Assembly (NCBI GenBank): GCA_041660605.1
Contig: JBAZWB010000001.1
Location: forward strand, 462,879 to 526,878
Direction of reading: 5' to 3'
Source: Patescibacteria group bacterium
Lineage (GTDB): Bacteria > Patescibacteriota > Patescibacteriia > UBA10025 > JAHIVO01
DNA: 64,000 nucleotides
Numbering within the stretch: the first letter of the stretch is position 1; the number at the start of each line of letters is the position of its first letter. The position numbers and the translations under genes were made by a program. The notes under the pieces are model-generated. The model was not told the DNA's origin, did not search any database, and saw nothing but the letters and a program-made list of their open reading frames with translations. Shown one piece after another: positions 1-64,000 of the stretch.

Positions 1-21
1 AGGAAAATTGGTTACAACCCA

Positions 22-861
22 ATGGAGAGAAAGCTTGGCAGGCTGGGCATGGATGAGTACCGCGGTTTAGTCCAAGCTGTTAAAGATAAATATAGTATGC
101 GGGATGTTTTAAAAGCCTGGCAGGAACTCCATCCTGGTTCACTCGATGATTCAGAGAACAACAAAAAAGCCATACACCCGGTACAAAGGTGGTATCTGGA
201 AAAATTAGTCTATGGTCCGTCAATCGGTCGTTATATCGAGCGGGGAGACGACCAGCAGTTAAAATCACAGGTTTTATTTTTAGATTCTGAATTAATTAGC
301 CAGTCCGGAAGCTTGGGGGCTTTAAAGCATGGCCTTGAAGAATTAGGTTTAAATGAGGAAGATGGGCTTAATAAAGAGATGGTACAATATCGCACGCAGC
401 AGATAAAAGCCCAGGAAGTGCTACTGAATAATTTGATAAACCAAACATCTGATGACGTTAAGTCAACCGTTTATGCACACAACCCAAAACAAATGCAGGC
501 AGGAATAATTGAAGCGGCCATGAGGCTTTCAGATAAATTTAATGACAAAGAAGAAGCCAGGAAATGGGTGGAAGAGCATTGTACGATTTATGGCGGGCAC
601 TATCATACCGCTCATGAGGACATAGTAAAAATGCCCAAAGGCGTTGAGCCGGTCAAAGGCATGACTCGCCATTTCATCGGGCCGTGGGCGCAAAGACCAG
701 GCGGTTTGGCCAAGCTTTGGACAACAAATCCGCTGGCTGGCCATGATAACCCAGAAATTTTGACCGGACGCTTGGATGATCCCCAAAAAGAAGAGGTGAT
801 TGGCGTAAAAGAAGAGTTTCGGAGACTTTTTAATATAACCAAAAAAGTAGGTCGTAAATAG
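22..861 (+). CDS. hypothetical protein
   Basis: Long ORF with ATG at 22; no recognisable motif. Confidence 0.45.
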   Translation: MERKLGRLGMDEYRGLVQAVKDKYSMRDVLKAWQELHPGSLDDSENNKKAIHPVQRWYLEKLVYGPSIGRYIERGDDQQLKSQVLFLDSELISQSGSLGALKHGLEELGLNEEDGLNKEMVQYRTQQIKAQEVLLNNLINQTSDDVKSTVYAHNPKQMQAGIIEAAMRLSDKFNDKEEARKWVEEHCTIYGGHYHTAHEDIVKMPKGVEPVKGMTRHFIGPWAQRPGGLAKLWTTNPLAGHDNPEILTGRLDDPQKEEVIGVKEEFRRLFNITKKVGRK

Positions 862-1153
862 CAAGAAAAGAGTAATTAAAGTGGCTTATAGCGTATAGCT
901 TATAGTATTTGTTTTGTTGGATGACTGTTATAGAAAAAAGGCCATAGGCCAATAGATATAAGCTATTAGCTTTCCGTCGGCCTTGCCTTTTTTTTAGATT
1001 ATGTTACAATATAACCTGCTATTTTATTAGCAATAATTTATTAATAATCACACATGTTTTCCGACTGATTTGCCCCCTGGCCCTGGTTTTTTTAGTAAAA
1101 CGGGGCTGGCAAACCAGGTTGACGAAAACAGAGGTAAGAAAGGAATACAATTT

Positions 1154-1876
1154 ATGAAAGAGCTCTCATTGCTCGAAATGCTGAAGAGCGGTGTCCACTT
1201 TGGGCACCAAAAGAAGCGCTGGCATCCCAAAATGGCGAAGTTTATCCATTCCATCCGGGGCGGCGTGCACATTATTGACCTGGAAAAGACGGCCGAACAA
1301 CTGAATCTGGCCGGTGGTTTTATTAATCGGATAGTCGGCAGCGGACAGAAAATACTCTTTGTCGGCACCAAAAGACAAGCGCAGGCAAAAATGAAACAGG
1401 TTGCGGAATCTACGAAAATGCCTTACATAGTAGAACGCTGGATCGGGGGTGTTTTGACGAATTTTGAGAATATCTCCAGGCTGGTCAAAAGGCTGAAAGA
1501 TTTAAGGAAGAAAAGGGAAGCCGGCGAGCTGGTCAAATACACCAAACGCGAGCAGGTGAAATTTGACGAAGAAATTACCAATCTGGAAAAGTTAATCGGC
1601 GGCATACAGGATATGGAAAAGCTGCCTGCAGCCTTATTCATAATTGACATTAAAAGGGAGAAGACCGCTTTGCGCGAGGCGAAAAAGAAAAACATTCCAG
1701 TCATCGCCATAATTGATACAAACAACAATCCGGATCTGGTGGAATATCCCATCCCTGCCAATGATGATGCCGCAAAATCAATTGATTATATCCTTAATTT
1801 TTTGACAGAAACGATCAGCGAAGCCAGCATAAAAAAAGACATCAGCCAGAAGGATGAAGAAAAAAAGACTCAATAA
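1154..1876 (+). CDS. rpsB: 30S ribosomal protein S2
   Basis: MKELSLLEMLKSGVHFGHQKKRWHPKM... is a canonical S2 N-terminus. Start chosen at the internal ATG 1154, not the ORF-track start 1070. Confidence 0.9.
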   Translation: MKELSLLEMLKSGVHFGHQKKRWHPKMAKFIHSIRGGVHIIDLEKTAEQLNLAGGFINRIVGSGQKILFVGTKRQAQAKMKQVAESTKMPYIVERWIGGVLTNFENISRLVKRLKDLRKKREAGELVKYTKREQVKFDEEITNLEKLIGGIQDMEKLPAALFIIDIKREKTALREAKKKNIPVIAIIDTNNNPDLVEYPIPANDDAAKSIDYILNFLTETISEASIKKDISQKDEEKKTQ

Positions 1877-1896
1877 TTATTAGAAAAATTAAATAT

Positions 1897-2484
1897 ATGG
1901 CAATAACGACAGAAAATATAAAAAAGTTAAGGGAGCAGACCGGTGTCGGCATCATGGATGCAAAAACTGCCCTGAAAAATAATGACGGTGATTTCACTAA
2001 GGCGATTGACTATCTGAAAAAGCAGGGGCAGAAAGTTGCCGAGAAAAAACAGGATCGGAAGACAAAAGAAGGAGCTATCGGATATTATATTCATGCCAAT
2101 CACAAAGTAGCCGCACTGGTGGCGTTGGCTTGCGAAAGCGATTTTGTCGCCAATACAGATGATTTCCGTGATCTCGCCCATGATCTGGCTATGCAGGTAG
2201 CCGCAACAGATCCCACTTATATCAGCCCTAAGGATGTGCCGGCTGAGATAATTGGGAAAGAAAAAGAGATATATTCAGCCCAGCTGAAAAAAGATAAAAA
2301 ACCGGATAATATTATTGATAAAATAATAAAAGGCAAACTGGATAAATTCTATTCGGAAGTCTGCCTGATCAAGCAGCCATTCATCAAGGAAGACAAGAAA
2401 ACCATTGAAGACATTATCAATGAAAAAATTCTGAAACTGGGCGAGAATATCCAGATTAAAGAAATTAAAAAAATGTCTTTATGA
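1897..2484 (+). CDS. tsf: elongation factor Ts (short form)
   Basis: N-terminal UBA-like segment ITTENIKKLREQTGVGIMDAKTAL plus the dimerisation core; immediately downstream of rpsB, which is the conserved synteny. Confidence 0.9.
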   Translation: MAITTENIKKLREQTGVGIMDAKTALKNNDGDFTKAIDYLKKQGQKVAEKKQDRKTKEGAIGYYIHANHKVAALVALACESDFVANTDDFRDLAHDLAMQVAATDPTYISPKDVPAEIIGKEKEIYSAQLKKDKKPDNIIDKIIKGKLDKFYSEVCLIKQPFIKEDKKTIEDIINEKILKLGENIQIKEIKKMSL

Positions 2485-3278
2485 TAAAAAAAGTTGCTTC
2501 AGTTCAGTTCCAGCCGTGGGATCAGGTTTATCATTTTGAAGCTATAGACAGCCAGCTGAAACCTGGCAGTCAGGTTATCGTAAAAACCGATCTCGGCCTG
2601 GAATTAGGCCGGGTAGTTAATATTATAGAGGTAGAGGAAGCTACGCTTGACGCTCCTTTGAAGCCGATAATGAGACTGGCGACCATTGATGATATTGAGA
2701 AAGTTAAAAATTATGGATTGAAAAAAGAAGAGGTACTGGAAAAAAGCCGCTGGCTGGTAAAAAAGCACCAGCTGGACATGAAAGTTGTTGATTGCTTCTT
2801 TTCCTATGATGGGGGAAAAATTACTGTAATTTTTACCGCGGATGGCCGTGTTGATTTCCGCGAATTGGTTAAGGATCTGGCCAGGAGTTTCCAGAAATCT
2901 ATCAGGCTGCATCAGGTGGGAATTCGCGATGAAGCCAGGCGCATGGGCGGATTTGGGCAATGCGGCAGGGAACTGTGCTGCAGGAAGTTCATCAACCAAT
3001 TGCAGAGCGTACCGACTGACTACGCCCGCATTCAACAGGTCCACAGCCGGGGCAGTGACAGGATTTCCGGAAGCTGCGGACGCCTGATGTGCTGTTTGGC
3101 TTTTGAAGCCGAGTACTATCAGAAAGAAATGAAAAATTTTCCTCCCCTGGAAAGCCGGGTTAAAACCCGTCAGGGAGAAGGCAAGGTTATCTCCTGCAAT
3201 GTGTTGAAAAAAACAGTGTCAGTTGCTATAAATAAAGATATTATGGAGCTGCCATTAAAGGAAGTTAAGAAAATATGA
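2481..3278 (+). CDS. PSP1 C-terminal domain protein (RicT/YaaT-like)
   Basis: Cys-rich PSP1 signature CGRELCCRKF ... SCGRLMCCLAFE; start overlaps the tsf stop (ATGA). Confidence 0.7.
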   Translation: MIKKVASVQFQPWDQVYHFEAIDSQLKPGSQVIVKTDLGLELGRVVNIIEVEEATLDAPLKPIMRLATIDDIEKVKNYGLKKEEVLEKSRWLVKKHQLDMKVVDCFFSYDGGKITVIFTADGRVDFRELVKDLARSFQKSIRLHQVGIRDEARRMGGFGQCGRELCCRKFINQLQSVPTDYARIQQVHSRGSDRISGSCGRLMCCLAFEAEYYQKEMKNFPPLESRVKTRQGEGKVISCNVLKKTVSVAINKDIMELPLKEVKKI

Positions 3279-4138
3279 CCCCAGATTTTATTGCCATTGG
3301 CTTAATTATTATTTTTATCGGAGTGGTGGTTTTTATTCTGGCGAAAAAATTTCCCGTCATTTCTTCCATTGATGTTACCGGCCTGGAAAGCCATAAGCAG
3401 GAGAAGCGGAAGAAGGATTTGATTTCCAGAAGGCTGCAGCGCAAATTAGGAATATTCAAGCTAAAACAGAAAATATCCGGTTCTAATGAAATTGCCGGCC
3501 AAGATTCAATTTTTAAACGTTTTCACGGATTTGTTAAAAAATTAGAAAACCAATATCAGGAAAAAATCCGGAAAGTAGAGCCTCTAGAAGAGGGAAGTGC
3601 TGATAAGAAAAAAATGGTTTTGATGCACGAGGCAAAAGAATTAGCGTCTCAGCAAAAATTCAAAGAAGCTGAAGAAAAATACATTGAAGTTATCAGCCTG
3701 GACAACAAGTATAATGAAGCATATGAGCATCTGGCGGAAGTTTATGTTGAACAGAAAGATTATACCCACGCAAAGGAAATTTATGAATTTCTCTTGAAAT
3801 CCAGCAGTACCGCAAAAACAGATGATGGATCCGGTGACGCAGGTACGGCCATAAGAGGGCAAGTAAATGCGGTTTCACTAAATAAGGAAGTAGCAGAATA
3901 TCATATCGGACTGGGGGAGGTATTTCTTTCTTTGGGGAACACTGCGGAGGCATGGAAAAACTTCGAAGAAGCAATAAAACTTGAACCGAATAATCCGCGA
4001 AATTTGGATTTAATAATTTCCGCGGCTATCCAGCTTAAAGACAAAAAATCAGCTTTGCAGTATATTGAAAAATTAAAAACAGCTAATTCGGAAAATGAAA
4101 AGCTTGATGATTTTAAAAGGCAAGCCGACGAATTATAA
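3275..4138 (+). CDS. membrane-anchored TPR-repeat protein
   Basis: N-terminal TM helix, then TPR-like repeats (YNEAYEHLAEVYVEQKDYTHAKEIYEFLL; AEAWKNFEEAIKLEPNNP); ATGA overlap with the upstream gene. Confidence 0.55.
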   Translation: MTPDFIAIGLIIIFIGVVVFILAKKFPVISSIDVTGLESHKQEKRKKDLISRRLQRKLGIFKLKQKISGSNEIAGQDSIFKRFHGFVKKLENQYQEKIRKVEPLEEGSADKKKMVLMHEAKELASQQKFKEAEEKYIEVISLDNKYNEAYEHLAEVYVEQKDYTHAKEIYEFLLKSSSTAKTDDGSGDAGTAIRGQVNAVSLNKEVAEYHIGLGEVFLSLGNTAEAWKNFEEAIKLEPNNPRNLDLIISAAIQLKDKKSALQYIEKLKTANSENEKLDDFKRQADEL

Positions 4139-4204
4139 ATTTTTGTTTAGTTTTTAAAATTTTTTACCTTATAGTCTACCCACCGGCAAGTAGGCTCAGC
4201 TTGC

Positions 4205-4225
4205 CCCGCCTAGTTTAGGCGGGGT
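4205..4225. repeat. REP-like GC-rich palindrome, empty form (CCCCGCCTA gtt TAGGCGGGG)
   Basis: Perfect 9-bp arms. The same arm sequence flanks tRNA-Thr(GGT) at 4396-4487. Confidence 0.5.
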
Positions 4226-4405
4226 GAAGTAGAACAACTCCGCGCGTGAATAGTTGTTACGGATTACGTGTCCGCAAACAAGTTACGGCCACTTCACCCT
4301 TCGCAACATTCCCGCTTTTTCCTAAAAATGCCAAGCATTTTTAGGAATTGATAATTTAAAATTATTTATAGTAGTTAATCTAGAGGCTCAGCTTGCCCCG
4401 CCTCA

Positions 4406-4478
4406 GCCGATGTAGCTCAGTTGGTAGAGCAACTCCATGGTAAGGAGTAGGTCGTCGGTTCAATTCCGACCATCGGCT
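4406..4478 (+). tRNA. tRNA-Thr (anticodon GGT)
   Basis: Manual fold: acceptor GCCGATG/CATCGGC, D arm GCTC-AGTTGGT-AGAGC, anticodon arm ACTCC-ATGGTAA-GGAGT, T arm GTCGG-TTCAATT-CCGAC. 73 nt, no encoded CCA. Confidence 0.85.
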
Positions 4479-4480
4479 GA

Positions 4481-4636
4481 GGCGGGGTGAAGTAGAGCAA
4501 CTCCAGGCAAAGTCCTATACCCAAAACGAAAAGCTGTGGTATGTGAGTAAGAAGATCAGGGTTCCCCCGCCACAATAAATTTAATCTATTTATGTAGGGC
4601 GGGGTCCGCCTTTGGCGGAAATTCCGACCATCGGCT
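4481..4636 (+). pseudogene. degenerate tRNA-Thr(GGT)-like duplicate
   Basis: Keeps ...AGAGCAACTCC (D arm 3' strand through anticodon-stem 5' strand) and ATTCCGACCATCGGCT (T loop through acceptor). About 115 nt of unrelated sequence replaces the anticodon region. Confidence 0.4.
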
Positions 4637-4824
4637 TAGAGCGGGTAATACTACGGTTCCAGGATCACAGGCTTGACTGTTTTATATAAAGATAGTAAAT
4701 TCATAAGTTATTTTACAATGGTTTGTTCGGATACTAGCACCGAATAGCCTCACCAGGTGGGCAGGTACCCCCGGCATGCGCCGGGGCAGGCTCCGTGGTC
4801 AGTCTCTGTATTAACAACTATAGA

Positions 4825-4884
4825 GAATTAATGATCAAGTCATATAAAGGCGGAGAAGCTTTTAAGAGGCTCATTAAGAAATAA
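4825..4884 (+). pseudogene. 3'-terminal remnant of a second GIY-YIG gene copy
   Basis: Encodes ...LMIKSYKGGEAFKRLIKK*, nearly identical to the last 19 codons of the 5070..5312 gene, directly after L copy A. Confidence 0.55.
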
Positions 4885-4967
4885 ATAACCTCACCAGGTG
4901 GGCAGGTACCCCCGGCATACGCCGGGGCAGGCTCCGTGGTTAATCTCTGTATTAACAACTATGAAGT

Positions 4968-5003
4968 GGGTGGGTACCGAAGTGGTCAAACGGGGCAGAC
5001 TGT
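4968..5003 (+). pseudogene. tRNA-Tyr 5' half (through anticodon position 34/35) followed by unrelated insert
   Basis: Identical to the first 36 nt of the intact tRNA-Tyr at 5396, then diverges at ...GACTGT|CCCGCC. The AAATCTGC motif of the anticodon loop/stem reappears 52 nt later. Confidence 0.5.
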
Positions 5004-5069
5004 CCCGCCACAAAAAATAATATTGAATGAAGGCGGGATGCCGCCAGAGGCGGCATAAATCTGCATAAT

Positions 5070-5312
5070 ATGTTTAATGTCTATATATTAATAAGTCTGA
5101 GTTCAAGTTATTATTATATTGGTCACACAGTAAATATAGTTAAAAGGCTTAAGCAGCATAATTCAGGACATGTAAGGTCTACAAAAAGAGGTATCCCTTG
5201 GATATTAGTTTATAAAGAAATATGTAAGACAAAATCGGAAGCATACAAAAGGGAATTATTAATTAAATCATATAAAGGCGGAGAAGCTTTTAAGAGGCTC
5301 ATTAAGAAATAA
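5070..5312 (+). CDS. small GIY-YIG nuclease family protein (Slx1/YhbQ-like URI domain)
   Basis: YILISLSSSYYYIGHTVNIVKRLKQHNSG...RGIPWILVYKE...KSEAYKRELLIK matches the GIY-YIG consensus (GIY, YIG, R, E, N). Confidence 0.8.
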   Translation: MFNVYILISLSSSYYYIGHTVNIVKRLKQHNSGHVRSTKRGIPWILVYKEICKTKSEAYKRELLIKSYKGGEAFKRLIKK

Positions 5313-5321
5313 ATAACCTCA

Positions 5322-5625
5322 CCAGGTGGGCAGGTACCCCCGGCATACGCCGGGGCAGGCTCCGTGGTTATTCTCTGTATTAACAACTATGAAGTGGGTG
5401 GGTACCGAAGTGGTCAAACGGGGCAGACTGTAAATCTGCTGGCTCCGGCCTACGTAGGTTCGAACCCTACCCCACCCACTTCATAGTTGTCCTTAAGGAG
5501 ACTGCTTGTGCCGCCGAATGGCGGCATAAATCTGCTGGCTCTCCTCGAGTCTGAGCGACGAGGTCGCTAGTCCTCGGAGTCGATGACCGGCCTACGTAGG
5601 TTCAAACCCTACCCTGCCCACCTGG
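5322..5625 (+). other. nested tRNA-like structure enclosing tRNA-Tyr, with co-varying acceptor strands
   Basis: 5' CCAGGTGGGCAGG-TA-CCCC(CGGCATACGCC)GGGG-CAG... at 5322-5360. 3' ...AAATCTGCTGGCTC[46-nt insert]CGGCC-TAC-GTAGG-TTCAAAC-CCTAC-CCTGCCC-A-CCTGG at 5528-5625. The 13-bp outer stem pairs perfectly. Confidence 0.25.
5396..5478 (+). tRNA. tRNA-Tyr (anticodon GTA), class II with long variable arm
   Basis: Acceptor GGGTGGG/CCCACCC, anticodon arm GCAGA-CTGTAAA-TCTGC, variable arm TGGCTCCGGCC, T arm GTAGG-TTCGAAC-CCTAC. Flanked by an 18-bp perfect extended stem. Confidence 0.85.
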
Positions 5626-5665
5626 AGAGAGTTATTCAGAAGTAGTTTGTCCCGCCATAGCTGCT

Positions 5666-5737
5666 GCCACCCTAGCTCAGTGGTAGAGCAACGGTTTTGT
5701 AAACCGTAGGTCGTCGGTTCAAGTCCGACGGGTGGCT
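5666..5737 (+). tRNA. tRNA-Thr (anticodon TGT)
   Basis: Acceptor GCCACCC/GGGTGGC, D arm GCTC-AGTGGT-AGAGC, anticodon arm ACGGT-TTTGTAA-ACCGT, T arm GTCGG-TTCAAGT-CCGAC. 72 nt; flanked by CCCGCCATAG / CTATGGCGGG. Confidence 0.85.
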
Positions 5738-5740
5738 ATG

Positions 5741-5808
5741 GCGGGATAAAGTAGAGCAACGGTTTTGTAAACCGTAGGTCGGGGGTTCGAATCCCTTCGC
5801 TGGCTCCA
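5741..5808 (+). pseudogene. chimeric tRNA pseudogene
   Basis: Copies tRNA-Thr(TGT) D-arm 3' strand through variable loop (AGAGCAACGGTTTTGTAAACCGTAGGTC), then a different T arm/acceptor ending in CCA. The 5' acceptor does not pair with the 3' strand. Confidence 0.35.
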
Positions 5809-5849
5809 GCCAAAATTATAAATAAATCATTAAAATGTAATAAAAATTT

Positions 5850-6005
5850 ATGTCACAGGACAATTTGTTAAAATTTGAATGCAAGGAATGCCATCACATC
5901 AATTACCATTCCAAAAAGAATAAAAAAATTCTGAAGAACAGGATTGAATTGAAAAAATTCTGCAAATGGTGCAAAAAACATACCTTGCATAAGGAAACGA
6001 AATAA
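5850..6005 (+). CDS. rpmG: 50S ribosomal protein L33
   Basis: 51-aa ORF below the ORF-track cutoff: [51 protein letters not shown]. Zinc-ribbon C..C...C..C and C-terminal HTLHKETK are typical L33. Confidence 0.85.
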
Positions 6006-6144
6006 TGTTGAAAACCCCTTTCAGAAAGTGGTTTTCAATGCTTTCCGCAAACTAGATGATTCGCTCGCCCTGAAATGTCATGCCAGAGGCAGATCCGTCT
6101 TTGGCGGAAATTCAGGGCTCGCGGTTGATAAAATAAATTTTCAG

Positions 6145-6219
6145 GGGAGCATAGTGAAATGGCTATCACAAGGGTCTCCAAAACCCTTATTCTAGGTTCG
6201 AGTCCTAGTGCTCCCGCCA
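6145..6219 (+). tRNA. tRNA-Trp (anticodon CCA), CCA end encoded
   Basis: Acceptor GGGAGCA/TGCTCCC, anticodon arm AGGGT-CTCCAAA-ACCCT, T arm CTAGG-TTCGAGT-CCTAG, then GCCA. Confidence 0.85.
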
Positions 6220-6516
6220 GTGTCCGCCAACGGGCGCTTAGAGTGGAAAACTTTTCTAAAGAAATTTATAGTTAGAATCATGTTCAGCAAGGACATGGTG
6301 TATTTTGCATTAAATATATATTTTCTTTAACATTAAAATGAGGGAGGAAACGACGAATTTGTCACAAAAGAAATAGACGTCGGATAAGGAGCGGGTTAAC
6401 CCCCCCCCTCTTTTTTTGTGCTCAGCGGAAAATTTTACCACCCACGAAGCCAAAAAATAAAAAACCAGGCAAAGGCCCGGTTTTCCAGTTAGAGTACAAT
6501 TCGCTAAAGGAACAGA

Positions 6517-6879
6517 TTATGCTGCTCGTGTCCCGAACCACGAAGGTGGTTCAACGGGCTTCTCTCTTTCGGCGTCTGGTGGCATCAGTTCCGGGCAGTG
6601 TTCATCGATGATCATTTCCAGTTCCACACGTCGTTTTTGCTCCCAGACGTAGCGCTGGAATAGCTCGTTTACATACCACTGAACCAGCTCACCCACGCGA
6701 GCTCCGAATCGACGAGCCAGCATGTCGGTGAATTTCCTGTTCAGGCGTTCTTTCCAGTTTCGGCAAACCTGAAGCGTGATATTCAACCGTCTCATTTTTG
6801 CCAGACCTTCTTCATTCATGAGGTACCTCATTTCCGTAGCAGTTGTGAAAACTACATTATTGTAACTTTCTGCTACCAC
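6517..6879 (-). CDS. hypothetical protein in a compositionally atypical (GC-richer) segment
   Basis: 120-aa ORF, basic and W/R-rich. Local sequence is visibly GC-richer than its flanks. Confidence 0.35.
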   Translation of the reverse strand: MVAESYNNVVFTTATEMRYLMNEEGLAKMRRLNITLQVCRNWKERLNRKFTDMLARRFGARVGELVQWYVNELFQRYVWEQKRRVELEMIIDEHCPELMPPDAEREKPVEPPSWFGTRAA

Positions 6880-7165
6880 CGAATGAGGAGCATATTAGTC
6901 TAGCATATTCGTCATTTTTGTCAATAGCAGCTATGCTAAATCCACAGATTCGTAGAGAAAGGTTCTAACTTTCTCTACTAGCCCCCGCCAACAGGGCTAA
7001 TTGGCACACCATTAACTATGATGTATCAATTTTTGTAATTCTTGACATATTGAATTATTCATTTTGTAATCAAATGATTTCAAGCTAAATTATTGCTTAA
7101 TACGAACTTAATCACTGCTATGCTAAGCTTAGATTTAACCTTGAATTAACTAAATTTTTTAATAT

Positions 7166-7366
7166 ATGAAATTAATTGTCTGTAAAGAAGTTTCGGGGAT
7201 AATTACCTGCTATTTTATTGCCCGCGCGGATAATGCGATGGGTGCGAAAGAAATGTTGAAAAAGCATGGCTATGCCGCGCATCCAAAATGGATGTATAGT
7301 TTAACTGAAGACGAAATGAGATCTGTGGAGGTCAGGATGAGCGAAATGATGAAGGAGGAGAAATAA
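7166..7366 (+). CDS. small hypothetical protein
   Basis: 66-aa ORF directly upstream of the PEBP gene. Confidence 0.35.
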   Translation: MKLIVCKEVSGIITCYFIARADNAMGAKEMLKKHGYAAHPKWMYSLTEDEMRSVEVRMSEMMKEEK

Positions 7367-7371
7367 AATCG

Positions 7372-7824
7372 TTGAAGTTTATGAGATTAACAAGTCCACA
7401 TTTTAATAACAATAAATCAATACCTTCCAGGTTTACTTGTGAAGGTGAAAACATCAATCCACGCCTGGAAATTTACGATGTTCCGGAAACGGCGAAAAGC
7501 CTGGTTTTGATCATGGAAGATCCGGACGCTACTATTGGTATTTTTGATCATTGGCTGATCTGGAATATGCCCGTTGATCAATCCGGAATCGGCGAAAACA
7601 GCACGCCTCCGGGAATCCAGGGCGTAAATTCTGCGGGCAAAAACGGTTATATTGGGCCGTGTCCGCCTACTGGCGAACACCGTTATTTTTTCAATCTTTA
7701 CGCTCTGGACACTAATATTTCACTGGACCGCACGACCGGCAAAGCCAGGCTGCATCAGGCGATGTCCGGTCATATTGTTGCTCAGACGCAATTAATCGGC
7801 AGATATAAGCGTTCAAAATTATAA
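7372..7824 (+). CDS. YbhB/YbcL family PEBP (Raf kinase inhibitor-like) protein
   Basis: DPDAT...HWLIWN...GxNSxGxxGYxGPCPPxGxHRYxFxLYALD is the PEBP family signature. Confidence 0.8.
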   Translation: MKFMRLTSPHFNNNKSIPSRFTCEGENINPRLEIYDVPETAKSLVLIMEDPDATIGIFDHWLIWNMPVDQSGIGENSTPPGIQGVNSAGKNGYIGPCPPTGEHRYFFNLYALDTNISLDRTTGKARLHQAMSGHIVAQTQLIGRYKRSKL

Positions 7825-8035
7825 AGCGATTACTTCATTACCACTCTGATTTAGTGCATAAAAGGCATTTGATACTTTTTTCTGTACTTTCTGTAACCCC
7901 GGTACCACGCGCTTCGCTTGGGTACGGGGCAGGCCAGAAAGTACCAAAGAGTTCCGTCCGTGCTGCGTAATCTTGAAAATTGGGCTCATCATCGCTATCG
8001 ACCCACAACCGCTTCGCTTGAGTGGGCTCGATTCC

Positions 8036-8053
8036 CCGCCCATGGGCGGGGAT
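8036..8053. repeat. REP-like perfect palindrome CCCCGCCCATGGGCGGGG
   Basis: 18-nt perfect palindrome of the same CCCCGCC/GGCGGGG family. Nearby direct repeats CGCTTCGCTTGGGTAC / CGCTTCGCTTGAGTGGGC. Confidence 0.5.
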
Positions 8054-8272
8054 CGCTCCTCTTCACTCCAATTTTACTACGATTACTCCGCAATGGGCGG
8101 GTTCAATAATGATGCAATTAAAATCTGGTTTCAATGCCATTAAAATTTTTTGTCGATTAGTTTTTCAAATTACCAATCGAGAAAATAAAAGTTATTTGCC
8201 TTTTTTATTTAGATGAGAGACAATTAATTTATAAATAACTAATCATTAAAGGGGTCGAAGGGGGAAATCATT

Positions 8273-10840
8273 ATGAACAAACAAAAAAATGGGCAGAAAA
8301 AATGCCTTTTTATTATGGTTAGCCTGGTCGTCCTGGGTTTTTTTGGTGTTTTATTTTTAACTCCGCAACCGGCGGCGGCTCAGGTAATGGACTGGACGCA
8401 AGTCGGCACCAGCGGCTTTGGTGACATTAATAATTATGTCATCTATACCTTAGTTGAGTATCAGGGGAATCTGTACACTGGTACGTCAAATTCAAATACC
8501 GGAGTGGAAATTTGGGAATTTGACGGTACGGACTGGACTCAAGTGAATACCGACGGTTTCGGCGATGTCAATAATGTTGAGAGCACCGCACTTATTGAAT
8601 TTGGCGGCAAACTTTTGGTTGGCACTACGAATGAGGTGACCGGACCTGAAGTTTGGAGCTATGACGGCACAGACTGGACGCAGATCAATACCGATGGTTT
8701 CGGCGATCCAACCAATAGTATGGCATATAATTTCAGCATTTTTCAGGATAAGCTTTACGCCGGAATTGCAAATTTGGCGACAGGTACGGAAATCTGGCAG
8801 TATGACGGCACAGACTGGACGCAGGTCAATACTGACGGATTCGGGAACGCCAGCAATAGCTACAGTATGGGTATGACAGAATATAATGGTAGTCTTTATG
8901 TGGGCACTTTTAGCTTAGTTCCAGCTCAGTCTGGAACGTTCTGGAAATTTGACGGCATAAACTGGACGCAGGTAGGTGATGATGGGTTTGGAAATGTTAA
9001 CAATGCGGGAATTTATGATGAAAAAGTTATTAGCGGCATCATGTATATTGCCACCAGGAACGATACGGAGGGAGCCGAGATATGGACATTTGACGGGACC
9101 GATCTAGTACAGCTAGAAAATGGCGGCTTTGGTGATGCCAATAATACTACAGCATTTAGTTTAGTAAAATACAATCATAAATTATTTGTCAGCACCACCA
9201 ATAACATTACCGGGACTGAAATTTGGTCCTATGACGGATCAACATGGGAGCAGGTGAATGAAGATGGTTTCGGCGATGCCGCCAATTTTAGCGGTCCTTT
9301 GCTGGCAACCAATGACGGCTGGCTATACGGAGGCACAATTCATTTTTTAAGCGGCGCGGAATTGTGGCGGGCAGAAGCGGCGGATACTGCCGGCCCGGCA
9401 ATCAGCGCGCAGTCGCCGGCTGAAGGATCAAATACAGCAGCGCAGGATACGAATATTTCATTTTCATTAACTGACGCAGGATTAGAAGTTGATAGCGCCA
9501 GCCTGAACGTTAGAGTAGCGGGCCAGGCCGCCATAACCGATGGTGAGTTTGCGGACGGTTTTTCCGGCACTATCACTAATGACGGCGCTTGGGGCTTTGA
9601 AGTCGAAATTAATCCAGACAGTAATTTCCTCAACGGTCAACAGGTTGCCGTTACAGTGGCAGTCAGCGATACACGGGGCAACCCAAGCAATCTTGACTGG
9701 ACTTTTAATATTATTGGCCGAAATTCTTTGGGAATCGTGATGACACCGGCCTCCAAAGGCGGCCCGAATGTCCGGGTGGTTGACTCGGCTGGCCAGCAGA
9801 TTTCCTCTTTCTTTGCCTATGATTCCACATTACGTATGGGCCTACAGGTTGAACAAGCGGATATTGATGGCGATCAGACTAATGAGATTGTAGTCACACC
9901 GGGGCAAGGCGTGGAATCGCGCATTAAAGCCTTTGAATTAAATGGACAGGAAATTGCCTCGACCCTGACTTATAATGAAGGTTTTACAGGCGGTGTAGCT
10001 CTGACTACCGGAGATTTTAACGGCGATGGCAGGGAAGAAATCGTAGTCGCGCCAATATCCAGCGGCGGGCCGAATGTCCGTTTGTATGCCTTAAACGCTG
10101 CGGGTGACGGCTTTACTTTGCTGGATTGGTTTTTTGCTTATCAGGAAGGCTTTCGCGGCGGTGTAAATCTGGCAGCCGGCGATATTATCGGGCACGATGG
10201 GATTGACGAACTGGTGGTTACTCCGCGCGGGCAGGGCGGCCCGAATGTCCGGGTTTATCATTACAATACGGTGACAGGAAATTTTGAGCTGGTTGACTGG
10301 GTCATGGCATACGCAGCCGGCTACCACGGCGGTGTGCAGGTAGCCACCGGCGACATTAACGGCGACGGACAAGATGACATTATCGTTTCGCCTTATCTGA
10401 ACGGCGGTCCGAATATCCGCGTTTATACAATTAACGAAGATTCAAAACTAGAACTCTTAAGCTGGGTCATGGCTTACCAAAATTCATATCGCGGCACACT
10501 CTCCATGTCAGTCGGGGATATTGACGGCGACGGATTGGGAGAAATCGTCCTGGCACCGAAAACGCTTGGCGGCCCCAACGTACGAATTTATCGCTATGAG
10601 AATGGAGCATTATCTTTGGTTGACTGGTTTCTGCCGTATGACGAAGGTTTCCGCGGAGGCGTGAATTTATTTGTCGGCGATACTGACGGCGATAATATGG
10701 CGGAAGTGATTACCTCGCCGGCTTCCCAGGGGGGACCGAATGTCCGCGTCTATGACCTGGATTCCGGCACCCGGATTCTGAAAAGCTGGTTCTGGGCCTT
10801 CCCCCAGGGTTTTCGCGGCGGGGTGAATTTCGGGAAGTAG
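8273..10840 (+). CDS. large secreted repeat protein: about eight ~50-aa DGTDWTQVNTDGFGD repeats, Ig-like middle, seven FG-GAP/VCBS-like repeats
   Basis: Signal/TM N-terminus; tandem repeats visible at DNA level; C-terminal GDxxGDGxxE...GGPNVRVY units. Confidence 0.7.
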   Translation: MNKQKNGQKKCLFIMVSLVVLGFFGVLFLTPQPAAAQVMDWTQVGTSGFGDINNYVIYTLVEYQGNLYTGTSNSNTGVEIWEFDGTDWTQVNTDGFGDVNNVESTALIEFGGKLLVGTTNEVTGPEVWSYDGTDWTQINTDGFGDPTNSMAYNFSIFQDKLYAGIANLATGTEIWQYDGTDWTQVNTDGFGNASNSYSMGMTEYNGSLYVGTFSLVPAQSGTFWKFDGINWTQVGDDGFGNVNNAGIYDEKVISGIMYIATRNDTEGAEIWTFDGTDLVQLENGGFGDANNTTAFSLVKYNHKLFVSTTNNITGTEIWSYDGSTWEQVNEDGFGDAANFSGPLLATNDGWLYGGTIHFLSGAELWRAEAADTAGPAISAQSPAEGSNTAAQDTNISFSLTDAGLEVDSASLNVRVAGQAAITDGEFADGFSGTITNDGAWGFEVEINPDSNFLNGQQVAVTVAVSDTRGNPSNLDWTFNIIGRNSLGIVMTPASKGGPNVRVVDSAGQQISSFFAYDSTLRMGLQVEQADIDGDQTNEIVVTPGQGVESRIKAFELNGQEIASTLTYNEGFTGGVALTTGDFNGDGREEIVVAPISSGGPNVRLYALNAAGDGFTLLDWFFAYQEGFRGGVNLAAGDIIGHDGIDELVVTPRGQGGPNVRVYHYNTVTGNFELVDWVMAYAAGYHGGVQVATGDINGDGQDDIIVSPYLNGGPNIRVYTINEDSKLELLSWVMAYQNSYRGTLSMSVGDIDGDGLGEIVLAPKTLGGPNVRIYRYENGALSLVDWFLPYDEGFRGGVNLFVGDTDGDNMAEVITSPASQGGPNVRVYDLDSGTRILKSWFWAFPQGFRGGVNFGK

Positions 10841-10916
10841 GACAGGTTTTTAGTAATAAAAAAAGGCCGTAGGTGCATGGACCTACGACCGTTAGATTGT
10901 TGTTGTGTGATTTGGA

Positions 10917-12437
10917 TCAGAGGGACACTCCGTAAAGTGTTCCGAACTTTTTCGTGATATATTCCTTCCAGTATCTTGCCGTCAGCGGTTCGCCGGTGGC
11001 TTTCGTCAGGACGCTGTTCAGGGAATCGACATGTCCGGTGGGGTAAATATTACCGCTCAGCCAAGTACGAAGATTGGCGAATTTTCCCGTTGCGAAATCT
11101 GCTTCATATTCCGGGTCAATCTTGGTAAAGGCGGCGAATTCCTGGGCGCTGGCCAGCGTTCCCAGGGTATAGGTGCCGAAATAGCCGAAATATCCCGATC
11201 CCCAGTGAATATCCTGAAGAGCGCCTTCTTTCGGATCTGTTGGCCGGTAGTCGACGTACTTCTCTACCAGGTTGGCGAAAACATCAGGAATATCAGCGAC
11301 CGATATTTGGTCGGAAAGCAGGAGCTGCTCGATTTTGAAGCGGACAAGGATATGCCCATGGTATGTCAGCTCGTCAGCCTCCACGCGGATTCCGCTGGGC
11401 CTGACCAGGTTGATGGCCCTGTAGAATTCCTCCAGTGGGACATTCTGGAATTCGCGGAACATCAGCTGAAGGTGTGGGTAGAAGTATTTCCAGAAACTCC
11501 AAGAACGGCAGACCATGTTTTCCCACAACCGGGACTGCGATTCATGCAGAGCCATCGAGAGAAACATACTGCTGTTATCAAATCCCCAGAAAAGATCCGG
11601 TGCGCCTTGTTCAAGCATGGCATGTCCGGCTTCGTGCGCTGTGCCGAATATGCCGGCAGCCAGGTAGTTTGGGTAAAATCTGGTGGCAATGCGGTGGTCT
11701 CCGGCGCAAATGGTACTGGCAAAAGGATGGGCGGCTATTGCCAGGGATCCACGCTTGAAATCATAGCCGATAACCGTAGCCAGATATTCAGCCAGTTGCC
11801 GTTGCTTGTCAGTCGGGAAACAGCCGCGCAAAACCGCGTCAGAGCGATTTGCGCCAGCACCTGTTATTGTCTGAATGGTTTTTCCCAGCCATTCGCCGAG
11901 ATCATCCAATACCTGGAGAACTTCCGCGGTAGTCGCGCCAGGTTCGAATTGTCCGAGCAGCGCGTTCGAAATTGAGTCAGGTTCGCCGGGATCAGCGCCA
12001 AGAAGAGCCGCTTCTTCTTTCGCCAGAGTGAGGACATGCGTCAATTCGGGCGCGAAGAGCGTGAAATTTCCCTCAGCGCGCGCTCTGGTCCAGACATTCG
12101 TGGCTTTGGCATGAGCCTGGTTGCGTCGTTCGACAAAATCAGCTGGCAGGGCGAGAGCGCGATTAAGGCAGAGGCGCAGACGCTTAACTAGCAATGCCTC
12201 AAACGGGGACAGTTCTTTGGTGGCAGTTTCGCATCGTCCAAGTGCGTCACTTACCGCGCTTGAAGTAAAGGCTTCGTGTGCCAATTTTGTAGCGAAAGCG
12301 GATCGTCTTTCCGAGTCTTTTTCGCCTCCGACTGGCCGGCCTGTTCTCGCGTCATAATTCGATAGGGCGGCTAGTTGGCTTAATAGATTTGCCGATTCGA
12401 GTACGGCAGTTAACTTGTCAACGTTCGGATGTGCCAC
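10917..12437 (-). CDS. M32 family carboxypeptidase (Taq-like)
   Basis: HPFASTICAGDHRIATRF, HEAGHAMLEQG (HExxH) and IHWGSGYFGYFGTYTLG motifs; gene visibly GC-richer than neighbours. Confidence 0.8.
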   Translation of the reverse strand: MAHPNVDKLTAVLESANLLSQLAALSNYDARTGRPVGGEKDSERRSAFATKLAHEAFTSSAVSDALGRCETATKELSPFEALLVKRLRLCLNRALALPADFVERRNQAHAKATNVWTRARAEGNFTLFAPELTHVLTLAKEEAALLGADPGEPDSISNALLGQFEPGATTAEVLQVLDDLGEWLGKTIQTITGAGANRSDAVLRGCFPTDKQRQLAEYLATVIGYDFKRGSLAIAAHPFASTICAGDHRIATRFYPNYLAAGIFGTAHEAGHAMLEQGAPDLFWGFDNSSMFLSMALHESQSRLWENMVCRSWSFWKYFYPHLQLMFREFQNVPLEEFYRAINLVRPSGIRVEADELTYHGHILVRFKIEQLLLSDQISVADIPDVFANLVEKYVDYRPTDPKEGALQDIHWGSGYFGYFGTYTLGTLASAQEFAAFTKIDPEYEADFATGKFANLRTWLSGNIYPTGHVDSLNSVLTKATGEPLTARYWKEYITKKFGTLYGVSL

Positions 12438-12598
12438 AGAATACCTCCTTGCTGTGGATAGTTTTCGATTTGTTCGGTTTTTGTTTCGGTTAAATTTATT
12501 AGCTTAGCTTACTTATAAATAAGCTATATGTCAAGTATAAATTCAAAAAAAGAGAAGGCCGCCCAGAGGGTGACCTTCATAAAACTCGTGTGGAAAGC

Positions 12599-12808
12599 TT
12601 AAGTACCTTCGTTTACTTCCTGAAAGTGCGTCATGAAATTGACGCCTTTCATGTCGTGCGTTCGCGTCGATAGGATGATAGTGTAGAGTGTCGTTCCCAG
12701 CACGCCTTTTTTCCAGTCGACCCGATATACTTCACCGACTGTTATGTCGGTGTACGCTTGAAATGCCTTGGTGCATGTGGCTCTAAAAGTGCCTACTTCA
12801 GTTTCCAT
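12599..12808 (-). CDS. small hypothetical protein, paralog A
   Basis: Shares TF+A+C.KA...VG.VY.VD pattern with the adjacent 12855..13070 ORF. Confidence 0.4.
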   Translation of the reverse strand: METEVGTFRATCTKAFQAYTDITVGEVYRVDWKKGVLGTTLYTIILSTRTHDMKGVNFMTHFQEVNEGT

Positions 12809-12854
12809 ATTTTCTCCATCGGATGTATTATGGGTTTCTTCCCTGCTAGTAAGA

Positions 12855-13070
12855 CTAGACTCTCACGAAGTGTTCAGCGTAGCCATTATCACTGAAGTTA
12901 TGTGAGTGCCCCGGCTCGTGGTCAATAGCGAAATTTGTTGAGGCAGATCCGGTACCAACCGATTTGACATCGTATACCGTGCCGACAATAAAATCTGAGC
13001 GTCTTGATACTGCCTTGATACATTTTGCCTTAAAGGTGCTTTGCTCACCTTGCATGATCTCCTCCATCAA
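12855..13070 (-). CDS. small hypothetical protein, paralog B
   Basis: Tandem paralog of 12599..12808. Confidence 0.4.
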   Translation of the reverse strand: MMEEIMQGEQSTFKAKCIKAVSRRSDFIVGTVYDVKSVGTGSASTNFAIDHEPGHSHNFSDNGYAEHFVRV

Positions 13071-13368
13071 AAAGATAAAAATAAATGTACTACTCCTTAA
13101 ATTAAATCAGTATAATTTGGTTTGGACGCGTTGTCAATAGTTCCTGAGGTTTTTATCCACGCAGGTTATGTCCTATATCCTGAAACTAGTTCAGGATGAC
13201 AATAAAGGTTAACTAGCATTTGTCACCCTGAATTTATTTCAGGGTATAGAGTTAATATGTACTGAAAACAGAAGGACATAACCTATTGTTATTACGCAAC
13301 TTAACCAAATCTTCATTGTTTTTATGATATACTATTAACATATGAGATTGATAATTTAAATAAATATT

Positions 13369-13710
13369 ATGTCATTTAAAACAGTAGTCCAAACCAGCGA
13401 AGTGCCGGTTGGAACCATGAAGCGATTGAATACCGGGGATCAGGAAATCCTCGTTGCCAATGTCGGCGGCTCTTTTTACGCCATTAATAATAAGTGTCCG
13501 CATATGGGAGGATCGCTGGCAGACGGGAAGCTTGATGGCAGTATTGTCCATTGCCCTCGCCATGGATCTATGTTCGACGTGAAAACCGGCAAGAACGTCA
13601 AAGGCGCCAAGATCGCTTTTGTGAAAATGAAGGTCAAAGACACTATGTGCTATCCGGTTCAGGTATCCGGGACGGATGTTCTGGTGGATATTGAGGGGGG
13701 AGTAAATTAA
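13369..13710 (+). CDS. Rieske [2Fe-2S] domain protein
   Basis: CPHMGGSL...x17...CPRHGSMF matches CxH...CxxH Rieske ligands. Confidence 0.75.
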   Translation: MSFKTVVQTSEVPVGTMKRLNTGDQEILVANVGGSFYAINNKCPHMGGSLADGKLDGSIVHCPRHGSMFDVKTGKNVKGAKIAFVKMKVKDTMCYPVQVSGTDVLVDIEGGVN

Positions 13711-13871
13711 ATAATCAATTTTCCAATTTCCAAGTCCCAAACAATATTCAATGATCTAATGTTCAATTGATAGTTAGAAATTTTCTGAGTTTTTTGGTGG
13801 AGGGGGTTGTTTTTGTTATCAATTAGGTTAAAATTAAGGTATAAAGGATTTTAAAAGTAATCAAAACACTT

Positions 13872-14666
13872 ATGGACAACATACTTGAGCCAAAAACAGA
13901 AGACCGCCGTTTTATCAAGTTGCGGCGTTTTAATTTAATAATGGCGGTTTTGCATTTTGTCCAGGGAATCGTCATGCTGGTTTTAAGCACGGATTTTTCC
14001 CTGCCAGTCACCTCCGCTTTTCTCAAATTTAATACTGCCTCGCAGGCACTCCAGCCAAGTTTGCACACACTATTTAATCTGCGCATCGGGCCATTAGTGG
14101 CTGGATTTCTTTTTATCTCGGCTTTGGCTCACGCCCTGATTTCAATCTGCCCTGGCATTAACCGGTGGTATAATCGCAATTTAGCCAAAGGCATTAATCT
14201 GGCCCGCTGGATGGAATACGCATTCAGTTCTTCACTGATGATCGTTGTCATCGCCATGCTGGTGGGCATTTATGACATAGTCAGTTTGTTGGCGATATTT
14301 TTCCTAAACGCCATGATGATATTATTCGGCTGGATAATGGAAGTGCATAACCAGACCACCCAAAAGACCAACTGGATCTCGTTTTGGTTCGGTAGCCTGG
14401 CCGGGTTTATTACCTGGGTGGCTGTGGCCATTTATTTATTCGGTTCCGGCGAGCCGGGGATGAGAGCACCGACGTTTGTCTATTGGATTTATTTTTCCAT
14501 ATTCCTGTTTTTCAACTGTTTTGCCATTAACATGATTTTGCAGTATAAGAAAGCGGGTAAGTGGCGGGATTACCTTTACGGCGAACGAGCTTATATCATC
14601 CTCAGCCTGGTCGCCAAGTCATTACTGGCCTGGCAGGTTTTTTTCGGCACTTTGCGGCCGGTTTGA
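13872..14666 (+). CDS. heliorhodopsin
   Basis: 7-TM protein collinear with HeR 48C12: RWMEYAFSSSLMIVVIA, AIFFLNAMMILFGW, FWFGSLAGFITW, GERAYIILSLVAKSLLAWQVFFGTL, including the TM7 lysine. Confidence 0.85.
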   Translation: MDNILEPKTEDRRFIKLRRFNLIMAVLHFVQGIVMLVLSTDFSLPVTSAFLKFNTASQALQPSLHTLFNLRIGPLVAGFLFISALAHALISICPGINRWYNRNLAKGINLARWMEYAFSSSLMIVVIAMLVGIYDIVSLLAIFFLNAMMILFGWIMEVHNQTTQKTNWISFWFGSLAGFITWVAVAIYLFGSGEPGMRAPTFVYWIYFSIFLFFNCFAINMILQYKKAGKWRDYLYGERAYIILSLVAKSLLAWQVFFGTLRPV

Positions 14667-14707
14667 TTTTTGAATATTAATCCACCCGCCTTGTTTTAGC
14701 CCTAATA

Positions 14708-16072
14708 TTGGCTTATAATAAACTTGGAGCAAACAGTAATTATATTGCTATGAAAAATACTAACTTATTTTTATACGGCATAATATTAGTGGCGTTGCTG
14801 TTTTTTGGTTATGCGCCAACGACTCAGGCCGCCATCGACGATTGTCCCGCTGGTTATGAATGGCAGCGGATGAGCGGGGTGGGTTGTGTGCAGATAAACT
14901 GCGCCACGGTTCCGGACGGGCATTATTCATATACCAGCCAGTGCATCTGCGGCTCTTCGGGCAGTGAGTGGGAAAACGCCGCAGATCCCAATAAAGAGTG
15001 CAATTATTCCCACGATTATGCCAGTTGTCCGAATTGCCTTTATGCCTGCGTGCATTTGAATGAAGAATGCCCGGCTGCACCCGGTGATGCTACTACGAAT
15101 ACTAATACGGTAAGTACGAATAAAAATATTAATATAGTATTGAATTCAAACACGGCAGTCAACACCAGCGCCTCTGCCAATCAGAATGTTAATCTGCTCC
15201 TGGCTAATACCGCCCTGCCTTCGCTGTCCATGCCTGCTATCACCAACAACGGTTCTTGTACAGATGAATGCAATAAATATTTACGGGATAAGAAAAATGC
15301 CGTAGTGGTTTCAGCTGAAGGGGTGTTTCCCGACTGCCAGTGCCAGATAGACGTGCGGGATGAGAATGGCACGCTGACCCAGACCATTTCCTCAGACGGA
15401 CCGGTGGTGACTACTTATACTTATGATTCATCAGGCGCGCTGACTGATAAGAGCGTCATCAACCGCACCGAAGAAGTGGAGAAAGTCCGCAAGCGCCTGG
15501 GCTATAAATACACCGAGGAGCAAATAGATAAGCTGCTGGATCCGACAGTGATAGATAAATGGTTTCAGGATCAAACCGGCAAGATTGTCACTGCCACTGG
15601 CTTGAGTGAGCCGCAATTCTGGTGGCAGCATTTCGTGGCCGTGCTGGACCACGGTTTTGGGGGCAACAGCGCTGATTTTGTGGATACGCACAATTTCGGA
15701 CGCTGTGGAGATTCCATGCAGTGGCTGGAACGCGATCTCGTCAGCCAGCTGCACTTGGGAGATGACCCTGAAGAGCCGGGACAGAAGCACGAGGCCATCC
15801 TGTCCATTACCGGAGAAAAATACGGCAATTTTTTAAATCACACCTCGATTTTAGTGAGACCGGCCGGCATAACGAATTCTGAATGGGAAGATATTGTTAA
15901 AGAGCTGAAAAAGCTATCCGGCGGTCAGGAAGATAATCCGGGCATCCAGCCGAATAATCTCCAAAACGTCGATCCGCGTCTGATGGACGCGAAAGTATTG
16001 GATCCATATAAAAAGCAGATCACCACCGTACGGGAGTTCATCAAAGGATGGTCTTACATCCGGATCAGCTAA
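14708..16072 (+). CDS. secreted Cys-rich protein with N/T-rich linker, unknown function
   Basis: Signal/TM after the internal Met (14750), 14 Cys in the first ~110 residues, then a low-complexity linker and a C-terminal domain. Confidence 0.5.
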   Translation: MAYNKLGANSNYIAMKNTNLFLYGIILVALLFFGYAPTTQAAIDDCPAGYEWQRMSGVGCVQINCATVPDGHYSYTSQCICGSSGSEWENAADPNKECNYSHDYASCPNCLYACVHLNEECPAAPGDATTNTNTVSTNKNINIVLNSNTAVNTSASANQNVNLLLANTALPSLSMPAITNNGSCTDECNKYLRDKKNAVVVSAEGVFPDCQCQIDVRDENGTLTQTISSDGPVVTTYTYDSSGALTDKSVINRTEEVEKVRKRLGYKYTEEQIDKLLDPTVIDKWFQDQTGKIVTATGLSEPQFWWQHFVAVLDHGFGGNSADFVDTHNFGRCGDSMQWLERDLVSQLHLGDDPEEPGQKHEAILSITGEKYGNFLNHTSILVRPAGITNSEWEDIVKELKKLSGGQEDNPGIQPNNLQNVDPRLMDAKVLDPYKKQITTVREFIKGWSYIRIS

Positions 16073-16082
16073 TTAGAAATTT

Positions 16083-16580
16083 ATGCTGAAAAAATTATTT
16101 AAATTTATTTTATTCTTGATCCCGACATTAGCGATAATTTTAATTGTGGCTTACGTGGTTTTTAATCATGTGCCGGTCTCAACCTATGCGGTACAAGAAA
16201 CAAACCCGCAAGACCAGTGGGGGACTATCACTGGTTCATTAAGCTATCCCAGCGAAACTATTCCGCCAATGGGCATCTGCGCCAAATCAGTAAAAGGCGT
16301 GGAAATGTTCTGCACTTATAAAATGATTCAGGACGATAAATACGCCAATAGCTATGGTTATGAATTGTCCGTGCCGCCGGACAATTATTATGTTTTTGCC
16401 CATCTGATAACAGCCGGCAAAGAAAATATCGGTTATACGGATGAGTACCAGGCATATTATTCCAAATTCGTAACCTGCGGCCAGCTGGTTGAGTGCACTT
16501 CGCATAAGGCAATTAAGGTGGAAGTTTCGAATAATCAAAAAATTGATGATATCGACCCCGTTGATTGGTATAACACATGA
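16083..16580 (+). CDS. membrane-anchored hypothetical protein
   Basis: N-terminal TM helix, ORF. Confidence 0.45.
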   Translation: MLKKLFKFILFLIPTLAIILIVAYVVFNHVPVSTYAVQETNPQDQWGTITGSLSYPSETIPPMGICAKSVKGVEMFCTYKMIQDDKYANSYGYELSVPPDNYYVFAHLITAGKENIGYTDEYQAYYSKFVTCGQLVECTSHKAIKVEVSNNQKIDDIDPVDWYNT

Positions 16581-16712
16581 GAAGGCAACCAAAGGTTTCC
16601 TTCTCATCGCTTATCCTTCCATATTGATATCGCTCACCTTGGGACCTCCCGCCCGACTGCTTCGCATTCGAAGCGGGCGCGGTATAACCCAAGGTTCGCG
16701 ATGATTTAATTT
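16580..16712. repeat. MITE-like structured repeat, copy 1
   Basis: GAAGGCAACCAAAGGTTTCCTTC hairpin, ATCGCTCACCTTGGG...CCCAAGGTTCGCGAT long stem, ends CGCGATGATTTAATTTA. Paralogous to 17259-17362. Confidence 0.5.
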
Positions 16713-16735
16713 AAAAATTATTAAATAATCGGCTA

Positions 16736-16948
16736 ATGGATAATCAAGGAAATTTAACTGTAAAAACGTTGGCCATAAAAAAATGGTTGGTGTGGTTTAT
16801 CGTAATCGTTGTTTTAGGTGCAATATTATTTATCCCTTATTTGCGCATCCCGGCCAAGTGCATTCCTTGTCCATCTGAGATGACTTACTGTCCGCCTTGC
16901 CCGACGTATAACCAGAGTCTGGCCGGGTATTTGAGGGATAAATTATAA
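16736..16948 (+). CDS. small membrane protein with CxxC pairs
   Basis: TM helix then CIPCPSEMTYCPPCP. Confidence 0.3.
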   Translation: MDNQGNLTVKTLAIKKWLVWFIVIVVLGAILFIPYLRIPAKCIPCPSEMTYCPPCPTYNQSLAGYLRDKL

Positions 16949-17163
16949 GTAAATATATTCTCCGAGCGCAGGCGTCTCTGCCTGCGCTCACTTGCCCACC
17001 TGGTCGCGCACCCACAGAGGGGTGCGCTCGGGATTGGAAGATTTCGGTATGCACCCTTGTCCAGAGCGGGTCCCCGCCTGCGTTGCCAGTGCGGCGGGCA
17101 GGTCTGTGCCAGCGATGTGCTCGTTTCAGCATCTCAAATTTACTCGCGAGTAAAGTATGATAT

Positions 17164-17253
17164 TATTAATATATGCCCGATTTCAAGCCAACCAACGAAG
17201 ACTTCCAACATATCAAGGAGAAAATCGTTGATTATCTCTCGCGTCAGGGGTTT
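17164..17253 (+). pseudogene. duplicated 5' fragment of recX
   Basis: MPDFKPTNEDFQHIKEKIVDYLSRQGFSL*. A 44-nt stretch is identical to 17446-17489 of the intact gene, then a repeat element follows. Confidence 0.5.
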
Positions 17254-17258
17254 TCCTT

Positions 17259-17362
17259 ATGAAGGGACACCTACGGTTTCCCTTCATCGCTACTTTTCCC
17301 TTAGTTGTATCGCTCGCTCCGGGGCCCACGAGACCCGTGAGCTCGCGATGATTTATTTATAA
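17259..17362. repeat. MITE-like structured repeat, copy 2
   Basis: GAAGGGACACCTACGGTTTCCCTTC hairpin + ATCGC...GCGAT stem + CGCGATGATTTATTTA terminus. Confidence 0.5.
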
Positions 17363-17412
17363 AATGGAAAAGGTAATATTTTGGTTTATACTAAAAATTT
17401 TTTAATTAACGT

Positions 17413-17952
17413 ATGCAGACTGCAAGCCCAACACAAGATGATTTTCAGCACATCAAGGAGAAAATCGTTGATTATCTCTCGCGTCAGGGGTTTTCGGAGG
17501 CGAAATTAATACAGAAAATTACTAACCTGAAACGTTATTACCCGCACACCCGGCGGTACCAATTTTATACGCCAGAAAATATTCAAATAGTTATTGAAGA
17601 ATTAAAAACTCTCGGCCTGATTGATGATGAGAAATACTGCCGTGAGGTATTGCGGCATTTGCAGGACAGGAAAGACGGATTGTACCGGATCAAAGATAAA
17701 ATGCGCCGGCGCCTGATACCGCCTGCCATTATTGATAAAGTGTTGAATGAATGGAAGCAAACCGGCGTGGCGCAGGATTACACGGCCATTATCCGCGAGA
17801 CAAAAAGGAAATACGGGCGTCTCAAGGAAAAATTTCTGCTGCCAAAAGAGCAGTATGCGGTTAAGAGTAAGATGTACACTTTCCTTGCGCAGAAGGGGTA
17901 CGGGTCGGAGGAGATTAAGGAGATACTGCGCCAGGCAATGGCGGATGAATAA
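17413..17952 (+). CDS. recX: RecX family recombination regulator
   Basis: 179 aa, three-helix repeats, size and pattern typical of RecX. Confidence 0.65.
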   Translation: MQTASPTQDDFQHIKEKIVDYLSRQGFSEAKLIQKITNLKRYYPHTRRYQFYTPENIQIVIEELKTLGLIDDEKYCREVLRHLQDRKDGLYRIKDKMRRRLIPPAIIDKVLNEWKQTGVAQDYTAIIRETKRKYGRLKEKFLLPKEQYAVKSKMYTFLAQKGYGSEEIKEILRQAMADE

Positions 17953-18097
17953 GCTATTAATCATAGGCCTCGGCTTAGGACTTGATTTTTTATTTTCTGA
18001 AAACCCAGGCGGCAGGATGGAGTTGACTTACATAAGTAAATAGTGTAGGATAAATTGATTTTGAACATTAATATCCAAACAACAAGAGAGGTGTACG

Positions 18098-19609
18098 ATG
18101 AAATTGCGTTTAGTTTCCCTGGCCGTAGCCATGGCAGTCATGGTTATTATTTGCGGGTGCGAAAAGGCAACCCAGAACAAGGAGGCCGTTCCTGAACCGC
18201 GTTATGGATCGGTGGCGGTAAAAACAAATCCGTCTGGCATGACTTTTCGGGTGGATTATTCCCAGGAGGTGGATTATATCTCACCTGATACTTTGGATAG
18301 CGTGGAGGTCGGGACCCATACGCTGTCTATCCGGCAGGACGATTTTTTCTGGTCAACCGAGTTTGAGGTGGCCGAAGGCGTGACAACCGAGCTGACTATC
18401 GATTGCACTGCCACGCTGACTGTCCGGACCAACCCGCCCGGCGCGCAGGTAATTATCAACAAAGTTGCGACCGGCACGGTGACCCCATATACGGTTACTC
18501 AGTTTCCGAGTGAATATCGTGTTCGGCTGCTGCTGGCCGGCTACTATCCCGTATCATTTATCGTGAATGCGGAAATGGGGCAGGTGATTGATACGACTAT
18601 CAGTTTTATTACGGCGCCGGCTGGCCGTATCATTTACACCAGCGGTTCGTCTATTTACCTGGTCGGGCGTGACGGCCTAAATCCGCAGAAAGTCGCCGGT
18701 GACTATTGCGATTACCGCGAGCATTTCTACGAGAACCACGGCTTGTTCATAACGATGTCGCCGGATAAGCGCCATTTCGTTTATACGACAGCCGATTACC
18801 GCCTTAAAGTCGGCAGTATTGACGGCAGCCTGAGCAGGGTCATCACCGGTCTGACTGGCGTCGAAGACTATAACTGGTCTCACTCGGGGCGGTATATCGT
18901 CTATGGCGTCTATCTGGAAGGTATATTCCGGTACGACATCCAGCTAAACAAGACAGTCAGGCTTTTTGCCACTTCGGAGTACACGTACGACCATAATCCG
19001 GCCTACTCTCCAGATGATAGCCAGATCGTCTTCGTCCATAATGAGCTCGGCTCAAATGCTTGGTTACGGGTGATGAACGCTAATGGCGCAAATGCCCGGT
19101 CGGTTTCTGAAATGTTCAGAACGCAGCATGACGAATTCATCCGTCTGCGCTGGATTTCCGAGACGGTTATCCTGTACCAAACCAGGGGCGATCCAAAAGG
19201 AGTGTTTACACTCACCCCCGGTGCTGGAAGCGGTCTCATTGCCCCTGTCAGCGTCTTCCCGTTTCCGGAAAATGTGGCGTCGGTGTCGATCTCTGATGAT
19301 AATACGCGCTTCGCGTATGCGCAGGAATTGCCATGGCAGGGTTACAGCAGTTCTGTGCTGGTGCGCGGCGACGTGGGACCATGGACGCTTCAGCTAATCA
19401 GCGAGTGTCCGAAGGAATGGGATTATATTTATTGGGGTGGCGGCGATACCGGATTGCTATGCGCGACCAGAAGCAATATAATCATCGGGAGCAATATCTC
19501 TAATTACCGCATTATCAAATCCATTGACTGGGTAACGCTATCCGGCGAGTCATATCGCATCGTTGAGGAGTGCATGACGCCGATCGGTTATGGCGTGCCT
19601 GTTGATTGA
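18098..19609 (+). CDS. lipoprotein with PEGA domain and TolB-like beta-propeller
   Basis: Lipobox ICGC; PEGA-like TLTVRTNPPGAQVIINKVATGTVTPY; repeated YSPDxxxIVF propeller blades. Confidence 0.6.
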   Translation: MKLRLVSLAVAMAVMVIICGCEKATQNKEAVPEPRYGSVAVKTNPSGMTFRVDYSQEVDYISPDTLDSVEVGTHTLSIRQDDFFWSTEFEVAEGVTTELTIDCTATLTVRTNPPGAQVIINKVATGTVTPYTVTQFPSEYRVRLLLAGYYPVSFIVNAEMGQVIDTTISFITAPAGRIIYTSGSSIYLVGRDGLNPQKVAGDYCDYREHFYENHGLFITMSPDKRHFVYTTADYRLKVGSIDGSLSRVITGLTGVEDYNWSHSGRYIVYGVYLEGIFRYDIQLNKTVRLFATSEYTYDHNPAYSPDDSQIVFVHNELGSNAWLRVMNANGANARSVSEMFRTQHDEFIRLRWISETVILYQTRGDPKGVFTLTPGAGSGLIAPVSVFPFPENVASVSISDDNTRFAYAQELPWQGYSSSVLVRGDVGPWTLQLISECPKEWDYIYWGGGDTGLLCATRSNIIIGSNISNYRIIKSIDWVTLSGESYRIVEECMTPIGYGVPVD

Positions 19610-19630
19610 ACCAAATCTTTGATCATTTTT

Positions 19631-19660
19631 CCCTCCCAGGGCTTGCTCTGGGAGTTTTTT
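19631..19660 (+). terminator. rho-independent terminator
   Basis: CTCCCAGGGCTTGCTCTGGGAG followed by TTTTTTTATT. Confidence 0.6.
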
Positions 19661-19679
19661 TATTAAAAAAAGTGCTGCC

Positions 19680-19830
19680 CCACAATCTTGTCATTGCGAG
19701 GAACGACCCTGAACTTTGTTCAGGGGAGTGACGTGGCAATCTTTATGCCGTTAGAATAAGGTCATAAAGACTCTTCGCTCCACTTCGTTTCGCTCTGAGT
19801 GATGGCGGGTGGGAGGTGCGATTGCTTTTT
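19680..19830. repeat. imperfect palindromic repeat cluster (GTCATTGCGAGGAACGAC..., CTCTGAGTGA, CTTCGCTCC motifs)
   Basis: Shares short motifs with 35205-35460; both lie just downstream of + strand genes. Confidence 0.4.
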
Positions 19831-19856
19831 TATGTGAATAATTCTATTATTAGAAC

Positions 19857-20624
19857 ATGTTTAAGAGGGGAATAATCATCCTAGAAATTTTGCTACTCTG
19901 TCTGCCATTGGCAGCCAAGGCTGACGTCGGCCCAAAACCGTCGGCTGATTTTTCATTCACTTTCCAGATCCCCACGCGACCGACGATAGTGAGTGCGGCC
20001 CTGTATGAATGCCAGGACCCTCTTTGCGCTAAAAGTGAGCCATTAAAAGATGTAGGGCCGCAGCGCATGACCTGCGACCAGAATTCCTGCAGTTCTATGG
20101 CTTACGGATATAATGATTATCAAAAACTGGTGGTGGAATTTTCCGACAAAGCAATGCGTACCAGCGATGTTTTCCAGTCCGCTAAATCAATGCACGCCAG
20201 TTATACGGTAAATGTTTATGATACTTACCTGAAGGTGGAAAATAGCAATCCGATATCTGGCGCTGAAGCCGGATGGGGATTAATAAGCATTTTTGGTGCT
20301 CTGGCTTCAATAACTATTATTATTGAATTAATAGTCAGCACGGTCTATTTATTGTTAATCCGATTCCGTGGCAAGCAGTTGCTGAAAATGCTGGGTATCG
20401 TTATTTTGGCCAACATTATTTCAACTGCCATTTTTTATACGGCCTACTGGCTTCTCAATGGGGGAATGGCCGTTTATATTATCGGAGAAATAGGCGTGGT
20501 TATTATTGAGGCGTTTGCCCTGTTTTATTTTTCCAAGAAATCTTTTTCACTCAAGCGCGCGTTTATTCTTTCATTGTTAATGAATGTCTTTAGCGCGGTG
20601 GTTGGGTTGACGTTATTTATTTAG
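19857..20624 (+). CDS. membrane protein, unknown function
   Basis: Signal peptide, Cys-rich ectodomain, C-terminal TM helices. Confidence 0.45.
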   Translation: MFKRGIIILEILLLCLPLAAKADVGPKPSADFSFTFQIPTRPTIVSAALYECQDPLCAKSEPLKDVGPQRMTCDQNSCSSMAYGYNDYQKLVVEFSDKAMRTSDVFQSAKSMHASYTVNVYDTYLKVENSNPISGAEAGWGLISIFGALASITIIIELIVSTVYLLLIRFRGKQLLKMLGIVILANIISTAIFYTAYWLLNGGMAVYIIGEIGVVIIEAFALFYFSKKSFSLKRAFILSLLMNVFSAVVGLTLFI

Positions 20625-20745
20625 CTGGCATTTTAATTCAATTGGCCTTGTCCGCCGCAGCCTAAAAGGCGAAAGCGGGGGAGCTTGATTTTATGCGGAA
20701 AAAATGGGAAAATATAATCAAGATTAAACAATTTTTTATTTAGAA

Positions 20746-22302
20746 ATGCCCCAAAAAACTACAAAAAAATCCAACGGCACGAACGCCGGCTTTGAAGCGA
20801 CTCTCTGGGCCGCAGCTGACAAAATGCGCAATAACATGGATCCGGGTGAATATAAGCACGTGGTTCTTGGTTTGATTTTTATCAAGTACATTTCCGACGC
20901 TTTTGAAGAGATTTACAACAAAATCAAAGCTGATCCTGACCACTACGAAGGTCAAGAAGAAGATAGAGACGCATACACGTCGGAAAGTGTCTTCTGGGTG
21001 CCACAAGATGCACGTTGGGAATATTTGAAATCAAATGCCAAGAAGCCAGAAATCGGCAAGCTTGTTGACGATGCAATGGTTGCAATTGAGAAAGACAACC
21101 CCAGCCTAAAAGGAGTTCTCCCAAAAAGTTATGCCCGTCCTGACTTAGACAAAGTTCGGCTTGGCGAGTTAATCGACCTCATCAGCACCATCGGCCTCGG
21201 CGATAAAGAAAGTCGAAGTAAAGATATTCTTGGTGGCGTCTATGAGTATTTCCTCGGACGGTTTGCTTCTGCCGAAGGTAAGGGCGGTGGTGAATACTTT
21301 ACTCCAAAATCTGTTGTGAAATTGCTCGTGGAAATGCTCGAGCCATACAAAGGCCGCGTCTACGACCCCTGTTGCGGTTCAGGCGGCATGTTTGTGCAAA
21401 GTGAAAAATTCGTTGAAACACACGGTGGCAGCAGGCACGACCTCGCAATTTATGGACAGGAATCAAACCCGACCACTTGGCGCCTGTGTAAAATGAACTT
21501 GGCCATTCGCGGAATCGAAGGCGACCTTGGGCCTCATAACGCCGACACATTTCACAATGATTTACATAAAGAGCTCAAAGCTGATTACATTCTCGCCAAT
21601 CCGCCATTCAATATCAGCGACTGGGGCGGTGAGAGATTGAAAGACGATGTCCGCTGGAGTCTTGGCGTGCCGCCTGCAGGTAATGCCAACTACGGCTGGA
21701 TTCAGCATATGGTGCATCATTTAGCCACTACTGGTATCGCTGGGTTTGTCTTGGCAAATGGCTCACTGTCGTCAAACACATCTGGTGAAGGGGAGATACG
21801 AAAAAAGATGATCGAAAAAGGCCTGGTGGACTGTATCGTCGCTATGCCAAGTCAGCTTTTCTACACCACGCAAATTCCTGCGTGTTTGTGGTTTGTTTCA
21901 CGGGAGCGGCACGACCACAAATTCCGCGACCGACATGATGAAATTCTATTCATTGACGCTCGTAAAATGGGGACAATGATCACGCGTAAAAATAGGGAAT
22001 TAACCACAGAAGATATTGAAAAAATATCTGGCGTCTACCACGACTGGCGCAATAAAAAGGGTAACTATAAAGACGTTAAGGGTTTTTGCAAAGCAGCGAA
22101 AATTGAGGAAGTTGAAAAAGCCGGATTTGTACTCACCCCCGGCCGTTATGTTGGCACGGATTATGTGGAAGAAGATGACGGTACTTTTGAAGAGAAAATG
22201 ACAAAATTGACGAAGGAATTATCTGGTCAATTCAAGCAGTCAAAAGAACTTGAGGAAAGGGTGAAGAAAAACCTCAAAGATATCGGCTATGAAATCAAAT
22301 AA
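20746..22302 (+). CDS. hsdM: Type I restriction-modification system methyltransferase subunit
   Basis: HsdM N-terminal domain plus N6-MTase motifs ([13 protein letters not shown] in [12 protein letters not shown]). Confidence 0.9.
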
Positions 22303-23251
22303 AGTTTTAGTAATCTTTGAGACGAATATTATTAGAAATCCGAAATATAATTTTGGCGAAATAGATTTTGGATCGGATTTTGGCTCAGTACGAGAATATG
22401 TAAGAAATAATGAACTAACAAATCTTGTTGATTTCGCAATTGCACAGATGAGTATCGACGAACTATCTTATGGAAGGCAAGCAGAATATCAGAGTGATAA
22501 GGGGAAGCTTTTTGAGTTAAGTAGCAGAATGAATGGCGTGCCAGGATTTAAAATTATTAATCCGCAAGATGATTTTCAGTTTCCCACATTTTATAGGGGG
22601 CATGTTAATAAATTTATTAAACGAAATAAGTTGATCATAATTGGGTATCCTCCAAAAATAGTCTTTAGTAATGTAATTCTAAGAAGTTTAGAGAAGCGCC
22701 CGCCTTTTTTGGTGTCAAATCAACATTCTGATTATGGGTTTAAAGATGTAATCATTTGGGAATCGATTTTATGCTTTAAGTCAATACGAAAATATAATAA
22801 AGTTGTTTTATTTACAAATGATTTAGGATTTGAAAGTCAATGCGAAAAAGAATTTTCAAAAGTTCACCCGTGTTACTTTAAAATTTGTAAAGATTTCGAG
22901 AGTGTTATTAAAGAACTTGAAGTAAGTGAGGGTATCAAAGTTGCGATTGAGGGTGACACTGATATAGCGGACGATGAGCGCACGGAACTTATAGCGCTGG
23001 TGTATTCAGATTATTTTATTTCAAGTTTAACTAACTTTATTAAAGAAAGTATAAAAATTGATGAAGGTAGATCTATTGAGCTTTTGAGTCCGATGACTAA
23101 TTCTGAAGACAATATTATTGACGATGAAGTCGTTGGAAAAATTATTTATTCCAAAGCCAGGGTTAAAGTTGATGGTGAAATAAAGAGAATTAATATTAAA
23201 ACTGTTCTTGATGATGCTAATGGCATAGAAAGTCATGAGATATATGAATAA
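22289..23251 (+). CDS. unknown protein with predicted PIN-like N-terminal domain, embedded between hsdM and hsdS
   Basis: Pattern [11 protein letters not shown] ... DVIIWESIL ... VLFTNDLGF resembles the PIN acidic-residue layout; overlaps hsdM by 14 nt and hsdS by 17 nt; very AT-rich. Confidence 0.45.
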
Positions 23252-24392
23252 AACGAGCGCAAAATCTATTAAGTCGGAAACGGAGTATTACCCAGATGGG
23301 TGGAAACTGAATATAATTGGGGATTTTTTATCACTAGAATATGGCAAAGGACTAAAAGAAGATCTGCGAAAGCCGGGTAAGGTTCCTGTGTATGGTTCGA
23401 ATGGTGTTGTTGGTTATCATAATGAACAAATGGTAGATGGTCCAGGAATTATTGTTGGAAGGAAGGGGAGTGCGGGGGAGGTTATTTTTTCTAAAAAAGG
23501 ATTTTTCCCAATTGATACAACATATTTTGTTAAAACTAATTTAGATAAAAGCTATATATATTATTTGTTAAAAAACCTTGACCTTAAAAAATTTGTTGGT
23601 AGTAGCGCAGTCCCTGGTTTAAATAGGAATGATGTTTATTCTCAAATAGTAGCAATACCCAAAGCGGAAAACGAACAACAAAAAATCGCCGAAATACTTT
23701 CTTCCCTCGACGACAAAATAGAGCTCAACCGGCAGATGAATGCAACCTTAGAAAAAATCGCCAGTACACTTTTCAAAAAATGGTTTGTGGATATTGGTGA
23801 TGAGTTGCCAAAGGGGTGGAAGAAAGGTGCAATCAGCGATTTCGGAAGTGTCATATGCGGGAAGACACCACCAAAATCGGTAAAGGAGTATTTTGGTGGC
23901 AATTTTCCTTTTATTAAAATACCCGATATGCATGGGAGTCCTTTTATCTTTATTACAGAAGATAGTCTTTCTGAGATGGGGATGAATTTTCAAAAAAATA
24001 AGGTAATCCCAGCTGGTTCTATTTGTGTAAGTTGTATTGCTACAGTTGGCTTAGTAAGTATGACGACCGTTAATTCGCAAACCAATCAGCAAATTAATTC
24101 GATTGTTCCTTCGGAGAAGTATTATCAGTTTTATCTATACGAAACATTTAAAAATATTAGTGGACTACTGCAAAGAATGGGTAGTAGTGGTTCTGCAACA
24201 CTAAATGTGAATACAACCTCTTTTTCCGCTATAGAAATATTAAGACCCACTGACGCAGCCCTAGAAAAATTCGACAGAATTGTAAGGCCATTTTTTGATC
24301 AAATAAAACATAATTTACAAGAAAATATCAATTTATCAATTCTTAGAGACTCACTTTTGCCTCGTTTAATGAGCGGAAGGATTAGGGTATGA
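23235..24392 (+). CDS. hsdS: Type I restriction-modification system specificity subunit
   Basis: Two target-recognition domains separated by conserved IPKAENEQQKIAEILSSLDDKIELNRQ; C-terminal LPRLMSG. Confidence 0.85.
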   Translation: MRYMNKTSAKSIKSETEYYPDGWKLNIIGDFLSLEYGKGLKEDLRKPGKVPVYGSNGVVGYHNEQMVDGPGIIVGRKGSAGEVIFSKKGFFPIDTTYFVKTNLDKSYIYYLLKNLDLKKFVGSSAVPGLNRNDVYSQIVAIPKAENEQQKIAEILSSLDDKIELNRQMNATLEKIASTLFKKWFVDIGDELPKGWKKGAISDFGSVICGKTPPKSVKEYFGGNFPFIKIPDMHGSPFIFITEDSLSEMGMNFQKNKVIPAGSICVSCIATVGLVSMTTVNSQTNQQINSIVPSEKYYQFYLYETFKNISGLLQRMGSSGSATLNVNTTSFSAIEILRPTDAALEKFDRIVRPFFDQIKHNLQENINLSILRDSLLPRLMSGRIRV

Positions 24393-25210
24393 TATTTTTA
24401 CGATATTTTATTAAAAGATATTGGTCATATATTATCAACGTTTGTGTTGGCATTTTTTCACTTTTAGCACCATTTATTTTTCCATTTCCAAAAAATATCT
24501 TTGGCGTTGAGTTGTCATTAGGAATATATCTTTCTGTTTTTTCATTATTTTTAGCATTTATTTTGTCTCTATTCCTAGCCTCCAGACCGAAAAAATTATT
24601 TCATATTTCTTTAACAAGTAGAAAACATGGTGATTTGTGGGTTGGCAATGGGACCTTTGACTATGACCGAGAACGTAAGACGCATTTCATTACCAATTCA
24701 TTTTATGGCTTTATTTTCCCACCAGCACTTAATTTAGTTGATTATAAAGTAACCTTTGAATTTAAGATTGCAACGTCGTGCCTTGGTGTAATTGTCCGGG
24801 CAGTAAATTCATACGATTTCATAATGCTACAAATTGAGAAGCAGGGCATTAACCCACATGTATTTTTGAATGGTGCTTGGCAACGATTTGAACATTCAGC
24901 GACAAATCTTTCATTTGTTCCTATGATAAATGAGGATAAATGGTATAAGGTCACAATATGTTGTTTAAAAAAGAAAATTTCCATTCAAATGATAGATTTT
25001 GATTTTAATCGCGAATGGCAAATTCCACAAACAATAGTTCTTAATTTTCCAAAAGGTAAACCTAAAGATAAAATACCGGGCGAAGAAATTCAAGTTGAGG
25101 AAGTTACACCAATATATTTACCTGTGAATTTAGATATTGGCACTATTGGTTTCAGGAACGCAGGTCAAGAAAAAGCGTATATAAAAAATGTTTATATTGA
25201 ATCAATTTAA
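24389..25210 (+). CDS. membrane-anchored protein of unknown function embedded between hsdS and hsdR (possible jelly-roll/LamG-like domain)
   Basis: Two N-terminal TM helices, then a ~200-aa soluble domain (YKVTFEFKIATSCLGVIVRAVNSYDFIMLQIE); ATGA overlap with hsdS. Confidence 0.45.
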   Translation: MIFLRYFIKRYWSYIINVCVGIFSLLAPFIFPFPKNIFGVELSLGIYLSVFSLFLAFILSLFLASRPKKLFHISLTSRKHGDLWVGNGTFDYDRERKTHFITNSFYGFIFPPALNLVDYKVTFEFKIATSCLGVIVRAVNSYDFIMLQIEKQGINPHVFLNGAWQRFEHSATNLSFVPMINEDKWYKVTICCLKKKISIQMIDFDFNREWQIPQTIVLNFPKGKPKDKIPGEEIQVEEVTPIYLPVNLDIGTIGFRNAGQEKAYIKNVYIESI

Positions 25211-25219
25211 TTAAGTTAC

Positions 25220-28200
25220 ATGTCATATAAAAAATACACCGAATCTGATTTAGAAAACGCAATCCTTGAATGGCTTGAGGAGTTAGGGCACTCGGTTATA
25301 TTTGGTCCAAATATTGCTTTTGATGGCGAATCGCCAGAACGCAAAACATATCAAGATATTGTTTTAGTTGAACGGCTGCGGGCTGCTGTCCAGCGAATCA
25401 ATGCTGAAATTCCTCATGAAGCGCGAGAAGAGGCAATAAAAAAAGTGGTTAACGCTGCGTATTCTAGCCCGAGCCCGATGGTTACCAATCGTGAGTTTCA
25501 TAGAATGTTGGTTGAAGGTGTTGATGTTGAATACCGACGTAAAGATGGGTCAATTGCAGGGGATAGAGTTTTACTTATTGATAAAGAGAAGCTAGGAAAC
25601 AATGACTGGCTGGCTGTGAATCAGTACACGGTCATTGAGAATAATCACAATCGACGGCCTGATGTGGTGGTGTTTGTGAATGGTTTGCCGTTGGTGGTGT
25701 TTGAGCTCAAAAATCCAGCGGATGAATATGCCAAAATTCAGGGTGCATTCAATCAGATTCAAACATACAAAAACGAGATTTCATCACTTTTTACTTATAA
25801 TGCATTTTGCGTAATTGTTGACCACGTGAAAAATGGGCTGGTGGGTACTATATCGGCAAACATGGATCGATTCATGAGCTGGAAAAGTGTTGATGGCCAG
25901 AAAGTTATTAAGAGTAATGATGTTGAGACACTGATAAAAGGAATGTTTGATAAGCAGCGTTTGCTGGATATTGTTTCGAATTTTATTGTATTTGAAGATG
26001 AAAAAGATTCTAAGAATAACGTCAATAGAACCACCAAGAAGCTCGCAGCGTATCACCAGTATTTTGCGGTAAATAAAGCTGTTGAGCGAACGGTTGTAGC
26101 GACATCGCCAGACGGTGATAGAAGGGCAGGGGTGGTGTGGCATACGCAAGGGTCAGGCAAGAGTTTGAGCATGGTGTTCTATGCCGGGAAGATTATCCAG
26201 CGGCTAGATAACCCAACGCTTGTACTACTTACCGACCGGAATGACTTAGATGGCCAGCTTTTCGGCGTGTTTTCCGGCTGCCATGATTTAGTTCGTCAAA
26301 CTCCAATGCAGGCAGATAATCGAGCACATTTAAAGACTCTGCTCAATGTGGCATCGGGCGGTGTTGTATTTACAACCATTCAAAAGTTTTTCCCTGAAGA
26401 TAAATTTGAAAAGCATCCATTACTTTCAGACCGCAAAAACATAGTCGTGATTGCTGATGAGGCGCACCGGAGCCAGTATGATTTTATTGACGGATTTGCG
26501 CGGCACATGCACGATGCTTTACCTAATGCATCGTTTATTGGCTTTACTGGTACGCCGATTGAACTATCCGATAAAAATACCCGGGCGGTGTTTGGAGAAT
26601 ACGTAGACGTGTATGATATTATTCGCGCGGTGAATGATAAAGCGACGGTGCCGATTTACTACGAAGCGCGGTTGGCAAAAATCGAGCTCATTAAAGCAGT
26701 CACGCCGACAATTGATAAGGATTTTGAAGAGCTGACCGAAGGTGAAGAGGTAGCAAAGAAAGAAAAACTCAAGAGTAAGTGGGCGCGGCTTGAAGCAATG
26801 ATTGGTTCCGAAAAGCGCATCGCCTTAATTGCTCGTGATATCATTGATCATTTTGAAGCGCGATGTTTTGCAATGGAAGGCAAGGGGATGATTGTGGCCA
26901 TGAGCCGAAGAATTGCAGTTGAATTGTATGAAGAAATTATTAAACTTCGGCCACAGTGGGCAAATACTGATTTACGAAAAGGTTTTATTAAAGTAGTAAT
27001 GACCGGATCAGCGAGCGACCCCGAAAATTACCAGCAACATATTCATACTAAAGATGATCGTGATGTTTTAGCGACTCGCATGAAAGATCCATCAGATGAA
27101 TTAAAGCTGGTGATTGTACGAGATATGTGGCTGACTGGTTTTGATGTGCCCTCACTTCATACGATGTATGTAGATAAACCGATGAAAGGGCATGGTCTGA
27201 TGCAGGCAATCGCACGTGTAAACCGAGTGTTTAAAGACAAACCAGGCGGATTGATTGTTGATTATCTTGGTATAGCGCCATCTTTGAAAGAGGCGGTTGC
27301 ACAGTATACGCAAGAAGGAAAAGAAGAGCCAACAATTGATCAAGAAGAGGCGGTGAGTGTTATGTTGAGTAAGTACGAGGTGGTGAAGGATATGTATCAT
27401 GAATTTGATTATAAGCAGTACTTTTCTGGTAAAGCCAAGGATAAAGCCGAGGTGGCTGGAAAGGCAATGGATTATATCCTGGGTTTAAGTGACGGGAAGA
27501 AACGCTATTTGCAAGCAGTAGCAGAATTATCTCAGGCCTTTGCCTTGTCTGTTCCAAATAGCGAAGCGTTGCGAATTCGTGATGAGGTAGCGTTTTTTCA
27601 AACTGTACGAGAATTTATTGCTTCATTTGAAAAAGGTGGTGGTTTGGGTGGGCCAACAATGGACGACTATGATCAGGCGATAAAGCAGCTCGTCGCTGGA
27701 GCGGTCGTATCAGATGAGGTAATTAATATTTTCAGTGCAGCTGGTTTGAAGACTCCAGACATTTCAATTCTTTCTGATGAATTTTTGAAAGAGGTGAAGA
27801 ATTTGAAACGAAAGAACGTTGCATTTGAGTTATTGAAAAAGTTGCTTAATGACGAAATTCGCTCCATGGAAAAGAAGTTTTTGGTAAAGTCGCGGTCATT
27901 CGCCAAAATGCTTGAAGAAACTATTAAGAAGTATCAAAATCAAACAATTGAAGTTGCGCAAGTTATTGCTGAGTTGGTTGATTTAGCTAAAAAGATTCGC
28001 GAAGAAAAGGGGAGAGGTGAAAATCTTAATCTTACTGAAGATGAGGTGTCATTTTATGACGCTCTTTGTGACAATGAGAGCGCTGTTCGCGAACTTGGCG
28101 ACGAAACACTGAAGAAGATTGCTCATGAACTCGTTTCGATGCTACGCAAAAATACTTCGATTGACTGGACACTCAAAGAACAGGTAAGGGCAAAATTACG

Positions 28201-28318
28201 AGTTTATGTGAAGAAGTTATTGAACAAGTTCAAATATCCGCCAGATAAACAAGAGGGAGCAACCAAGACAGTTTTAGAGCAAGCAGAAATTTTGTGTAAG
28301 GATTGGAGTGGGGAGTAA
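25220..28318 (+). CDS. hsdR: Type I restriction enzyme R subunit
   Basis: 1032 aa; helicase motif [13 protein letters not shown], motif [12 protein letters not shown]; HsdR N- and C-terminal architecture. Confidence 0.9.
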
Positions 28319-28573
28319 AAAGTTTCAAAAATACAAAAACAAATTTCCCTTCAAAACAAAAAAGTTAAATAGACTGGAAAGTAATTACCAATTTCCAATT
28401 TATCAAATATCAAACCCCGAACAGTTGCTCGTTGCACTCGCAACTTACGGGGCAGGCAAATACCAATAATCAAATTTCAATAAATAGCCAATACTCAATG
28501 CTGGAATGGGCAGAAAGCTATAGGTTGGGGGTTAGATAGAGGGGAGACAGATAAAACATTAGGTTTAGGCATG

Positions 28574-38128: not shown

Positions 38129-38859
38129 ATATATTTATCGTTGCCAGACGGGTACTGCAGCAGCTCCGGCACGACCGGCGCTTGCTGATTTTTTCCATTA
38201 TTATTCCTCTGGTCATGGTGTATTTCCTCAAGCTTTTTTTTGACACTATGTCGCCGGTTTTGTCGCACGAAACCTATGTGATTCCCTTTACCGCCTATAT
38301 AATTTATTTTTTGGCATTTATCCTAAGCACTTTGCTGCTGGTCCAGGAAAGGATTCAGGGTACGCTTAACAGGATGCTGATTAACGGTCTGCGACGGACG
38401 GACATAATCCTCGGATACGTGCTGGGTTATTTAAGCCTGGCCGTTATCCAGGCGGCGCTGGTTTTAGCGGAAGTGATCTGGCTTTTTGAACTTTCATTTG
38501 ACTGGAAGAAAATCTTAGCCTTAGGCGGCGTCTTATTTGTCCTGTCTATTGTTTCAGTGCTTTTGGGCATTTTTATTTCCACTTTTGCCAAGCGCGAGGC
38601 GCAGGTGATCCCGTTCATCCCGCTGGTCGTGGTGCTGCCGACTTTTTTATCGGGATTAATCGCTGATCCTGTTTTATTGCCGAAGTGGGCGCAAATCGTG
38701 GGGCATTTTTTCCCCATCCGCTACGGCATTTACGCGGCCAAAGCGGTGATATCGCCGGTTTTTGATACAGCCGCATTTTGGCAGAATATGGGATTTTTAG
38801 CCTTATTTATCCTGGGTTTGACGGTGATTGGGTCACTTACTTTCAGAGAGCGTGAGTAA
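38125..38859 (+). CDS. ABC-2 type transporter permease
   Basis: Six TM helices; ATGA overlap with the ATPase gene. Confidence 0.7.
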   Translation: MNIFIVARRVLQQLRHDRRLLIFSIIIPLVMVYFLKLFFDTMSPVLSHETYVIPFTAYIIYFLAFILSTLLLVQERIQGTLNRMLINGLRRTDIILGYVLGYLSLAVIQAALVLAEVIWLFELSFDWKKILALGGVLFVLSIVSVLLGIFISTFAKREAQVIPFIPLVVVLPTFLSGLIADPVLLPKWAQIVGHFFPIRYGIYAAKAVISPVFDTAAFWQNMGFLALFILGLTVIGSLTFRERE

Positions 38860-38948
38860 ATAAATTATTATTTAATGTCCAGCTTGCAATTATTTGGGTT
38901 TTAGACTACACTTTAGTTCTGTATTTTAAACAAATAATTTAAAAAAAT

Positions 38949-39551
38949 ATGAAAAATACACGGCGAAACGACAGATCAGGCGGACAGCATGGCGGTTTTA
39001 GCAAGAGGAGGGACTTCGATCACCGGGGCGGCGGACGGCGGTTTGGCGGACATGATGACGGTGGACCGCAAATGCACCAGGCCACCTGCGCTGACTGCGG
39101 ACAGTCCTGCGAAGTGCCTTTCCGGCCAACCGGAGACCGGCCCGTTTATTGCAGCAATTGCTTCGGTAAACACCGCGACAACGATGGCACACGGCCTGAG
39201 CGCCGGAGAGACGAGCGGCCGCGTTGGGAAGAGAAGCGCATGTTCAGGGCCACCTGCGACAATTGCCACCAATCCTGCGAAGTGCCTTTCCGGCCCAGCG
39301 GCGACAAGCCGGTTTACTGCAGCGACTGTTTCGAGAAAATGGGCAAAGGCGGCACCCAAACGCGTCGGACTGAAAGCGGCGGGCCAGGCGGGCAGAAAGA
39401 TTTAACCGGGCAGTTCAAGCAGCTGAATGCCAAGCTTGATGCCATACTCAGCGCCCTGACAATTAAACCAGCGGCAATTCAGGAGAAAAAGCCGGCCAAA
39501 ACAGCAGCTGTTAAATCGCCCAAAGCATCCAAGAAAAAGCGCGCTAAATAG
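38949..39551 (+). CDS. Gly/Arg-rich protein with two CxxC-x17-CxxC zinc-ribbon modules
   Basis: ATCADCGQSCEVPFRPTGDRPVYCSNCF and ATCDNCHQSCEVPFRPSGDKPVYCSDCF tandem modules; basic Lys-rich tail. Confidence 0.5.
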   Translation: MKNTRRNDRSGGQHGGFSKRRDFDHRGGGRRFGGHDDGGPQMHQATCADCGQSCEVPFRPTGDRPVYCSNCFGKHRDNDGTRPERRRDERPRWEEKRMFRATCDNCHQSCEVPFRPSGDKPVYCSDCFEKMGKGGTQTRRTESGGPGGQKDLTGQFKQLNAKLDAILSALTIKPAAIQEKKPAKTAAVKSPKASKKKRAK

Positions 39552-39663
39552 GCACTGGTAAAATACAAATGACGTGTCTGGCTGTTTTTTGGTATACTGA
39601 ATAGACAGTTAAGCCAGAATTTGAAAAAGCAGGTAAAGGTTAAATATCGTTTTTTTTGCATTT

Positions 39664-42360
39664 ATGACTAGGCTGTTGGACAATCTAATACATTCAATAA
39701 ATTCTTTAATAACGCGTACCAGCGATTGGATTTACGCGTATCGCGCCATTGATCGCGATGACAGCGCTTCTAATTACTTATTAATATTTTTTGCCGCGGT
39801 TATTGCGGCCACGGCTCTAACCGTAAGATGGATCCGCGCCAACCCAAAAATGCGGAACGCTTTTTCGCAGTGGTGGCATCGCTATCCGTGGATGGTCCGT
39901 CTCATGACCGGCAAGCGAAAAAGCTCTGAAGACGTATCCGGCGCCCCTGATGTCCGTCTGCCCGAAATGAGCCGGAAGTTTATTACCGGCACGGAGGGAT
40001 TAACGGATCAGCATGTACAAGAACGATATGAGGCTAAGCAGGTTAATATCACGCATCCACGGACCAGCCGGACCTATCGCCAGATATTTATAGCGAACAC
40101 TTTTACCCGCTTCAACGCGTTGCTGGGCTCATTATATATTATAATTTTATTCGTAGGCAACCTCCAGGACTCCGTGTTTGGCATTATCCTGGTGGCTAAT
40201 ACCTTTATCGGCATTATCCAGGAATTGCGCGCTAAGTGGACCCTGGATAAACTGGCGCTGGTGATGGTTTCCCGGTCAAAAGTCGTTCGCAGCGGGAAAA
40301 TCCAGACTATCCCGACGAATAAAATAGTCATTGATGACGTTATTGAGCTCACTAGCGGCGACCAAGTCGCGGTCGACGGCGTCACGCTGCAATCCGATAA
40401 CCTGGAGGTAAATGAATCCATGATCACCGGAGAATCGGAATCAGTCACGAAAAAACCCGGCGATCCGCTCTATTCCGGAAGTTTTATTGTGGCCGGCCAT
40501 TGCCGTATGCAGGCCGTGCATATCGGTGAAAACGCCTATGCGCGCCGCCTGGCCAACGCGGTCCGCGAGTTTACGCTGGCTAAGTCAGAATTGCGGAACG
40601 GCATTAACAAAATGTTAAGGATAGTGACTTGGGTTTTGCCGCCAGCCGCTGTTTTATTGCTTGTCAGCCAGTTGTTCAATCCGGAAGTTGGTTTAAACGA
40701 GTCACTGGCTTCTTTTGCCGGCGGGGTCGTCAATATGGTGCCGGACGGGCTGGTCCTCCTGACCAGCGTGGTCATGACCATCGCGATTCTCCGACTTTCC
40801 AAGCATGATGTGCTGATACAGGAGCTACCGGCTGTGGAAATGCTGGCCCGGGTGAACGTGCTTTGCCTGGATAAAACCGGCACTCTGACTGAAGGCGTGA
40901 TCACTGCCAAAGAATTGCTGCCTATCAAAAACCCCAATGCTAAAGTATCTCCGCCGCCATCAGCGGATCCGCGGGAGATTGTAAGCGTTTTTGCCCAGGT
41001 TCAAGAGCAGAGCTCAACGCTGGCAGCTATCGCACGGGCCTATCCGGCTCCCCAGCCAGGCAAATTCATTGTTCAGGATAATATTCCTTTTTCTTCCACA
41101 CGCAAATGGAGCGCGCTGACTTTCAATGATTATGGCACCTGGATCCTCGGAGCACCGGAAATGATTTTAACTAAACCACAATTAGCAAATACCGTTATTT
41201 CCGGGACTTTAGATCGCTTAGCTGATAGCGGTCAGCGCGTGTTATTGCTGGCGTATTCGAAGGAGCCGGTATCGCACGCCGGTGAAAATAGCGATTTTAC
41301 CATTATGCAGGCTGAACCCGTCGCGCTCGTAATTCTAGAAGAGCAAATCCGGAAAGGCGTGAAAAAAACCCTGCAGTATTTCAAGGAACAGGGCGTGGCC
41401 GTGAAAATAATTTCCGGTGATAATCCCCGGACGGTCGCTACCATCGCCAAAGCTGCCGGCCTGGAGGTTGATATTCCCCAAAATGGCCGGGAATTACCGC
41501 AAGATATTGATGAGCTGGGCGAGCTGGTTGAACGGAAAAACGTTTTTGGCAGGGTGATGCCTGAACAAAAAAAACTGATGGTGACAGCGCTAAAAAAACG
41601 CGGGTACGTCGTGGCCATGGTGGGAGACGGCGTCAATGACGTCCTGGCGATCAAAGAGGCTGATTTCAGCATTGCCATGGGCTCGGGCACTGACGCCAGC
41701 CGCGGCACCGCCCAGCTCGTCCTGCTGAAAAATAGTTTTTTAGCCTTGCCTGACGTCATTGCCGAAGGCCGCCGCATCATCGGCAATATTGAGAGGAGCG
41801 CGAATTTATTTATTGCCAAAACCGTTTATATTACCATTATCGCCCTGGCTATCGGTCTTTCGGGAAGCCCTTTCCCGTTTTTACCGCGCCATTTTACCCT
41901 GATCAGTTCGCTGACTATCGGCATCCCGGCGATGATTCTTTCATTTACCCGCAATAGCGCCAGGGCAAAACCCGGCTTTGCCTCCCGGGTCGCCAGCTTC
42001 TCATTGCCAGCGGGTATTATTATTTGCATACTGACATTAGTCGGGTACGCGGTTACCCGGCTGCTAGAGCCGGCAAATTTCGCTTTAGCACGCACCGCAG
42101 CCACGATTATTTTACTCGGGTGCGGTTTTGCCCTGCTGGTATTGCTGGCTATACAGGCCAGGTGGTGGCAAAAGTTCCTTTTGGCCGGGCTGGTGGCATT
42201 AATGTTTGTGGTTTTTGCTGTTCCCTGGCTTCGTAACTTTTTTGCGTTGACACTGCCGACATTGCGCATTTGGGCAATACTCGTACTTATTGTCGGTATT
42301 GGAATAATCGCGTTATGGCAGGTAAAAAAGAGTTCTCTGGCTAAGATGACAGAGAGTTAA
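39664..42360 (+). CDS. P-type cation-transporting ATPase (type II-like)
   Basis: TGES, DKTGTLT, GDGVNDVLAIKEADFSIAMG motifs; about 10 TM helices. Confidence 0.85.
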   Translation: MTRLLDNLIHSINSLITRTSDWIYAYRAIDRDDSASNYLLIFFAAVIAATALTVRWIRANPKMRNAFSQWWHRYPWMVRLMTGKRKSSEDVSGAPDVRLPEMSRKFITGTEGLTDQHVQERYEAKQVNITHPRTSRTYRQIFIANTFTRFNALLGSLYIIILFVGNLQDSVFGIILVANTFIGIIQELRAKWTLDKLALVMVSRSKVVRSGKIQTIPTNKIVIDDVIELTSGDQVAVDGVTLQSDNLEVNESMITGESESVTKKPGDPLYSGSFIVAGHCRMQAVHIGENAYARRLANAVREFTLAKSELRNGINKMLRIVTWVLPPAAVLLLVSQLFNPEVGLNESLASFAGGVVNMVPDGLVLLTSVVMTIAILRLSKHDVLIQELPAVEMLARVNVLCLDKTGTLTEGVITAKELLPIKNPNAKVSPPPSADPREIVSVFAQVQEQSSTLAAIARAYPAPQPGKFIVQDNIPFSSTRKWSALTFNDYGTWILGAPEMILTKPQLANTVISGTLDRLADSGQRVLLLAYSKEPVSHAGENSDFTIMQAEPVALVILEEQIRKGVKKTLQYFKEQGVAVKIISGDNPRTVATIAKAAGLEVDIPQNGRELPQDIDELGELVERKNVFGRVMPEQKKLMVTALKKRGYVVAMVGDGVNDVLAIKEADFSIAMGSGTDASRGTAQLVLLKNSFLALPDVIAEGRRIIGNIERSANLFIAKTVYITIIALAIGLSGSPFPFLPRHFTLISSLTIGIPAMILSFTRNSARAKPGFASRVASFSLPAGIIICILTLVGYAVTRLLEPANFALARTAATIILLGCGFALLVLLAIQARWWQKFLLAGLVALMFVVFAVPWLRNFFALTLPTLRIWAILVLIVGIGIIALWQVKKSSLAKMTES

Positions 42361-42512
42361 AATAATAGTAAAGTTAATTAGAGCAGCTTAGGGAATTAAT
42401 GGTAAAAATAAAATTATACCGCAGGCGACGATAATTTATTAAAATAAAAACCCGACGTACACGCATGCAAATGCATATACGCCGGTTTATACTTAAACGT
42501 GCGTAATCGCTC

Positions 42513-43964
42513 TCACGACAGCAGATACAGAATTACATCTTCAATGGAATAGTCGTCGTTTTCGTCCGACATAAGGTGTCGGAGAAATGTAAGATCCTGC
42601 CCAAGCGTCACCACTGGCGGCTCGATAGTCCCGTCATACCGGCGCTGACCCAGGCCAACAGTCGCAAACAGGCCATTACAGAGACACATTCTATTTAATG
42701 CGTCCTCTTTTTTTCCTCCTTTATTGCAGTAGCCGTACATTGGTTCAGCTGGACATCGGTATCCTATTGAACTATTTTGCCGAAAGTAAGGCTGAAGCAG
42801 TCCTCCGAGGTCGCAGATTCGCTGGCGTGCCTGGTAGATCGCTGGATCACCAAGTGTACCAGGCATACGCACAACCTTGAAGGGAAAACCGGTTGGCGAC
42901 GCCTGCGGGTCGTTGAAGACAATAAGTCGGTTGTTATAACCTTCTTTCCGCATGTAGTCGCGAAGGCTAGGGTTGATGCCAGATTCATTGCTAAGTGTAA
43001 AAATGGAGCCCGACTGGATTCCGATTGCACCGAGAGATTTGGCTATAGCCAACATTTCAGGACTGGCGTACGCGCCAGCTAGATAGTAGGGAAGCCCAAT
43101 AAGGCTGAGCTGATCGAAATCAATCTCATCTCGTACACCGTACAATGGCTCGCCGGACTCGGTCAATACTACCCTTCCTCTGGGACTAGCGCTATGTCCA
43201 CCAGCCACATTCGTTTCTACAATCCAGCCATCAATTTTATGGTGTCCCGATTTAATCATCATTTGTGCGATAGTGGAAGACGAAATAATCGGAAAGAAAA
43301 GCGGTCTTTTCAGCTCTGGAAGCGTGTGATGAATGAATTGACGAGGATCAAAGTAAGTCTGACACTCCACTGTTCTATCAGCACCAATAACATTTATTGT
43401 GTATGATGCTGGTTCATGCCGGACAAGTTTGTCCAGGACGGCTGATATTTGTATTGGAATGCCTGCGCCAATGAATAAGTAGTCCACCTGTGCCAGGAGC
43501 ACACCATACAGAGCGTACAAATGAGGCATCTGGATTTTTTCAAGAAAATTGACACCTATGAGGCCGTCATGGTTTTCTTTAGCCAGCCAAACCTGACAAA
43601 AATTAGCGCAAATAGTCAGCTCAATCAGTTCTCGTGACGGAGTGACGGAAAACTGTTCAATGTTTTGAAAAGGCGTGGCGGGAGATATTCCTTCCGGCAC
43701 ATAGTATCGGCTGAGTATCCGTTCTGCCATCTCCTGATCGGGGAAGGCTGAAAGCGCTCTTCTGAAATGACCGCCCTGATCGCCTAATTGAAGCAGGCGT
43801 GGGAATATAAGGTGTATGCCTGTACCTGAGACAACTCCAAGTTGTCCTTGCAGCGCCACCAGGCGTGCTGATGACGAGGGAAATGCGTAGATACCCATAG
43901 CTCCTTGAATGACAGGAGGCATGGAAATTTTATCTAGACCAGTTCGAAGTGATCTAGCACTCAT
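42513..43964 (-). CDS. nitronate monooxygenase (NMO/FabK-like) family oxidoreductase
   Basis: PVIQGAMGIYAF and GWIVETNVAGGHSA motifs; GC-richer gene. Confidence 0.7.
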   Translation of the reverse strand: MSARSLRTGLDKISMPPVIQGAMGIYAFPSSSARLVALQGQLGVVSGTGIHLIFPRLLQLGDQGGHFRRALSAFPDQEMAERILSRYYVPEGISPATPFQNIEQFSVTPSRELIELTICANFCQVWLAKENHDGLIGVNFLEKIQMPHLYALYGVLLAQVDYLFIGAGIPIQISAVLDKLVRHEPASYTINVIGADRTVECQTYFDPRQFIHHTLPELKRPLFFPIISSSTIAQMMIKSGHHKIDGWIVETNVAGGHSASPRGRVVLTESGEPLYGVRDEIDFDQLSLIGLPYYLAGAYASPEMLAIAKSLGAIGIQSGSIFTLSNESGINPSLRDYMRKEGYNNRLIVFNDPQASPTGFPFKVVRMPGTLGDPAIYQARQRICDLGGLLQPYFRQNSSIGYRCPAEPMYGYCNKGGKKEDALNRMCLCNGLFATVGLGQRRYDGTIEPPVVTLGQDLTFLRHLMSDENDDYSIEDVILYLLS

Positions 43965-44173
43965 ATTTACCTCCTGTTCTTTTGGTGAGTTATTTTGTTA
44001 ATGAGCGAGACAAAAGTCTCGTTTTGTTTTGTGTTGTTTGTTTATATATATTGGAGGTTTTGCTAAGAAATGTCAAGATTTTTAGCGCACAAATATTATT
44101 TAATTTTTATTAAAAAAAATCGGCTCCATCCAAGTATCTCGTATGAGATATCGGATGGAGCCAATATATTGTC

Positions 44174-44380
44174 TTACTTCTGACCGCGCATAATGGGGAA
44201 GCAGGTAACTCCCGTAATTATGATAAGTACGGCCGGGATGAAGAAGGGGATATATCCTTCTTGTTTATTTGTCCCCAGCATTATGAAGTAACAGTCAAAC
44301 AAGGTGACTATCGCGATCATGCAGGTTAAAAGTGCAAGCAAGGGTTTTTGTTTTACCTGAGCAGCTAGATGATTTAACAT
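44174..44380 (-). CDS. small membrane protein
   Basis: Two TM helices. Confidence 0.3.
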   Translation of the reverse strand: MLNHLAAQVKQKPLLALLTCMIAIVTLFDCYFIMLGTNKQEGYIPFFIPAVLIIITGVTCFPIMRGQK

Positions 44381-44507
44381 TGTTGAGGTTCCTCTCTGCG
44401 ATGTTTTTTATTTTATTCTAGATAGTATAGGGGTATTTTACGAAAAAGTCAAGCCTTCGGCAGATTTTGTAAATGCGATTTTTATATTTTTATGCTAAAA
44501 TAGCAGT

Positions 44508-44933
44508 ATGAAAAAGAACAAGGAAAAAGCAGTGATTGCGTTATATGACCAACAGGGCCGGGTGCTTCTGCAGGACAGGCATGGCATATCCGGTGCCGGG
44601 GAGCAGTGGGGTTTTTTTGGCGGAAGCGTTGAAGCAGGAGAAACACCAGAGCAGGCCCTGGCTAGGGAAATCAGGGAAGAGTTGGGCATAGAGTTAGAGT
44701 CGCATGATTTTTTGGTTAATTATAAGGTTTTTTTATTAGATAATCAGTCATATAATTATATTCATCTGTTTATCGGTTTTTTGGGAAATATTTTAGAACA
44801 CGCCAAGCAACAGGAGGGTCGGGCGATGAAATTATTTACTACGAGTGAAGCAAAAAATCTTATTATGAATAAAACGGATATTAATAAATGGGAATATATT
44901 GAGGAATATTTTAAAAAGCGCAATATAATATGA
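44508..44933 (+). CDS. NUDIX hydrolase
   Basis: Nudix box GGSVEAGETPEQALAREIREELGI. Confidence 0.8.
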   Translation: MKKNKEKAVIALYDQQGRVLLQDRHGISGAGEQWGFFGGSVEAGETPEQALAREIREELGIELESHDFLVNYKVFLLDNQSYNYIHLFIGFLGNILEHAKQQEGRAMKLFTTSEAKNLIMNKTDINKWEYIEEYFKKRNII

Positions 44934-45574
44934 AAAAGCTACTTTTAGCTTCTCGGGGCACTTATGTGACAGACGGCAAGTACGAGATATTTGGTAAACC
45001 GCGTAACCGGGTGAAATGGGCGTATATCACCACCGCCGGTAAAAGCGTTCCCACCAGAAATTATATAATAAAACATGAACAGCGCATGCGTGAGTTAGGC
45101 TGGGATTTCGAGGAAATCGACATTGAGGGGAAAACACCGGATGAATTGCGGAATCTATTAAAAAACAAGGACGCTATAAATATGGTTGGCGGTAATTCAT
45201 TTTTCCTTATCAAGTGCATTTGGGAGAGCGGTTTTGACATTGTCTTAAAAGAATTTCTGGACCAAGGCGGAGTGTACTGCGGCTCCAGCGCCGGTTCTTA
45301 TGTCTGCTGTCCGACCATTGAAACGGCCGGCTGGAAAGAAAGCTCAAAGCGATTTGACCGGCACGGCGTGACGGATTTTAGCGGTATGAATCTGGTGCCT
45401 TTTATTATTATGGCGCATTGCACTCCGGAAATTATTTCCATTATCAAGCCAAAAATAGATGCTGCCAAATATCCGATAAAATTATTAAACGATCAACAGG
45501 CGATATTGGTAATTGATGACAAGATAGAATTATTGGAAGATCCAAATATTAAACCAAAGGATTTCGGAGGATAG
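44930..45574 (+). CDS. peptidase S51 (dipeptidase E-like)
   Basis: GGNSFFL and GSSAGSYVCCPT motifs; ATGA overlap with the NUDIX gene. Confidence 0.7.
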   Translation: MKKLLLASRGTYVTDGKYEIFGKPRNRVKWAYITTAGKSVPTRNYIIKHEQRMRELGWDFEEIDIEGKTPDELRNLLKNKDAINMVGGNSFFLIKCIWESGFDIVLKEFLDQGGVYCGSSAGSYVCCPTIETAGWKESSKRFDRHGVTDFSGMNLVPFIIMAHCTPEIISIIKPKIDAAKYPIKLLNDQQAILVIDDKIELLEDPNIKPKDFGG

Positions 45575-45667
45575 AATTAGTGTTTTGCGTAACACTTTTT
45601 AATATTTTAGACGTGGTACTGAAGTAGGGTGAAGCGATCTTTTATGCTATAATTACAGCATTAAATA

Positions 45668-46738
45668 TTGACTGAGTCTGCCAGTATGCCACACAAAATA
45701 AGCGAAAATCGGGTTTTTTTCTACATTGTCGCGGCGATCATTATTTGCCTGTCATTTTTAGTGATACGGCCGTATTTTTCCGCTATTGTGCTGGCTTTTC
45801 TGGCGGCGGTGCTTTTTAAGCCGATTTACAATTTTTTCCTCCGGATTTTCCGTCAGAAAGAGAAGGTCGCCGCTTTACTGTCGGTAATTTTTGTTTTCCT
45901 GGTGGTTTTTATCCCGGTCGTTTTCATCGGCGGGCTGACCGTCAACCAGATTATTTCATTCAGGGATGATTTTGCCGGCAGCGGCCTAAATTTTGAGCGT
46001 GTCGTTGAGCGGGTCAATAATATTTATTCTTTTCTCCCGGGCAACCAAACGCCGATTACCGTTTTAAGCGCGCAAGAGAAAATGGGCCAGTGGGCCGAGA
46101 CAGTAGGAAATTTTTTTCTGGAACGGCTGCCTAACATCGGCTCCGGCGCATTCTACACGGTTACCTGGATAATCCTTTTTCTGATTCTGCTTTACTCGAT
46201 TTTTCCCATCCATCGCAAGCTCATAAGATTTTTTGAAAACGTCAGTCCGCTTAACGACCGTATAGACATGGTTTACGCTTCCCGCGTGGTGGAAATGTCC
46301 AAATCCATGATCAAAGGCACTTTATTAGTGGCGCTGGTCCAGGGTACGGTGGCGGGGATTTTTCTGGCCATCGCCGGCGTGCCGTATGTGCTGTTCTGGA
46401 CGCTGCTGATGATTTTTCTCGGGGTCATTCCCATGGTCGGATATGGATTCGTAATGCTGCCGATTGTGGTGATTTTGTTTTTAACCGGCAATATCTGGCA
46501 GGCAATAATGCTTGCTTTAGTCAGCGTGCTGTTTATCGGCAACATCGATAATTTTCTCCGGCCCAAACTGGTATCCAAGAAAGCGGAACTCCACCCGGCG
46601 CTGGTTATCTTGAGCGTCATCGGCGGTTTGCAGGTGTTCGGCGTGCTGGGTTTCATCTACGGTCCGGTAATCATGATCCTCCTGGTTACGACTTTTGAAA
46701 TGTACCAGAAATATTTCCGTGCGCCGGCAGGGGAATAA
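45668..46738 (+). CDS. AI-2E family transporter
   Basis: Eight TM helices and the conserved C-terminal NIDNFLRPKLVSKKAELHPALVILSVIGGLQVFGVLGFIYGP block. Confidence 0.75.
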   Translation: MTESASMPHKISENRVFFYIVAAIIICLSFLVIRPYFSAIVLAFLAAVLFKPIYNFFLRIFRQKEKVAALLSVIFVFLVVFIPVVFIGGLTVNQIISFRDDFAGSGLNFERVVERVNNIYSFLPGNQTPITVLSAQEKMGQWAETVGNFFLERLPNIGSGAFYTVTWIILFLILLYSIFPIHRKLIRFFENVSPLNDRIDMVYASRVVEMSKSMIKGTLLVALVQGTVAGIFLAIAGVPYVLFWTLLMIFLGVIPMVGYGFVMLPIVVILFLTGNIWQAIMLALVSVLFIGNIDNFLRPKLVSKKAELHPALVILSVIGGLQVFGVLGFIYGPVIMILLVTTFEMYQKYFRAPAGE

Positions 46739-46751
46739 AAGGTGGATTATT

Positions 46752-47201
46752 ATGGAAAAAATAGTTTACAATAATCGATACAAAACAATCTTTAAGCGTT
46801 TTTGGTGGGTGATTCTTTTCGTTATTTTTGCTTTAGCAGCTGCCTGCTTGTTTATTTTTTCCATTTACCGGTCGGGCCGGCTCTCGAATTCGAACAATTC
46901 AAACTCCGCTCAAACCGTTGCCGCGTCCCAGCGCGATCAAATTGAAAATGAGTATCCTGAATTCAGGAATTTTGAGAATCAGGTAAGCTTCGCCGGAAAT
47001 AAAGTAAAAGAGATTCAGGATGGCGACGATTTATATATTGCCTATCTGGTATTAGGCAGCGGCTTGCCAATCGCGCAGGCCACTTGTTTTCATGTTGACA
47101 GCCAGCTCCAGGTTTATAAAATCGGGATATTCCCTGACCCGCTGGACTCGTATTTAGGTTATGCGGATGTTGATCCCAAAACCTGCAAAGGTATTAAGTA
47201 A
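46752..47201 (+). CDS. membrane-anchored hypothetical protein
   Basis: Start moved to ATG 46752, preceded by the AAAGGTGG RBS; N-terminal TM helix. Confidence 0.4.
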   Translation: MEKIVYNNRYKTIFKRFWWVILFVIFALAAACLFIFSIYRSGRLSNSNNSNSAQTVAASQRDQIENEYPEFRNFENQVSFAGNKVKEIQDGDDLYIAYLVLGSGLPIAQATCFHVDSQLQVYKIGIFPDPLDSYLGYADVDPKTCKGIK

Positions 47202-47465
47202 TAATTAATATTAAAAATATGAGCGACATTTATTCCGTGCTCGGCTGGGGATCTCCCGTTGGGATTGGCTTGTTTTTGCTGATGCTCGGCGGCTTTATTT
47301 TCCTCCTGTCCAAAGCCAGCCAAAAGAAAAAAGAATAAGTACGTATTGGTAAATAATAAACTGTTTATTTATTTAACACCTTGACCGTAGCATCAGAGTT
47401 TGTTATTATTTTTTAATCTAAAGGTAAACCAATCCACCAAAACATTCAAAGAAGAGAGGTAGAAA

Positions 47466-47774
47466 GTGGAACAAAGGGAAATTTCGATTCAGGTGTCAAT
47501 CAGTCCCTCGGGGGATTATCAGGTTGCGATCTGTGGCGGCGACCAGAGCCAATCAGAGATTGGCAGTTCAGTCGAGGAGGCGGTAATTAACTTCATTAAT
47601 GCTCATCGTGATGCATTTGATTTGAAGGAAGGGGAGCTAATTGAACCAACGGCTGTCGTTGAAGGACATCGCCTTGGATCACGCGAGGCGCTGAATAGGA
47701 CTATTTCGGTACTGGCGCATCGCGCGATTGTGGTAAAGACTCATTTTTCTTCCATCCAGCCAATACGACCATAA
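47466..47774 (+). CDS. small hypothetical protein (possible HicB-like fold)
   Basis: GTG start with AGAGGT RBS; weak resemblance only. Confidence 0.3.
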   Translation: MEQREISIQVSISPSGDYQVAICGGDQSQSEIGSSVEEAVINFINAHRDAFDLKEGELIEPTAVVEGHRLGSREALNRTISVLAHRAIVVKTHFSSIQPIRP

Positions 47775-47892
47775 GTTCATTTGAACAATTGAGGGACTCG
47801 CCACCCCTCTTTTTTATGTCTATCAATTATTTACCTTTATAAATTATTTAGCTATAATAAAATTAGAGTTAATTATTAAATAAGAAAAGCTT

Positions 47893-48567
47893 ATGAAAAA
47901 ATTTTTGGCGATTGCCGGGCTCTTGGCTGTTTTAGCCGTAGTCCCAAATTTGGCTTCGGCGCAGACGAATACCGCGGAAGTCATGGTTTTTGATTCCACG
48001 GACAATTATATCGGCGCCTGCAGCCTGACTGACACTTCCACCTGGTCGCTGACCGAGGAATTGCAGGTAAGTAAGATTCAGCTCTGGTACAAATGGCAGA
48101 CCGGGGAAACCGAACTGCCGGTAACCGTCACTAAAGATGGTGCGGCTTTTGCAACATTTACGGCCACCCGCAGCTCCTGCGATCCGTATCAGACCAGCTG
48201 GTGCAACGCTGATTACACAATTAATGAAGCGTTTCCAGCCGGTACTTACACCACCAAGATCGCTACCGCTTACCAATGCCTGAAACCGGGTGGTACTGGC
48301 GCGGTCAGGCTCTACAGCACAACCGCGGCTACTAACACCAATGTAACACCGAACCTCATTGCAACCAATAATACTAATGCCAATCAGAATTTGAATAGAA
48401 ATACCAACACCGCTGCGGCAACAAACACTAATTCAACTGCTGAAACAGAAGATACTGAAGAGAGCAATACCTTGGCCTACGTATTGATTGGCATAATCGT
48501 CGTTTTGCTCGCGGTGATTGCAGGCATGGCCATGAAGTGCTGCAAAAAATCGTCAATGCCAAAATAA
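47893..48567 (+). CDS. secreted N/T-rich protein with C-terminal TM anchor
   Basis: Signal peptide, low-complexity NTN region, C-terminal TM + CCKK. Confidence 0.45.
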   Translation: MKKFLAIAGLLAVLAVVPNLASAQTNTAEVMVFDSTDNYIGACSLTDTSTWSLTEELQVSKIQLWYKWQTGETELPVTVTKDGAAFATFTATRSSCDPYQTSWCNADYTINEAFPAGTYTTKIATAYQCLKPGGTGAVRLYSTTAATNTNVTPNLIATNNTNANQNLNRNTNTAAATNTNSTAETEDTEESNTLAYVLIGIIVVLLAVIAGMAMKCCKKSSMPK

Positions 48568-48570
48568 ATT

Positions 48571-48620
48571 TGCAAAACATTATAAAAGCACACTTGGTAA
48601 GTCGAGTGTGCTTTTGGTTT
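48571..48620 (+). terminator. rho-independent terminator
   Basis: AGCACACTTGgtaaGTCGAGTGTGCT + TTTTGGTTTTT. Confidence 0.6.
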
Positions 48621-48740
48621 TTAAAAAGGTGATGGATAGGCCGTAAAGTTTTATTTGACAATATGGGTCGCTATGCTAAAATATTATAAATTCCGTAAAC
48701 CATAATAAACTTAAAACCTGTAGATTTCAGGAGGAAATTC

Positions 48741-49157
48741 ATGTCACTCTCGATTTCTGGGCCTTTGTCAACATCTGAAGTAGCCCAACCAGTTGGTAGC
48801 TATTCACAGGCTTGGGTTGTCCCATCAAATTGCACCTTGGTTTTTTTAGCCGGTCAACTGGCTATGAATCAGGATGGGTCGATGATTGATCCGGCCTGTG
48901 CCATTGAAGAGGAAGTGGAACTGGCCGTAATCAATGTCATACGTCTGGCTGAAGCATCTGGCGGAAGTAAAGAGGATATTTGCCGCATCGAATTGATTGT
49001 TGCTTGCGATTTTGGCTTGATGCCGAGAATTGATGCCGCTTATGCTAAGGTTTTCGGCAAACGCTTTCCGCCACGCGTCGCTTACCAGGTAGCAGGTCTT
49101 GCCAGGAAAGCTCGCGTTGAAGTTGTGGGCATAGTTGCCATTCCGGACAAGAAATGA
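48741..49157 (+). CDS. RidA/YjgF family protein
   Basis: PVGSYSQA ... PRVAYQVAGL ... VEVVGIVAIP matches the RidA pattern. Confidence 0.75.
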   Translation: MSLSISGPLSTSEVAQPVGSYSQAWVVPSNCTLVFLAGQLAMNQDGSMIDPACAIEEEVELAVINVIRLAEASGGSKEDICRIELIVACDFGLMPRIDAAYAKVFGKRFPPRVAYQVAGLARKARVEVVGIVAIPDKK

Positions 49158-49184
49158 TTCCGGTTCAAGCTTAAACCTAAGCTA

Positions 49185-49230
49185 ACCGTTCGTCTGTTGC
49201 ATGTTGCAGCAGCGAACGGTTTTTTTATTG
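49185..49230 (+). terminator. rho-independent terminator
   Basis: AACCGTTCG...CGAACGGTT + TTTTTTATT. Confidence 0.6.
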
Positions 49231-49321
49231 TATTTAGCAAACTAATAATAAAATGGCACGATTGCGGAGATATCAAAAAAAGTGTAAAATATACTTTACG
49301 TAAATAATTAATAAAATCAAT

Positions 49322-51352
49322 ATGATTGAATTTAAAAACGTCAAAAAAGAGTACCATTTAGAAGACCAGATTGTGCACGCACTCGCCGGCGTTTCAGCGA
49401 CGATCAAAGACGGAGAATTTGTCGTCATCCTCGGCCCTTCAGGCAGCGGCAAGTCAACATTCCTGCATCTTCTCTGCGGCATGGACAGGCCGACGTCGGG
49501 AAAGGTATTCATACATAATCAGGACTTAAGTGAAATGAAATCTAACCAGCTGGCTGCCTACCGGCGCCAGAACGTGGGCATGATTTTCCAGCAGTACCAG
49601 CTAGTAAATACAATGAGCGTGCATGATAATATCGCCCTGCCGCTTAAGCTGGCGGGAGTGGGCGACCGTGAAGCGGATAATGCCGTAGCGGAGGTGGTTA
49701 AAATGGTCGGCCTGATCAGCCGGATGAAGAGCACGCCGGCCAAGCTATCCGGCGGGCAGCAACAGCGGGTGGCCATTGCCCGGGCGCTGATTACTAATCC
49801 CAGCGTTATCGCCTGTGACGAGCCGACCGGCAATCTGGACACGAAGACCGGCGATGAGATCATGGAAATAATAGAGAAGCTGCACCAGCACGGAAAAACG
49901 ATCATTATGGTGACGCATAATGACAGATATATCAAATACGCGGATCGGGTCATTACTATGCTGGATGGGGCGGTGGTGAAGAACGAGGAAATCAAGCGTT
50001 TGACTGAACAAAAACCAGGTTCAACAGGACGTGTCGGCATTTTAAGCACTTTGTCCAACCTTAAAATGGCCCTTAAGAATTTACGCCGCCGGAAACTGCG
50101 TTTTTTCCTGACCTCCTTCGGCATCGCCATCGGCGCGATGGCTATTGTGATTTTGGTGGCCTTCGCCGCTAGCTTGCAGAAATCAACCACCGACCAGCTC
50201 GGCACTTTTATCCAGGCAGAGGAGATTACTGTTTCCGGCGATAGTTCTTCCGGCCAGATGTCTTTCCAGATGGGGCCATCATACGTAAAAAAAGATATTA
50301 AGCCATTGAATGATGCGACTATTGAAGAACTTCGCGGTATTGAACATGTGTCTGCTGTATTTCCGAAGATATCGCTTGGTGGTGAAATTCTAGTTGACGG
50401 CAAGAGCGCGATTTTTTTTGGTCAGGCCCAGCCGCCTGTGGCCTATATGAATGCTTCGCCAAAAGACCAGGTTAAGTTTGGACGGTATCTGGAGACAGAT
50501 GATGAACAGTCAATCGTGATACCGGCGGCGATGGCGACAGCGCTTGGGTTTACCGATATTTCACAGGCCGTAGGCAAGCAAGCAGTTTTAAAGGATTTTA
50601 CGCTCGGCGGATATGCAGAGGGAGGAAACGGACAAGCGCAGCGTGAAGTAACCCAGAAAGAATTCACTGTTACAATCGTGGGGGTGTTTGCAGCGGAGAC
50701 TACCTCTTTTCAGGCGAGCAACGCAGCGCTTCCGGACGGAACCGCGATTGCCATGCTTAAGGGTCTTTATTCAACCGAGGTGTCAAAAGCAGTGCCATCG
50801 CTGTATGATTCAGTAACCGTACGCGCCGATGGAAGCGGGACAGTCAATACTGTCCAGGCTGCTATCAAAGCGAAAGGATATGGGGCTGAGACTCTCGGCG
50901 ACATCGTCAAATCAATTGCCAAAGTTTATGCCATTATGCAGGCGGTGCTTGGCGTGCTTGGCGGCATCGCCCTGCTTGTCGCTTCGCTTGGCGTAGCCAA
51001 TACGATGTTTATGGCGGTGCTTGAGCGCACCAAGGAAATCGGTATTTTGAAAGCGCTTGGCGCCCGTGATCGCGATGTACGGAAACTCTTCACCTATGAA
51101 GCGGCGGTCATCGGATTTTTTGGCGGTATCGTCGGCCTGCTCTTCGGATATGTCGGGACGCTGGTTATCGGGCAAATCGTTTCCTACTATACAAATAAAA
51201 ATGGTGGCGGTGATTTCCTGACCGTCGGCGTGCCGTGGTGGCTAGGGCTCGGTGCCGTAGTTTTCTCCATACTCTTCTCATCGCTGGCCGGGTTTTTTCC
51301 GGCTCGTCGCGCGGCCCGGCTTGATCCTGTCGTCGCCTTGCGGGAGGAGTAA
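49322..51352 (+). CDS. fused ABC transporter ATPase + FtsX-like permease (MacB-like)
   Basis: Walker [31 protein letters not shown]-terminal four-TM FtsX domain. Confidence 0.8.
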
Positions 51353-51365
51353 AAATATTAATAAT

Positions 51366-51412
51366 AATTTCAAATATAAAAAAGAGCGCACTCGGACAGC
51401 CGGGTGCGCTTT
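51366..51412 (+). terminator. rho-independent terminator
   Basis: GAGCGCACTCGGACAGCCGGGTGCGCTTT. Confidence 0.5.
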
Positions 51413-51507
51413 ATGATTATCTTCTTTAATAGTTTGCATTTTCTGTTATAATTAAAATATCCCAATTAACCCGTTATAATTTAAAGCAGGGGATTAATAT
51501 ATTATTT

Positions 51508-52080
51508 ATGTCATCATTTAATCTGGCAATAATTGATTTAATGTCGGTCTTAACCATCGTTGGGCAAGTCTTTATTTTATTCTGCCTAGTAGCTGGAATG
51601 TTGGCATTATACAGACGAAAACAGTGGAAAGCTATCAGGGATTTTATTGGTCAGCAGGCCATTATCCTGGCATTATTAATAACTTTTGCCTCTGTGGTAG
51701 GCAGCCTATTCCTATCCGAGGCAGCCAAACTCGAGCCCTGCAAGCTTTGTTGGCTGGCACGCATCGCGATGTTTCCTATGCTGATTATTTTTTCCGTCGC
51801 CTGGTGGAAAAAAGATAAAATTGCCGCCTATTACGGTATAATCCTTTCTGCTTTGGGCGTAATTATAACCGCCTATAATATTTATTTGCAGACTTTCAAA
51901 CCAGCTTCTGGTTTTTGTTCATTGTCATCATTGGGCGTTTCCTGCGAAGACGTCATAATACAGCGGTTCGGATATATTTCCATCCCAGTTATGGGGCTAA
52001 CCGCTTTTATTATGATATTATTGCTGATGCTCTTCAATCTGGCATATCAGCGGGAACGCCGCAAATTTATTATACAGTAA
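51508..52080 (+). CDS. disulfide bond formation protein B (DsbB/BdbC family)
   Basis: EPCKLCWLARIAMFP and ISIPVMGLTAF closely match BdbC; second Cys pair FCSLSSLGVSC. Confidence 0.75.
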   Translation: MSSFNLAIIDLMSVLTIVGQVFILFCLVAGMLALYRRKQWKAIRDFIGQQAIILALLITFASVVGSLFLSEAAKLEPCKLCWLARIAMFPMLIIFSVAWWKKDKIAAYYGIILSALGVIITAYNIYLQTFKPASGFCSLSSLGVSCEDVIIQRFGYISIPVMGLTAFIMILLLMLFNLAYQRERRKFIIQ

Positions 52081-52112
52081 ACAGCAAAGCGATTCTTCAT
52101 TTTTTTGACATT

Positions 52113-52319
52113 TTATTTTTTTCTCGGTATATAAACGTTTTCGGCATACATCAGCTCTTCCAAAGCGATATCGAGTCCATCTACCTTTGGTTTGCGGAGC
52201 AGTTCGGCTTTAAACCTTGACCATTGATAACGGCCAGCCGGTTTGTTTTGCCTTTTGTTAAATATGCCGTCGACAAATTCTTTTGGCTGGTAAGCGGAAT
52301 ATGTTTTTTGCGTGATCAT
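52113..52319 (-). CDS. small hypothetical protein
   Basis: ORF only. Confidence 0.3.
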   Translation of the reverse strand: MITQKTYSAYQPKEFVDGIFNKRQNKPAGRYQWSRFKAELLRKPKVDGLDIALEELMYAENVYIPRKK

Positions 52320-52345
52320 ATATAATTTAGTTTATAGATAATTAT

Positions 52346-52690
52346 TTAATTCGCTATATTCAGTCGGTTGCGCACACTGGACATTCCGACTACCCGTAGA
52401 GCGGTATTATACGCCTCTAAAAATGCGTTTCTATCCGGGACCTCTCCATGCAGCGTAACTTTACCGTCGTCAACTAAAATATTGATTTTAGCATTACGCG
52501 GTAATTGATAATTGTTGTCAAAAGCGGTAACCAGTTTTTTCGCGGTTATGACGTCGAAAAAATGGCCGACAATCCTCCGTCCGATGTTCAGGTTACTGAC
52601 ATCCGCTTTAGCATGATGCCCATCGGTCAAATCGTTGGTTTTTTCGCGGTTTATTACAGTAGTAAATTGATTAAAGTTGCTTGTGTTCAT
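52346..52690 (-). CDS. BON domain protein
   Basis: VDDGKVTLHGEV ... SVRNRL pattern. Confidence 0.6.
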   Translation of the reverse strand: MNTSNFNQFTTVINREKTNDLTDGHHAKADVSNLNIGRRIVGHFFDVITAKKLVTAFDNNYQLPRNAKINILVDDGKVTLHGEVPDRNAFLEAYNTALRVVGMSSVRNRLNIAN

Positions 52691-52725
52691 ATATTTATTG
52701 CACCTCTTTAATATTAAATGGTTAA

Positions 52726-53025
52726 TTATAAATTCGTTGTTGGTTCTTTTCTCTCACGTATTAACGTTTTTACCAGCACAAAATCAAGTGAAGCCACGAT
52801 CGGCAGGGAAAATAGCGCGATCCAGATTGTTTTAATGAATGTTCCCAGCTGTCTAGCGCTATCAATTAAGAAAAATCGAAATATTACTGCCAATGAGGCC
52901 AGTGCAGCTCTAAAAAATTCCAATAGGTAGGATGGTCTGCTGATCGCAAGTGCAAAAAAATTACCTTTGTTTGTATCTATTTGGCTAATGTTTGACTGTT
53001 TTTGCGCTATGGTGTTGGAAATCAT
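52726..53025 (-). CDS. small membrane protein
   Basis: Two TM helices. Confidence 0.3.
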   Translation of the reverse strand: MISNTIAQKQSNISQIDTNKGNFFALAISRPSYLLEFFRAALASLAVIFRFFLIDSARQLGTFIKTIWIALFSLPIVASLDFVLVKTLIRERKEPTTNL

Positions 53026-53209
53026 TTTATTATATTTTATTATTAATAGTGTATTTGATTGTGGACAATTTTTAAGCCTGGTTTTCCCTACGTTTTTAAA
53101 TAAATTGCCTTTTTGCCATTAGATGACTTAACTATAGCGGTCTTATATTAAATTTATATTAAGACCTGATAGCTTGTTATTTATGGCTTAGAATACTATA
53201 ATTATTCAT

Positions 53210-53881
53210 ATGAAAATATTAATTATCGAGGATCAAGAAAATTTAGCCAACCTAATAAAAGACGGCCTGAACGCCGAAGGCTTTACTGCCGATATTGTAT
53301 TTGATGGCGAGGCTGGTTTGTCGCGCATTGAGTTCCACCATGCCAGCTATGATCTTATCATTCTGGACATAATGCTGCCGAAAAAAGACGGTTTTGAAGT
53401 ATGCCGCGAAACTAGGGCTGATAATATTATGACGCCGATTTTAATATTAACCTCCAAAGACAGTCCGGATGACGTGATAAAAGGCCTGAATGCCGGAGCA
53501 GACGATTATCTGATTAAGCCATTTTCCTTTGAAGTATTATTAGCCAGGATAAAAGCTATCCTCAGGCGTCCGAAGGAAACCCTGCCCCCGGAATTAAAAA
53601 TACGCGATATACGATTAAATCCGACAACCCGCGAAGTTGTAAAAGATGGCAAGAAAATCGCTTTGACATTGAAAGAATTCAGTTTGCTTGAGTATCTGAT
53701 GCGGCACAAGAACCAGGCGGTCAATCGCGAACAGATTATCTCAAATCTCTGGGATTTTGCTTTTGATTCCTTTTCCAATATCGTGGACGTGCACGTCACT
53801 AATTTACGAAAAAAATTGGGTGATACAAAAGCCACCGTGATTGAGACGGTGCGCGGCATAGGATATCGTTTGAACGAATAA
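53210..53881 (+). CDS. OmpR-family response regulator
   Basis: Receiver domain (D at DLIILDIMLP) plus winged-helix C-terminal domain. Confidence 0.85.
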   Translation: MKILIIEDQENLANLIKDGLNAEGFTADIVFDGEAGLSRIEFHHASYDLIILDIMLPKKDGFEVCRETRADNIMTPILILTSKDSPDDVIKGLNAGADDYLIKPFSFEVLLARIKAILRRPKETLPPELKIRDIRLNPTTREVVKDGKKIALTLKEFSLLEYLMRHKNQAVNREQIISNLWDFAFDSFSNIVDVHVTNLRKKLGDTKATVIETVRGIGYRLNE

Positions 53882-53899
53882 ACCTGATTACAATAGGTC

Positions 53900-55828
53900 T
53901 TATAACGGCGCCGACGGTGGTTGCACCGTTTTTTTGTCTTCCAGCGGCAGGCTGACGAAAAATGTCGTGCCCTGACCGGCTATTGAGCTAAACCAAATCC
54001 GTCCGCCGAAATGGTCTGCAATTTTTTTGATCATATATAAACCTAATCCGTTCCCGTCAGGGGTTAATTCTTTAGAAATGCTGGTGCGGAACGATTTGGA
54101 AAAGATATTTTTTTTATCTTTGTCGGGTATGCCGATGCCCGTATCCGTGACGCTGGCTGTCAGCTCGTTATTTTTTTTGTGAATACTGACGGTGATGCGG
54201 CCGTTTGCCGGCGTGTAATGGATGGCATTACTCAGCAGATTTTCGAAAATTATTTTTAAAGCATTTTTATCCCAGTTTAACACCGGCATTTGATGGTCAT
54301 AATCAGTGCATAAAACCAGTTTTTTTCTGCTGATTTGGCCTGTCAGCTCACCAAGAAGAGCATTTACTAAATCAATGATATTTATTTTTTCAGGCTTAAA
54401 AGGCAAGTTACCCAATTCAACCCGTGAAACATTCAGCAAAGTTCTGATCAATTCTGACATACCCTGCGATGAGCGGTAAATTTCTTCCAGATATTTTTTC
54501 TGGCGTTCATCGGTGGCACCGGCTATCTGGCGCAAAAGCAATTCCGCAGAAAGGCTGATTGAGGCCAGCGGAGTACGCAATTGGTGGGAAGCCAGGGAGA
54601 CGAATTCATCTTTGGCGCGTTCAATTTCCTTAGCTTTGGTTATATCTCTGATAAAGGCCAGGCCACCGGCAATTTTACCGTTTTCGTCCGTTAATGGTCG
54701 GTAATAGCCCTCGAAATAGCCTTGTTTTCCTGTTGTAGGAATATAAAAAGGCCGGTTGGTGGTATGCACTTGTTTTCCAGCCAGCGGTTCTTTTAATTTT
54801 GATTCTTCTCCGATTTCCCGCAAATATGGCAGAAGCTCGGAAGCCTGACGATCAAGAGCGTCCTTTTCTTTAATACCAGTTATGCGTTCCATGCTGGGGT
54901 TCCAGAGAGTAATGCGTAATTCCTTGTCATAAGCCAATATGGCATCAGCGCTGTTATTGATAATTGTCCTGGTAAAATCCTTTTGGCGTCTTTGCCAGCG
55001 TTCGCTGTTTCGCAGATTTCTGAACATCAGACGATAAGGGTCCATCAAAGCTATCTGCACCATTCCTACGTACAGTAAAAAAATAGAAACCATATAAGTC
55101 AGGTGGCCAAGCAGGTTAAATATATCATAGACTGTAAAATAGTTAATGAAGAAAATTTCAGAAATTACAGAGAAGCCCAGTGACCACATTATCAGCTGAC
55201 GAACGGTTTTATCGAATCTATCCTTTTTTAAATATACTAATAATAATGACAAGGCAAATGCTCCAATGACAACGTATTCACTTATAATCTTAAAATCAGT
55301 CAGGCCGCGTTCTGCCAGATAGGCATCAGGGAATATATGCCAGCTGAATATTGACATTAATAGCACCAGAAAAACTAAGAAATATATGATGAAGGTCAGA
55401 CTCCATTTTATTTTTTTACCGATAAATAGCGTGGCTGTCAGAAAGGTGAAGCTAAAAATAAAACGGCTGGCTACCCAAAGCTGAGTGGCCAGATTGGCGT
55501 CTCCGCCGGTATTAATAATATTTACTCCTTTGTAAGCGAAGGAATGAATAATAGTCAAAGCGCCGGTGAAAAGGCAGGCGATCCCGATAAGAAGAAAATA
55601 GTCATTCTCCAAAAAATGCCTGGCGTTCCAGGCGACTATAAAAATTGCCAGACTAAGCAGGGCAATAACGAATTCCACCAAGGTGTGAAATAAAATATAA
55701 CTGTAAAAGCTGGTGGCAAAAAGCAAAAGCAATAAAATACTGATCTGCAAAATTATCGAATTCTTATTAACGAATTCAAGTTGCGCTACCTGAGGTGTTG
55801 GCTGTCTTTTTAGTATTTGCTGGATCAT
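53900..55828 (-). CDS. sensor histidine kinase (multi-TM sensor, PAS, HisKA, HATPase)
   Basis: H-box HQLRTPLASI, N-box NLLSNAIHYT, G1 DTGIGI, G2 GNGLGL; convergent with the response regulator. Confidence 0.85.
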   Translation of the reverse strand: MIQQILKRQPTPQVAQLEFVNKNSIILQISILLLLLFATSFYSYILFHTLVEFVIALLSLAIFIVAWNARHFLENDYFLLIGIACLFTGALTIIHSFAYKGVNIINTGGDANLATQLWVASRFIFSFTFLTATLFIGKKIKWSLTFIIYFLVFLVLLMSIFSWHIFPDAYLAERGLTDFKIISEYVVIGAFALSLLLVYLKKDRFDKTVRQLIMWSLGFSVISEIFFINYFTVYDIFNLLGHLTYMVSIFLLYVGMVQIALMDPYRLMFRNLRNSERWQRRQKDFTRTIINNSADAILAYDKELRITLWNPSMERITGIKEKDALDRQASELLPYLREIGEESKLKEPLAGKQVHTTNRPFYIPTTGKQGYFEGYYRPLTDENGKIAGGLAFIRDITKAKEIERAKDEFVSLASHQLRTPLASISLSAELLLRQIAGATDERQKKYLEEIYRSSQGMSELIRTLLNVSRVELGNLPFKPEKINIIDLVNALLGELTGQISRKKLVLCTDYDHQMPVLNWDKNALKIIFENLLSNAIHYTPANGRITVSIHKKNNELTASVTDTGIGIPDKDKKNIFSKSFRTSISKELTPDGNGLGLYMIKKIADHFGGRIWFSSIAGQGTTFFVSLPLEDKKTVQPPSAPL

Positions 55829-56031
55829 AAGTTTTATGATTTTTTTAAATAAGTTACGAGAATATTATCACCCAATTAAGTAAAAATGGCAAGTGATTCC
55901 TCTCAAAGAATTTATATCAATTAGCATTTATATTTTTTAATGGTTTTTTCTGAATAATTTTAATATTTACGCGCATCTCGTAATTTAATTGAAAATCTGA
56001 TAAAATACAATCAATCATTTTTAGACTTATT

Positions 56032-56511
56032 ATGCTAAAATTAGCATTATTTTCTTTAATCAAATTTCCCGGCTTGGCAGCCAGTTCGATTCGTTTAAGG
56101 CGGGAACGGTTGGGGAAAATATTTAAAATTGATCAGGCGGGCAGTTATAAGGTATTCAGGGAAACAGTAAGTCTCAAGCCGAACGGGGGATCGACAGTTA
56201 CTCTGGTTATCGGTTTTCGCCTGAAAATCATCGGCGCTATTAATTTGCTCCACTGGTTTTTCCAGCGGGTTTGCGTATTGACTACGCCTTTTTGGTGCGG
56301 TTTTGCGGGATTTAAAGTAAAGCTCTGGATGGTTGATCCAGTGAGCAAGAATTATATGGGCATTTATGAATGGCTGGGCGCAGATAATTCCGAAAAGTAC
56401 ATAAATTTTTTACTGCCAATATTGAAGTTTTTTTCGGTACATAAGTCCGTTTGGTATAAAAGCGTTAAAATTTCCTTGAATGATTATCTGCAATTCAAAG
56501 AGCATAATTAG
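56032..56511 (+). CDS. hypothetical protein
   Basis: ORF only. Confidence 0.35.
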   Translation: MLKLALFSLIKFPGLAASSIRLRRERLGKIFKIDQAGSYKVFRETVSLKPNGGSTVTLVIGFRLKIIGAINLLHWFFQRVCVLTTPFWCGFAGFKVKLWMVDPVSKNYMGIYEWLGADNSEKYINFLLPILKFFSVHKSVWYKSVKISLNDYLQFKEHN

Positions 56512-56525
56512 TATTAAATATTTTT

Positions 56526-57524
56526 ATGAATTTAGATAAATTAAACTTACTTCTCCAGGAACAAAAACCTTACCGCATTAAGCAGGCAAAGAAAGCCATT
56601 TATCAGGAATTTATTTCCGATTGGGAACAGGCAACAACCTTACCGCTTGATTTACGGCAAAGACTACAGGCAGTCTGCTCGCTGGAAATAAAAGCCACAG
56701 AAAAAATTTCTGTCGGCGGCCAAACTATTAAAGCTCTGATTAAACTGGACGATGTCGTAAATATTGAGACAGTCCTGATGCGCCATAACGACGGCCGCAA
56801 TACCGTCTGCGTTTCCTCCCAGGCCGGTTGTCCGGTGGGCTGTATTTTTTGCGCTACCGGAGCCATGGGTTTTCAGCGTAATTTAAACGCCACTGAAATA
56901 ATTGAACAGGTGATTTATTTTGCCAGGATTTTGAAGGCAAACAACGAAAAAGTAACCAATGTAGTTTTTATGGGCATGGGGGAGCCTTTTCTGAATTACG
57001 AAAATGTCATCGCGGCCATCAGGATTTTAAATGATCCTGAAGCTTTTAATCTTGGTGCGCGGAAAATATCAGTTTCCACGTCCGGCATCGTGCCGGGCAT
57101 TGAAAAATTCGCCAAAGAAAATTTCCAGGTAAATTTGGCTATCTCCCTGCACGCACCGAATGACAAATTGCGCTCGCGGCTGATGCCTATCAATGAAACT
57201 TATTCAATAGAAGATTTATTGTCAGCGGTAAATAAATATTTGCAGAATAACCCGAGAAGGGTGATGTTTGAATATTTAATGATCAGCGGCATTAATGATT
57301 CGGAAAAATGTGCCAGAGAATTAGCTGAGTTGCTCTCCCATCCGTTATATCTGGTTAATCTCATTAAATACAATAAAACCAGCGGAAAATATCAGTCTTC
57401 GGATAATAAAACCATCAGCCAATTCATGGGCGTTTTGTTAGCCGCCGGAATTCCCACCACCCAGCGTTTCAGTTTCGGCCATGAAATTAACGCCGCCTGC
57501 GGACAGTTAGCTGGTCAGCGGTAA
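56526..57524 (+). CDS. rlmN: radical SAM 23S rRNA A2503 methyltransferase (RlmN/Cfr family)
   Basis: CVSSQAGCPVGCIFCATG radical-SAM cluster, GMGEP, C-terminal CGQL. Confidence 0.8.
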   Translation: MNLDKLNLLLQEQKPYRIKQAKKAIYQEFISDWEQATTLPLDLRQRLQAVCSLEIKATEKISVGGQTIKALIKLDDVVNIETVLMRHNDGRNTVCVSSQAGCPVGCIFCATGAMGFQRNLNATEIIEQVIYFARILKANNEKVTNVVFMGMGEPFLNYENVIAAIRILNDPEAFNLGARKISVSTSGIVPGIEKFAKENFQVNLAISLHAPNDKLRSRLMPINETYSIEDLLSAVNKYLQNNPRRVMFEYLMISGINDSEKCARELAELLSHPLYLVNLIKYNKTSGKYQSSDNKTISQFMGVLLAAGIPTTQRFSFGHEINAACGQLAGQR

Positions 57525-57638
57525 TAAAAATCACAGCGCTATAAATAATATTATCGTGCTTTTTTGGTTGACTTTCAACAAGAAAATTTATATAATGGCT
57601 AAATTAACCAAAACAAAAGAGGAAAACTGGAGGGATTA

Positions 57639-58247
57639 ATGAAAAAGTACCTTTTCATCGCGGCTATTATTTTGGCCATTGTTATTATCGGCTGTAATCA
57701 GCGGACGGCAGATCCAAATGTGGAGAAAATTCTGGCAGTTGTCTCTGAAATGCCTCATCAGCTTTCGTTCAGCCGTGAGTTTCAGGATACCATTATGGAT
57801 TTTGTCCGCAGAATCAAGGTAACCGTTGCCGTGGATGTCGTTTTGGACACTATGTTTGCCAAGAAGCACGTCAGTGTTTTCTATGCCGTTTCCGAACTTG
57901 ACGGCTACGCACAATGCGTTTATGAAAATGGCAATTTGCTCGGGTGTCCGACTTACGATAAAATACCGCTCTCACTGGAGCAAGGCCTGATGCCAGATTC
58001 TGTCAAATTGCCGATGGATGCCTGGATTTATTGCATGACTGTCAGCGCATATAGCGCTGTAAAGAATGCGCAAGAGACGTGGGAGCGACTAGAGTCATAT
58101 ACTTCCAATGAATATGAAATTGCGTGTAGAGCAGATTTCGTGCTTCACGAAAATAACAGGCAGTTTAACTATGCGACTGATTATGGTTCAGTAACCGTTT
58201 GGATCGAATTTGACTATGATCAGCAGCAGCGCATGGATGTAATTTGA
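57639..58247 (+). CDS. lipoprotein, unknown function
   Basis: Lipobox IIGCNQ. Confidence 0.45.
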   Translation: MKKYLFIAAIILAIVIIGCNQRTADPNVEKILAVVSEMPHQLSFSREFQDTIMDFVRRIKVTVAVDVVLDTMFAKKHVSVFYAVSELDGYAQCVYENGNLLGCPTYDKIPLSLEQGLMPDSVKLPMDAWIYCMTVSAYSAVKNAQETWERLESYTSNEYEIACRADFVLHENNRQFNYATDYGSVTVWIEFDYDQQQRMDVI

Positions 58248-58392
58248 CTGGCACAACGGGAAGACCAAGGCACGCCTCTTAATTATTAAGAGAAACGGCC
58301 TTTTTTATTTTAGTTAATATTCATTTAATTTGAAAATCATAGGTTGAATATATAAAAATAGATTTATAATGAAATAATAGTATAATAAGATT

Positions 58393-59019
58393 ATGCAAAA
58401 CATCCCGAATAAATTAGCAAAATCAGGAAGCTGGTATTTTAGAATTGCCACGCTGATTGCGGCTGCGATGTTTTTTATCGTATTAGTACTGATCGCCCAC
58501 ACGCGTCACTTAAGCAGTGCGGAAATTTCAATTTTTCATTTTATTAATGGCACATCCATTAATTTAGGTAAAGTTGCCGTAATATTTATGCTGCTTGGTT
58601 CCGCTTTAGGCGCGTTGATGTTTGGCATTTTCAGTATCATTATTAAAAGTAAAAAGCTATTCTACTCAGTGCTCATCGGCAGTATCTTGAGCGGTCTGGT
58701 TACGGAGCTTTTAAAAATTTTGATTAATCGTCCACGGCCTTCAGGTTTGATTGAGAATGTAATTGTCAGAGGAACCGGCATTTCGGATCCGGGATTCCCC
58801 TCAGGCCATACAGCTTTAGCTACGTTTCTTGCACTAGTTACGGCTCCCTTTATTCCAAAAAAATACAGAACATTTTTATGGCTTTACATATTCTTAATTG
58901 CGATTGGCAGGGTTTATATGGGGTTGCATTTTCCTACGGACGTTCTGGGCGGATTTTTTCTTGGTGTAATGATAGCCTTTGCAGTCAGGATTATGATCAG
59001 TAAATTATTTAATAAATAA
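58393..59019 (+). CDS. PAP2 family phosphatase (undecaprenyl-diphosphatase-like)
   Basis: KILINRPRP, PSGH, GRVYMGLHFPTDV motifs. Confidence 0.75.
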   Translation: MQNIPNKLAKSGSWYFRIATLIAAAMFFIVLVLIAHTRHLSSAEISIFHFINGTSINLGKVAVIFMLLGSALGALMFGIFSIIIKSKKLFYSVLIGSILSGLVTELLKILINRPRPSGLIENVIVRGTGISDPGFPSGHTALATFLALVTAPFIPKKYRTFLWLYIFLIAIGRVYMGLHFPTDVLGGFFLGVMIAFAVRIMISKLFNK

Positions 59020-59118
59020 GTTTTCACCATTTACCTTGACTATTTTGCCAAAGATTGTTAAGTTTCATTAAATAAATAAAGAACCTTGATATAAAATCTT
59101 TCACAAACAGGAGGAAAC

Positions 59119-60393
59119 GTGAAACGGTATTTCGGTTTTTTCGCGGTGGTTTTTTCGATTATCCTGATCTCAGCGTCAACTACCCTGGGCCAGAATGGCG
59201 CGGGATTTGTAGTGTACAAGCTGTGGCTGACATCCGAGCACAGCCAGCGCTATTTGGGTGATGCCAAGCTTGGGCCGCTGAACAGGGGAATTATCGACTT
59301 GTCTATTTCCTCAGGCTATTACTCGATGTTTAGCCTGAGACTGACGGTCAATAATTTCAATAACGCTGACATGGAGAAGCTGGAAATCAACAATTCCGAG
59401 AAATCTCTGGGAGTGATGATTCCGGCTGCCCGCTGGCTCAAACTTAAAGGAGTGCTTAACACCTGGATTGATAACAAAGATTCTACCGTAGAAGCCGGTG
59501 GAATGTATGCCGAAGTCAATCCATCGAAGAAAATCCGCCTGGAAACTGGTATGGAAATTTTCTTCAGGCACAATCCGGAAGTTTACTATTTGCTGGCCAG
59601 GTACCAGCCAGCGCAGAAAAAACTACTGTTTAGCCAGTTGTTCGCCGGTTATGCCAAGCGCTACATGCAGGGATCGGATGAAATTCACCGTTTCAATGAT
59701 CGCTGGATTTTTGGCGGCATCATGTCTATCAAAGGCAAACAGCTTGGTCTGGCAGTCAGCAGCCGCGCAGATTCGCTTTCCTGGGATAAGGATACCCGGG
59801 CCTGGACCGTCTCGTTCGGCTGGCCGAAATCGGGTGAAGGCGAGTGGGCGCCGTCGATGTACTACAAATACTGCCTTAAGCCGGGCTCAAGGTATTTTAT
59901 GGGCATGGGCGCTTTGGGCGGTGACGGATTTCCTATTGATGTCATTAATGTGCTGCAGTTTTCTGGATTCCGCTCTTTATTGACTCCAGCTAGGGTAGTG
60001 AATAACCAATCTTTTGACCTCAGGGTGATAAACCAGCGCACTAACGAAAACGGCAGATTTTCTTGGGATCTTTTCTATTTAGGCATTGATATCACCGACC
60101 AGCTTACCAATCACAGTTTTGAGGGTTCAGTGTATTACACAGCCTTAGGCTGGAAATACCGGCGCCTGGTTGATCCAAGTATCGGGTATACATATTCTTA
60201 TATGGAGGACATTACCTTCGATACCAGGAAACATAAACGGGTGAGCCTGGGTCACGCGACGCATGCCGTTAGTCTGGGTATGGGCCTGGCCCGGCCGGTC
60301 AGCAAAGTCAAACTTCTTGACTTCATCGGTTCGGTACATTTCAACCGGGTGGCGCTTGAGGGAGGAGCGCTGAACGCCATTTTCCGGTTTTAA
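59119..60393 (+). CDS. secreted hypothetical protein
   Basis: Signal peptide; beta-rich composition. Confidence 0.4.
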   Translation: MKRYFGFFAVVFSIILISASTTLGQNGAGFVVYKLWLTSEHSQRYLGDAKLGPLNRGIIDLSISSGYYSMFSLRLTVNNFNNADMEKLEINNSEKSLGVMIPAARWLKLKGVLNTWIDNKDSTVEAGGMYAEVNPSKKIRLETGMEIFFRHNPEVYYLLARYQPAQKKLLFSQLFAGYAKRYMQGSDEIHRFNDRWIFGGIMSIKGKQLGLAVSSRADSLSWDKDTRAWTVSFGWPKSGEGEWAPSMYYKYCLKPGSRYFMGMGALGGDGFPIDVINVLQFSGFRSLLTPARVVNNQSFDLRVINQRTNENGRFSWDLFYLGIDITDQLTNHSFEGSVYYTALGWKYRRLVDPSIGYTYSYMEDITFDTRKHKRVSLGHATHAVSLGMGLARPVSKVKLLDFIGSVHFNRVALEGGALNAIFRF

Positions 60394-60399
60394 TCTTTA

Positions 60400-60445
60400 A
60401 CTGAATATAGGCGGCATTCTCAGGAGAGGATGCCGCTTTTTTATT
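60400..60445 (+). terminator. rho-independent terminator
   Basis: GGCGGCATtctcaggagaggATGCCGC + TTTTTTATTT. Confidence 0.6.
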
Positions 60446-60517
60446 TATAATTGCTATTTAAACGAAGTAGAATTAGAATAAACCTATGGGAAAATCAAAC
60501 AGTTAAGATATTTATTA

Positions 60518-61213
60518 ATGAAAAGCCACTATAAAACATTATTAATAATTTTTTTACCCCTTATTATAATCGTGATTTTTAGCGTAATATATTTTAAAAA
60601 TAATCAATCAGGTACGACTGTTGCTAATAAAAATATTAATTCATCGCAAAATAATAAGGTAAACAGTTTAAATGTAAATAATATCGTTAGTAATGAAAAT
60701 ATTTCTACAAGCACCAGCCAGAAAATAAAACTAACCGAGCCGGTACCGGATTTCGTAAAGGGAGTTACCTTGAAACCATTCGGCATTTATATCACTCCGC
60801 AGAATTCGCCCGTGCAGCCGGAGAAGTTTACCGGGTATCATACCGGAGCGGACGCGGAGTTTACCGATGTCACCGGCGAGGTGCCGGTAAAAGCCATAGC
60901 ACCCGGGCAGGTGGTTTATTCGGGCACGGCCAGCGGTTACGGCGGAGTAATAGTTATCAGGCATTTGATTGATGGCAAAGAGATTTTGACCGTCTATGGC
61001 CACCTCCAGCCGTCCAGCCTGCTGCCCAGGGATGCGGCGGTAACTACAGGCCAGCAAATCGGAGTATTGGGCGAAGGCTATACTTCTCAAACTGATTACG
61101 AACGCAAACATTTGCATCTGGCTATGCTGAAAGGAGCAGCCTTGAGTTTAAAAGGCTATGTCAGTACAAAAGAAGAATTGGCTGGCTGGTATAATCCTCT
61201 TGATTTTTTTTAA
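60518..61213 (+). CDS. membrane-anchored M23 family peptidase
   Basis: HTGADAEF (HxGxD), GVIVIRH, HLHLAM (HxH) motifs. Confidence 0.75.
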   Translation: MKSHYKTLLIIFLPLIIIVIFSVIYFKNNQSGTTVANKNINSSQNNKVNSLNVNNIVSNENISTSTSQKIKLTEPVPDFVKGVTLKPFGIYITPQNSPVQPEKFTGYHTGADAEFTDVTGEVPVKAIAPGQVVYSGTASGYGGVIVIRHLIDGKEILTVYGHLQPSSLLPRDAAVTTGQQIGVLGEGYTSQTDYERKHLHLAMLKGAALSLKGYVSTKEELAGWYNPLDFF

Positions 61214-61292
61214 TTTAGATTAATAATCCAAACTATATTTTATTTGAAATGTTACTACATAACAGGTTTTTCGTAGTATATAGTAGAAAACC

Positions 61293-61862
61293 ATGGTTAA
61301 AAACGAAAACAAAATAATAAGGCAGTGTCAGGCCGGCGATTTGAAGCAGTTCGCCGAGCTTTATGAAGCGTATATTGAAAAAATTTACAGCTTTGTCTTT
61401 TATCGGACAATGCATCGTGAAATTGCCGAAGACCTGGTCAGCCAGATTTTTCTCAAAGCCCTGGAGCGTATAAATTCTTATGATGAGACGAGAGGCGCTT
61501 TTTCCTCCTGGCTATACAGTATTGCACGTAATACTGTAATCGACCACTACCGGACTAAGCGTGATCATGAAGATATTGACAGCCAATGGTCACTGGCTAT
61601 GGATGGCGACCTTTATGAACAATCCGCCGACCGGCATCTGCTTGAAAAAGTAATCAGGCATTTGAATTTGCTTAATACGGAACAACGCGATTTGTTAATC
61701 ATGAAAATATGGGACGAATTGACATATAAGGAAATTGCCGAAATAATCGGCAAAACACCGGCGAATTGCAAAATGATTTTTTACCGGACAATCCATAAAC
61801 TGCGCCAAGAATTGACCTTGGCAATAGCCATAGCATTATTAATTATTTTATCAAAACTATGA
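61293..61862 (+). CDS. ECF-type RNA polymerase sigma factor
   Basis: Region 2 (FSFVFYRTMHREIAEDLVSQIFLKA) and region 4 (LTYKEIAEIIGKTPANCKMIFYR). Confidence 0.8.
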   Translation: MVKNENKIIRQCQAGDLKQFAELYEAYIEKIYSFVFYRTMHREIAEDLVSQIFLKALERINSYDETRGAFSSWLYSIARNTVIDHYRTKRDHEDIDSQWSLAMDGDLYEQSADRHLLEKVIRHLNLLNTEQRDLLIMKIWDELTYKEIAEIIGKTPANCKMIFYRTIHKLRQELTLAIAIALLIILSKL

Positions 61863-63385
61863 CACAAAATATTGAAAAAATTTTGATCGAGTTGTATGAC
61901 CTGGAGCCTGGTTTTCGCGATCATGAAAAAGAATTAAGAGTCATTTTAACAGAAATAATCAAGACACAGCCGCTGGTTAGAATTGATCAGACATTCCGGA
62001 ATGAATTACGCGCTAAGCTCATGCGGACAGCAGGAGGCAAAGAACCGCTGGCAGCAGAGGATGCGCGTGGTATTTATCGCAGTAAATTACGGCTGTTCAG
62101 GCCACGGTGGCTGGCCGCTTCACTGGCGTTGGTAGGTATTACTGCGGCAGTAGTAGTGGTGCTTATTAATCAGACAGGAGTAAATGACATAAATAGCTCT
62201 GGCACTGGTATAGCTTCAGGCAAACTGAAGATTGCGAAAACAGGCCAGGAAGCATTTGGTGATTTTTCATTGTTAAATTTAACGTCGCCGACTGTGCCAG
62301 AAAGCGGCCGCGGTGGCGGCGGAGCCATGGCTTTGGTTACGAAAGATACGTCCCAGACAGACGAAGCCAGCGATTCATCCGGTGTGGCTGTGCCTGATAT
62401 CATGCCGATACCCGAGAGCATTAACTATCGTTATGTTTATCAAGGTGCGCCGTTGCAAATTCAGGATGCTAAAATGGATGTCCTCAGGCGGCAATCCGGC
62501 CAGACAGCTGGTTCTGACATTATTAAGACGCTGTCTAGCTTAGGTTTTGGTCTAGTTAATCTTCCGTCTTTTAAAGATCTTCAGCTTCAAAATTTTACCA
62601 TGAAACAAAGCGGGGATAACGGTTACAATGTTGATGTCAGCCTGATGTCCGGGTCTATTATAATCAGTCAGGTCTGGGATCAGGCGACTGATTCAAAATG
62701 CGCCGGCGATGATTGCCTTGAGCAGCGGGCTGTAACAGCCGGGGATATCCCCTCGGATGATACGCTGATTGGCATTGCAAATTCTTTTCTGCAGGATCAT
62801 GCTATCAGCCGTCAGGCATACGGTACGCCAGAAATTATGAAAACCTGGATGACCGGCAATGTTAAGGAGGTTGGCTACCTGCCGGATACAGTTCAGGCGC
62901 TCTATCCGCTGGTGATCGATGGCAGGAAAGTATACAGCGCATCTGGTGAACAGCTTGGCCTATGGGTCAGTATAAATATTTTAAATCAGCGCGTAACCAG
63001 CGTGGCTAATCTTCAGGCGCAGCAATATCAAAGCTCGTCTTATGCAGCGCAAACTGATGTCAATGCTGTTCTGGCGCTGGCGCAAAAAGGCGGGCTGTAC
63101 TCTTATGAATCAGCCGATTCCGCAAAAACTGTCGATGTAACTCTCGGAGCTCCGGCTCTGGGTTTTGTCAGCGTTTCTACTTATCAGGATTCTCAATACC
63201 AGGAGTTTTTAGTGCCGGCATATATTTTCCCGGTGCAGAATGCGCCAGAAGAAATTGCCTATAAAAAGCAGGTGATAGTGCCACTGGTTAAAGAATTTTT
63301 TAGCTTGGGTGACGATGGCCAGGTAATAGGAAGCGATACTCCGTCGTCTTCGCCTGTTGAAATTCAACCAGCGCCGATAAAATAA
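61859..63385 (+). CDS. putative membrane-spanning anti-sigma factor
   Basis: ATGA overlap with the sigma gene; single TM (LAASLALVGITAAVVVVLI); large extracytoplasmic domain. Confidence 0.5.
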   Translation: MTQNIEKILIELYDLEPGFRDHEKELRVILTEIIKTQPLVRIDQTFRNELRAKLMRTAGGKEPLAAEDARGIYRSKLRLFRPRWLAASLALVGITAAVVVVLINQTGVNDINSSGTGIASGKLKIAKTGQEAFGDFSLLNLTSPTVPESGRGGGGAMALVTKDTSQTDEASDSSGVAVPDIMPIPESINYRYVYQGAPLQIQDAKMDVLRRQSGQTAGSDIIKTLSSLGFGLVNLPSFKDLQLQNFTMKQSGDNGYNVDVSLMSGSIIISQVWDQATDSKCAGDDCLEQRAVTAGDIPSDDTLIGIANSFLQDHAISRQAYGTPEIMKTWMTGNVKEVGYLPDTVQALYPLVIDGRKVYSASGEQLGLWVSINILNQRVTSVANLQAQQYQSSSYAAQTDVNAVLALAQKGGLYSYESADSAKTVDVTLGAPALGFVSVSTYQDSQYQEFLVPAYIFPVQNAPEEIAYKKQVIVPLVKEFFSLGDDGQVIGSDTPSSSPVEIQPAPIK

Positions 63386-63400
63386 ATTAAAAAAGAAAAA

Positions 63401-63431
63401 CCGGATTTGCGGAAGTCCGGTTTTTTTGGAG
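63401..63431. terminator. bidirectional rho-independent terminator
   Basis: AAAAACCGGATTTGCGGAAGTCCGGTTTTTTT between convergent genes. Confidence 0.6.
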
Positions 63432-63452
63432 CAGACAGCCCCGTAAGTTGGA

Positions 63453-63800
63453 TCACTTGAATAACTTAATGGCTTCTTCAACGGTAGCATGGTGAATCGG
63501 AAAGATCTGAGTCAGTTGAGTGGTTACTAGCAATTGTTCAACACTAGCGTTGGGATTAAGCAGGATTATCTGCGCCCCTGTTTCATTAGCCGCTTTTTTA
63601 GCGGATATCAGAGAGCCCAGGCCTTTTGAGTTAGCACGTGTCGTAGTGCCTAAGTCAACGATGACTTTTTTTGTTCCTGCTGATAATACTGCCTTAATGT
63701 AATCGCCGACGCCAACCACGTTTTCGTATTCCATAGTACCATCGATAGTGATAACGACAACTCCGCCAGTTTCGTATTTATCCAAAGTGCATGGTGCCAT
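63453..63800 (-). CDS. STAS-domain anti-sigma factor antagonist (SpoIIAA/RsbV-like)
   Basis: DLGTTTRANSKGLGSLISAKK carries the phosphorylatable Ser/Thr region typical of STAS antagonists. Confidence 0.7.
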   Translation of the reverse strand: MAPCTLDKYETGGVVVITIDGTMEYENVVGVGDYIKAVLSAGTKKVIVDLGTTTRANSKGLGSLISAKKAANETGAQIILLNPNASVEQLLVTTQLTQIFPIHHATVEEAIKLFK

Positions 63801-64000
63801 AACATCCTCCTTGAGATGAAAACAGCGATATAATTAACTAAAATTAGCAGTTTTTTATTTTAATGTCAAGTGTAATAGTTGAATTATTTTTGTCAGTGGC
63901 GTAAAATTCAGTCATTAATATAAAATTAAATGGGCAGTAAGTTTGTAATATATTTTTGTCTGTTTGTCGGGTCCAGCATCGGAAGCTATCTGCCGACACT

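Follow-up and report, generated by a model that had tools for sequence, protein, structure and literature searches.

In the REP/BIME-RAYT and IS200/IS605 "peel and paste" systems, short GC palindromes define the ends of the element and are read as single-stranded DNA (ssDNA) hairpins by a small nuclease. Integrative elements, as Williams is said to have described in 2002, target tRNA genes and restore them. In Archaea and Cyanidioschyzon, tRNAs can be multiply interrupted, split, or permuted, and their BHB introns are spliced by a protein endonuclease, an enzyme that is not known from bacteria. The Ssn nucleases (GIY-YIG family cd10448) are small single-domain enzymes that cut ssDNA upstream of the hairpin repeats flanking their own gene and tolerate any hairpin-loop sequence or loop extension (Chenal et al. 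2025, PMC11893778). A GIY-YIG gene likewise lies among the tRNA genes of phage T4, where SegB favors inheritance of its own tRNA region (PMC2330249), and group I introns occur at position 35/36 of Patescibacteria tRNAs, in a report that does not mention GIY-YIG genes, hairpins, or pseudogenes (Nakagawa et al. 2026, PMC13011429). We found no published description of the nested arrangement of tRNAs, hairpins, and a nuclease gene reported here.

The locus lies in a 64-kb stretch of Patescibacteria DNA (the window; coordinates are those of the window, and all features listed are on the plus strand) in which three intact tRNAs, Thr(GGT), Tyr, and Thr(TGT), have perfect flanking inverted repeats. 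The intact tRNA sits in the loop of a hairpin module, and the module in turn sits in the loop of an older, decayed tRNA of the same species, the halves of which still flank it; the outer Thr(GGT) is broken in the D-loop and the outer Tyr in the anticodon region. The flanks outside the stems are themselves tRNA sequence, a point absent from a preliminary description of this DNA, and the locus is a pile-up of successive tRNA-gene replacements. With a probability of roughly 0.6, we attribute its history to serial invasion by a selfish element, associated with hairpins and a nuclease, that restored the tRNA it disrupted. The preliminary description had suggested that tRNAs were inserted into hairpins, which comes close to the data in view of the shared hairpin family and a capture-like junction but misses the shell of dead tRNA, the nuclease gene, and the other fragments. 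More tentatively, and with the odds against us, we suggest that the modules represent an unrecognized class of mobile element, hairpin bounded, mobilized as ssDNA by an 80-aa GIY-YIG nuclease, and inserting into the loops of essential tRNAs together with a whole replacement tRNA carried as hairpin-loop cargo or beside the nuclease gene. If this were true, the tRNA genes of tiny CPR genomes would be serially overwritten by horizontally moving alleles.

Cassette 1 (4396..4487) comprises a left arm (CCCCGCCTCA, 4396-4405), tRNA-Thr(GGT) (4406-4478, 72.6 bits), and a right arm (TGAGGCGGGG, 4478-4487) that begins at the discriminator base. The arms and the acceptor form a 17-nt perfect inverted repeat, in agreement with the 17-bp stem first described, and the RNA folds as a cloverleaf atop a continuous helix (z = -8.4) that runs on even into the outer D-stem. 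Immediately upstream, at 4384..4395, is the 5' remnant of the outer dead tRNA-Thr(GGT), consisting of D-stem and D-loop (AGGCTCAGCTTG), the full 5' end of which is retained in the relatives L011 (GCGCCGATGTAGCTCAG), L012, L016, and L023. The 3' remainder occupies 4488..4636: positions 20-33 of tRNA-Thr(GGT) are found at 4492-4505 (GTAGAGCAACTCCA), unrelated filler follows, the T-loop sequence GGGTTC is broken by hairpin A (4565-4604) and hairpin B (4605-4619), and positions 58-74 are found at 4620-4636 (AATTCCGACCATCGGCT), the tRNA matches having 100% identity with E values of 5e-4 and 8e-6. An "empty" shell at 4192..4241 consists of the D-arm remnant of a dead tRNA-Thr (AGGCTCAGCTTG), a cargo-less hairpin (CCCCGCCTAgttTAGGCGGGG), and a trailer (TGAAGTAGAACAACTCC) that is the 3' strand of the D-stem plus the 5' strand of the anticodon stem. 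The hairpin, 192 bp upstream of the first occupied copy and the same in the Logan assembly, had been recognized earlier as an empty copy and lies at 4204-4224, one base off the 4205-4225 then noted. The leader said to be common to the empty copy and the occupied copy at 4384 is indeed identical over 20 nt (4192-4211 = 4384-4403), and the two copies also have in common a trailer, AGGCGGGGTGAAGTAGARCAACTCC, that had gone unmentioned (24/25 identical). The empty copy, a paralogue within the same genome, could be a deletion derivative.

In cassette 2 (5372..5501), tRNA-Tyr (5396-5478, 60.5 bits) stands between an AT-rich left arm (5372-5395) and a right arm (5478-5501). The extended stem had been given as 18 bp; it is present, but the perfect extension of 13 bp makes 20 contiguous pairs with the acceptor stem, within arms that are 84% complementary over 31 nt. 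Debris of older Tyr copies surrounds it. Copy A of a 79-nt unit (4743..4821), which also occurs in L012, contains the 5' end of an ancestral-type tRNA-Tyr (GGGCAGGTACC, from 4759), a hairpin (CCCCGGCATGCGCCGGGG) in place of the D-arm, and part of the AT-rich left arm. A GIY-YIG pseudogene fragment (4822..4881; aa 61-80, 95% identical) is followed, within 4884..5064, by copy B of the unit (4884-4962), the left arm, and the 5' half of a tRNA-Tyr (4968-5003; positions 1-36, 100% identical), whose anticodon loop is cut at position 35/36, where hairpin A (5004-5037) and hairpin B (GCCGCCAGAGGCGGC, 5040-5054) intervene before the tRNA picks up again as TAAATCTGC (5056-5064). Copy C (5312..5390) again has an ancestral-type tRNA-Tyr 5' fragment with a hairpin replacing the D-arm. 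Beyond the cassette, what is left of the 3' side of the outer, dead tRNA-Tyr of ancestral type (5502..5622) runs from ACTGCTTGT through hairpin B' (GCCGCCGAATGGCGGC, 5510-5525), TAAATCTGCTGGCTC (5527-5541), and a 45-nt insert in the variable arm (5542-5586) to the T-arm and acceptor (CCTGCCCACC, 5587-5622). This acceptor is complementary to GGTGGGCAGG of the 79-nt units, so that GGGCAGG/CCTGCCC pairs across 280-850 nt, and in L009 and L021 the intact Tyr has an acceptor of this type. One "dead" piece, AGGTACCCCCGGCATNCGCCGGG, occurs three times in the window and also in L012, lineages that share just 64% EF-Ts identity, and this surprising conservation of some dead pieces hints at function or recent transfer, a point against the selfish-element reading.

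The arms reported to flank tRNA-Thr(TGT) are present in cassette 3 (5651..5745) but are not coaxial with the acceptor stem. The left arm (CCCGCCATAGC, 5651-5661) is separated by TGCT from the tRNA (5666-5737, 73.5 bits), and the right arm (GCTATGGCGGG, 5735-5745) overlaps the last three bases of the tRNA; the unpaired spacer after the 5' arm measures 6 nt (GCTGCT) by a pairing scan and 4 nt (TGCT) by the arm coordinates, and AGCTGCT is kept in L009. With TGCT as filler on the left and 3 nt common to tRNA and arm on the right, the junction looks like one left by capture at the DNA level. An older tRNA-Thr(TGT) with another T-arm and acceptor (CGCTGGC) is represented at 5751..5808 by its displaced 3' part, from the D-stem to the CCA; this piece is 87% identical to positions 21-74 of the Thr(TGT) of Moranbacteria L055 (E = 3e-11), where that type is intact, and 5751-5781 matches positions 18-48 at 100% identity. 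A T-arm-like piece before tRNA-Trp (6062..6123) is broken by the hairpin TCCGTCTTTGGCGGA, which, together with AATTC, recurs from 4605-4624.

At least 10 extra perfect pairs beside a tRNA have a chance probability of ~1e-6 each and are found at three of the four tRNAs here; tRNA-Trp has at most 5 bp of flanking pairing in all nine loci. The module of the Thr genes is GC rich (CTTG-CCCCGCC...GGCGGGG-TGAAG), and in the dead copies, what were once the D, anticodon, variable, and T loops hold further GC hairpins of the same family. Arm sequence follows lineage, being CCCCGCC/GGCGGGG in the window and L009 and TCCCGTC/GACGGGA in L011 and L012, where the arms adjoin cargo-less TCCCGAC hairpins. Judged by these sequences, the arms and the cargo-less hairpins of a locus belong to one lineage-specific hairpin family, with cargo-less members far commoner than tRNA-bearing ones. 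The Tyr module is an AT-rich inverted repeat, and its arms, wholly different between lineages and outside the GC family, count against the selfish-element reading.

The palindromes had been called REP-like. The 64 kb contains 10 CCGCC..GGCGG pairs, against ~1.6 expected by chance, and six of them lie within 4204-5525 (1.3 kb). Because the GC hairpins keep to the tRNA locus and occur in former loops of dead copies, they are not a genome-wide REP; we rejected REP/BIME, which are dispersed genome-wide, on this distribution within 64 kb. The locus resembles REP/RAYT and IS200/IS605 in having GC-rich hairpins and a small nuclease, but its repeats are bound to the tRNA locus within the 64 kb, tRNA loops serve as targets, and the hairpin loop can carry a tRNA as cargo. 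No HUH/Y1 transposase gene was present among the ORFs at 4100-6300.

The only ORF of at least 60 aa at 4140-5850 is a gene for an 80-aa single-domain GIY-YIG nuclease (5070..5312; PF01541, E = 1.4e-17, residues 2-67). Homologues were found in Patescibacteria, Ignavibacteria, Endomicrobiales, and Omnitrophica, with 325 cluster representatives matched at E ≤ 1e-10. Y5, Y16, G18, R26, H30, and E62 are invariant among 12 homologues from these four phyla, all of them 79-92 aa long, and by its invariant catalytic residues the nuclease looks functional. The nearest solved structures are UPF0213 proteins (PDB 1ywl and 1zg2); matches to TIGR01453 were N-terminal only and subthreshold.

The nuclease genes share an architecture in which the 5' part of a tRNA, up to some loop position, is followed by one or two hairpins (A and B), the 8-17 nt that come after that position, a spacer, the nuclease ORF, and an intact tRNA of that species. 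Each of the 11 GIY-YIG genes examined lies on the tRNA strand, 0-83 nt upstream of an intact tRNA or overlapping it, and nine have a hairpin-interrupted 5' fragment of the same tRNA within 150 nt upstream. At 9 of the 11 loci, one or two GC hairpins stop 10-40 nt short of the start codon, and the tRNA and more hairpins lie downstream. The cleanest example is L080, which reads tRNA-Glu 1-12, two hairpins, 13-27, ORF, and intact Glu. Against the selfish-element reading, neither Thr cassette in the window has a nuclease gene beside it, and the link between the nested form and the nuclease rests on shared hairpins and shared loci.

Several comparisons between loci are signs that the module may be mobile. 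An identical protein, P0058, is encoded in two Ignavibacteria contexts, in one as tandem repeats after tRNA-Ser and in the other ectopically, between direct repeats of the 3' end of the tRNA that measure 17 nt, or 19 nt if the left copy's CCA is counted. L062 and L058 have the module in common and different upstream genes, with the breakpoint exactly at the hairpin edge, and in L061, possibly a chimeric contig, an L055-type left side is joined to an L058-type nuclease and tRNA-Tyr module within the 27-nt hairpin B. Intact, fragmentary, and remnant forms of the nuclease gene coexist.

Like Ssn, the protein described here is a small single-domain GIY-YIG enzyme with intact catalytic residues, and its gene is flanked by GC-rich short-loop hairpins in an IS-like hairpin-gene-hairpin layout. 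By analogy, cutting upstream of a hairpin, together with tolerance of the loop, would fit both the fragment/hairpin junctions and a loop filled by a tRNA. The differences are that NTS/SRM repeats are scattered in hundreds of copies whereas the hairpins here are confined to tRNA loci, that the nearest solved relatives of the protein are UPF0213, and that an association with tRNA is unreported for Ssn (PMC11893778 never mentions tRNA); the SRM consensus HGTCWYN(0-2)YYVSBRHN(0-5)WNVSBRGN(0-2)RNCYNB had no match in the window and 12 related loci. The life cycle of invasion followed by decay recalls SegB, but SegB-type enzymes exceed 200 aa and have a DNA-binding domain, and SegB homing involves no hairpins and leaves no nested or partial tRNA copies; the protein here does not have the build of a Seg/I-TevI-type homing endonuclease, being a bare 80-aa catalytic domain with homologues of 79-92 aa (n = 12). 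Integrative elements also regenerate the interrupted tRNA, from a copy of the displaced part that they carry, and leave a partial copy (PMC9897764), but they run to kilobases, depend on a tyrosine or serine recombinase, and as a rule duplicate just the 3' part, whereas the element here spans 20-450 bp, has no recombinase, and leaves 5', 3', or both halves at hairpin-marked junctions. An integrase-type island does not fit 4140-5850, which has neither recombinase nor kilobase cargo. Group I introns occur in the same phylum and at the same unusual 35/36 point as the hairpin inserts of Tyr and Thr(TGT); this candidate was rejected because the inserts have 15-60 nt (versus ~200 nt or more) and no ribozyme core and the interrupted copies are truncated. 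BHB introns, too, are short inserts in D-, anticodon-, and T-loops, but the interrupted, truncated copies here are always accompanied by an intact copy.

We propose that selfish elements target tRNA genes and that the host would be spared because they bring or regenerate an intact tRNA, in a tandem form with the replacement tRNA downstream of the nuclease gene and in a nested form with the tRNA as hairpin-loop cargo. The nuclease would probably act as Ssn does, binding its cognate ssDNA hairpin and nicking just upstream of it, and the predicted nick site is the tRNA-fragment/hairpin junction observed here. After the nick, the module might be copied or integrated by host recombination or repair; for the tandem form, a Campbell-type crossover in the shared tRNA segment and one-sided break repair would both fit. 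Repeated rounds, with decay of the nuclease gene, would produce the Russian-doll shells. The arms presumably remain able to pair because a hairpin closed off by the acceptor stem of the tRNA itself still has to be formed, whether for recognition at the DNA level or to release the inner pre-tRNA cleanly from a transcript crowded with tRNA-like decoys. GIY-YIG enzymes are hydrolytic and therefore cannot join DNA themselves, which counts against the selfish-element reading.

The same nesting is found in about six to seven related Patescibacteria, including L009, L011, L012, L016, L019, and L023 (64-71% EF-Ts identity to the window in the five nested relatives measured), and is deepest in L012, with three levels at 5904-6148. 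The tRNA array of the more distant L021 is compact and clean, that of L017, also more distant, is compact with intact tRNAs without arms, and extended stems are missing from Tyr and Thr(TGT) where these are not nested, in L011, L016, L017, L021, L048, L055, and L058. Stems thus follow nesting, not lineage: the comparison of relatives proposed in the preliminary description yielded stems on nested tRNAs but none on non-nested ones. Its second suggestion, a pre-tRNA processing stem used throughout the lineage, finds no support in that form, since both tRNA-Trp and the non-nested tRNAs lack stems.

A narrower version of that suggestion holds that the long stems are mainly an RNA feature, a processing or insulating clamp on the inner pre-tRNA, selected after nesting had arisen by another route; it would ensure correct folding and excision, for example by an RNase III-type enzyme before RNase P and 3' trimming, amid competing tRNA-like sequences. 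The covariation of flanking arms that had been anticipated is real and speaks for such a role: in the consensus fold of Thr(GGT) from seven lineages, the extension has 10 pairs, and 7 of them have undergone compensatory changes on both sides that preserve pairing. So do the continuity of the helix with the acceptor stem, even with the outer D-stem, and the divergence of arm sequences between lineages, Tyr above all, with pairing kept. We nevertheless consider it unlikely, since tRNA-Trp at every locus and the non-nested Tyr and Thr(TGT) of relatives do without stems, the offset arms of Thr(TGT) compete with the acceptor stem, the identical hairpin at 4204-4224 holds no tRNA, and the dead-copy hairpins and the nuclease gene are left unexplained. 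A paired 5' leader and discriminator base, moreover, normally hinder RNase P. The selfish-element reading and a role in RNA are not mutually exclusive, and the stem may have a secondary function at the RNA or the DNA level.

In a more radical variant of the mobile-element reading, the interrupted tRNA copies would be functional, the 15-60-nt hairpin inserts in the D-loop, at 35/36, and in the variable loop and T-loop would be bacterial tRNA introns of a new kind that depends on protein, and their homing endonuclease would be the GIY-YIG protein. That 35/36 is a group I intron site in Patescibacteria (PMC13011429) fits this scheme, as do the placement of inserts precisely in loops, the conservation of a two-hairpin architecture with lineage-specific sequences, and a Tyr copy in L023 that has an intact anticodon loop and carries a T-loop insert. 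All interrupted copies examined are truncated or stem broken, however (the outer Thr of L016 lacks part of the T-stem, and the Tyr copies of the window and L048 end after the anticodon stem), an uninterrupted copy of the same tRNA always adjoins them, and no ribozyme was found, with no Rfam intron family at E ≤ 10 in 3800-6500. To our knowledge, there is also no bacterial tRNA splicing endonuclease, and we regard functional introns as very unlikely.

Decayed attL/attR sites of ordinary integrase islands or prophages, repeatedly integrated and then lost, would leave partial tRNA duplications, the classic signature of integration (PMC9897764), and tyrosine-recombinase genes do lie a few hundred base pairs past the array in L009 and L069. 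This origin is highly improbable, because just 10-430 nt separate the fragments from the intact genes; the stretch at 4140-5850, with the GIY-YIG gene as its sole ORF of at least 60 aa, has no recombinase and no kilobase cargo; the intact gene is flanked symmetrically by 5' and 3' halves, which is true nesting; the breakpoints in D-loop, 35/36, and T-loop are each capped by GC hairpins; and tRNA-Glu and tRNA-Ser copies in other phyla are separated by only the 80-aa nuclease.

That strain variants of the tRNA array were collapsed or misjoined during metagenome assembly into tandem and nested copies is scarcely credible, even though the region is repeat rich, 4434-5830 comes from a single assembly, and L061 looks as if two other contigs had been joined at 27 nt that they share, because the differences between inner and outer copies are not of the strain-mixing kind and the architecture recurs, with lineage-specific sequences, across four phyla and different projects, in more than 12 organisms that were assembled independently. 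The independent Logan contig SRR6484324, which ends inside a repeated tRNA segment at 4434, is identical over 4100-4434, a stretch that takes in the empty hairpin as well as the leader and the first part of cassette 1.

The window forms part of a 960-kb contig from a Patescibacteria (CPR) metagenome-assembled genome, in which rpsB-tsf-PSP1-TPR is followed by tRNA-Thr(GGT), tRNA-Tyr, tRNA-Thr(TGT), rpmG, and tRNA-Trp. The preliminary description had placed the first three tRNAs inside long paired stems, and such stems are present. The Thr(GGT) arms (4396-4405 and 4478-4487) form, together with the acceptor, the 17-nt perfect inverted repeat that had been described. The Tyr stem exists but was underestimated, being 20 bp rather than 18 bp (13 perfect pairs beyond the acceptor), and its perfect pairs fall inside a 31-nt imperfect arm pair. 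The arms flanking Thr(TGT) are real as well, at 11 nt each (5651-5661 and 5735-5745); a spacer of 4 to 6 nt, depending on the 5' arm end chosen, offsets them, and they overlap the tRNA 3' end. RNA folding gave a cloverleaf atop one long helix for both Thr(GGT) and Tyr (z = -8.4 and -6.9, respectively), and flanks of this kind are absent from tRNA-Trp. Across 3800-6500, Rfam (E ≤ 10) returned only the four tRNAs, with no intron, ribozyme, or partial-tRNA match. A free-standing hairpin lacking a tRNA in its loop was found at 4204-4224, as had been noted, and the leader that it was said to share with the occupied site is identical over 20 nt; a 25-nt trailer is likewise common to the two sites (24 of 25 nt identical).

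The leader, AGGCTCAGCTTG, looks like a tRNA D-stem and D-loop, the trailer GTAGAGCAACTCCA (4492-4505) corresponds to positions 20 to 33 of Thr(GGT), and positions 58 to 74 follow 115 nt beyond it as AATTCCGACCATCGGCT (4620-4636). Thus, the D-loop of an older tRNA-Thr(GGT) houses cassette 1, the arm-tRNA-arm module that holds the intact Thr(GGT), and the T-loop of this older copy is split as well, by two hairpins at 4565-4619. Downstream of the intact Thr(TGT), 5751-5808 holds the 3' two-thirds of another Thr(TGT) that differs in its T-arm and acceptor (CGCTGGC), a type that is intact in the Moranbacteria locus L055. The intact Tyr is surrounded by several layers. A 79-nt unit is present three times, each copy opening with an ancestral-type Tyr 5' end, GGGCAGGTACC, and carrying a hairpin in place of the Tyr D-arm; another layer is the 5' half of a Tyr broken at 35/36 by a pair of GC hairpins (A and B); and downstream lies a 3' remainder whose last nucleotides, CCTGCCCACC, pair with GGTGGGCAGG in the 79-nt units. 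The outer acceptor is that of the intact Tyr genes in two of the loci compared (L009 and L021), and we therefore regard the live Tyr of the window (acceptor GGGTGGG) as a newcomer inside an ancestral Tyr. The Tyr debris also contains an 80-aa GIY-YIG open reading frame (ORF) (5070-5312) and, at 4822-4881, part of a second copy of it. In the dead Tyr 3' remainder, the variable arm carries a 45-nt insert (5542-5586) with a small hairpin (GCGAC-GAG-GTCGC), from a sequence family other than the CCGCC hairpins. Upstream of tRNA-Trp, a T-arm-like palindrome at 6062-6123 (CGCTCGCCCTGAA...AATTCAGGGCTCGCG) is broken by a TCCGYCTTTGGCGGA-AATTC hairpin identical to 4605-4624, so debris of the same kind lies beside Trp too.

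We reached syntenic loci through homologs of the adjacent TPR protein; a contig scan with the neighboring PSP1 yielded only 36 to 41% identical matches in other phyla and no orthologous loci. In L009, L011, L012, L016, and L019, EF-Ts is 64 to 71% and PSP1 57 to 64% identical to that of the window, so that neutral DNA should be saturated. In the comparison of orthologs that had been proposed, the same nesting of an intact tRNA with arms inside a decayed older copy was seen in these five loci and in L023. The more distant L021 differs, having a compact array with neither arms nor fragments. The sole such feature of L017, also more distant, is an upstream hairpin-bearing 5' fragment. L011 reads GCGCCGATGTAGCTCAG, two hairpins, TTGG, the arm-tRNA-arm module, and TAAAGTAGAGCA..., and the Thr(GGT) of L012 shows three concentric levels on both sides. 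The outer Thr of L016 has inserts in the D-arm, the D-loop (this insert being the live tRNA), the anticodon loop, and the T-loop, and nesting is similar in L019 and L023. A 68-nt segment from GTAGAGC to ...GGCGGGGTGAA is present in 2.3 tandem copies in L009, as expected if the inner and outer GTAGAGCAACTCC repeats underwent unequal exchange. The arms are lineage specific in their outer part, which matches the cargo-less hairpins of the respective lineage (CCCCGCC in the window, L009, and L016; TCCCGTC in L011 and L012, beside TCCCGAC hairpins). L012 also contains a displaced tRNA-Trp 3' fragment after the intact tRNA-Trp and its terminator (7450-7620), with an ~85-nt T-loop insert and the terminator duplicated, and Tyr fragments (6440-6520) with the T-loop split by a similar ~83-nt insert.

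The palindromes had been called REP-like, a label that does not fit: 6 of the 10 CCGCC...GGCGG pairs in the 64-kb window fall inside 4204-5525 (1.6 would be expected in the entire 64 kb), and this clustering at the tRNA locus means that they are not a dispersed REP. In all loci, the hairpins occupy former loops of dead tRNAs, whether the D-loop, positions 34 to 36, the variable arm, or the T-loop, and many open with CTTGCCCCGC and close with GCGGGG(TGAA). The GC hairpins matched no Rfam family, a promoter and terminator scan gave counts at chance level, and a role as terminators was ruled out because no T-runs follow them. Searches of viral contigs returned one unrelated match, without tRNAs, to the hairpin B pattern and no match to the nuclease protein; hence there was no sign of a phage vector.

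The 80-aa protein has abundant homologs in Patescibacteria, and other phyla have them too. A word-indexed search found 117 of them, and 325 cluster representatives matched at E ≤ 1e-10 (4,914 at E ≤ 1e-3). The catalytic residues are invariant in 12 homologs, the closest solved structures are those of functionally uncharacterized UPF0213 proteins, and NCBIfam gave no specific family, with only subthreshold GIY-YIG N-terminal matches. Two representatives (P0159, 205 aa, and P0160, 214 aa) are among those with two matched GIY-YIG stretches per protein, and in many others, of 100 to 140 aa, the match begins at residue 20 to 60; in these cases, the ORF was probably called too far upstream, across the hairpin and tRNA-fragment region.

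The architecture around these genes was counted for 11 of them, from Patescibacteria, Endomicrobiales, and Omnitrophica. All 11 lie on the tRNA strand, with an intact tRNA 0 to 83 nt downstream or overlapped (Tyr in six cases, Thr(GGT) in two, and Ser(GGA), Glu, and Trp in one each). In nine, a 5' fragment of that same tRNA is found within 150 nt upstream, with one or two GC hairpins breaking it at a loop, after which come 8 to 17 more tRNA nt, a short spacer, and the start codon. The clearest example, L080, reads tRNA-Glu 1-12, hairpin, hairpin, 13-27, ORF, intact tRNA-Glu, and L079 is arranged in the same manner, except that the tRNA is Ser and is broken in its T-loop. Ignavibacteria have a mirrored, tandemly repeated version (intact tRNA-Ser, ORF, then the tRNA 3' part with a hairpin), and the identical protein is also encoded there ectopically, flanked on either side by a 17-nt direct repeat of the tRNA 3' end (19 nt if the CCA of the left copy is counted). 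Module boundaries fall at hairpins. L062 and L058 have the module in common and differ in the genes upstream of it, and the point at which the two part is exactly the edge of the hairpin. L061 lies at the end of a 65-kb contig; its left side matches L055 and its right side L058, each at 100% identity, and the two matches overlap by 27 nt in hairpin B (1457-1483). Either an allele has been replaced in L061, the nuclease-plus-Tyr module having been exchanged very recently between lineages, or the contig is chimeric. Intact, fragmentary, and remnant nuclease genes occur side by side in the window, L009, and L023, and such coexistence is the pattern expected of the homing-endonuclease life cycle. 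In L058, the nuclease ORF enters the downstream tRNA (1302-1311), its stop codon being the TAG at tRNA positions 8 to 10, and the last 8 to 12 nuclease codons are tRNA sequence in L055 (2243-2279) and L080 (1437-1461); ORF and tRNA are thus physically fused units. L079 (Endomicrobiales) also has, at 1910-2135, a tRNA-Ala 5' fragment, GGGCCGGTAGTTC, with a long D-loop hairpin ~110 nt upstream of an intact tRNA-Ala and no nuclease gene nearby; the hairpin TCCGCCAGAGGCGGA is common to this region and Patescibacteria L058.

The best reading so far is that of a selfish element, associated with hairpins and a GIY-YIG nuclease, that restores the tRNA it disrupts. The complex partly shares features with Ssn/hairpin systems but lacks their defining SRM motif, for which a search gave no match; with SegB, a free-standing GIY-YIG homing endonuclease of tRNA clusters (PMC2330249), but lacks its DNA-binding domain; and with tRNA-restoring integrative elements (PMC9897764), but lacks a recombinase. 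Our literature searches turned up no account of tRNA genes that are nested or flanked by hairpins, nor of minimal GIY-YIG genes linked to tRNAs.

Ssn enzymes are small single-domain GIY-YIG proteins that bind hairpin repeats flanking their own gene, cut single-stranded DNA (ssDNA) just upstream of the hairpin, and are indifferent to loop sequence, accepting loop extensions (PMC11893778). By analogy, an Ssn-like cut here would fall exactly at the observed junctions of tRNA fragment and hairpin, and such an enzyme would still act on a hairpin that holds a whole tRNA in its loop. The tandem form could arise by a Campbell-type crossover between a chromosomal tRNA and a small element (tRNA 1..X, hairpins, X+1..X+n, ORF) or by one-sided repair of a tRNA break, copied from a donor that carries the nuclease gene upstream; either way, the tRNA would be made whole again and a capped fragment left behind. 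The nested form, which the preliminary description had recognized, would be a hairpin module with a tRNA as its cargo. The suggestion made there that tRNAs were inserted into hairpins agrees with the match of the Thr arms to the hairpin family, but it missed the enclosing dead tRNA. At the Thr(TGT) junction, which is conserved in L009, the filler TGCT on the left and the 3 nt on the right that are common to tRNA end and arm suggest from the sequence that the tRNA was captured into a pre-existing hairpin at the DNA level. GIY-YIG enzymes only hydrolyze DNA and cannot carry out the joining step themselves, and the tie of the nuclease to the two Thr cassettes is indirect. Retro-insertion of tRNA cDNA was rejected because the junctions of the nested tRNAs encode no CCA. 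Priming of fold-back synthesis by the acceptor stem is a possible origin of the AT-rich Tyr arms; it does not account for the Thr arms, since these match hairpins of a family that already existed.

Could the hairpin inserts instead be novel introns? Group I introns have been reported at 35/36 in Patescibacteria tRNAs (PMC13011429), an insertion site in common with the complex, but nothing else is shared. The intron reading is unlikely, since the interrupted copies are truncated or have broken stems and an intact copy is present alongside them in every case. As for integrase islands, the locus has no recombinase, and just 10 to 430 nt separate the copies. The stems had also been proposed to be a processing signal built into pre-tRNAs throughout the lineage. 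The covariation check did bear out the pairing, the 10-pair extension of Thr(GGT) being kept in seven lineages with double compensatory changes in 7 of the 10 pairs. In all loci compared, however, long flank pairing is restricted to nested tRNAs; it is always absent from Trp and is absent from the non-nested Tyr and Thr(TGT) of L011, L016, L048, L055, and L058, and a general signal fails because these tRNAs do without stems. For the selfish element, the kept pairing could help hairpins to be recognized or the inner pre-tRNA to mature cleanly, two roles that are not exclusive. An independent Logan assembly is identical to the window over 4100-4434 and then stops inside a repeat, and 4434-5830 is in one assembly only, but an assembly artifact cannot explain lineage-specific versions that recur in more than a dozen independent assemblies.

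If this reading is true, a selfish element colonizes essential single-copy tRNA genes by carrying a spare, in genomes among the smallest of bacteria, and tRNA alleles differing in acceptor and anticodon stems are exchanged horizontally along with the nuclease gene. It would also give a biological context (tRNA loci and hairpin junctions) to a large uncharacterized family of minimal GIY-YIG proteins and broaden the recently discovered connection of DNA hairpins with small GIY-YIG nucleases; nuclease-hairpin pairs could yield new sequence- or structure-specific ssDNA tools. In practical terms, assemblies break at such loci, annotation tools may miscall the tRNA-like fragments, and nuclease ORF calls acquire false N-terminal extensions.

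Tyrosine-recombinase (Phage_integrase) genes lie directly downstream of the tRNA array in L009 (7232-8044, minus strand) and L069 (2491-3243); directly after tRNA-Trp in the window, no equivalent was seen, and the ORF at 6517-6879 has no Pfam match. Lastly, a conserved noncoding element of ~90 nt is present in the window (4261-4347), L012 (6994-7085, immediately upstream of rpmG), and L016 (5205-5295). It consists of GGWTTACGTGTG, a hairpin, CCACTKCACC, and a second hairpin (CCYAAAAAT-GC..GC-ATTTTTRGG), has no Rfam match, and shows compensatory stem changes in three lineages; it may be a small RNA or a leader.

Follow-up and report, generated by a model that had tools for sequence, protein, structure and literature searches.

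GIY-YIG nuclease genes are common passengers of introns, and proteins of the Slx1/UPF0213 type, which are small and consist of a GIY-YIG domain alone, occur widely, their function in bacteria being unsettled. Two further kinds of agent are associated with tRNA genes, namely SegB, a phage enzyme of ~200 aa that includes a DNA-binding part, and integrative elements, which encode integrases and as a rule leave the 3' part of the tRNA duplicated. The Slx1/UPF0213 branch is usually taken as cellular (PMC1564403), and Patescibacteria have been inferred in an independent study to be the source of transferred GIY-YIG domain genes (PMC12455944); some tRNAs of this phylum, one of them a tRNA-Tyr, contain group I introns at position 35/36 (PMC13011429). 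In fungal mitochondria, endonuclease ORFs set in or against essential genes have been described as mORFs (PMC3630166), and mobile double-hairpin elements and GC clusters are known from mitochondria as well (PMC2800124). The searchable literature yielded such analogues, and no description of a tRNA-nested GIY-YIG cassette.

The DNA analyzed here is a 64 kb stretch (the window; all features below lie on its + strand) from a member of the Patescibacteria (CPR) with a genome of ~1 Mb. An earlier note had read this locus as a GIY-YIG-bearing, intron-like or homing element at the tRNA-Tyr anticodon that was afterward duplicated in tandem. The tie between the GIY-YIG gene and the anticodon break is real, as is the tandem duplication. 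This tie is seen again across many unrelated genomes, where other tRNAs are involved too, as would suit a homing-type or selfish element directed at tRNA genes; the intron part of the proposal fails. We favor, with a probability of roughly 0.6, the view that the tRNA cluster has been colonized by a selfish, homing-like cassette built around a minimal (80-aa) Slx1/UPF0213-type GIY-YIG gene and spreading or duplicating by break-induced recombination between tRNA copies, the target of the nuclease and the role of the hairpins being presumptive.

Anatomy of the tRNA-Tyr locus and its neighbors

Three copies of a repeat, designated L, are present as first reported, at 4743-4821 (A), 4884-4962 (B), and 5312-5390 (C), and are 95% identical; B and C extend to 4967 and 5395, respectively. 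Direct and inverted repeat comparison reveals in the L element the 5' half of an older tRNA-Tyr, in whose anticodon loop the intact gene now lies, joined to the left arm of an inverted repeat. This arm is partial in copy A and complete in copies B (TCTCTGTATTAACAACTATGAAGT, 4944-4967) and C (5372-5395). In copy A the acceptor strand reads GGGCAGG and a hairpin, CCCCCGGCATGCGCCGGGG, takes the place of the D-loop, while in copy C GGGCAGG starts at 5328, 15 nt past the ORF stop.

What follows each copy also agrees with the original description. Copy A is succeeded by nothing but the tail of a GIY-YIG gene (4822-4884), comprising the last 20 codons (4822-4881), with 95% amino acid identity to residues 61-80 (tblastn, E = 4e-8), and the stop codon; this is a pseudogene fragment of an older repeat unit, and since L copy A abuts it directly, an internal deletion appears to have taken out the rest of unit A. 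Copy B is followed by positions 1-36 of tRNA-Tyr (4968-5003), 100% identical to 5396-5431 (blastn, E = 2e-16), a disabled or ghost tRNA whose end falls within the anticodon. Next come a double-hairpin module (5004-5056), which measures 53 nt and not the 52 nt initially counted, then AAATCTGC (5057-5064), which completes the anticodon loop and provides the 3' strand of its stem, and finally ATAAT and the intact nuclease gene of 80 codons (5070-5312). When the insert is taken out, GCAGACTGTAAATCTGC is regenerated exactly. As had been stated, the position of the break is 34/35 or 35/36, the two being indistinguishable because of a shared T, and relatives favor 34/35, between G and TAAA. Copy C leads into the intact, presumably functional tRNA-Tyr(GTA) at 5396-5479, which is called by both ARAGORN and Rfam (60.5 bits). 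In all, a unit of 187 nt is duplicated (4817-5003 matching 5245-5431 at 96% identity) with a period of 428 nt.

The acceptor stem of the intact tRNA-Tyr(GTA) is prolonged by flanking inverted repeats of 24 nt, the right arm of which, ACTTCATAGTTGTCCTTAAGGAGA (5478-5501), opens a junction region (5478-5527) that continues through a short spacer into hairpin 2 of the module, GCCGCCgaatGGCGGC, with AT (5510-5527); the final 16 nt of this region match 5049-5064 exactly. The 3' part of the older tRNA-Tyr then resumes (5528-5629), consisting of AAATCTGCTGGCTC (5528-5541), a 45-nt insert in the variable arm (5542-5586), and CCGGCC...CCTGCCCACC (5587-5622), after which TGGAGAG pairs with the start of L. 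Upon reassembly, the older pieces are collinear with the intact gene and the acceptor-stem changes between the two are compensatory, which argues that the resident tRNA-Tyr was replaced by a foreign or variant one. A scan for promoters and terminators gave no signal above that of shuffled sequence; upstream of L copy A, at 4673-4701, there is one TTGACT-17-TAAATT site.

Similar nesting is observed in the adjoining tRNA-Thr genes. A relic devoid of both ORF and tRNA (4192-4244) comprises tRNA-Thr D-arm halves, AGGCTCAGCTTG ... TGAAGTAGAACAACTCC, around an "empty" GC hairpin, CCCCGCCtagtttaGGCGGGG, and is 96% identical to the flanks of a filled copy at 4384-4507. In the latter, the intact tRNA-Thr(GGT) (4405-4479) occupies the loop of a GC hairpin whose arms, CCCCGCCTCA (4396-4405) and TGAGGCGGGG (4478-4487), belong to an inverted repeat of 17 nt with 100% complementarity, and this hairpin in turn breaks the D-loop of an older tRNA-Thr copy (AGGCTCAGCTTG ... 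TGAAGTAGAGCAACTCC). A double-hairpin module, CCCCCGCC..GGGCGGGG then TCCGCCtttgGCGGA, sits in the T-loop of the older tRNA-Thr(GGT) (4564-4636) and is followed by that gene's 3' end, AATTCCGACCATCGGCT (4620-4636). In the tRNA-Thr(TGT) region (5650-5808), the intact gene (5666-5737) lies between the hairpin arms TCCCGCCATAGC and GCTATGGCGGGA, and 5750-5808 is the 3' part of an older tRNA-Thr(TGT), from position 17 to CCA, whose T-arm and acceptor strand differ from those of the intact gene. Upstream of tRNA-Trp, TCCGTCtttgGCGGA forms another such hairpin, with AATTC after it (6094-6108). An intact tRNA inside the hairpin loop of an older copy is thus seen for both Thr genes and for Tyr here, and also at locus L009 of another genome.

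The hairpin module, the nuclease, and the cassette family

Hairpin 1 of the 53-nt module consists of CCCGCC, an AT-rich loop of 22 nt, and GGCGGG, and hairpin 2 is GCCGCCagaGGCGGC, with AT at the end; the module fits the family consensus CC(A)CCGCC-N-GGCGGGG-T-GCCGCC-N3-GGCGGC-A and folds into a three-way junction (z = -2.9). Hammerhead and HDV-like ribozymes were considered as identities for this junction and dismissed, as their core motifs misfit when the layouts are compared by eye, and a Chi-like function of the GGCGG motifs was set aside for lack of support. The insert had been described as containing REP sequences, a label that the distribution of the hairpins does not bear out. The window holds four perfect CCGCC-N3-5-GGCGG hairpins, at 4606, 5041, 5511, and 8036, so that three of the four belong to the tRNA cluster. 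Across 766 kb there are 225, against a roughly estimated chance expectation of fewer than one, and 191 of them (85%) lie at most 400 nt from a tRNA, a zone that makes up 19% of the bases searched; far from being dispersed through the genome, the hairpins are nearly all confined to tRNA loci.

Insert boundaries, as set by comparing ghost with intact tRNA, are clean, with neither target duplication nor base loss; in one example, exactly 37 nt separate A14 from G15. Hairpins are also nested in the loops of other hairpins, and their stems are invariant and their loops freely variable. Single stem mispairs are of the G-U type in 30 cases and of the A-C type in 25, and with the two about equally common this test does not tell an RNA role of the hairpins from a DNA role. 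A search of IMG/VR with the module returned no match.

The 80-aa protein passes the Pfam GIY-YIG model (PF01541; 64.2 bits, E = 1.4e-17, the cut-off being 22.6), with residues 2-67 forming the catalytic domain. In an alignment of 44 sequences Y16, G18, R26, H30, E50, R61, and E62 are invariant and Y5 is nearly so; by analogy, the conserved Tyr (of GIY and YIG), Gly, Arg, His, and Glu would be the catalytic residues, and from the retention of the YIG Tyr and Gly together with Arg, His, and Glu the protein looks active. Profile comparison with PDB places it nearest to 1zg2 (BH0048; 1.3e-12) and 1ywl (EF2693; 9e-10), followed by Slx1 (2.6e-5 to 2.5e-4). Judged by these similarities, it is a minimal, stand-alone protein of the Slx1/UPF0213 (YhbQ-like) type without an auxiliary domain, and is not of the I-TevI/Seg type, the C-terminal DNA-binding domain of the latter being absent from a chain of 80 aa. 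The group I intron endonuclease model TIGR01453 scores 16.2 bits, below its cut-off of 56, the PHROGs "homing endonuclease" family gives only a match at E = 0.007, and NCBIfam, PADLOC, and PHROGs as a whole provide sub-threshold matches only; no match exists among 50,697 phage records. Grouping of the protein with Slx1/YhbQ, with no connection to tRNA loci, had been named among the outcomes that would together overturn the proposal of an intron-like or homing element. On this point the answer is divided: the grouping is indeed with Slx1/YhbQ (UPF0213) and not with intron or Seg enzymes, and yet the gene is tightly linked to tRNAs.

This linkage is evident from 80 homologous loci of other genomes, which were found via the protein alone and represent a sample close to the window protein from a family of 6,464 cluster representatives (E <= 1e-10). 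In 58 of the 80, the start of a tRNA on the same strand falls between -30 and +80 nt (median 9) relative to where the GIY-YIG match ends, a placement expected for ~3% of loci by a rough estimate from random positioning within the same loci; among the rest, 10 have a tRNA just upstream and 4 run off the contig end. The GC hairpin motif occurs no more than 110 nt upstream of the ATG in 70 of the 80 loci, and 38 of the 58 contain an exact copy, at least 12 nt long, of the 5' end of the downstream tRNA, which in 36 of these 38 runs straight into CCACCGCC, TCCCGCC, or CCCCGCC. The ghost end point varies among loci, break positions clustering in the D-loop (12-22) and at the anticodon (34/35). Similarly, a reverse search recovered 34 exact module matches in metagenomes: 15 are arranged as ghost, module, 13-25 nt, GIY-YIG ORF, and tRNA-Tyr; ~10 as ORF, tRNA-Tyr, and a 3' ghost bearing the module; and the remainder are tRNA-Thr ghosts with no ORF nearby.

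The layout of unit B is the standard layout of this large nuclease-cassette family in bacterial tRNA loci. Specifically, at the upstream region proper to a tRNA gene there is a disabled 5' part of that gene; a double hairpin lies in the loop of the disabled copy (the anticodon loop here, the D-loop or T-loop elsewhere); and a few more tRNA bases, the nuclease ORF, and, within a few bases of its stop, an intact copy of the same tRNA complete the cassette. The family, which is apparently undescribed so far, has Ser, Tyr, Pro, Gly, Thr, Gln, Cys, and Glu tRNAs as partners and extends over several phyla, with more than one copy per genome, truncated copies, frequent contig ends, tandem arrays (L005, L006, L014, L039, L053), and sister loci without the ORF (L092, L093, L113). 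Protein clades track tRNA identity, and an Ignavibacteria clade is nested among CPR sequences in a weakly resolved tree. The position Thr-[ORF]-Tyr-Thr-Trp recurs in many CPR lineages. Ghost and intact gene are 100% identical at most other loci, whereas the old and new tRNA-Tyr of the window differ in the acceptor stem. As for an empty site in a close relative, a metagenome search with the upstream TPR protein found no relative, and a search with L33 returned the same genome only.

A proposed selfish cassette weighed against other explanations

As a selfish element, the cassette might operate as follows. Transcription of the ORF would probably begin at the tRNA promoter and run through the ghost leader, the transcript being freed by processing of the downstream tRNA. 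The nuclease could cut DNA in or beside tRNA genes or their hairpins, and the break would be repaired by recombination between tRNA copies, with left homology supplied by the ghost and right homology by the intact tRNA, such that the hairpin module and ORF are copied into a tRNA gene and one working tRNA is always left. Since the restored tRNA would again be a substrate, repeated events or unequal exchange could build tandem arrays, exactly one intact copy presumably being kept by selection. In the window, the anatomy suggests that the ORF once lay upstream of the old tRNA-Tyr; that an insertion with a different, complete tRNA-Tyr disrupted the anticodon of the old gene; that the unit composed of ORF, old 5' half (L), and nt 1-44 of the new tRNA was duplicated with the 428-nt period; and that the truncated copy came to bear the hairpin module and the oldest unit (A) suffered its internal deletion.

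The varied tRNA partners, the multi-copy, tandem, and truncated loci, the ORF-less sisters, and the nested Ignavibacteria clade lend support to a selfish or mobile character. Against it, classical sequence-specific homing is hard to picture for an 80-aa protein without a DNA-binding domain, and the intact tRNA beside the ORF is identical to the presumed target, which poses a problem of self-immunity. The shared Thr-[ORF]-Tyr-Thr-Trp position could be explained no less well by old vertical inheritance with losses than by repeated homing, and the intact Thr and Tyr genes lying in hairpin loops within older copies, here and at L009, sit awkwardly with the selfish-cassette view. A bolder form of the hypothesis, which we advance tentatively as possible and do not expect to be right, is that nuclease and GC double hairpin together constitute a new, structure-guided class of mobile DNA: extruded hairpins or cloverleaf-like folds of tRNA genes would be recognized in place of sequence, with clean insertion into D, anticodon, and T loops and into the loops of earlier hairpins, and the disrupted tRNA would always be duplicated or replaced, leaving the host dependent on the cassette copy.

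Alternatively, the hairpins themselves may be the mobile agent, small non-autonomous palindromic elements that enter the loops of structured genes, with the GIY-YIG protein as a trans-acting enzyme (again a new structure-guided mechanism) or as a passenger unconnected with them, or as a host defense where tRNA loci are damaged. Clean insertion into several tRNA loops without target duplication, the nesting of hairpin in hairpin, conserved stems with free loops, the many module-bearing tRNA ghosts without a nearby ORF, the structure-specific nucleases among the nearest solved relatives, and the mitochondrial precedents mentioned above all point this way. However, the hairpins are almost limited to tRNA loci, and in 70 of 80 loci they are tightly tied to where the ORF starts, a distribution unlike that of dispersed REP or MITE families. 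To our knowledge, moreover, no transposition chemistry has been attributed to a lone GIY-YIG domain. We regard this alternative as unlikely, and it overlaps with the selfish-cassette explanation without excluding it. Somewhat less likely again is that the protein is a host factor co-transcribed with tRNAs, serving for example in the repair or stability of heavily transcribed tRNA genes, with the hairpins acting as leader or processing signals and the tRNA fragments arising as by-products of slippage. Such a role would suit the cellular standing of its branch (PMC1564403), the Thr-Tyr position kept across many CPR lineages, and the good conservation of the ORF; it accounts poorly for the wide range of partner tRNAs, the multiple, tandem, and truncated copies and ORF-less sister loci spread over several phyla, the systematic inactivation of spare tRNA copies by hairpins that are not placed in ordinary leaders, and the apparent replacement of the resident tRNA-Tyr by a different one.

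The remaining readings fare worse. Copy B is not a group I intron or any other detectable intron: at E <= 1, Rfam finds four tRNAs and chance matches across 3800-6800, and no intron (group I or group II), ribozyme, or leader family, and ARAGORN with introns allowed finds no interrupted tRNA-Tyr. The break at 34/35 or 35/36 would suit an RNA-spliced anticodon-loop intron with a homing endonuclease gene, carried by copy B or by B and C together, as it matches the 35/36 site of Patescibacteria group I introns (PMC13011429), and 4968-5003 plus 5432-5479 formally yield a mature tRNA-Tyr. Nevertheless, the insert is two plain hairpins followed by eight tRNA bases and the ORF; as the tRNA ends after AAATCTGC, where the ORF begins, copy B has no 3' exon of its own, and the would-be intron of the longer version includes the complete 5' half again, rendering splicing unnecessary. 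The low score with the intron endonuclease model, the variable ghost ends, and the D-loop breaks elsewhere likewise count against splicing, which we judge very improbable even with GIY-YIG genes being such frequent intron passengers. The suspicion that the tandem structure is a short-read assembly artefact across repeats, which we rate as slighter still, draws on the array being known from a single MEGAHIT-style short-read contig, with an NCBI copy (L082) that is 100% identical and may not be independent, and on a Logan contig that ends within the neighboring Thr repeat; the copies are nevertheless 4-5% apart, every junction is unique, and the same layout and tandem arrays appear in dozens of independent assemblies, including one complete chromosome (L052, CP181398). 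A currently split tRNA gene had also been suggested. In this or a permuted form, with halves joined in trans as in some archaea, the idea could invoke a 5' half that ends in the anticodon loop and continues into GC-rich sequence capable of pairing, together with a separate 3' half preceded by a similar hairpin (5510-5622). The tRNA-Tyr is present intact as well, though, following copy B; the 5' and 3' fragments derive from two versions of tRNA-Tyr whose acceptor strands do not match, and the 3' fragment has a further insert of 45 nt. The archaeal splicing endonuclease system is, as far as we know, absent from bacteria, and this idea is scarcely credible. Two other candidates were rejected: integrase-type att duplication, there being no recombinase and the duplicated half of the tRNA being the wrong one, and retro-insertion of tRNA cDNA, the encoded CCA being inconsistent between copies.

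If the preferred selfish-cassette explanation is correct, the tRNA linkage, ghost halves, and double hairpin of the 80-member sample would suggest a selfish lifestyle for at least a large subfamily of Slx1/UPF0213-type proteins, and tRNA genes and hairpins offer concrete substrates for the biochemistry of small GIY-YIG proteins. A mobile element would have colonized a single-copy, essential tRNA gene of a tiny genome without recourse to splicing, by disrupting one copy and supplying another, and the cassette may account in part for how tRNA genes are turned over and horizontally replaced in Patescibacteria and Bacteroidota. There are practical consequences as well, in that ghost tRNAs in which a hairpin stands in for the D-arm are annotated as genuine tRNAs (L039, L053), gene callers extend the ORF through the hairpins, and contigs break at cassette loci.

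Comparison with described systems

Several described systems share individual features with the cassette. Patescibacteria tRNA group I introns occur in the same phylum and at the same tRNA site (34-36), are 184-894 bp long, and encode endonucleases of the HNH, LAGLIDADG, or PD-(D/E)XK type (PMC13011429); the cassette, in contrast, shows neither an intron RNA fold nor signs of splicing, and its ORF is not followed by a 3' exon. The tRNA-duplicating integrative elements are prophage-derived and 9-23 kb in size (10.1101/2022.07.05.498093), whereas the cassette insert is ~330 bp, lacks a recombinase, and is accompanied by a partial tRNA copy, in most cases of the 5' part, which a hairpin module divides. 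The double-hairpin elements, repetitive hairpin-forming elements, and GC clusters of mitochondria resemble the module in being short and GC-rich, with one or two hairpins, conserved stems, and variable loops, and in entering structured RNA genes without target duplication; they are dispersed in intergenic regions and rRNA genes and have no known dedicated enzyme, whereas the present modules hardly occur outside spare tRNA copies and go together with a nuclease gene (PMC2800124).

With SegB of the T4/T6 tRNA cluster (PMC2330249; PMC13096335), the cassette shares a GIY-YIG gene located among tRNA genes and a statistical link to tRNAs. SegB, moreover, drives tandem amplification of tRNA-Tyr plus a truncated nuclease gene, in a unit of 718 bp in T6 as compared with 428 bp here. 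The cassette family differs in being cellular, with no counterpart in the phage records searched, in belonging to the Slx1/UPF0213 branch and having no extra domain, and in its company of ghost tRNA halves and hairpin modules.

The mORFs of fungal mitochondria (Allomyces atp6; Glomus atp6, atp9, cox2, and nad3) offer a further parallel, as an endonuclease ORF, GIY-YIG in one reported case, lies in or against an essential gene, a partial replacement copy of the gene is supplied, and the native part is left as a pseudogene, such that splicing is unneeded (PMC3630166). In the cassette loci, that of the window included, the endonuclease ORF likewise abuts its presumed target gene and a duplicated part of it, one copy being non-functional; in the window the replacement tRNA-Tyr differs from the displaced one, which may parallel the foreign C-termini conferred by mORFs. 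Unlike mORFs, which affect mitochondrial protein genes, the cassette would target bacterial tRNA genes. What it duplicates is mostly the 5' part, as a rule without differences from the working gene; its nuclease is a minimal Slx1-like domain of 80 aa, and the disabled copy is always broken up by a conserved double hairpin.

A GIY-YIG gene among tandem units of a tRNA cluster

The window is part of a 960-kb contig from a Patescibacteria (CPR) metagenome-assembled genome, and at 4190-6240 it contains a common tRNA cluster, Thr(GGT) - Tyr(GTA) - Thr(TGT) - rpmG - Trp(CCA). Within this cluster lie three copies of a repeat, the L element (A, 4743-4821; B, 4884-4967; C, 5312-5395), that are 95% identical to one another. 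The earlier note's observation from sequence alone is confirmed: copy A is followed by the last 20 codons of a GIY-YIG gene, copy B by 36 nt that match the beginning of tRNA-Tyr exactly, an insert, AAATCTGC and an intact 80-aa GIY-YIG ORF (5070-5312, forward strand), and copy C by an intact tRNA-Tyr. The insert in unit B is present as described, though it measures 53 nt (5004-5056) rather than 52 nt. Specifically, the duplicated unit is 4817-5003, repeated at 5245-5431 with 96% identity and a period of 428 nt, which corrects the earlier description of the repeat.

Three explanations had been offered for this arrangement. That of an intron-like element is rejected on the grounds that no intron or ribozyme family matches across 3800-6800 (Rfam at E <= 1), that ARAGORN reports no interrupted tRNA-Tyr even when introns are permitted, and that copy B is without a 3' exon. 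The proposal that tRNA-Tyr is currently a split gene is likewise rejected, an intact tRNA-Tyr being present after copy C. The remaining suggestion, a homing element that targets the tRNA anticodon and was subsequently duplicated in tandem, is supported in outline by the comparative evidence.

A conserved cassette at tRNA genes of other genomes

Comparison with homologous loci demonstrates that the cassette is conserved: a small nuclease gene lies within a tRNA transcription unit, between a hairpin-disabled and an intact copy of the tRNA. The cassettes form a family whose tRNA hosts vary and whose members occur in multiple and in tandem copies, some of them truncated; relics that lack the ORF also exist. 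Eighty loci from species-representative genomes were fetched by protein alone and then scanned for tRNAs. At 58 of the 80, a same-strand tRNA starts -30 to +80 nt (median 9) from the end of the protein match, where random placement in the same tRNA-rich loci would, by rough estimate, yield a downstream tRNA at ~3%; a tRNA lies immediately upstream at 10 further loci, and 4 further loci meet a contig edge. Ser and Tyr predominate among the partner tRNAs, with Pro, Gly, Thr, Gln, Cys and Glu also represented. A GC hairpin is found within 110 nt upstream of the ATG at 70/80 loci, and an exact copy (at least 12 nt) of the partner tRNA 5' end precedes the ORF at 38/58, passing directly into CCACCGCC, TCCCGCC or CCCCGCC in 36 of these 38. 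Such disabled partial copies, or ghosts, break at positions 12-22 (D-loop), 34/35 (anticodon) or 27-30. In the typical tRNA-Tyr arrangement, a ghost ending in GACTG is followed by a GC-rich double hairpin, the module (CCACCGCC-NNN-GGCGGGG-T-GCCGCC-NNN-GGCGGC-A), then by TAAATC, with the ATG 13-25 nt on. Unit B fits this arrangement and is thus a standard cassette whose first hairpin has a long AT-rich loop.

In a reverse test, metagenome contigs searched with the module alone yielded 34 instances: 15 consist of ghost, module, ORF and tRNA-Tyr, ~10 of ORF, tRNA-Tyr, spacer and a module-bearing 3' ghost, and the remainder are ghosts of tRNA-Thr(TGT) that have no ORF in their vicinity. The full form, present in loci L098, L090 and L085, comprises tRNA positions 1-34, module and 35-48, then the ORF, the intact tRNA, a spacer, and positions 28-34, module and 35-76. 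Thr-Tyr loci without the ORF also occur (L092, L093, L113).

Further loci display additional arrangements. In Bacteroidales, GIY-YIG ORFs alternate in arrays with 'tRNA-Pro' copies (L039, 3872-4675; L053, 52-473; L066, 3867-4305), and in L039 and L053 these have the D-arm swapped for a CCCCGCC-NNN-GGCGG hairpin of equal length; since ARAGORN still accepts these copies as tRNAs, annotation may treat them as real tRNA genes. In another Parcubacteria genome (L009, 3440-3690 and 4440-4760), intact tRNA-Thr(GGT) and tRNA-Thr(TGT) lie within hairpins by which older, almost complete copies are interrupted, and the outer Thr(GGT), minus two inserts, would be a perfect tRNA except for one acceptor mismatch. 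An independent assembly of the same organism as the window (L084, Logan contig SRR6484324_597948), whose position 1 is window position 5759, has its break right within the segment of tRNA-Thr(TGT) that is duplicated; contig ends coincide with many loci of the family, and the cassettes fragment short-read assemblies.

Nested tRNA genes and their hairpins

The L element is itself a tRNA fragment that opens with GGGCAGG, an acceptor strand from an older tRNA-Tyr; the partner of this strand, CCTGCCC, lies at 5613-5619 within a 3' fragment (5587-5622; inverted repeats I5-I7). When joined, 5328-5364, 5527-5541 and 5587-5622 are collinear with the intact tRNA-Tyr, and the old and intact acceptor stems (GGGCAGG/CCTGCCC versus GGGTGGG/CCCACCC) differ by compensatory changes. 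Because the pieces are collinear and their acceptor strands paired, the intact tRNA-Tyr must sit within the anticodon loop of a disabled tRNA-Tyr gene of older date, the D-loop of which is swapped for a GC hairpin of equal length; 24-nt inverted repeats stand on either side of the intact gene, and a GC hairpin follows. These alignments indicate that a resident tRNA-Tyr has been replaced in the window by a different one. Both tRNA-Thr genes are similarly built, each intact gene standing between the arms of a CCCCGCC...GGCGGGG hairpin that interrupts an older copy of that tRNA, and at 4192-4244 an 'empty' hairpin of this kind has the same flanks as the filled version. The 53-nt insert of unit B consists of two hairpins, and this two-hairpin unit recurs in the old tRNA-Thr(GGT), where it occupies the T-loop (4564-4619).

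Comparison of ghosts with intact tRNAs gives exact insert boundaries (e.g., 37 nt between A14 and G15) and reveals neither target duplication nor base loss. Hairpins within hairpin loops occur at L007, L021, L035 and L098. Module stems are nearly invariant and loops freely variable in an alignment partly gathered by exact pattern, the protein-found sequences showing the same behaviour. Perfect CCGCC-N3-5-GGCGG hairpins number 225 in 766 kb (chance expectation, roughly estimated, <1), and 85% of them are no more than 400 nt from a tRNA gene, in a zone that makes up 19% of the bases. The module has no match in IMG/VR.

Several other features were observed in the window. The variable arm of the old tRNA-Tyr carries a 45-nt insert (5542-5586, TCCTCGAGTCTGAGCGACGAGGTCGCTAGTCCTCGGAGTCGATGA) with its own inverted repeats and a sequence type unlike the CCGCC hairpins. 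Hairpins of the CCGCC type flank tRNA-Trp (6094-6108 and 6223-6236), and AATTC comes after the upstream one, just as it does in the T-loop ghost of tRNA-Thr. The fourth perfect GC hairpin of the window, CCGCCcatGGGCGG (8036-8049, intergenic 7825-8272), is preceded by T-loop-like GGGCTCGATTCC and may be a further tRNA ghost beyond the main cluster. At 34194-34229 lies a CCCGCC...GGCGGG hairpin of 36 nt whose loop is structured; no tRNA is called within ~28 kb of it, and it could be either a terminator or a palindrome that is unrelated. At 13872-14666 (forward strand), this ~1 Mb Patescibacteria genome encodes a heliorhodopsin of 264 aa (PF18761).

The nuclease, a proposed mechanism and known systems

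Relatives of the ORF are many, ~80 aa long and 50-69% identical, in Patescibacteria, Ignavibacteria, Bacteroidales, Armatimonadetes, Omnitrophica and others; a profile search at E <= 1e-10 gave 6,464 cluster representatives. Among proteins of solved structure, its closest relatives are those of UPF0213 (1zg2, 1ywl) and Slx1, a structure-specific nuclease. Of the refuting outcome named in the earlier note, the grouping with Slx1/YhbQ-type (UPF0213) proteins holds, but not the lack of connection to tRNA loci, given the tRNA linkage at 58/80. By sequence, the protein is assigned to the 'minimal' GIY-YIG branch described in PMC1564403. Against the group I intron endonuclease model it scores below the cut-off (16 bits versus 56); it has no match in phage records, and its 80 aa leave no room for a DNA-binding domain. 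In a tree weakly resolved for so short a protein, clades track tRNA identity and an Ignavibacteria clade is nested among CPR sequences; export of GIY-YIG domain genes from Patescibacteria has been inferred independently (PMC12455944). Some homologues of 205-214 aa, among P0118, P0119, P0110 and many profile-search proteins, carry two GIY-YIG domains and are read as fused tandem units, and many others have N-terminal extensions of 20-50 aa that run through the GC hairpins (e.g., the first 19 aa of P0110).

We propose that the nuclease would break DNA at tRNA genes or their hairpins, and that repair by recombination between tRNA copies would copy or duplicate the cassette. The ghost would supply homology and probably a promoter, while selection would keep one intact tRNA. 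The restored tRNA would be open to another hit, and arrays such as A-B-C in the window could thereby arise.

The element family is widespread and apparently undescribed, no published account of such a cassette having been found in the openly searchable literature. Phage SegB (PMC2330249; PMC13096335) resembles it in its tRNA link and in a tandem unit with a truncated nuclease gene, mitochondrial double-hairpin elements (PMC2800124) in their hairpins, and Patescibacteria tRNA group I introns (PMC13011429) in position within the tRNA. Closest in strategy are the mORFs of fungal mitochondria, each of which brings along a substitute end for the gene it invades (PMC3630166). Unlike all of these systems, the cassette joins ghost tRNA halves and a conserved double hairpin to a minimal Slx1-like nuclease, and it does so at tRNA loci of cellular genomes.

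Follow-up and report, generated by a model that had tools for sequence, protein, structure and literature searches.

The outer tRNA-like sequence that surrounds the tRNA-Tyr gene described here is a disabled second copy of tRNA-Tyr(GTA), hereafter the shell, placed around the working copy, rather than a gene whose parts are spliced into a new tRNA. Shell and working copy lie in the window, a 64-kb stretch of a 960-kb contig from a bacterial host (rpsB, tsf), and all features named below are on its + strand. On balance we favour the reading that the shell is the relic or junction of a mobile cassette that resides in tRNA genes and is organised around the gene for an 80-aa Slx1-like GIY-YIG nuclease.

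The first-pass annotation of this DNA had noticed a second tRNA-Tyr-derived sequence enclosing an intact tRNA-Tyr, and the arrangement is present as it described. The 5' piece of the shell (5328–5361), GGGCAGG-TA-C-[CCCCGGC ATAC GCCGGGG]-CAGGCT, begins 15 nt past the stop of an intact GIY-YIG open reading frame (ORF), and the tRNA-Tyr 3' part, with an insert in its variable arm, occupies 5528–5620. Inverted-repeat search joins the two ends by an outer helix of 17 nt with 94% complementarity, whose 5' strand (5318–5334) consists of the 10-nt extension in CTCACCAGGT followed by the shell acceptor strand GGGCAGG (5328–5334), and whose 3' strand (5613–5629) consists of CCTGCCC and ACCTGGAGAG, the extension itself reading CCTGGAGAG at 5621–5629. 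The 13-bp extended pairing reported earlier lies within this repeat and is perfect, whereas the longest perfect inverted repeat in 300 shuffles of 5300–5640 did not exceed 11 nt. The place of the D arm is taken by the GC hairpin CCCCGGC-ATAC-GCCGGGG (5338–5355; sequence, fold and relatives), which has a 7-bp stem, a 4-nt loop and no D loop of its own; only CCGTGGT, outside the hairpin, is D-loop-like. Equivalents of this hairpin, with compensating changes in the stem, occur in the relatives L084, L147, L049 and L145, and also across phyla. CAGGCT and CCGTGGT follow (5356–5368). Read with the preceding GGGG, CAGGCT corresponds to tRNA-Tyr positions 22–33, and CCGTGGT is a D-arm-like remnant that shows no change in L084 and L147 and a single substitution (CCGCGGT) in L049 and L145.

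The anticodon arm of the shell is dispersed around the nested gene. Its anticodon-stem 5' strand sits 3' of that gene as GGAGACTG (5497–5504), a decayed version of the stem strand plus C32, U33 and G34; the intact form, GGGCAGACTG, is found in L147, where the trailer position reads AAAC-TAGT-GGGCAGACTG. A further stem-like copy, GGGGCAGGCT (5352–5361), was considered as a by-product of the D-arm hairpin alone and this was rejected, as the working tRNA-Tyr of L145 has exactly that anticodon-stem sequence (GCAGG/CCTGC). Because the copies at 5352–5361 and 5497–5504 are both tRNA-derived, the shell is layered. Next comes the anticodon-loop plug (5505–5527), composed of CTTGT, the hairpin GCCGCC-GAAT-GGCGGC (5510–5525) and AT, and conserved in L084 and L147. 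It is followed by AAATCTGC and TGGCTC (5528–5541; direct repeat), which complete the anticodon arm on its 3' side and open the variable arm. The variable-arm insert first put at 46 nt has exactly that length (5542–5587), forms a hairpin, and is found in this genome only, being absent from L147 and L084. The remainder of the variable arm, followed by the T arm (GTAGG TTCAAAC CCTAC), the acceptor strand CCTGCCC and A73 complete the shell at 5588–5620 and are 91% identical to 5445–5479. With the insert removed (5527–5541 plus 5588–5620), the 3' part departs from the intact tRNA-Tyr at just three positions, of which two belong to the acceptor strand and one to the T loop. The shell retains the majority of tRNA-Tyr positions and carries four lesions in all: the D-arm hairpin, the nested gene with its leader/trailer helix, the plug between G34 and U35, and the 46-nt variable-arm hairpin. 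The whole 317-nt unit (5316–5632) folds into one nested structure (z = −10.2), the L147 counterpart having z = −6.1; in the minimum-free-energy fold of 5316–5632 there is no bulge-helix-bulge at 5361/5362 or 5527/5528.

The nested tRNA-Tyr(GTA) itself is intact (5396–5478; acceptor GGGTGGG/CCCACCC), is called by ARAGORN and scores 60.5 bits with the Rfam tRNA model. Its leader (5369–5395), of which 5372–5395 pairs with the trailer, and its trailer (5479–5504), ending in GGAGACTG, form an inverted repeat of 31 nt (84%) that is also present in the fold. Leader/trailer helices pair in the window, L147, L084 and L082 although their sequences are unrelated, and of 168 tRNAs in the loci retrieved, about 18% have a helix of at least 9 bp abutting the acceptor stem, where shuffles gave about 4 pairs. 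Helix columns are Watson–Crick in 252 of 262 cases; the mismatches comprise four G:T and four A:C, an even split that is uninformative as to RNA-level or DNA-level helices. A scan for promoters and terminators gave matches at chance level. The shell is probably transcribed along with the tRNA cluster and discarded during processing of the nested tRNA.

In the exon reading, which goes back to the first-pass annotation, the outer parts would be exons of a functional tRNA or of a split tRNA-like RNA, joined or kept together by the 13–17-bp helix once the nested tRNA and the other inserts are removed. Such a reading can draw on the shell's intact acceptor stem with A73, its intact T arm, the extended outer helix and the conservation of the design in L084 and L147, and also on the fact that ARAGORN can call a tRNA when both inserts are taken out. 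However, that call appears only if the 46-nt insert goes too, and its anticodon then varies with an arbitrary boundary. Intron-aware ARAGORN found no outer tRNA, relaxed thresholds included; 56 single-intron splice variants gave no call even at a relaxed threshold, and the extra calls at -ps80 were unrelated, save a partial Thr(TGT) copy. Rfam, both at the gathering threshold and at E ≤ 5 over 4100–6300, returned only the four intact tRNAs, and neither a group I ribozyme nor any other known RNA family. Protein-dependent splicing of tRNAs is not known from bacteria. A mature tRNA would require three or more separate excisions, and the D arm is not interrupted but replaced. Moreover, an intact tRNA-Tyr with the same GTA anticodon sits inside, L083 and L146 lack a shell, the relatives' shells carry lineage-specific disabling lesions (loss of C56 in L147, a T-loop insert in L084), and two of the three local copies of the 5' piece are unpaired.

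Two further elements of the exon reading changed on comparison. The spliced anticodon loop had been proposed as CTCCAAA or CTCTAAA; traced through GGAGACTG and GGGCAGACTG, the actual loop is CTG, the plug and then TAAA, that is, GTA (Tyr). The acceptor strands had been taken as compensatory co-variation, but GGGCAGG/CCTGCCC and GGGTGGG/CCCACCC are two natural tRNA-Tyr alleles: the former is the intact, working allele of L082, alleles of the latter type are intact in other Patescibacteria, and in L147 shell and nested gene are likewise two different natural alleles. Compensating changes among relatives are seen in the D-arm hairpin and the leader/trailer stems. As judged from sequence, the comparative data already count against a spliced or split tRNA, which we regard as scarcely credible.

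Upstream of the shell, its components recur in an array. The L repeat, a family of 95% identical sequences to which the shell 5' piece belongs, is present as copies A (4743–4821), B (4884–4962) and C (5312–5390); a 3' partner exists for copy C alone. The oldest version of the outer 5' piece is copy A, which is joined to a truncated nuclease gene, recognised by repeat match as the 3' end of a GIY-YIG ORF that closes with KSYKGGEAFKRLIKK and a stop (4822–4884) and read as the remnant of an earlier cassette unit. Behind copy B lies an orphan 5' part of tRNA-Tyr (4968–5003), identical to 5396–5431 and ending in the anticodon loop (..GACTGT), a design that recurs in relatives. Its loop holds a two-hairpin plug (5004–5056) made of H1 (5004–5037, CCCGCC..GGCGGG), H2 (5040–5054, GCCGCC AGA GGCGGC) and AT, after which AAATCTGC (5057–5064) completes the orphan's anticodon loop and supplies the 3' strand of its stem; tRNA homology goes no further. 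The orphan forms part of a longer direct repeat (4817–5003 and 5245–5431; 96% identity, spacing 428 nt), so that a partial tRNA direct repeat flanks the plug and the ORF while one intact copy is kept.

The gene between the plug and copy C (5070–5312) encodes a stand-alone GIY-YIG nuclease of the Slx1-like/UPF0213 type (PF01541, E = 1.4e-17; PDB 1ywl and 1zg2). Its catalytic motifs are intact, Y5, Y16, G18, R26, H30, N31 and E62 being invariant in 35 homologues. The catalytic domain spans the 80 aa from end to end, the closest structures are UPF0213 proteins of 96–107 aa, no separate DNA-binding domain is present, and the group I intron endonuclease model matches far below its cutoff. The protein is the sole ORF of the inserted segment, which contains no integrase, and no TnpA is evident in the list of ORFs at 1–9000. 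A scan of viral contigs for the family gave two weak matches only, and the family is therefore not mainly phage-borne. Two observations speak against a cassette: the protein is a catalytic domain only, with a role in mobility that is predicted, and its prokaryotic Slx1-like/UPF0213 relatives are usually seen as vertically inherited repair enzymes (PMC1564403).

We compared the syntenic locus (rpsB–tsf–PSP1–TPR–tRNA) in seven syntenic relatives plus L053. Occupied and empty states both exist at the orthologous tRNA site: L083 and L146 have a plain tRNA-Tyr without shell, in L084 and L147 there is a shell with its nest but no nuclease ORF, L082 retains an ORF remnant, and the ORF is present in the window, L145 and L053. 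It is absent from four of the seven syntenic relatives. The EF-Ts and PSP1 proteins of L084 and L147 are only 62–68% identical to those of the window, and the same shell design is found nevertheless, which bears out the earlier view that the shell is not random debris; by these identities the genomes with a shell do not form a group. The L core is identical at 43 of 46 nt between the window and L084, with the CAGGCTCCGTGGT and ACTGYYTGTGCCGCC motifs conserved. The outer-helix extension differs in sequence between the window and L147 and its pairing is kept, and H2 in L147 stays paired through two G:U pairs. On the 3' side the lesions differ by lineage, L147 having the T loop TTTGAAT, a lost C56 and one A:C pair within its T stem, and L084 a T-loop insert of about 90 nt and a tandem duplicate; tandem 3' parts are also found in L082. 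The conserved L core and the compensating hairpin and leader/trailer stems speak against a pure relic, for which they would be unexpected, and at the sequence level look like selection on the shell itself.

The distribution of the GIY-YIG ORF is patchy and its relationships are at odds with those of the host. The ORFs that L145 and L053 have at this locus are 40% and 65% identical, respectively, to that of the window, and homologues from other phyla reach 60–69%; the low value in L145 beside the higher ones in other phyla points to independent invasions. Genomes that share conserved shell modules have entirely different nested tRNAs and flanks, which a simple single-cassette homing model would not predict. 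Nearly every family member has a Thr(GGT) nest, and some nests are therefore old and stable. A metagenome scan with the pattern GGTACCCCCG-N8-20-CAGGCTCCG returned 60 stretches, of which only L115, the contig of L084, was genuine; the others were rejected as L homologues, being chance matches in GC-rich DNA, and a larger L alignment could therefore not be built. For the TPR protein next to the locus, the closest relatives share only about 47% identity with it, and the comparison stayed above the level of strains.

The association with tRNA genes extends well beyond this locus. Among 80 homologous loci from Patescibacteria, Ignavibacteria, Bacteroidota and others, 75 have a tRNA within 600 nt of the GIY-YIG gene, mostly 1–25 nt downstream on the same strand and usually abutting it, and the adjoining tRNAs represent at least nine identities. 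A partial copy of the neighbouring tRNA lies across the ORF in 54 loci and is usually broken in the D or anticodon loop. Nearly all partial segments (66 of 71) are 100% identical to their tRNA, which could reflect gene conversion rather than recent insertion. The break points cluster at index 14–15 (15 cases, in the D loop) and 35–36 (16 cases, in the anticodon loop), and further ones fall in the variable and T regions. GC hairpins also cluster beside the ORF, 59 of them no more than 50 nt upstream, and 71 of the loci have one within 150 nt. The H1H2 module, CCACCGCC-N-GGCGGGGT-KCCGCC-N-GGCGGM, occurs in 15 loci, nearly always within the orphan anticodon loop; its two hairpins always stand between TG and TAA(A) or between NG and AAA in 7-nt loops, the ends of the module not being independently defined. 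Bacteroidales tRNA-Pro arrays contain D-arm-replaced copies (GCCCCGCC-GTT-GGCGGGGT) 3' of the ORF, in an L-like design. Within the literature searched, of which our coverage was incomplete, we found no description of the GIY-YIG/tRNA association or of this class of tRNA-gene-resident cassette, and the 2006 survey does not mention the association (PMC1564403).

In the cassette model that we favour, cassettes of the GIY-YIG family would sit inside tRNA genes, with one tRNA copy intact and the other in pieces, broken at loops. The host would lose nothing because one copy, here the nested one (5396–5478), stays intact. In its loops and arms the broken copy carries the conserved GC hairpins (types CCCCGCC..GGCGGGG and GCCGCC..GGCGGC), which may destroy the target in the disabled copy or serve as cis-acting ends of the cassette. 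The nuclease is predicted to cleave the DNA of tRNA genes in their loops, the substrate perhaps being a cloverleaf that is extruded or single-stranded, and repair would then copy an occupied allele, with the tRNA-like arms as homology. The intact copy would stay open to cutting, which would account for the tandem units: successive rounds at this site may have left the three L copies, the truncated older nuclease gene and the orphan 5' half with its two-hairpin plug. A bolder version, which we consider possible though unlikely, holds that the GC hairpins, the tRNA-like arms and the nuclease constitute an unrecognised mobile system that inserts cargo into tRNA loops by recognising folded DNA (cloverleaf or hairpin) instead of sequence, the shell being a functional end and not a relic. 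Candidate cargoes are the nuclease gene, a complete tRNA gene as replacement and a structured RNA of about 110 nt, and the system would survive by always regenerating one working tRNA.

Other explanations address parts of the same evidence. The shell might be kept because its RNA helps to make the nested tRNA-Tyr, with the outer and leader/trailer helices acting as processing stalks do in rRNA operons, for instance as sites for RNase III, and the GC hairpins preventing mispairing between tRNA-like parts of the shell and the functional tRNA. The strong single fold of the unit here and in L147, the outer-helix extension that changes and still pairs, the leader/trailer pairing kept by unrelated sequences, the excess of acceptor-abutting helices over shuffles, the co-varying D-arm stems and the G:U-paired H2 of L147 are all consistent with such a scaffold. 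Yet a plain tRNA-Tyr suffices in L083 and L146, the equal numbers of G:T and A:C mismatches give nothing that favours a sense RNA over DNA palindromes, and the nuclease gene, the partnerless orphan halves and the tandem L copies are left unexplained; a processing role appears unlikely. Plain local duplication by slippage or unequal recombination, followed by decay beside an unrelated GIY-YIG gene, would produce direct repeats such as those spaced by 428 nt, the tandem 3' parts of L084 and L082, and orphans identical to the adjacent tRNA. It is nonetheless quite improbable in view of the nuclease gene's place near tRNAs in 75 of 80 loci across several phyla and at least nine identities, the hairpin modules of conserved sequence at the break points, the confinement of the breaks to loops, and the conservation of the L core over the divergence from L084 and L147. 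An assembly artefact comes to mind for a short-read metagenome contig (k141) with repeats of 79–187 nt, but the same architecture appears in many independent NCBI, JGI and ENA assemblies, including the complete chromosome of L053 (CP181398), which makes an artefact barely conceivable.

In Williams's 2002 account, integrative elements in tRNA genes reportedly leave a partial tRNA duplicate (attL/attR), with anticodon-loop and T-loop sublocations. The cassette resembles them in its insertion within a tRNA gene, in one intact copy with a partial copy on the opposite side, and in the use of those sublocations. It differs in having no integrase, an element of only 0.3–0.5 kb, both 5' and 3' orphans, common D-loop sites, conserved GC hairpins in the orphans, and whole tRNA genes nested inside. 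Ribozyme-containing tRNA introns of the same phylum also interrupt the anticodon loop (positions 33–37), including in Tyr and Thr genes; however, they measure 184–894 nt and a few carry HNH or LAGLIDADG genes, whereas the plugs here are 23–53 nt, Rfam finds no intron, and function is kept by a duplicate gene and not by splicing. A miniature element of the IS200/IS605 type would be expected to have hairpins at both ends and to lie next to a fixed short target; the H1H2 module has two hairpins at the loop sites given above, its own ends not being independently defined. T4 SegB, in the tRNA clusters of phages, is likewise a GIY-YIG gene among tRNA genes with a sporadic distribution, and it promotes inheritance of itself and the flanking tRNA region (PMC2330249). 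Seg proteins nevertheless have DNA-binding domains, whereas the protein here is an Slx1-like catalytic domain of predicted activity, and no partial tRNA duplicates, nests or hairpin plugs have been described at Seg loci. By sequence this protein belongs to the stand-alone Slx1-like nucleases (UPF0213), which share the minimal domain without an accessory domain (PMC1564403), but that family has been described as one of vertically inherited repair enzymes. The multi-intron, split and permuted tRNA genes of archaea show interruptions in the D, anticodon, variable and T loops and complementary leaders and trailers; they need a bulge-helix-bulge and the archaeal splicing endonuclease, and their pieces are the only source of the tRNA (PMC3978253), in contrast to the bacterial host, the intact copy and the replaced rather than interrupted arm found here.

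In the genome-reduced Patescibacteria tRNA genes are single-copy and essential. An element living inside them that carries or regenerates a spare copy would be an alternative to self-splicing introns, and would parallel, in bacteria, the fragmented tRNA genes known from archaea. It would explain the odd tRNA fragments and hairpin-D-arm pseudo-tRNAs that lie beside small genes annotated as "GIY-YIG nuclease family protein" in several phyla, and nested copies of this kind can distort tRNA counts and codon-usage inferences in metagenome-assembled genomes. A tRNA-gene-resident cassette would also give the minimal Slx1-like nucleases of prokaryotes a testable role.

The tRNA cluster of this Patescibacteria (CPR) genome, on a 960-kb ENA contig, follows rpsB, tsf, a PSP1 gene and a TPR gene and precedes rpmG and tRNA-Trp. 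ARAGORN and Rfam agreed on four intact tRNAs, Thr(GGT) at 4405–4479, Tyr(GTA) at 5396–5478, Thr(TGT) at 5666–5737 and Trp at 6145–6219. The broken tRNA-Tyr copy that surrounds the intact tRNA-Tyr (the shell) is closed by an outer helix, in which CTCACCAGGT/GGGCAGG (5318–5334) pairs with CCTGCCC/ACCTGGAGAG (5613–5629) over 17 nt at 94%, 13 bp of it perfect; 300 shuffles of the shell region gave no perfect inverted repeat longer than 11 nt. Once the 46-nt insert (5542–5587) is taken out, only three positions distinguish the 3' part of the shell from the intact tRNA-Tyr. The 5' piece, L, is present as copies A (4743–4821), B (4884–4962) and C (5312–5390), only the last having a 3' partner, and the D arm of the shell is a GC hairpin with a 7-bp stem and 4-nt loop (5338–5355). 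The outer helix, the L piece, the 3' part and the 46-nt insert listed by the first-pass annotation are all present in the sequence. Judged from its sequence the shell is layered, because GGGGCAGGCT (5352–5361) equals tRNA-Tyr positions 22–33 in the allele of the relative L145, a second anticodon-stem 5' strand, intact in the relative L147, lies 3' of the nested gene (5497–5504), and CCGTGGT (5362–5368) looks like a D-arm remnant. It can be read either as a D-arm-substituted copy with all the rest in its anticodon loop, or as an almost complete tRNA-Tyr whose inserts lie at 9/10, at about 20/21, at 34/35 and within the variable arm. Under both parses the anticodon loop, with its hairpin insert (plug), is CTG/plug/TAAA and reads GTA, not a new anticodon. 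The whole unit was predicted as one nested fold (z = -10.2).

The first-pass annotation had taken the outer parts for a possible spliced tRNA, a reading that our results do not support. Rfam detected neither a group I intron nor any other family at the shell locus, even at E<=5, and intron-aware ARAGORN found no outer gene. With the central insert removed in silico, 0 of 56 products were called as tRNA; calls required removal of the variable-arm insert as well, and the anticodon then shifted with the arbitrary boundary chosen. Together with the hairpin in place of a D arm and the intact tRNA-Tyr of identical anticodon inside, these results speak strongly against the shell being a spliceable tRNA gene. 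The outer acceptor GGGCAGG/CCTGCCC, previously considered compensatory, exactly matches the acceptor of the intact tRNA-Tyr in the relative L082. Across relatives, the shell 3' part carries lineage-specific lesions and behaves like a decaying duplicate, the outcome that the first-pass annotation had given as refuting its proposal.

The shell is best explained as belonging to a GIY-YIG cassette resident in tRNA genes. An 80-aa ORF (5070–5312) ends 15 nt upstream of the outer acceptor strand and encodes a stand-alone GIY-YIG catalytic domain (PF01541, E 1.4e-17), whose nearest solved structures are 1ywl and 1zg2 of the UPF0213/prokaryotic Slx1-like proteins (classified in PMC1564403). Upstream of it lie an orphan tRNA-Tyr 5' part (4968–5003), identical to the intact gene and terminating in the anticodon loop, a two-hairpin plug (5004–5056) and the remaining anticodon-arm bases AAATCTGC (5057–5064). 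Between L copies A and B lies what is left of an older ORF, its truncated 3' end (4822–4884). Given these two L copies, the truncated ORF end and the plugged orphan, at least three units, each partly deleted, are stacked at this locus.

We compared the tRNA-Tyr site in seven syntenic loci, fetched via the neighbouring TPR protein, plus L053; EF-Ts and PSP1 of these relatives are 60–68% identical to those of the window. L083 and L146 have a plain tRNA-Tyr with neither shell nor ORF. In L082 an ORF 3' remnant and a hairpin-bearing 5' orphan accompany an intact tRNA-Tyr whose acceptor is GGGCAGG/CCTGCCC. L145 and L053 have the ORF, and their orphans carry hairpins, placed in the D loop and in either the T or the anticodon loop. 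L147 and L084 have the window-type shell without the ORF. The common shell consists of the acceptor 5' strand and TA, a hairpin (CCCCGGC/GCCGGGG, TCCCGGC/GCCGGGA), CAGGCTCCGTGGT, a leader, the intact tRNA-Tyr and a trailer, (AAAC..)GGGCAGACTG, CYTGT with the hairpin GCCGCC-N4-GGYKGY and A, and TAAATCTGC with the remainder of the tRNA. Shell and nested alleles differ in L147 (T stem GGGAG/CCCTC and acceptor CCTGCCC in the shell, GTAGG/CCTAC and TCCGCCC in the nested gene), and functional genes of both types occur in other genomes. Lesions vary with the lineage: the window has the 46-nt insert in the variable arm and a decayed GGAGACTG; in L147 the T loop is TTTGAAT (C56 lost) and the T stem contains an A:C pair; L084 has a ~90-nt T-loop insert, a hairpin mismatch and a 3' part duplicated in tandem. 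In this duplicate (L084 5345–5660) the shell 3' part and the nested-gene trailer repeat with a period of ~193 nt, each copy with the ~90-nt insert. In L053 (2492–2790) a GIY-YIG frame lacks a stop before tRNA-Tyr and continues into the tRNA to an anticodon-loop TAA. At L082 6232–7044, a tyrosine recombinase (phage integrase family) gene adjoins tRNA-Trp, where the window has unrelated small ORFs.

Homologues of the ORF (47–69% identity) are frequent in Patescibacteria, with further examples from Ignavibacteria, Bacteroidota, Omnitrophota and other groups. At 75 of 80 loci surveyed in species-representative genomes, a tRNA lies no more than 600 nt from the homologue, mostly in the same orientation and 1–25 nt past the stop codon; Tyr and Ser are commonest, and Pro, Thr, Cys, Gln, Glu and Gly also occur. 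A partial copy of the adjacent tRNA lies beyond the opposite end of the ORF in 54/80 loci, and 66 of 71 partial segments are 100% identical to that tRNA. Orphan break points concentrate at index 14–15 (D loop) and 35–36 (anticodon loop) and are less frequent in the variable and T regions. The sequence-conserved module CCACCGCC-N-GGCGGGGT-KCCGCC-N-GGCGGM is almost always placed within the anticodon loop of an orphan, whether Tyr, Ser or Thr. GC hairpins of the same kind concentrate within 50 nt of the ORF start, and 71/80 loci have at least one within 150 nt. The Bacteroidales loci L041, L054 and L069 have a normal tRNA-Pro and, after it, repeated units of ORF and tRNA-Pro copy; GCCCCGCC-GTT-GGCGGGGT replaces the D arm of the copies, which is the design of L. 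ARAGORN annotates these D-arm-replaced copies as ordinary tRNAs, and tRNA counts are therefore inflated in such genomes.

Mobility is indicated by presence/absence variation at the orthologous tRNA-Tyr site, by the tandem units accumulated in the window, by an ORF only 40% identical at the same site in L145 but 60–69% identical in unrelated phyla, and by several ORF copies at different tRNAs within single MAGs (L027 at Tyr vs L033 at Ser, 62% identical). The family is rare among viral contigs. A pure relic does not explain the single nested fold, the compensating changes between relatives in the stems of the hairpins and in the leader/trailer helices, outer as well as inner, or the L core, of which 43/46 nt are identical between the window and L084 although flanking intergenic DNA is unalignable at that divergence. 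Since shell-bearing genomes are not grouped by EF-Ts and PSP1 identity, the conservation of the modules is better explained by a role as cis-acting parts of a mobile cassette than by vertical inheritance. An RNA-level processing stalk is a possible alternative; the helices are nearly all Watson–Crick, with G:T and A:C mismatches equally rare, and the mismatch test therefore does not separate an RNA from a DNA reading.

For the mobile cassette, we propose that an Slx1-type structure-specific nuclease would cut tRNA-gene DNA at loop positions, and that the break would be repaired by copying an occupied allele, for which the tRNA-like arms would supply the homology. An intact tRNA would be regenerated every time, while the other copy would receive hairpin plugs at the former target positions; units would pile up because the intact copy stays cleavable. 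Three observations do not fit this simple cut-and-repair model: the nested tRNA and its flanks differ among genomes with common shell modules, the Thr(GGT) nest is almost universal in the family, and orphan and intact copies are nearly always identical, which gene conversion could equally explain.

tRNA-Thr(GGT) is nested as tRNA-Tyr is, in an outer Thr-like sequence (AGGCTCAGCTTG..TGAAGTAGAGCAACTCC; 4192–4241, 4384–4504 and 4566–4646) whose D-loop hairpin CCCCGCCT/AGGCGGGG is empty at 4192–4241 and holds a whole intact tRNA at 4384–4504, and whose T loop contains a two-hairpin module (4567–4619). This nest also occurs in L053, L082, L083, L084, L146 and L049, with compensating variation of the flanking hairpin (CCCCGCC, TCCCGTC, CCCCACC, CCCCGCTGC). 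A conserved non-coding element of ~110 nt (4242–4346) follows an orphan tRNA-Thr piece; homologues in L145, L049 and L084 came from nhmmer, and those in L146 and L053 from inspection by eye. It had no Rfam match, and the RNAalifold consensus of six sequences has compensatory double changes in 17 of 28 predicted pairs; it may be a new structured RNA moving with tRNA nests. Within 5643–5808, tRNA-Thr(TGT) is flanked by TCCCGCCATAGC/GCTATGGCGGGA, and after it comes a second tRNA-Thr(TGT) 3' part (5751–5808), with its own acceptor strand and CCA, which ARAGORN calls as a tRNA only at a relaxed threshold. Upstream of tRNA-Trp, a T-arm-like relic (CCCTGAA..AATTCAGGG; 6060–6125) is broken by two hairpins, TGCC-AGA-GGCA and TCCGTC-TTT-GGCGGA; the latter is almost the same as that at 4605–4619. 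Near-perfect 9–19 bp inverted repeats abut the acceptor stem in ~18% of 168 tRNA genes (L002–L084, L145–L147), with sequences unrelated between loci; shuffled flanks gave ~4 pairs.

The closest functional analogue of the cassette is SegB, a free-standing GIY-YIG endonuclease in the T4 tRNA cluster (PMC2330249), and the closest structural analogue is the partial tRNA duplicates that integrases leave behind. The same site is used by group I introns of Patescibacteria tRNA genes (PMC13011429), whose mechanism is different. In the literature searched, whose coverage was incomplete, we found no description of small Slx1-like GIY-YIG genes that sit within tRNA genes duplicated and plugged by hairpins. 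The GIY-YIG tRNA cassette is apparently an undescribed variant of homing or integrative elements.

Follow-up and report, generated by a model that had tools for sequence, protein, structure and literature searches.

The heliorhodopsin (HeR) encoded in the window, the whole 64-kb stretch of Patescibacteria DNA analysed here, belongs fully to a known family by profile and key residues and is a standard representative of it in a Patescibacteria (CPR) genome, and the gene for a small Rieske-type [2Fe-2S] ferredoxin that precedes it looks like a neighbour by accident of gene order. We give a probability of about 0.8 to the overall reading that this is a standard HeR acting as a non-pumping sensor with scavenged retinal, that an unrelated Rieske gene was shuffled in beside it, and that a link to UV damage is the best guess for its role. 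The HeR is already known: its exact sequence (P0001) has been named by NCBI 'heliorhodopsin HeR [Patescibacteria group bacterium]', and HeRs of the phylum have been published. The finding itself is therefore of little weight, adding one more standard HeR with an uninformative Rieske neighbour; the pairing of HeR with a pyrimidine-dimer DNA glycosylase in relatives is the more interesting lead. Since HeR neighbourhoods are highly fluid in Patescibacteria and Chloroflexota, one adjacent gene by itself should not be taken to imply a functional connection. The initial annotation of this DNA is partly supported, being correct on the gene identities, the lysine and a window devoid of retinal genes, and unsupported in its redox-linked reading.

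Identity of the heliorhodopsin

Gene calls made independently on L001, a contig of 960 kb, and on L002, both of them public assemblies of this sequence, give the coordinates listed in Table 1 for the two genes. The HeR protein and its flanking sequence have identical counterparts in the 960-kb ENA metagenome contig and in a Logan contig. Full-length profile matches above the curated cut-offs place the protein in Pfam family PF18761 (E = 2.4e-102, 341.8 bits against a cut-off of 26.7, profile positions 1-242 of 242) and in the NCBIfam HeR equivalog NF038020 (349.8 bits against a cut-off of 100). Its matches in the PDB include TaHeR (6is6; E = 3.5e-78, query residues 9-264, 54.8% identity) and 48C12 (6su3; E = 1.8e-63, query residues 14-263); the full-length alignment to 48C12 described initially is correct, though TaHeR is closer. 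The Schiff-base lysine of TM7, which had also been noted, is K249, within LSLVAKSLLAWQ. It belongs to an SxxxK motif, here SLVAK (S245, K249), which aligns to S234/K238 of TaHeR and is among the commonest in a published survey of CPR/Patescibacteria HeRs (PMC9166423 / PMC8612252). Both this lysine and the TM3 Glu counterion with its His pair mark the protein as an HeR, and residues H28, H87, E115, S245 and K249 are all kept and invariant across 18 relatives.

The structurally characterized TaHeR (PDB 6is6/7clj) and 48C12 (PDB 6su3/6uh3) share with the window HeR the SxxxK motif, the Glu counterion and the His pair; the counterion E107 and the pair H23 and H80 of 48C12 have E115 and H28/H87 as their counterparts. 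The window HeR differs from both in its host, a Patescibacterium, in a few loop indels and in being known here from sequence alone. The published HeRs of CPR/Patescibacteria (PMC9166423, PMC8612252) belong to the same phylum-level group and show no difference of substance.

Table 1. Positions of the genes and sequence elements discussed, in the window or in the related locus named
Feature	Position	Strand	Size or description	Basis or remark
Rieske-type [2Fe-2S] ferredoxin	13369-13710	+	113 aa, small, soluble	Pfam, PDB, ligand alignment
Intergenic spacer	13711-13871	+	161 nt, AT-rich	between Rieske and HeR genes
Heliorhodopsin (HeR)	13872-14666	+	264 aa	Pfam, NCBIfam, PDB matches, residue alignment
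Weak terminator-like hairpin	14644-14671	+	5 pairs and T-run	overlaps HeR stop codon; consensus match only
Three lineage-specific genes 3' of HeR	14708-16948	+	454-aa secreted Cys-rich, 165-aa membrane-anchored and 70-aa proteins	
GC-rich perfect hairpin	16960-16989	.	30 nt	100% identical upstream of recX in distant L168/L169
Duplicated recX 5' fragment	17173-17262	+	29 codons	68-nt core 88% identical to 17428-17495
RecX	17413-17952	+		Pfam; in L083 recX start overlaps Rieske stop
Pyr_excise 3' of HeR	L003:4787-5119			
Pyr_excise 3' of HeR	L004:4817-5152			
Pyr_excise 3' of HeR	L019:4873-5196			
Pyr_excise 3' of HeR	L020:5081-5407			
Pyr_excise 3' of HeR	L039:2859-3185			
Pyr_excise 3' of HeR	L178:4802-5125			

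The Rieske ferredoxin

The protein encoded upstream matches Pfam family PF00355 (E = 1.4e-17, 63.8 bits against a cut-off of 20.3), and its cluster ligands, C43-P-H45 and C62-P-R-H65 (CPH...CPRH), are invariant in 26 homologues; fold profile and CxH...CxxH ligands together identify a Rieske [2Fe-2S] ferredoxin. The reported succession of a small Rieske gene and an intact HeR gene is borne out by Pfam for both genes and by NCBIfam for the HeR. Compared with its homologues the Rieske protein carries four additional C-terminal residues (GGVN). Its closest PDB match is TodB, the ferredoxin of toluene dioxygenase (4emj, E = 7e-17). TodB (4emj/3dqy), BphF (1fqt/2e4p) and HcaC, its best structural and sequence matches, are likewise soluble proteins of about 110 aa with CxH...CxxH ligands. 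Unlike in those systems, the window Rieske has no oxygenase or reductase partner in the window, where Pfam scans detected neither an oxygenase alpha subunit nor a ferredoxin reductase. The protein also scores under every NCBIfam equivalog cut-off, and its assignment as an HcaC/TodB/BphF-type dioxygenase ferredoxin subunit was rejected, its best NCBIfam score being 71.3 bits against a cut-off of 113 (HcaC-type). By profile and ligands it is a generic soluble Rieske ferredoxin, and it would serve as a housekeeping redox protein unrelated to the HeR. The metabolism of CPR hosts is reduced.

Members of the small Rieske ferredoxin family are found widely among CPR-like genomes showing no oxygenase nearby (L083, L084, L085-L087). 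Their genes repeatedly lie close to GreA and sometimes close to flavoproteins: an HI0933-like protein is approximately 2 kb off in L083, and a Flavodoxin_2 protein adjoins the Rieske gene in L085.

Recurrence of the gene pair

On the HeR side, one genome per GTDB species yielded 562 confirmed HeR loci, of which the best 80 (57-73% identity; Patescibacteria, Chloroflexota and Actinomycetota) were taken with 4 kb on either side. Rieske genes were sought with an HMM derived from 90 window-Rieske homologues, applied under default filtering and again unfiltered at E <= 10, and with the regular expression CxH-x(14-26)-CxxH on six-frame ORFs of the 80 loci. Neither the unfiltered HMM nor the ligand expression detected the window's Rieske family within 4 kb in any of these best 80 of 562 loci. 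Three further distinct loci with closest-relative HeRs (72-76% identity) also lack it, giving 0/83 within 4 kb in a set that includes the closest relatives at 66-76% identity; the nearest HeR relative compared, the window's own genome aside, is approximately 76% identical. The neighbours in the three further loci are MazG and an FAD-oxidoreductase, NUDIX and a type I restriction-modification system, and Pyr_excise, respectively. Only one HeR locus carries any Rieske gene: in L057 (Gaiellales) a 168-aa protein is encoded 1.6 kb downstream. This protein is of the bc1 type (CTHMNC...CPCH) and unrelated to the window's family, and the locus was rejected as a recurrence of the pair.

The Rieske-side sample comprised the four closest homologues (58-65% identity) and 80 metagenome loci, 415 kb in total, and no HeR was found near the Rieske homologues (0/85 loci). 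HeR neighbours vary in nearly every surveyed locus. The two genes do not form a conserved HeR-partner pair recurring in independent genomes, and their juxtaposition is, on this survey, peculiar to the window's genome. The suggestion that the Rieske adjacency hints at a redox-linked role thus finds no support among some 170 related loci.

Rieske proteins are absent from the ten recurrent classes of HeR operon partners (PMC11109279), and the sole match of a literature search on heliorhodopsin and Rieske was an unrelated SAR202 pangenome paper. Catalogues of CPR HeRs exist in which these proteins are tentatively connected with the mitigation of oxidative stress, and sensing of light or of oxidative stress has been suggested as their role (PMC9166423, PMC8612252). 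Because an enrichment of redox proteins near HeRs, namely glutaredoxin, thioredoxin, peroxidase and catalase, is already on record (PMC8612252), the general redox idea is not new. The chance that one specified family stands beside HeR in a genome of approximately 1,000 genes is a few per thousand, unlikely a priori; any suggestive neighbour would have been flagged, however, so that this after-the-fact coincidence weighs little.

The spacer and possible co-transcription

The Rieske gene had been placed 163 nt upstream of the HeR gene; it lies on the same strand, and the gap measures 161 nt. Scanning the spacer for consensus sites revealed nothing resembling a promoter or a terminator, its fold is no stabler than that of shuffled sequence (z = +0.93), and Rfam, run on 12400-17450 (spacer included) at the E-value threshold, returned no match. 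Since no terminator was detected in the gap, the two genes could share a transcript, which the weak terminator-like site after the HeR gene would bound. This arrangement, together with published HeRs that regulate soluble partners encoded alongside (PMC9769723, PMC11109279) and with the redox enrichment cited above, would suit a lineage-specific two-gene unit in which HeR, once activated by light, binds the ferredoxin or changes how active it is or where it is localised, thereby linking light to a redox or oxidative-stress response. We regard such a unit as very improbable, given that the pair was seen in the window's genome only (0/83 HeR loci and 0/85 Rieske loci), that Rieske orthologues at 58-65% identity adjoin GreA/RecX or other genes with no HeR nearby, and that the local gene order is scrambled among relatives. 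The gap also argues against it, being far above the 3-16 nt of the tightest recurrent HeR-partner pairs in the surveyed loci. In the published survey of HeR contexts, operons were defined by a common strand and a gap of <10 bp (PMC8612252); the Rieske and HeR genes agree with this definition in strand and exceed it in distance. That the HeR of one Patescibacteria lineage recruited the neighbouring Rieske ferredoxin as a light-regulated partner is scarcely credible; if true, it would be the first coupling of a rhodopsin to iron-sulfur redox chemistry.

A variable segment between the FG-GAP gene and recX

Both the Rieske gene and the HeR gene are located in an interval of 6 kb bounded by an FG-GAP gene on one side and recX on the other. 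In L168 an FG-GAP gene (56% identical, 826 aa) is followed by a 30-nt hairpin and then by RecX (72% identical). As these three elements are contiguous there, window positions 10841-16959 represent extra material relative to that genome. A gene for an M32 peptidase and two small ORFs lie in this segment together with the Rieske gene, the HeR gene and three genes that match no Pfam or NCBIfam family; the last three have no homologue in the HeR and Rieske loci L003-L087 and were found only in the window's own contigs, L001 and L002. The GC-rich hairpin at 16960-16989 marks the right edge of the segment, and the duplicated recX 5' fragment beyond it records a local rearrangement.

Gene order around the pair is unstable among relatives. 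When the window proteins from 7.4 to 20.6 kb were compared with all fetched loci by tblastn, only FG-GAP, RecX, GreA, ABC, zf_Tbcl_2 and a few others recurred, always in differing order between loci, and the gene upstream of RecX is different in each of five relatives. L083 has the order GreA-Rieske-RecX (66, 63 and 69% identity to the window proteins, respectively), and in L084 the Rieske gene is 1.2 kb from GreA; in the window GreA is 21 kb off, at 34699. We do not claim Rieske-RecX as the ancestral order, since only one of the five distinct relatives' RecX loci (L083) displays it. Lineage-specific gene shuffling in the variable FG-GAP-recX stretch would have put the Rieske gene beside the HeR gene.

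A different history, in which the HeR gene, alone or with the three genes 3' of it, was horizontally acquired as a cassette between Rieske and recX and the adjacency is an insertion scar, appears unlikely. It would account for the 3.7 kb that separate Rieske and recX in the window, as against the overlap of the Rieske stop with the recX start in L083, and it is in keeping with the four extra C-terminal residues of the Rieske protein, with the duplicated recX fragment and REP-like hairpin at the right edge, and with the lack of homologues of the 3' genes in L003-L087. The Rieske gene stands upstream of RecX in L083 only among the five relatives, however, and alignment of the L083 Rieske 3' end and recX 5' end to both window junctions revealed no clean insertion junction. 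Base composition is not distinctive (HeR 0.46, Rieske 0.48), giving no per-gene sign of foreign origin, and neither flanking direct repeats nor an integrase was found around the variable segment. Moreover, an FG-GAP gene lies approximately 3 kb upstream of HeR in both L004 and the window, which fits an older residence. Lineage-specific shuffling remains our preferred account.

Several repeats accompany this region. The GC-rich hairpins upstream of recX (16960-17031) have the form GAGCGCAGGC-N6-GCCTGCGCTC, then GCGCACCC-N6-GGGTGCGC, and look like REP-type elements. The hairpin at L168:7881-7910 equals the first of them over 30 nt, though the proteins of that genome are only 56-72% identical to the window's, and a similar GC-rich hairpin occurs at window positions 34354-34379. 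The 211-nt hairpin region upstream of recX has a fold z-score of -2.6 and no Rfam match. The recX 5' fragment is a partial tandem duplication of 17413-17502, located 240 nt upstream of the intact recX.

Proposed mode of action and retinal supply

From the family alignment we infer an inverted topology (N-terminus inside), retinal binding, a slow photocycle and no pumping. By homology, all-trans retinal would be bound at K249 with E115 as the counterion, H28/H87 would serve as the proton-accepting group, and the long-lived photointermediate would signal by direct contact with a partner protein. The window HeR is most likely a slow-cycling, non-pumping light sensor that modulates such a partner. 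TfHeR regulates a CPD-II photolyase (PMC9769723) and OcHeR the ABC transporter OmrDE (PMC11109279), both through protein-protein interaction, and HeR regulation of glutamine synthetase is among the work cited in PMC11109279. The window HeR is likely to share with TfHeR and OcHeR the light-driven modulation of a partner; their partner genes, however, recur beside HeR in many genomes, whereas the window's Rieske neighbour does not. Other recurrent HeR neighbours in our survey, MerR with a B12-binding domain, SDR and ABC ATPase, match published partner classes (PMC11109279).

Pfam searches of some 60 ORFs across the window, which covers 64 kb of an approximately 1-Mb genome, detected no BCD/blh, SQS_PSY, Amino_oxidase (crtI-type) or lycopene cyclase family, in agreement with the initial annotation, which had seen no carotenoid or retinal biosynthesis genes in the window. 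With no retinal-synthesis genes there, the HeR probably obtains its chromophore from an external source. Uptake of external retinal has been proposed for CPR rhodopsins. No photolyase was found among the same ORFs.

In the HeR relative of highest identity (L173, 76%), a 340-aa FAD-dependent oxidoreductase (HI0933_like/FAD_binding_3; L173:4770-5792) starts 4 nt past the HeR stop and has a weak Lycopene_cycl match; it is a possible redox or isoprenoid-related HeR partner in that lineage.

A pyrimidine-dimer glycosylase beside HeR in relatives

In six closer relatives, whose HeRs are 65-73% identical to the window HeR, a gene for a pyrimidine-dimer DNA glycosylase (Pyr_excise, PF03013, E = 1e-27) lies directly 3' of HeR on the same strand (Table 1). 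The gaps range from 3 to 318 nt, being 3-16 nt in four of the six loci and 87 nt and approximately 318 nt in the others. The six glycosylases are 55-83% identical to each other, and the remaining neighbourhood varies by locus. The window itself has no Pyr_excise gene. PMC11109279 does not include this family in its ten partner classes, and a literature search on heliorhodopsin and pyrimidine dimers returned no mention of an HeR-glycosylase pair. Because Pyr_excise recurs beside HeR in these relatives, a link to light and UV damage is the best guess for the clade; for the window HeR a role in the light/UV-damage response is likewise a best guess, carried over from its relatives. The glycosylase may be a second UV-repair partner of HeR besides photolyase, and the pair would then add another UV-repair enzyme to the link already published between HeR and photolyase.

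Additional sequence features

Two tandem small ORFs on the minus strand (12599-12808 and 12855-13070; 69 and 71 aa) match no Pfam family and are uncalled in the public record; from their shared residues (GTFRATCTKAF..VGEVYRV / STFKAKCIKAV..VGTVYDV) they look like paralogues. Two similar short hairpins, ATCCTGAAAC..GTTCAGGAT and ACCCTGAA..TTCAGGGT, occur at 13160-13250, inside the 300-nt spacer upstream of the Rieske gene, and have no Rfam match.

Across the whole window at the gathering threshold, Rfam reports four tRNAs only. A tRNA cluster at 4400-6220 (Thr-GGT, Tyr, Thr-TGT and Trp) is interspersed with 79-nt and 187-nt repeats that are 95-96% identical (4743-5431). A third tRNA-Thr-like copy at approximately 5751-5805, 84% identical to 5683-5737, is uncalled by ARAGORN.

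A type I restriction-modification system (HsdM, a PIN_12 protein, HsdS, a 273-aa protein and HsdR) occupies 20746-28318 and has a low GC content of 0.35; a similar HsdM-x-HsdS set directly follows HeR in L175, a Kerfeldbacteria relative. Finally, a Y1-transposase-like (RAYT-like) gene is present in two frames (34020-34298 and 34366-34611), broken at the GC hairpin at 34354-34379, and an intact homologue of it (42% identity) lies directly 3' of RecX in L168/L169.

Follow-up and report, generated by a model that had tools for sequence, protein, structure and literature searches.

Two candidate defence cargo genes, encoding a predicted PIN_12 nuclease and a membrane-anchored β-sandwich protein, within a Type I restriction–modification operon of a Patescibacteria group bacterium

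Introduction

Genes embedded in Type I restriction–modification (R-M) loci are already established as defence candidates, both through PrrC and through the 'guilt-by-embedding' preprint. For a guardian gene inside a Type I locus, PrrC sets the precedent: it is a latent RNase that is silenced by the R-M enzyme and freed on anti-restriction. In the Type IC system EcoprrI, prrC is a single embedded gene without a separate antitoxin. According to the 'guilt-by-embedding' preprint, most genes found inside Hma, BREX, DISARM and Type I R-M systems serve in defence; its screen validated seven of the nine embedded candidates. The validated examples include a PIN effector; HEC-03, from the HEC/PDC sets in PADLOC, consists of an ABC ATPase and a PIN protein. 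A 2017 survey of PIN domains (PMC5499597) classed DUF4935 as PIN-like with function unknown and described its genes as 'usually mono-cistrons'. The same paper mentioned, in general terms, a coupling of PIN genes with Type I subunits and discussed links between toxin–antitoxin (TA) and R-M systems.

Here we analyse a Type I R-M operon with two additional genes, termed X and Y, in a 64,000-nt stretch of DNA referred to as the window. We read X and Y as two independent defence cargo genes within an apparently functional Type I operon, with a probability of roughly 0.6, and as candidates for back-up anti-phage functions.

Results and discussion

The operon hsdM-X-hsdS-Y-hsdR comprises five genes, all on the + strand, at positions 20746–28318. 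The ORF list reproduced exactly the coordinates and overlaps given in the initial annotation. The features are as follows.

20746..22302, + strand: hsdM, Type I methyltransferase subunit, 518 aa (Pfam, PADLOC)
22289..23251, + strand: X, two-domain predicted nuclease, 320 aa, in the hsdM-hsdS slot (ORF, homologues, AF2)
22310..22831, + strand: N-terminal PIN domain of X, aa 8–181, Pfam PIN_12 / former DUF4935
22874..23248, + strand: C-terminal α+β domain of X, aa 196–320, orphan and fast-diverging
23235..24392, + strand: hsdS, specificity subunit, 385 aa, possible start at 23244 (Pfam, PADLOC)
24389..25210, + strand: Y, membrane-anchored β-sandwich protein, 273 aa, in the hsdS-hsdR slot (ORF, profile search)
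24431..24580, + strand: two predicted transmembrane (TM) helices of Y, aa 15–33 and 46–64 (hydropathy scan, AF2)
24638..25207, + strand: concanavalin-A-like / DUF1080-like β-sandwich of Y, aa ~84–273
25220..28318, + strand: hsdR, restriction/translocase subunit, 1032 aa (Pfam, PADLOC)

The overlaps amount to 14 nt between hsdM and X, 17 nt between X and hsdS (8 nt if the ATG at 23244 is the hsdS start), and an ATGA between hsdS and Y; a 9-nt gap separates Y from hsdR. Since X and Y run in the same direction as the hsd genes, with overlapping or abutting ends, they are very probably co-translated with the R-M subunits, and the gene spacing is likewise consistent with co-transcription of the operon. 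Its recurrence at many independent loci places this arrangement far beyond chance. The initial annotation had described X and Y as more AT-rich than the hsd genes. This holds against hsdM and hsdR (GC 0.459 and 0.420, respectively), but hsdS is also AT-rich (0.358), so that the AT-richness belongs to the whole central X-hsdS-Y block and not to X (0.315) and Y (0.313) alone.

All three Hsd proteins carry the domains expected of Type I R-M subunits. HsdM matches Pfam N6_Mtase (PF02384, 3.9e-110) and HsdM_N (PF12161, 9.4e-28) as well as PADLOC MTase_I (7e-238), with 3khk as the nearest solved relative (E 8e-144). HsdS matches Methylase_S (PF01420, 4.1e-44) in two stretches, as befits two target-recognition domains, and PADLOC Specificity_I (5e-108) over aa 22–384. 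HsdR contains HSDR_N, SWI2_SNF2/ResIII, T1R_D3-like and T1RH-like_C domains in Pfam and scores 1130 bits against PADLOC REase_I. The translations retain the CGSGGM and NPPF motifs of HsdM and the PD...ELK and QxxxY nuclease motifs of HsdR, and therefore the R-M system looks intact. At three other loci (L001, L005 and L008), HsdM and HsdR are 77%–82% and 69%–76% identical to those of the window, respectively. The operon thus appears to encode a functional Type I R-M system of a widespread family.

Residues 8–181 of X match PF16289 (PIN_12) with 48.5 bits against a cut-off of 32, covering all 172 profile positions, and 15 of 17 homologues carry a precomputed match to the same family; full-length homologues share 35%–40% identity. 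The C-terminal part has no Pfam match, bearing out the annotated PIN-like N-terminus followed by an unmatched region. The AlphaFold2 (AF2) model of X (pLDDT 82) displays a PIN fold, with a long helix at aa 53–80 after strand 2, and an α+β C-terminal part; structure comparison matched this predicted fold to PcrIIC1 and VapC. These features fit PMC5499597, which describes PIN_12/DUF4935 proteins as ~350 aa long, with the acidic residues of PIN domains, a helical insertion following strand 2 and an α/β C-terminal region of poor conservation. The acidic catalytic residues are conserved in 65–71 of 71 relatives; the conserved acidic sites lying outside the search patterns are D/E11, E58, D178 and E188. 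In the clade of the window's X, the first PIN site is Glu and not Asp, a substitution that might alter or weaken catalysis. We accordingly assign X to PIN_12/DUF4935 as a predicted metal-dependent nuclease with a hypervariable C-terminal domain.

To place X in its genomic context, motif-bearing relatives were surveyed in bacteria, archaea and gut metagenomes, including 322 confirmed metagenomic relatives, and all sampled loci were dereplicated into 52 clusters. A same-strand hsd gene directly flanks X in 49 of the 52 clusters, the remaining three contigs being too short to judge. No informative cluster lacks a flanking hsd gene (0/49); this 49/49 describes one subfamily and not the whole Pfam family, because embedded sequences had supplied the patterns used in the survey. 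The motif-bearing X subfamily is therefore embedded in Type I operons at every judgeable sampled locus, in both bacteria and archaea. Its hosts include human-gut bacteria, Bacillota, Patescibacteria and, among the archaea, Methanosarcinales; a cultured example is plasmid pBT62A of B. thuringiensis. The commonest order is hsdM-X-hsdS, in which stop and start codons often overlap, and the spacing between hsdM and X is mostly −11 to +35 nt, while some loci have the order hsdS-X-hsdR. The nearest homologues of X reside in hsdM-X-hsdS-cargo-hsdR operons with unrelated flanks, and more distant ones in hsdM-unknown-PIN_12-hsdS-hsdR operons. More distant PIN_12 genes are found standing alone or in phage contigs. 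X is nevertheless optional, as several hsdM homologues (~58%–66% identical) are directly followed by hsdS.

The position of X bears on a regulatory role, in which X would act on the operon itself, by processing the polycistronic hsd transcript or by modulating the specificity or stoichiometry of the methyltransferase. X lies between hsdM and hsdS, where, according to PMC3510504, translational coupling normally sets M:S ratios. Moreover, the authors of a Prevotella study speculated about an effect on specificity of an unknown gene lying between hsdM and hsdS. However, X also occurs between hsdS and hsdR, sister operons leave the slot empty or fill it otherwise, and the sequence gives no pointer to an RNA target within the operon. 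We thus regard a regulatory X as very improbable.

X shares the PIN fold and acidic active site with VapC. However, VapC has only ~135 aa, whereas X has 320 aa with an extra C-terminal domain, a long helical insert and an hsd embedding. Assignment of X as a VapBC toxin was rejected, given that X is directly preceded by hsdM, with which it shares 14 nt, and no small antitoxin ORF lies in between; no VapB-like small ORF adjoins X in the ORF list of the window or in its relatives. X might also act as a selfish addiction or stabilisation toxin that rides with the hypervariable hsdS segment and has no direct anti-phage role. Such a toxin would be neutralised by its own C-terminal domain or by the co-translated Hsd proteins, and loss of the operon would be lethal. 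Consistent with this are the VapC-like fold, the location in an AT-rich, fast-diverging central block alongside hsdS, the TA pairs that fill the same slot elsewhere and the TA/R-M links discussed in the PIN paper. Furthermore, where HsdM identity is 0.8–0.9, the identity of X spans 0.32 to 0.79, a spread suggesting that X has been exchanged or evolves rapidly. We still consider pure addiction improbable, as a labile antitoxin gene is absent and X is kept across very divergent hosts (archaea, Patescibacteria and Bacillota). Addiction and defence roles of X are not mutually exclusive.

The other structural match, PcrIIC1, is a pro-CRISPR accessory of type II-C Cas9. In the way that PcrIIC1 assists Cas9, a 'pro-restriction' X would be no toxin but a PIN-fold subunit that binds the Type I complex and helps it to bind, cleave or degrade its target DNA. 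PcrIIC1 differs from X in its length (134 aa), in its low identity (12%) and in its CRISPR rather than R-M context; no sequence-level relationship between the two was found. We judge a pro-restriction X unlikely.

The initial annotation had found no resemblance of X and Y to PrrC or RloC, and this was upheld. Both assignments were rejected for either protein, with no match in PADLOC, Pfam or NCBIfam, a PIN fold for X and a β-sandwich for Y; against PADLOC v2.0.0, including the PDC candidates, X and Y hit 0 families at E ≤ 0.1. PrrC and RloC combine an ABC-ATPase with a HEPN-type nuclease, whereas in X an orphan C-terminal domain follows a PIN fold, and the gene usually lies between hsdM and hsdS. 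The host Type I family differs as well, the window HsdR having a T1RH-like_C domain and being distant from EcoR124I. In contrast to HEC-03, X is a single gene without an ATPase partner. What X has in common with PrrC is the anatomy, namely a single embedded gene without a separate antitoxin, and the X subfamily is likewise embedded in Type I operons at every informative sampled locus.

By analogy with PrrC, we tentatively propose X as a latent guardian RNase, a possibility that we hold at less than even odds. X would be a VapC-like RNase that needs no separate antitoxin, being kept silent by the methyltransferase core, its own C-terminal domain or both until a phage blocks or escapes restriction. 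Against this reading, a search for docking similarity between X and the C-terminus of HsdR detected none. We infer the latency, trigger and RNA substrate of X, as well as any anti-phage effect of X or Y. A broader and unlikely extension is that hsd-embedded PIN_12 proteins constitute an unrecognised, widespread class of single-chain 'guardian' nucleases. The methyltransferase core of the Type I system would be their docking site, the hypervariable C-terminal domain would serve as a sensor or decoy for phage anti-restriction proteins, and blocked restriction would lead to RNA cleavage. If true, this would be a class of guardian nucleases structurally unrelated to PrrC.

Two features defined the host Type I family: an HsdM that, among the sampled loci, is 50%–82% identical to that of the window, and a HindI-like domain at the C-terminus of HsdR. 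Cargo was compared in operons that either have an HsdM 50%–66% identical to that of the window or bear X. In sister operons, the hsdM-hsdS gap is empty or holds HEPN/MNT pairs or a PD-(D/E)xK (annotated PDDEXK) nuclease. The hsdS-hsdR slot, which in EcoprrI houses prrC and in the window Y, contains CAP12/Pycsar-type TIR, AbiTii, Abi_C and Fic genes in X-bearing operons and one sister plasmid operon, along with FRG, DUF3800 and trypsin-like protease genes. Both inter-subunit gaps are thus cargo slots in this family. X and Y share these two slots with the family cargo (HEPN/MNT, PD-(D/E)xK, FRG, TIR, AbiTii, Abi_C and Fic) but are unrelated to it in sequence, and a defence or TA role is recognised for several of these cargo genes but for neither X nor Y. 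Across other X-bearing operons, ~20 unrelated families occupy the hsdS-hsdR slot, and Y is absent among them. X and Y are not a pair but independent cargo genes.

Y has no match in Pfam (E ≤ 0.1), PADLOC, NCBIfam or PHROG. Of the two genes that had been put forward as undescribed, X belongs to a Pfam family and is therefore not wholly so; no housekeeping-family match, which would have spoken against the initial annotation, was found for either. As annotated, Y comprises two TM helices, placed at aa 15–33 and 46–64 by the hydropathy scan and at aa 2–30 and 43–65 by AF2, and a soluble domain of ~200 aa, predicted to form a concanavalin-A-like (DUF1080-like) β-sandwich. Throughout the family, the N-terminal tail and the segment following TM2 are K/R-rich and the inter-helix loop is not. 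Under the positive-inside rule, this distribution predicts an N-in/C-in topology, with the β-sandwich facing the cytoplasm. The fold is common to DUF1080 / 3-keto-disaccharide hydrolases (PF06439), CBM66 and YesU-type proteins, and is typical of carbohydrate-binding or hydrolase modules rather than of known defence effectors. Typical DUF1080, CBM66 and YesU-type members are secreted or periplasmic, whereas Y has two N-terminal TM helices, lacks a signal peptide and is predicted to be cytoplasmic. Y itself does not match the PF06439 profile (no Pfam match at E ≤ 0.1); some homologues carry a PF06439 match, described as 'faint' where its strength is given.

Profile search revealed a Y family of at least 179 members, rich in Patescibacteria; most members whose context could be seen stand alone. 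Six of eight contexts lie outside hsd operons, four of these six without obvious defence neighbours, and two Y-family contexts adjoin other R-M systems. The recurrence inside hsd operons that the initial annotation suggested checking for both genes thus holds for the X subfamily (49/49 informative clusters), whereas most Y contexts lie elsewhere and one other occupies the same slot. This one is the CPR1 homologue P0137, located between hsdS and hsdR with the same ATGA overlap with hsdS; the HsdR of its operon is 35%–38% identical in the N-terminal half and 26%–50% in C-terminal pieces.

These contexts are pertinent to whether Y, or less likely X, is a neutral hitchhiker, namely a Patescibacteria membrane protein with a carbohydrate-related job that arrived with AT-rich donor DNA. 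Under the 'genomic sink' idea, insertions are tolerated between subunit genes; the AT-rich central block suggests a foreign origin, Y folds like lectins, CBMs and DUF1080 proteins, and the family is concentrated in Patescibacteria with the majority of its contexts outside R-M. On the other hand, the CPR1 operon provides a second, independent case with the same overlap in an unrelated Type I operon, and two more contexts abut other R-M systems. In addition, the remaining occupants of the slot are overwhelmingly of defence type, and a glycan-binding module would be unusual facing the cytoplasm, as predicted for Y. On balance, we find the hitchhiker explanation somewhat unlikely. We give a defence role for Y about an even chance. 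Y would be a second cargo gene, independent of X, whose product most likely serves as an effector or sensor, either membrane-acting or membrane-localising. In a bolder reading, phage DNA carrying sugar modifications might be recognised by the lectin-fold domain in the cytoplasm, or this domain might hold the R-M complex at the membrane at the site of DNA entry. CBASS Cap15 similarly combines two TM helices with a β-barrel, a likeness to Y that is one of functional analogy only.

Gene organization of the operon

The ORF list places five genes on the + strand, exactly those predicted by the initial annotation, and together with the junction sequences it agrees with the boundaries described there: a 14-nt overlap of hsdM and X, a 17-nt overlap of X and hsdS, an ATGA overlap of hsdS and Y, and a 9-nt gap between Y and hsdR.

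Genes in the window's Type I restriction-modification (R-M) operon
20746-22302, + strand: hsdM (ORF list, profile scans)
22289-23251, + strand: X, 320 aa (ORF list)
23235-24392, + strand: hsdS (ORF list, profile scans)
24389-25210, + strand: Y, 273 aa (ORF list)
25220-28318, + strand: hsdR (ORF list, profile scans)

Profile scans identified all three Hsd subunits at very high scores. Moreover, the HsdM translation retains the CGSGGM and NPPF motifs, and that of HsdR retains PD...ELK and QxxxY. Given these catalytic motifs and the subunit profile matches, the R-M system looks intact. X and Y had been described as more AT-rich than the hsd genes. Their GC contents are indeed low (0.315 and 0.313, against 0.459 for hsdM, 0.420 for hsdR and 0.44 for the whole window); however, hsdS is AT-rich as well (0.358), so that the feature belongs to the entire central X-hsdS-Y block. 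A search of hsdM and hsdR for sharp recombination edges around this block found none: HsdM is uniformly 70%-88% identical to its end, and in HsdR nothing beyond the usual lower conservation of the N-terminus is seen. Counts from scans for promoters and terminators were not above those of shuffled sequences, and a repeat search found neither inverted hsdS copies nor flanking direct repeats within the window.

X is a member of the PIN_12 family

Residues 8-181 of X cover the full Pfam PIN_12 profile (PF16289, formerly DUF4935) with a score of 48.5 bits against a cut-off of 32. The proposed PIN-like N-terminus is therefore confirmed, but the gene is not wholly undescribed, being a PIN_12 member. 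In the 2017 classification of the PIN superfamily (PMC5499597), DUF4935 was listed as PIN-like with "function unknown", its C-terminus as an α/β region without known relatives, and its genes as "usually expressed as mono-cistrons". Sequence alignment revealed that 65-71 of 71 X relatives keep D/E11, T12, N13, E58, R132, P139, F140, S147, D148, G150-D153, W157, E158, D178 and E188, and several of these sites lay outside the patterns that had gathered the 71 sequences. Residue 11 (window 22319-22321) is a Glu in all seven members of the window's clade and the first catalytic Asp in 65 of the 71 relatives. The active site of X, a predicted PIN nuclease, is conserved, and no antitoxin gene accompanies it. 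We consider it quite improbable that X serves as an addiction module.

The C-terminal domain is the most variable part of X, with 25%-37% identity in the nearest clade against 39%-44% for the PIN domain, and it is not alignable beyond that clade. An exhaustive phmmer search of 1.84 billion representative proteins matched it only in the close clade, apart from repeat-protein noise, so that a shared adaptor fused to other effectors was discarded as a reading. An hhalign comparison found no sharing of the C-terminal assembly region of HsdR by X (probability 0.6%).

Neither X nor Y matched any PADLOC v2.0.0 model, PDC candidates included, or any entry of NCBIfam or PHROGs, and profile searches of the PDB found no solved relative of either by sequence. 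The earlier statement that both are unlike the known passengers thus stands, PrrC and RloC being known embedded nucleases.

X homologues recur inside hsd operons

The nearest full-length X homologues (35%-40% identity) come from three independent loci, all arranged as hsdM-X-hsdS-[something]-hsdR, with unrelated flanks (rpsP/trmD; lepA/prfB/ftsEX/relA; Mrr/HTH/M78). Relatives at 28%-30% identity are found in hsdM-[~300-aa gene]-PIN_12-hsdS-hsdR operons. In four loci of this kind (L012-L015; e.g. L012 7070-7987), the ~300-aa gene between hsdM and the PIN gene overlaps the hsdM stop and has no Pfam match. The order hsdM, X relative, hsdS was also seen on two archaeal MAG contigs; hsdR is visible only on the Methanosarcinales contig, the other being too short to show it. 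In addition, the Bacillus thuringiensis plasmid pBT62A carries hsdM, a "PIN domain-containing protein" (WP_141552299.1) and hsdS in order, offering a cultured entry point for X.

A metagenome pattern scan confirmed 322 X relatives, of which the best 80 were taken. All loci were searched by tblastn with the window's HsdM, HsdS and HsdR, and dereplication of the X-like proteins at 80% identity yielded 52 clusters. The arrangement hsdM-X-hsdS(-hsdR) accounts for 34 of these, and hsdM-hsdS-X-hsdR for 6-7. Seven clusters show hsdM-X with no downstream hsd gene: in five the contig ends too soon, and two have more than 3 kb of downstream flank without any. On the short contig of one further cluster, hsdS alone was seen, downstream of X, and three clusters with flanks below 800 bp could not be judged. 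Thus, as the initial annotation had asked of homologues, X relatives recur inside hsd operons, and no informative cluster is without a flanking hsd gene. In most cases hsdM and X are spaced by -11 to +35 nt, and at a few loci an extra gene or a larger gap separates them.

Since the survey patterns were derived from embedded sequences, this result holds for one subfamily of PIN_12. The pattern scan of genome contigs returned 3 loci only, because the patterns were strict. More distant PIN_12 genes are solitary or lie in a phage contig, in agreement with the 2017 remark on mono-cistrons, and half of the 8 X relatives from the viral-contig scan reside in hsd operons. A non-embedded relative was seen on a phage contig (L111 3562-8782), where a PIN_12-like ORF (5710-6807) is flanked by the genes for S-adenosylmethionine synthetase and the large terminase.

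Downstream of X, a tyrosine recombinase (Phage_integrase, 1.6e-31) and additional, inverted copies of hsdS are present in ten metagenome operons, several of which come from gut samples (L043, L049, L064, L071, L073-L075, L085, L086 and L094). These are phase-variable hsdS "shufflons", with the PIN gene just upstream of the invertible region.

X diverges rapidly and is an optional gene

In the three operons closest to that of the window, HsdM is 77%-82% and HsdR 69%-76% identical, against only 35%-39% for X. Over 47 operons, whose pairs are not independent so that the value is descriptive only, divergence of X tracks that of HsdM loosely (Spearman 0.43); at an HsdM identity of 0.8-0.9, identity of the PIN domain ranges from 0.32 to 0.79.

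Downstream neighbours were sampled for plasmid-borne hsdM homologues 57%-66% identical to the window's. hsdS directly follows hsdM in Bacillus cereus-group plasmids, Rhizobium pRL11 and an Acinetobacter plasmid, a PD-(D/E)xK nuclease follows it in Clostridium estertheticum, and nucleotidyltransferase/HEPN-type pairs do so in a Cyanobacterium and in Acetobacter. The gap, empty or variously filled, is therefore a cargo slot, and PIN_12 is one of its recurrent occupants beside other nuclease/RNase modules.

The hsdS-hsdR slot and its occupant Y

The hsdS-hsdR slot, the position of prrC in EcoprrI, is occupied in X-bearing operons by about 20 mutually unrelated families. Pfam identified a CAP12/Pycsar-type TIR at four loci, as well as FRG, a trypsin-like peptidase, Fic, Abi_C plus DUF3800, AbiTii and a HAD-like protein; many occupants have no Pfam match, and plasmid operons contribute FRG and DUF2939. 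With so many alternatives, and defence-type genes dominating the slot, Y is one of many alternative cargoes. The ~275-aa slot genes of the closest X-bearing operons were rejected as diverged Y homologues (BLASTP E > 0.1), so X and Y do not form a conserved pair.

The Y family, as recovered by a profile search, has at least 179 members, with lengths of about 255-330 aa. Members with a source name are mainly from uncultured Patescibacteria/CPR, most members carrying none, and some have precomputed PF06439 matches. Viral-contig scans found no Y relatives. An alignment of seven homologues holds 45 invariant columns, many of them polar. This suggests that a binding or catalytic site has been conserved. 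K/R counts in the family are about 3.3 before TM1 and 3.5 after TM2 and low in the loop; by the positive-inside rule, an N-in/C-in topology with a cytoplasmic β-sandwich is predicted.

Genes of the Y family were seen in eight distinct contexts, a small sample: two lie in Type I operons and two near other R-M systems, and four have no obvious defence neighbours. One member is preceded by a Type IIG MmeI-like enzyme and a DpnII-MboI endonuclease, and the surroundings of another include an HpaII R-M system and an HNH gene. The two inside Type I operons are the window's Y and P0137, from a candidate division CPR1 genome. P0137 directly follows hsdS with an ATGA overlap, as in the window, and precedes a 51-aa ORF, an AAA_14/DUF4143 ATPase and hsdR. 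This HsdR, which has a GIY-YIG insert, is 35%-38% identical to the window's over the N-terminal half and 26%-50% in C-terminal pieces. Upstream of this CPR1-type operon (L120-L124; e.g. L120 1560-8547) is a Bro-N protein. A defence role of Y stands at even odds; Y might then be an effector or sensor at the membrane, or might tether the complex there. That Y is a neutral hitchhiker is less likely.

In the Abi_C protein of this slot at L068 (6437-7543), a sub-threshold match to the HsdR T1RH-like_C tail was seen (22 bits, cut-off 26.8), and residues 900-1022 of the window's HsdR (27917-28285), the same tail, match the PADLOC candidate PDC-S15 (3.5e-9). The C-terminal tail of HsdR may thus have been taken up by cargo proteins, perhaps for docking on the methyltransferase core, although BLASTP supports this weakly (E 0.09).

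A putative model for X and its significance

Among the defences of bacteria, Type I R-M systems belong to the most common, and their disarming by phages, through DNA mimics and peptides, is routine. The classic embedded back-up that punishes this disarming is PrrC; a guardian system of more recent date is PARIS. Like PrrC, the X subfamily is embedded at every informative sampled locus, but its fold is unrelated. X is very probably functionally tied to Type I R-M (probability about 0.85).

The gene boundaries of X and Y imply that their expression is coupled to that of the hsd genes. A role of X in regulating hsd expression or specificity seems very unlikely to us. Being VapC-like and co-made with HsdM, X could not be freely active. 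It might be kept latent through autoinhibition by its variable C-terminal domain or, alternatively, through masking by the methyltransferase core; otherwise, it would act only on a substrate that healthy cells lack. Once restriction is blocked or bypassed, X would be released as a second-line RNase, with the hypervariable C-terminal domain as the putative sensor. We put this model forward tentatively, as the leading guess, by analogy with PrrC and because sister operons have HEPN/MNT RNase modules in this slot. Structurally, X is best matched by PcrIIC1, an accessory with a PIN domain that has been described as enhancing DNA targeting; a similar pro-restriction accessory role for X is conceivable, if unlikely.

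The concept of genes embedded in Type I R-M is already established: the 2017 PIN paper (PMC5499597) remarked on the coupling of some PIN genes to Type I subunits, and a "guilt-by-embedding" preprint reported that BREX, DISARM and Type I R-M harbour 17,432 non-redundant embedded genes. Literature searches found no published description of PIN_12 in hsd operons. Against the searchable literature, the PIN_12 subfamily as a dedicated and widespread Type I passenger appears to be new, as do the two-slot architecture of this Type I family and Y as a TM plus concanavalin-A-like candidate cargo. As a genomic pattern the finding has good support; it extends a familiar theme, and its mechanism is inferred.

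Nested in hsd operons, the PIN_12 gene was found at metagenomic loci numbering in the hundreds, among them phase-variable gut systems, and in operons of archaea. Should X be another guardian, of a structure unlike that of PrrC, the consequences would be broad: "restriction plus built-in abortive infection" would count as a general design and no longer as a curiosity of E. coli. Such a role would also give a testable function to a Pfam family that has been without one since 2017. If both X and Y were hitchhikers, the locus would be an ordinary R-M operon. The map of this Type I family, with conserved hsdM and hsdR arms, provides two cargo slots to mine for more defence genes; Y is one such candidate, and its combination of domains has not been seen in known systems.

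Genes around the operon

About 6 kb upstream of the operon, this Patescibacteria genome has a heliorhodopsin gene (13872-14666; PF18761, E 2e-102). Directly downstream of hsdR is a gene pair. The first product (28625-29359) has a MerR-type HTH (Pfam MerR 4e-13; PADLOC mad1 8.5e-11) and a C-terminal half that is GHKL-ATPase-like by eye, without a profile match; the second (29369-29698) is a 109-aa DUF4325 STAS-like protein (PF14213, 1e-5). The pair resembles a partner-switching module and may represent another defence or regulatory unit. Further along the same strand are a YgjP-like metallopeptidase (30270-30818; PF01863, 3e-45) and an HTH+Fic protein (31001-31930; PF02661, 5e-18), so that the R-M operon stands at the start of a short island of genes resembling defence or TA genes.
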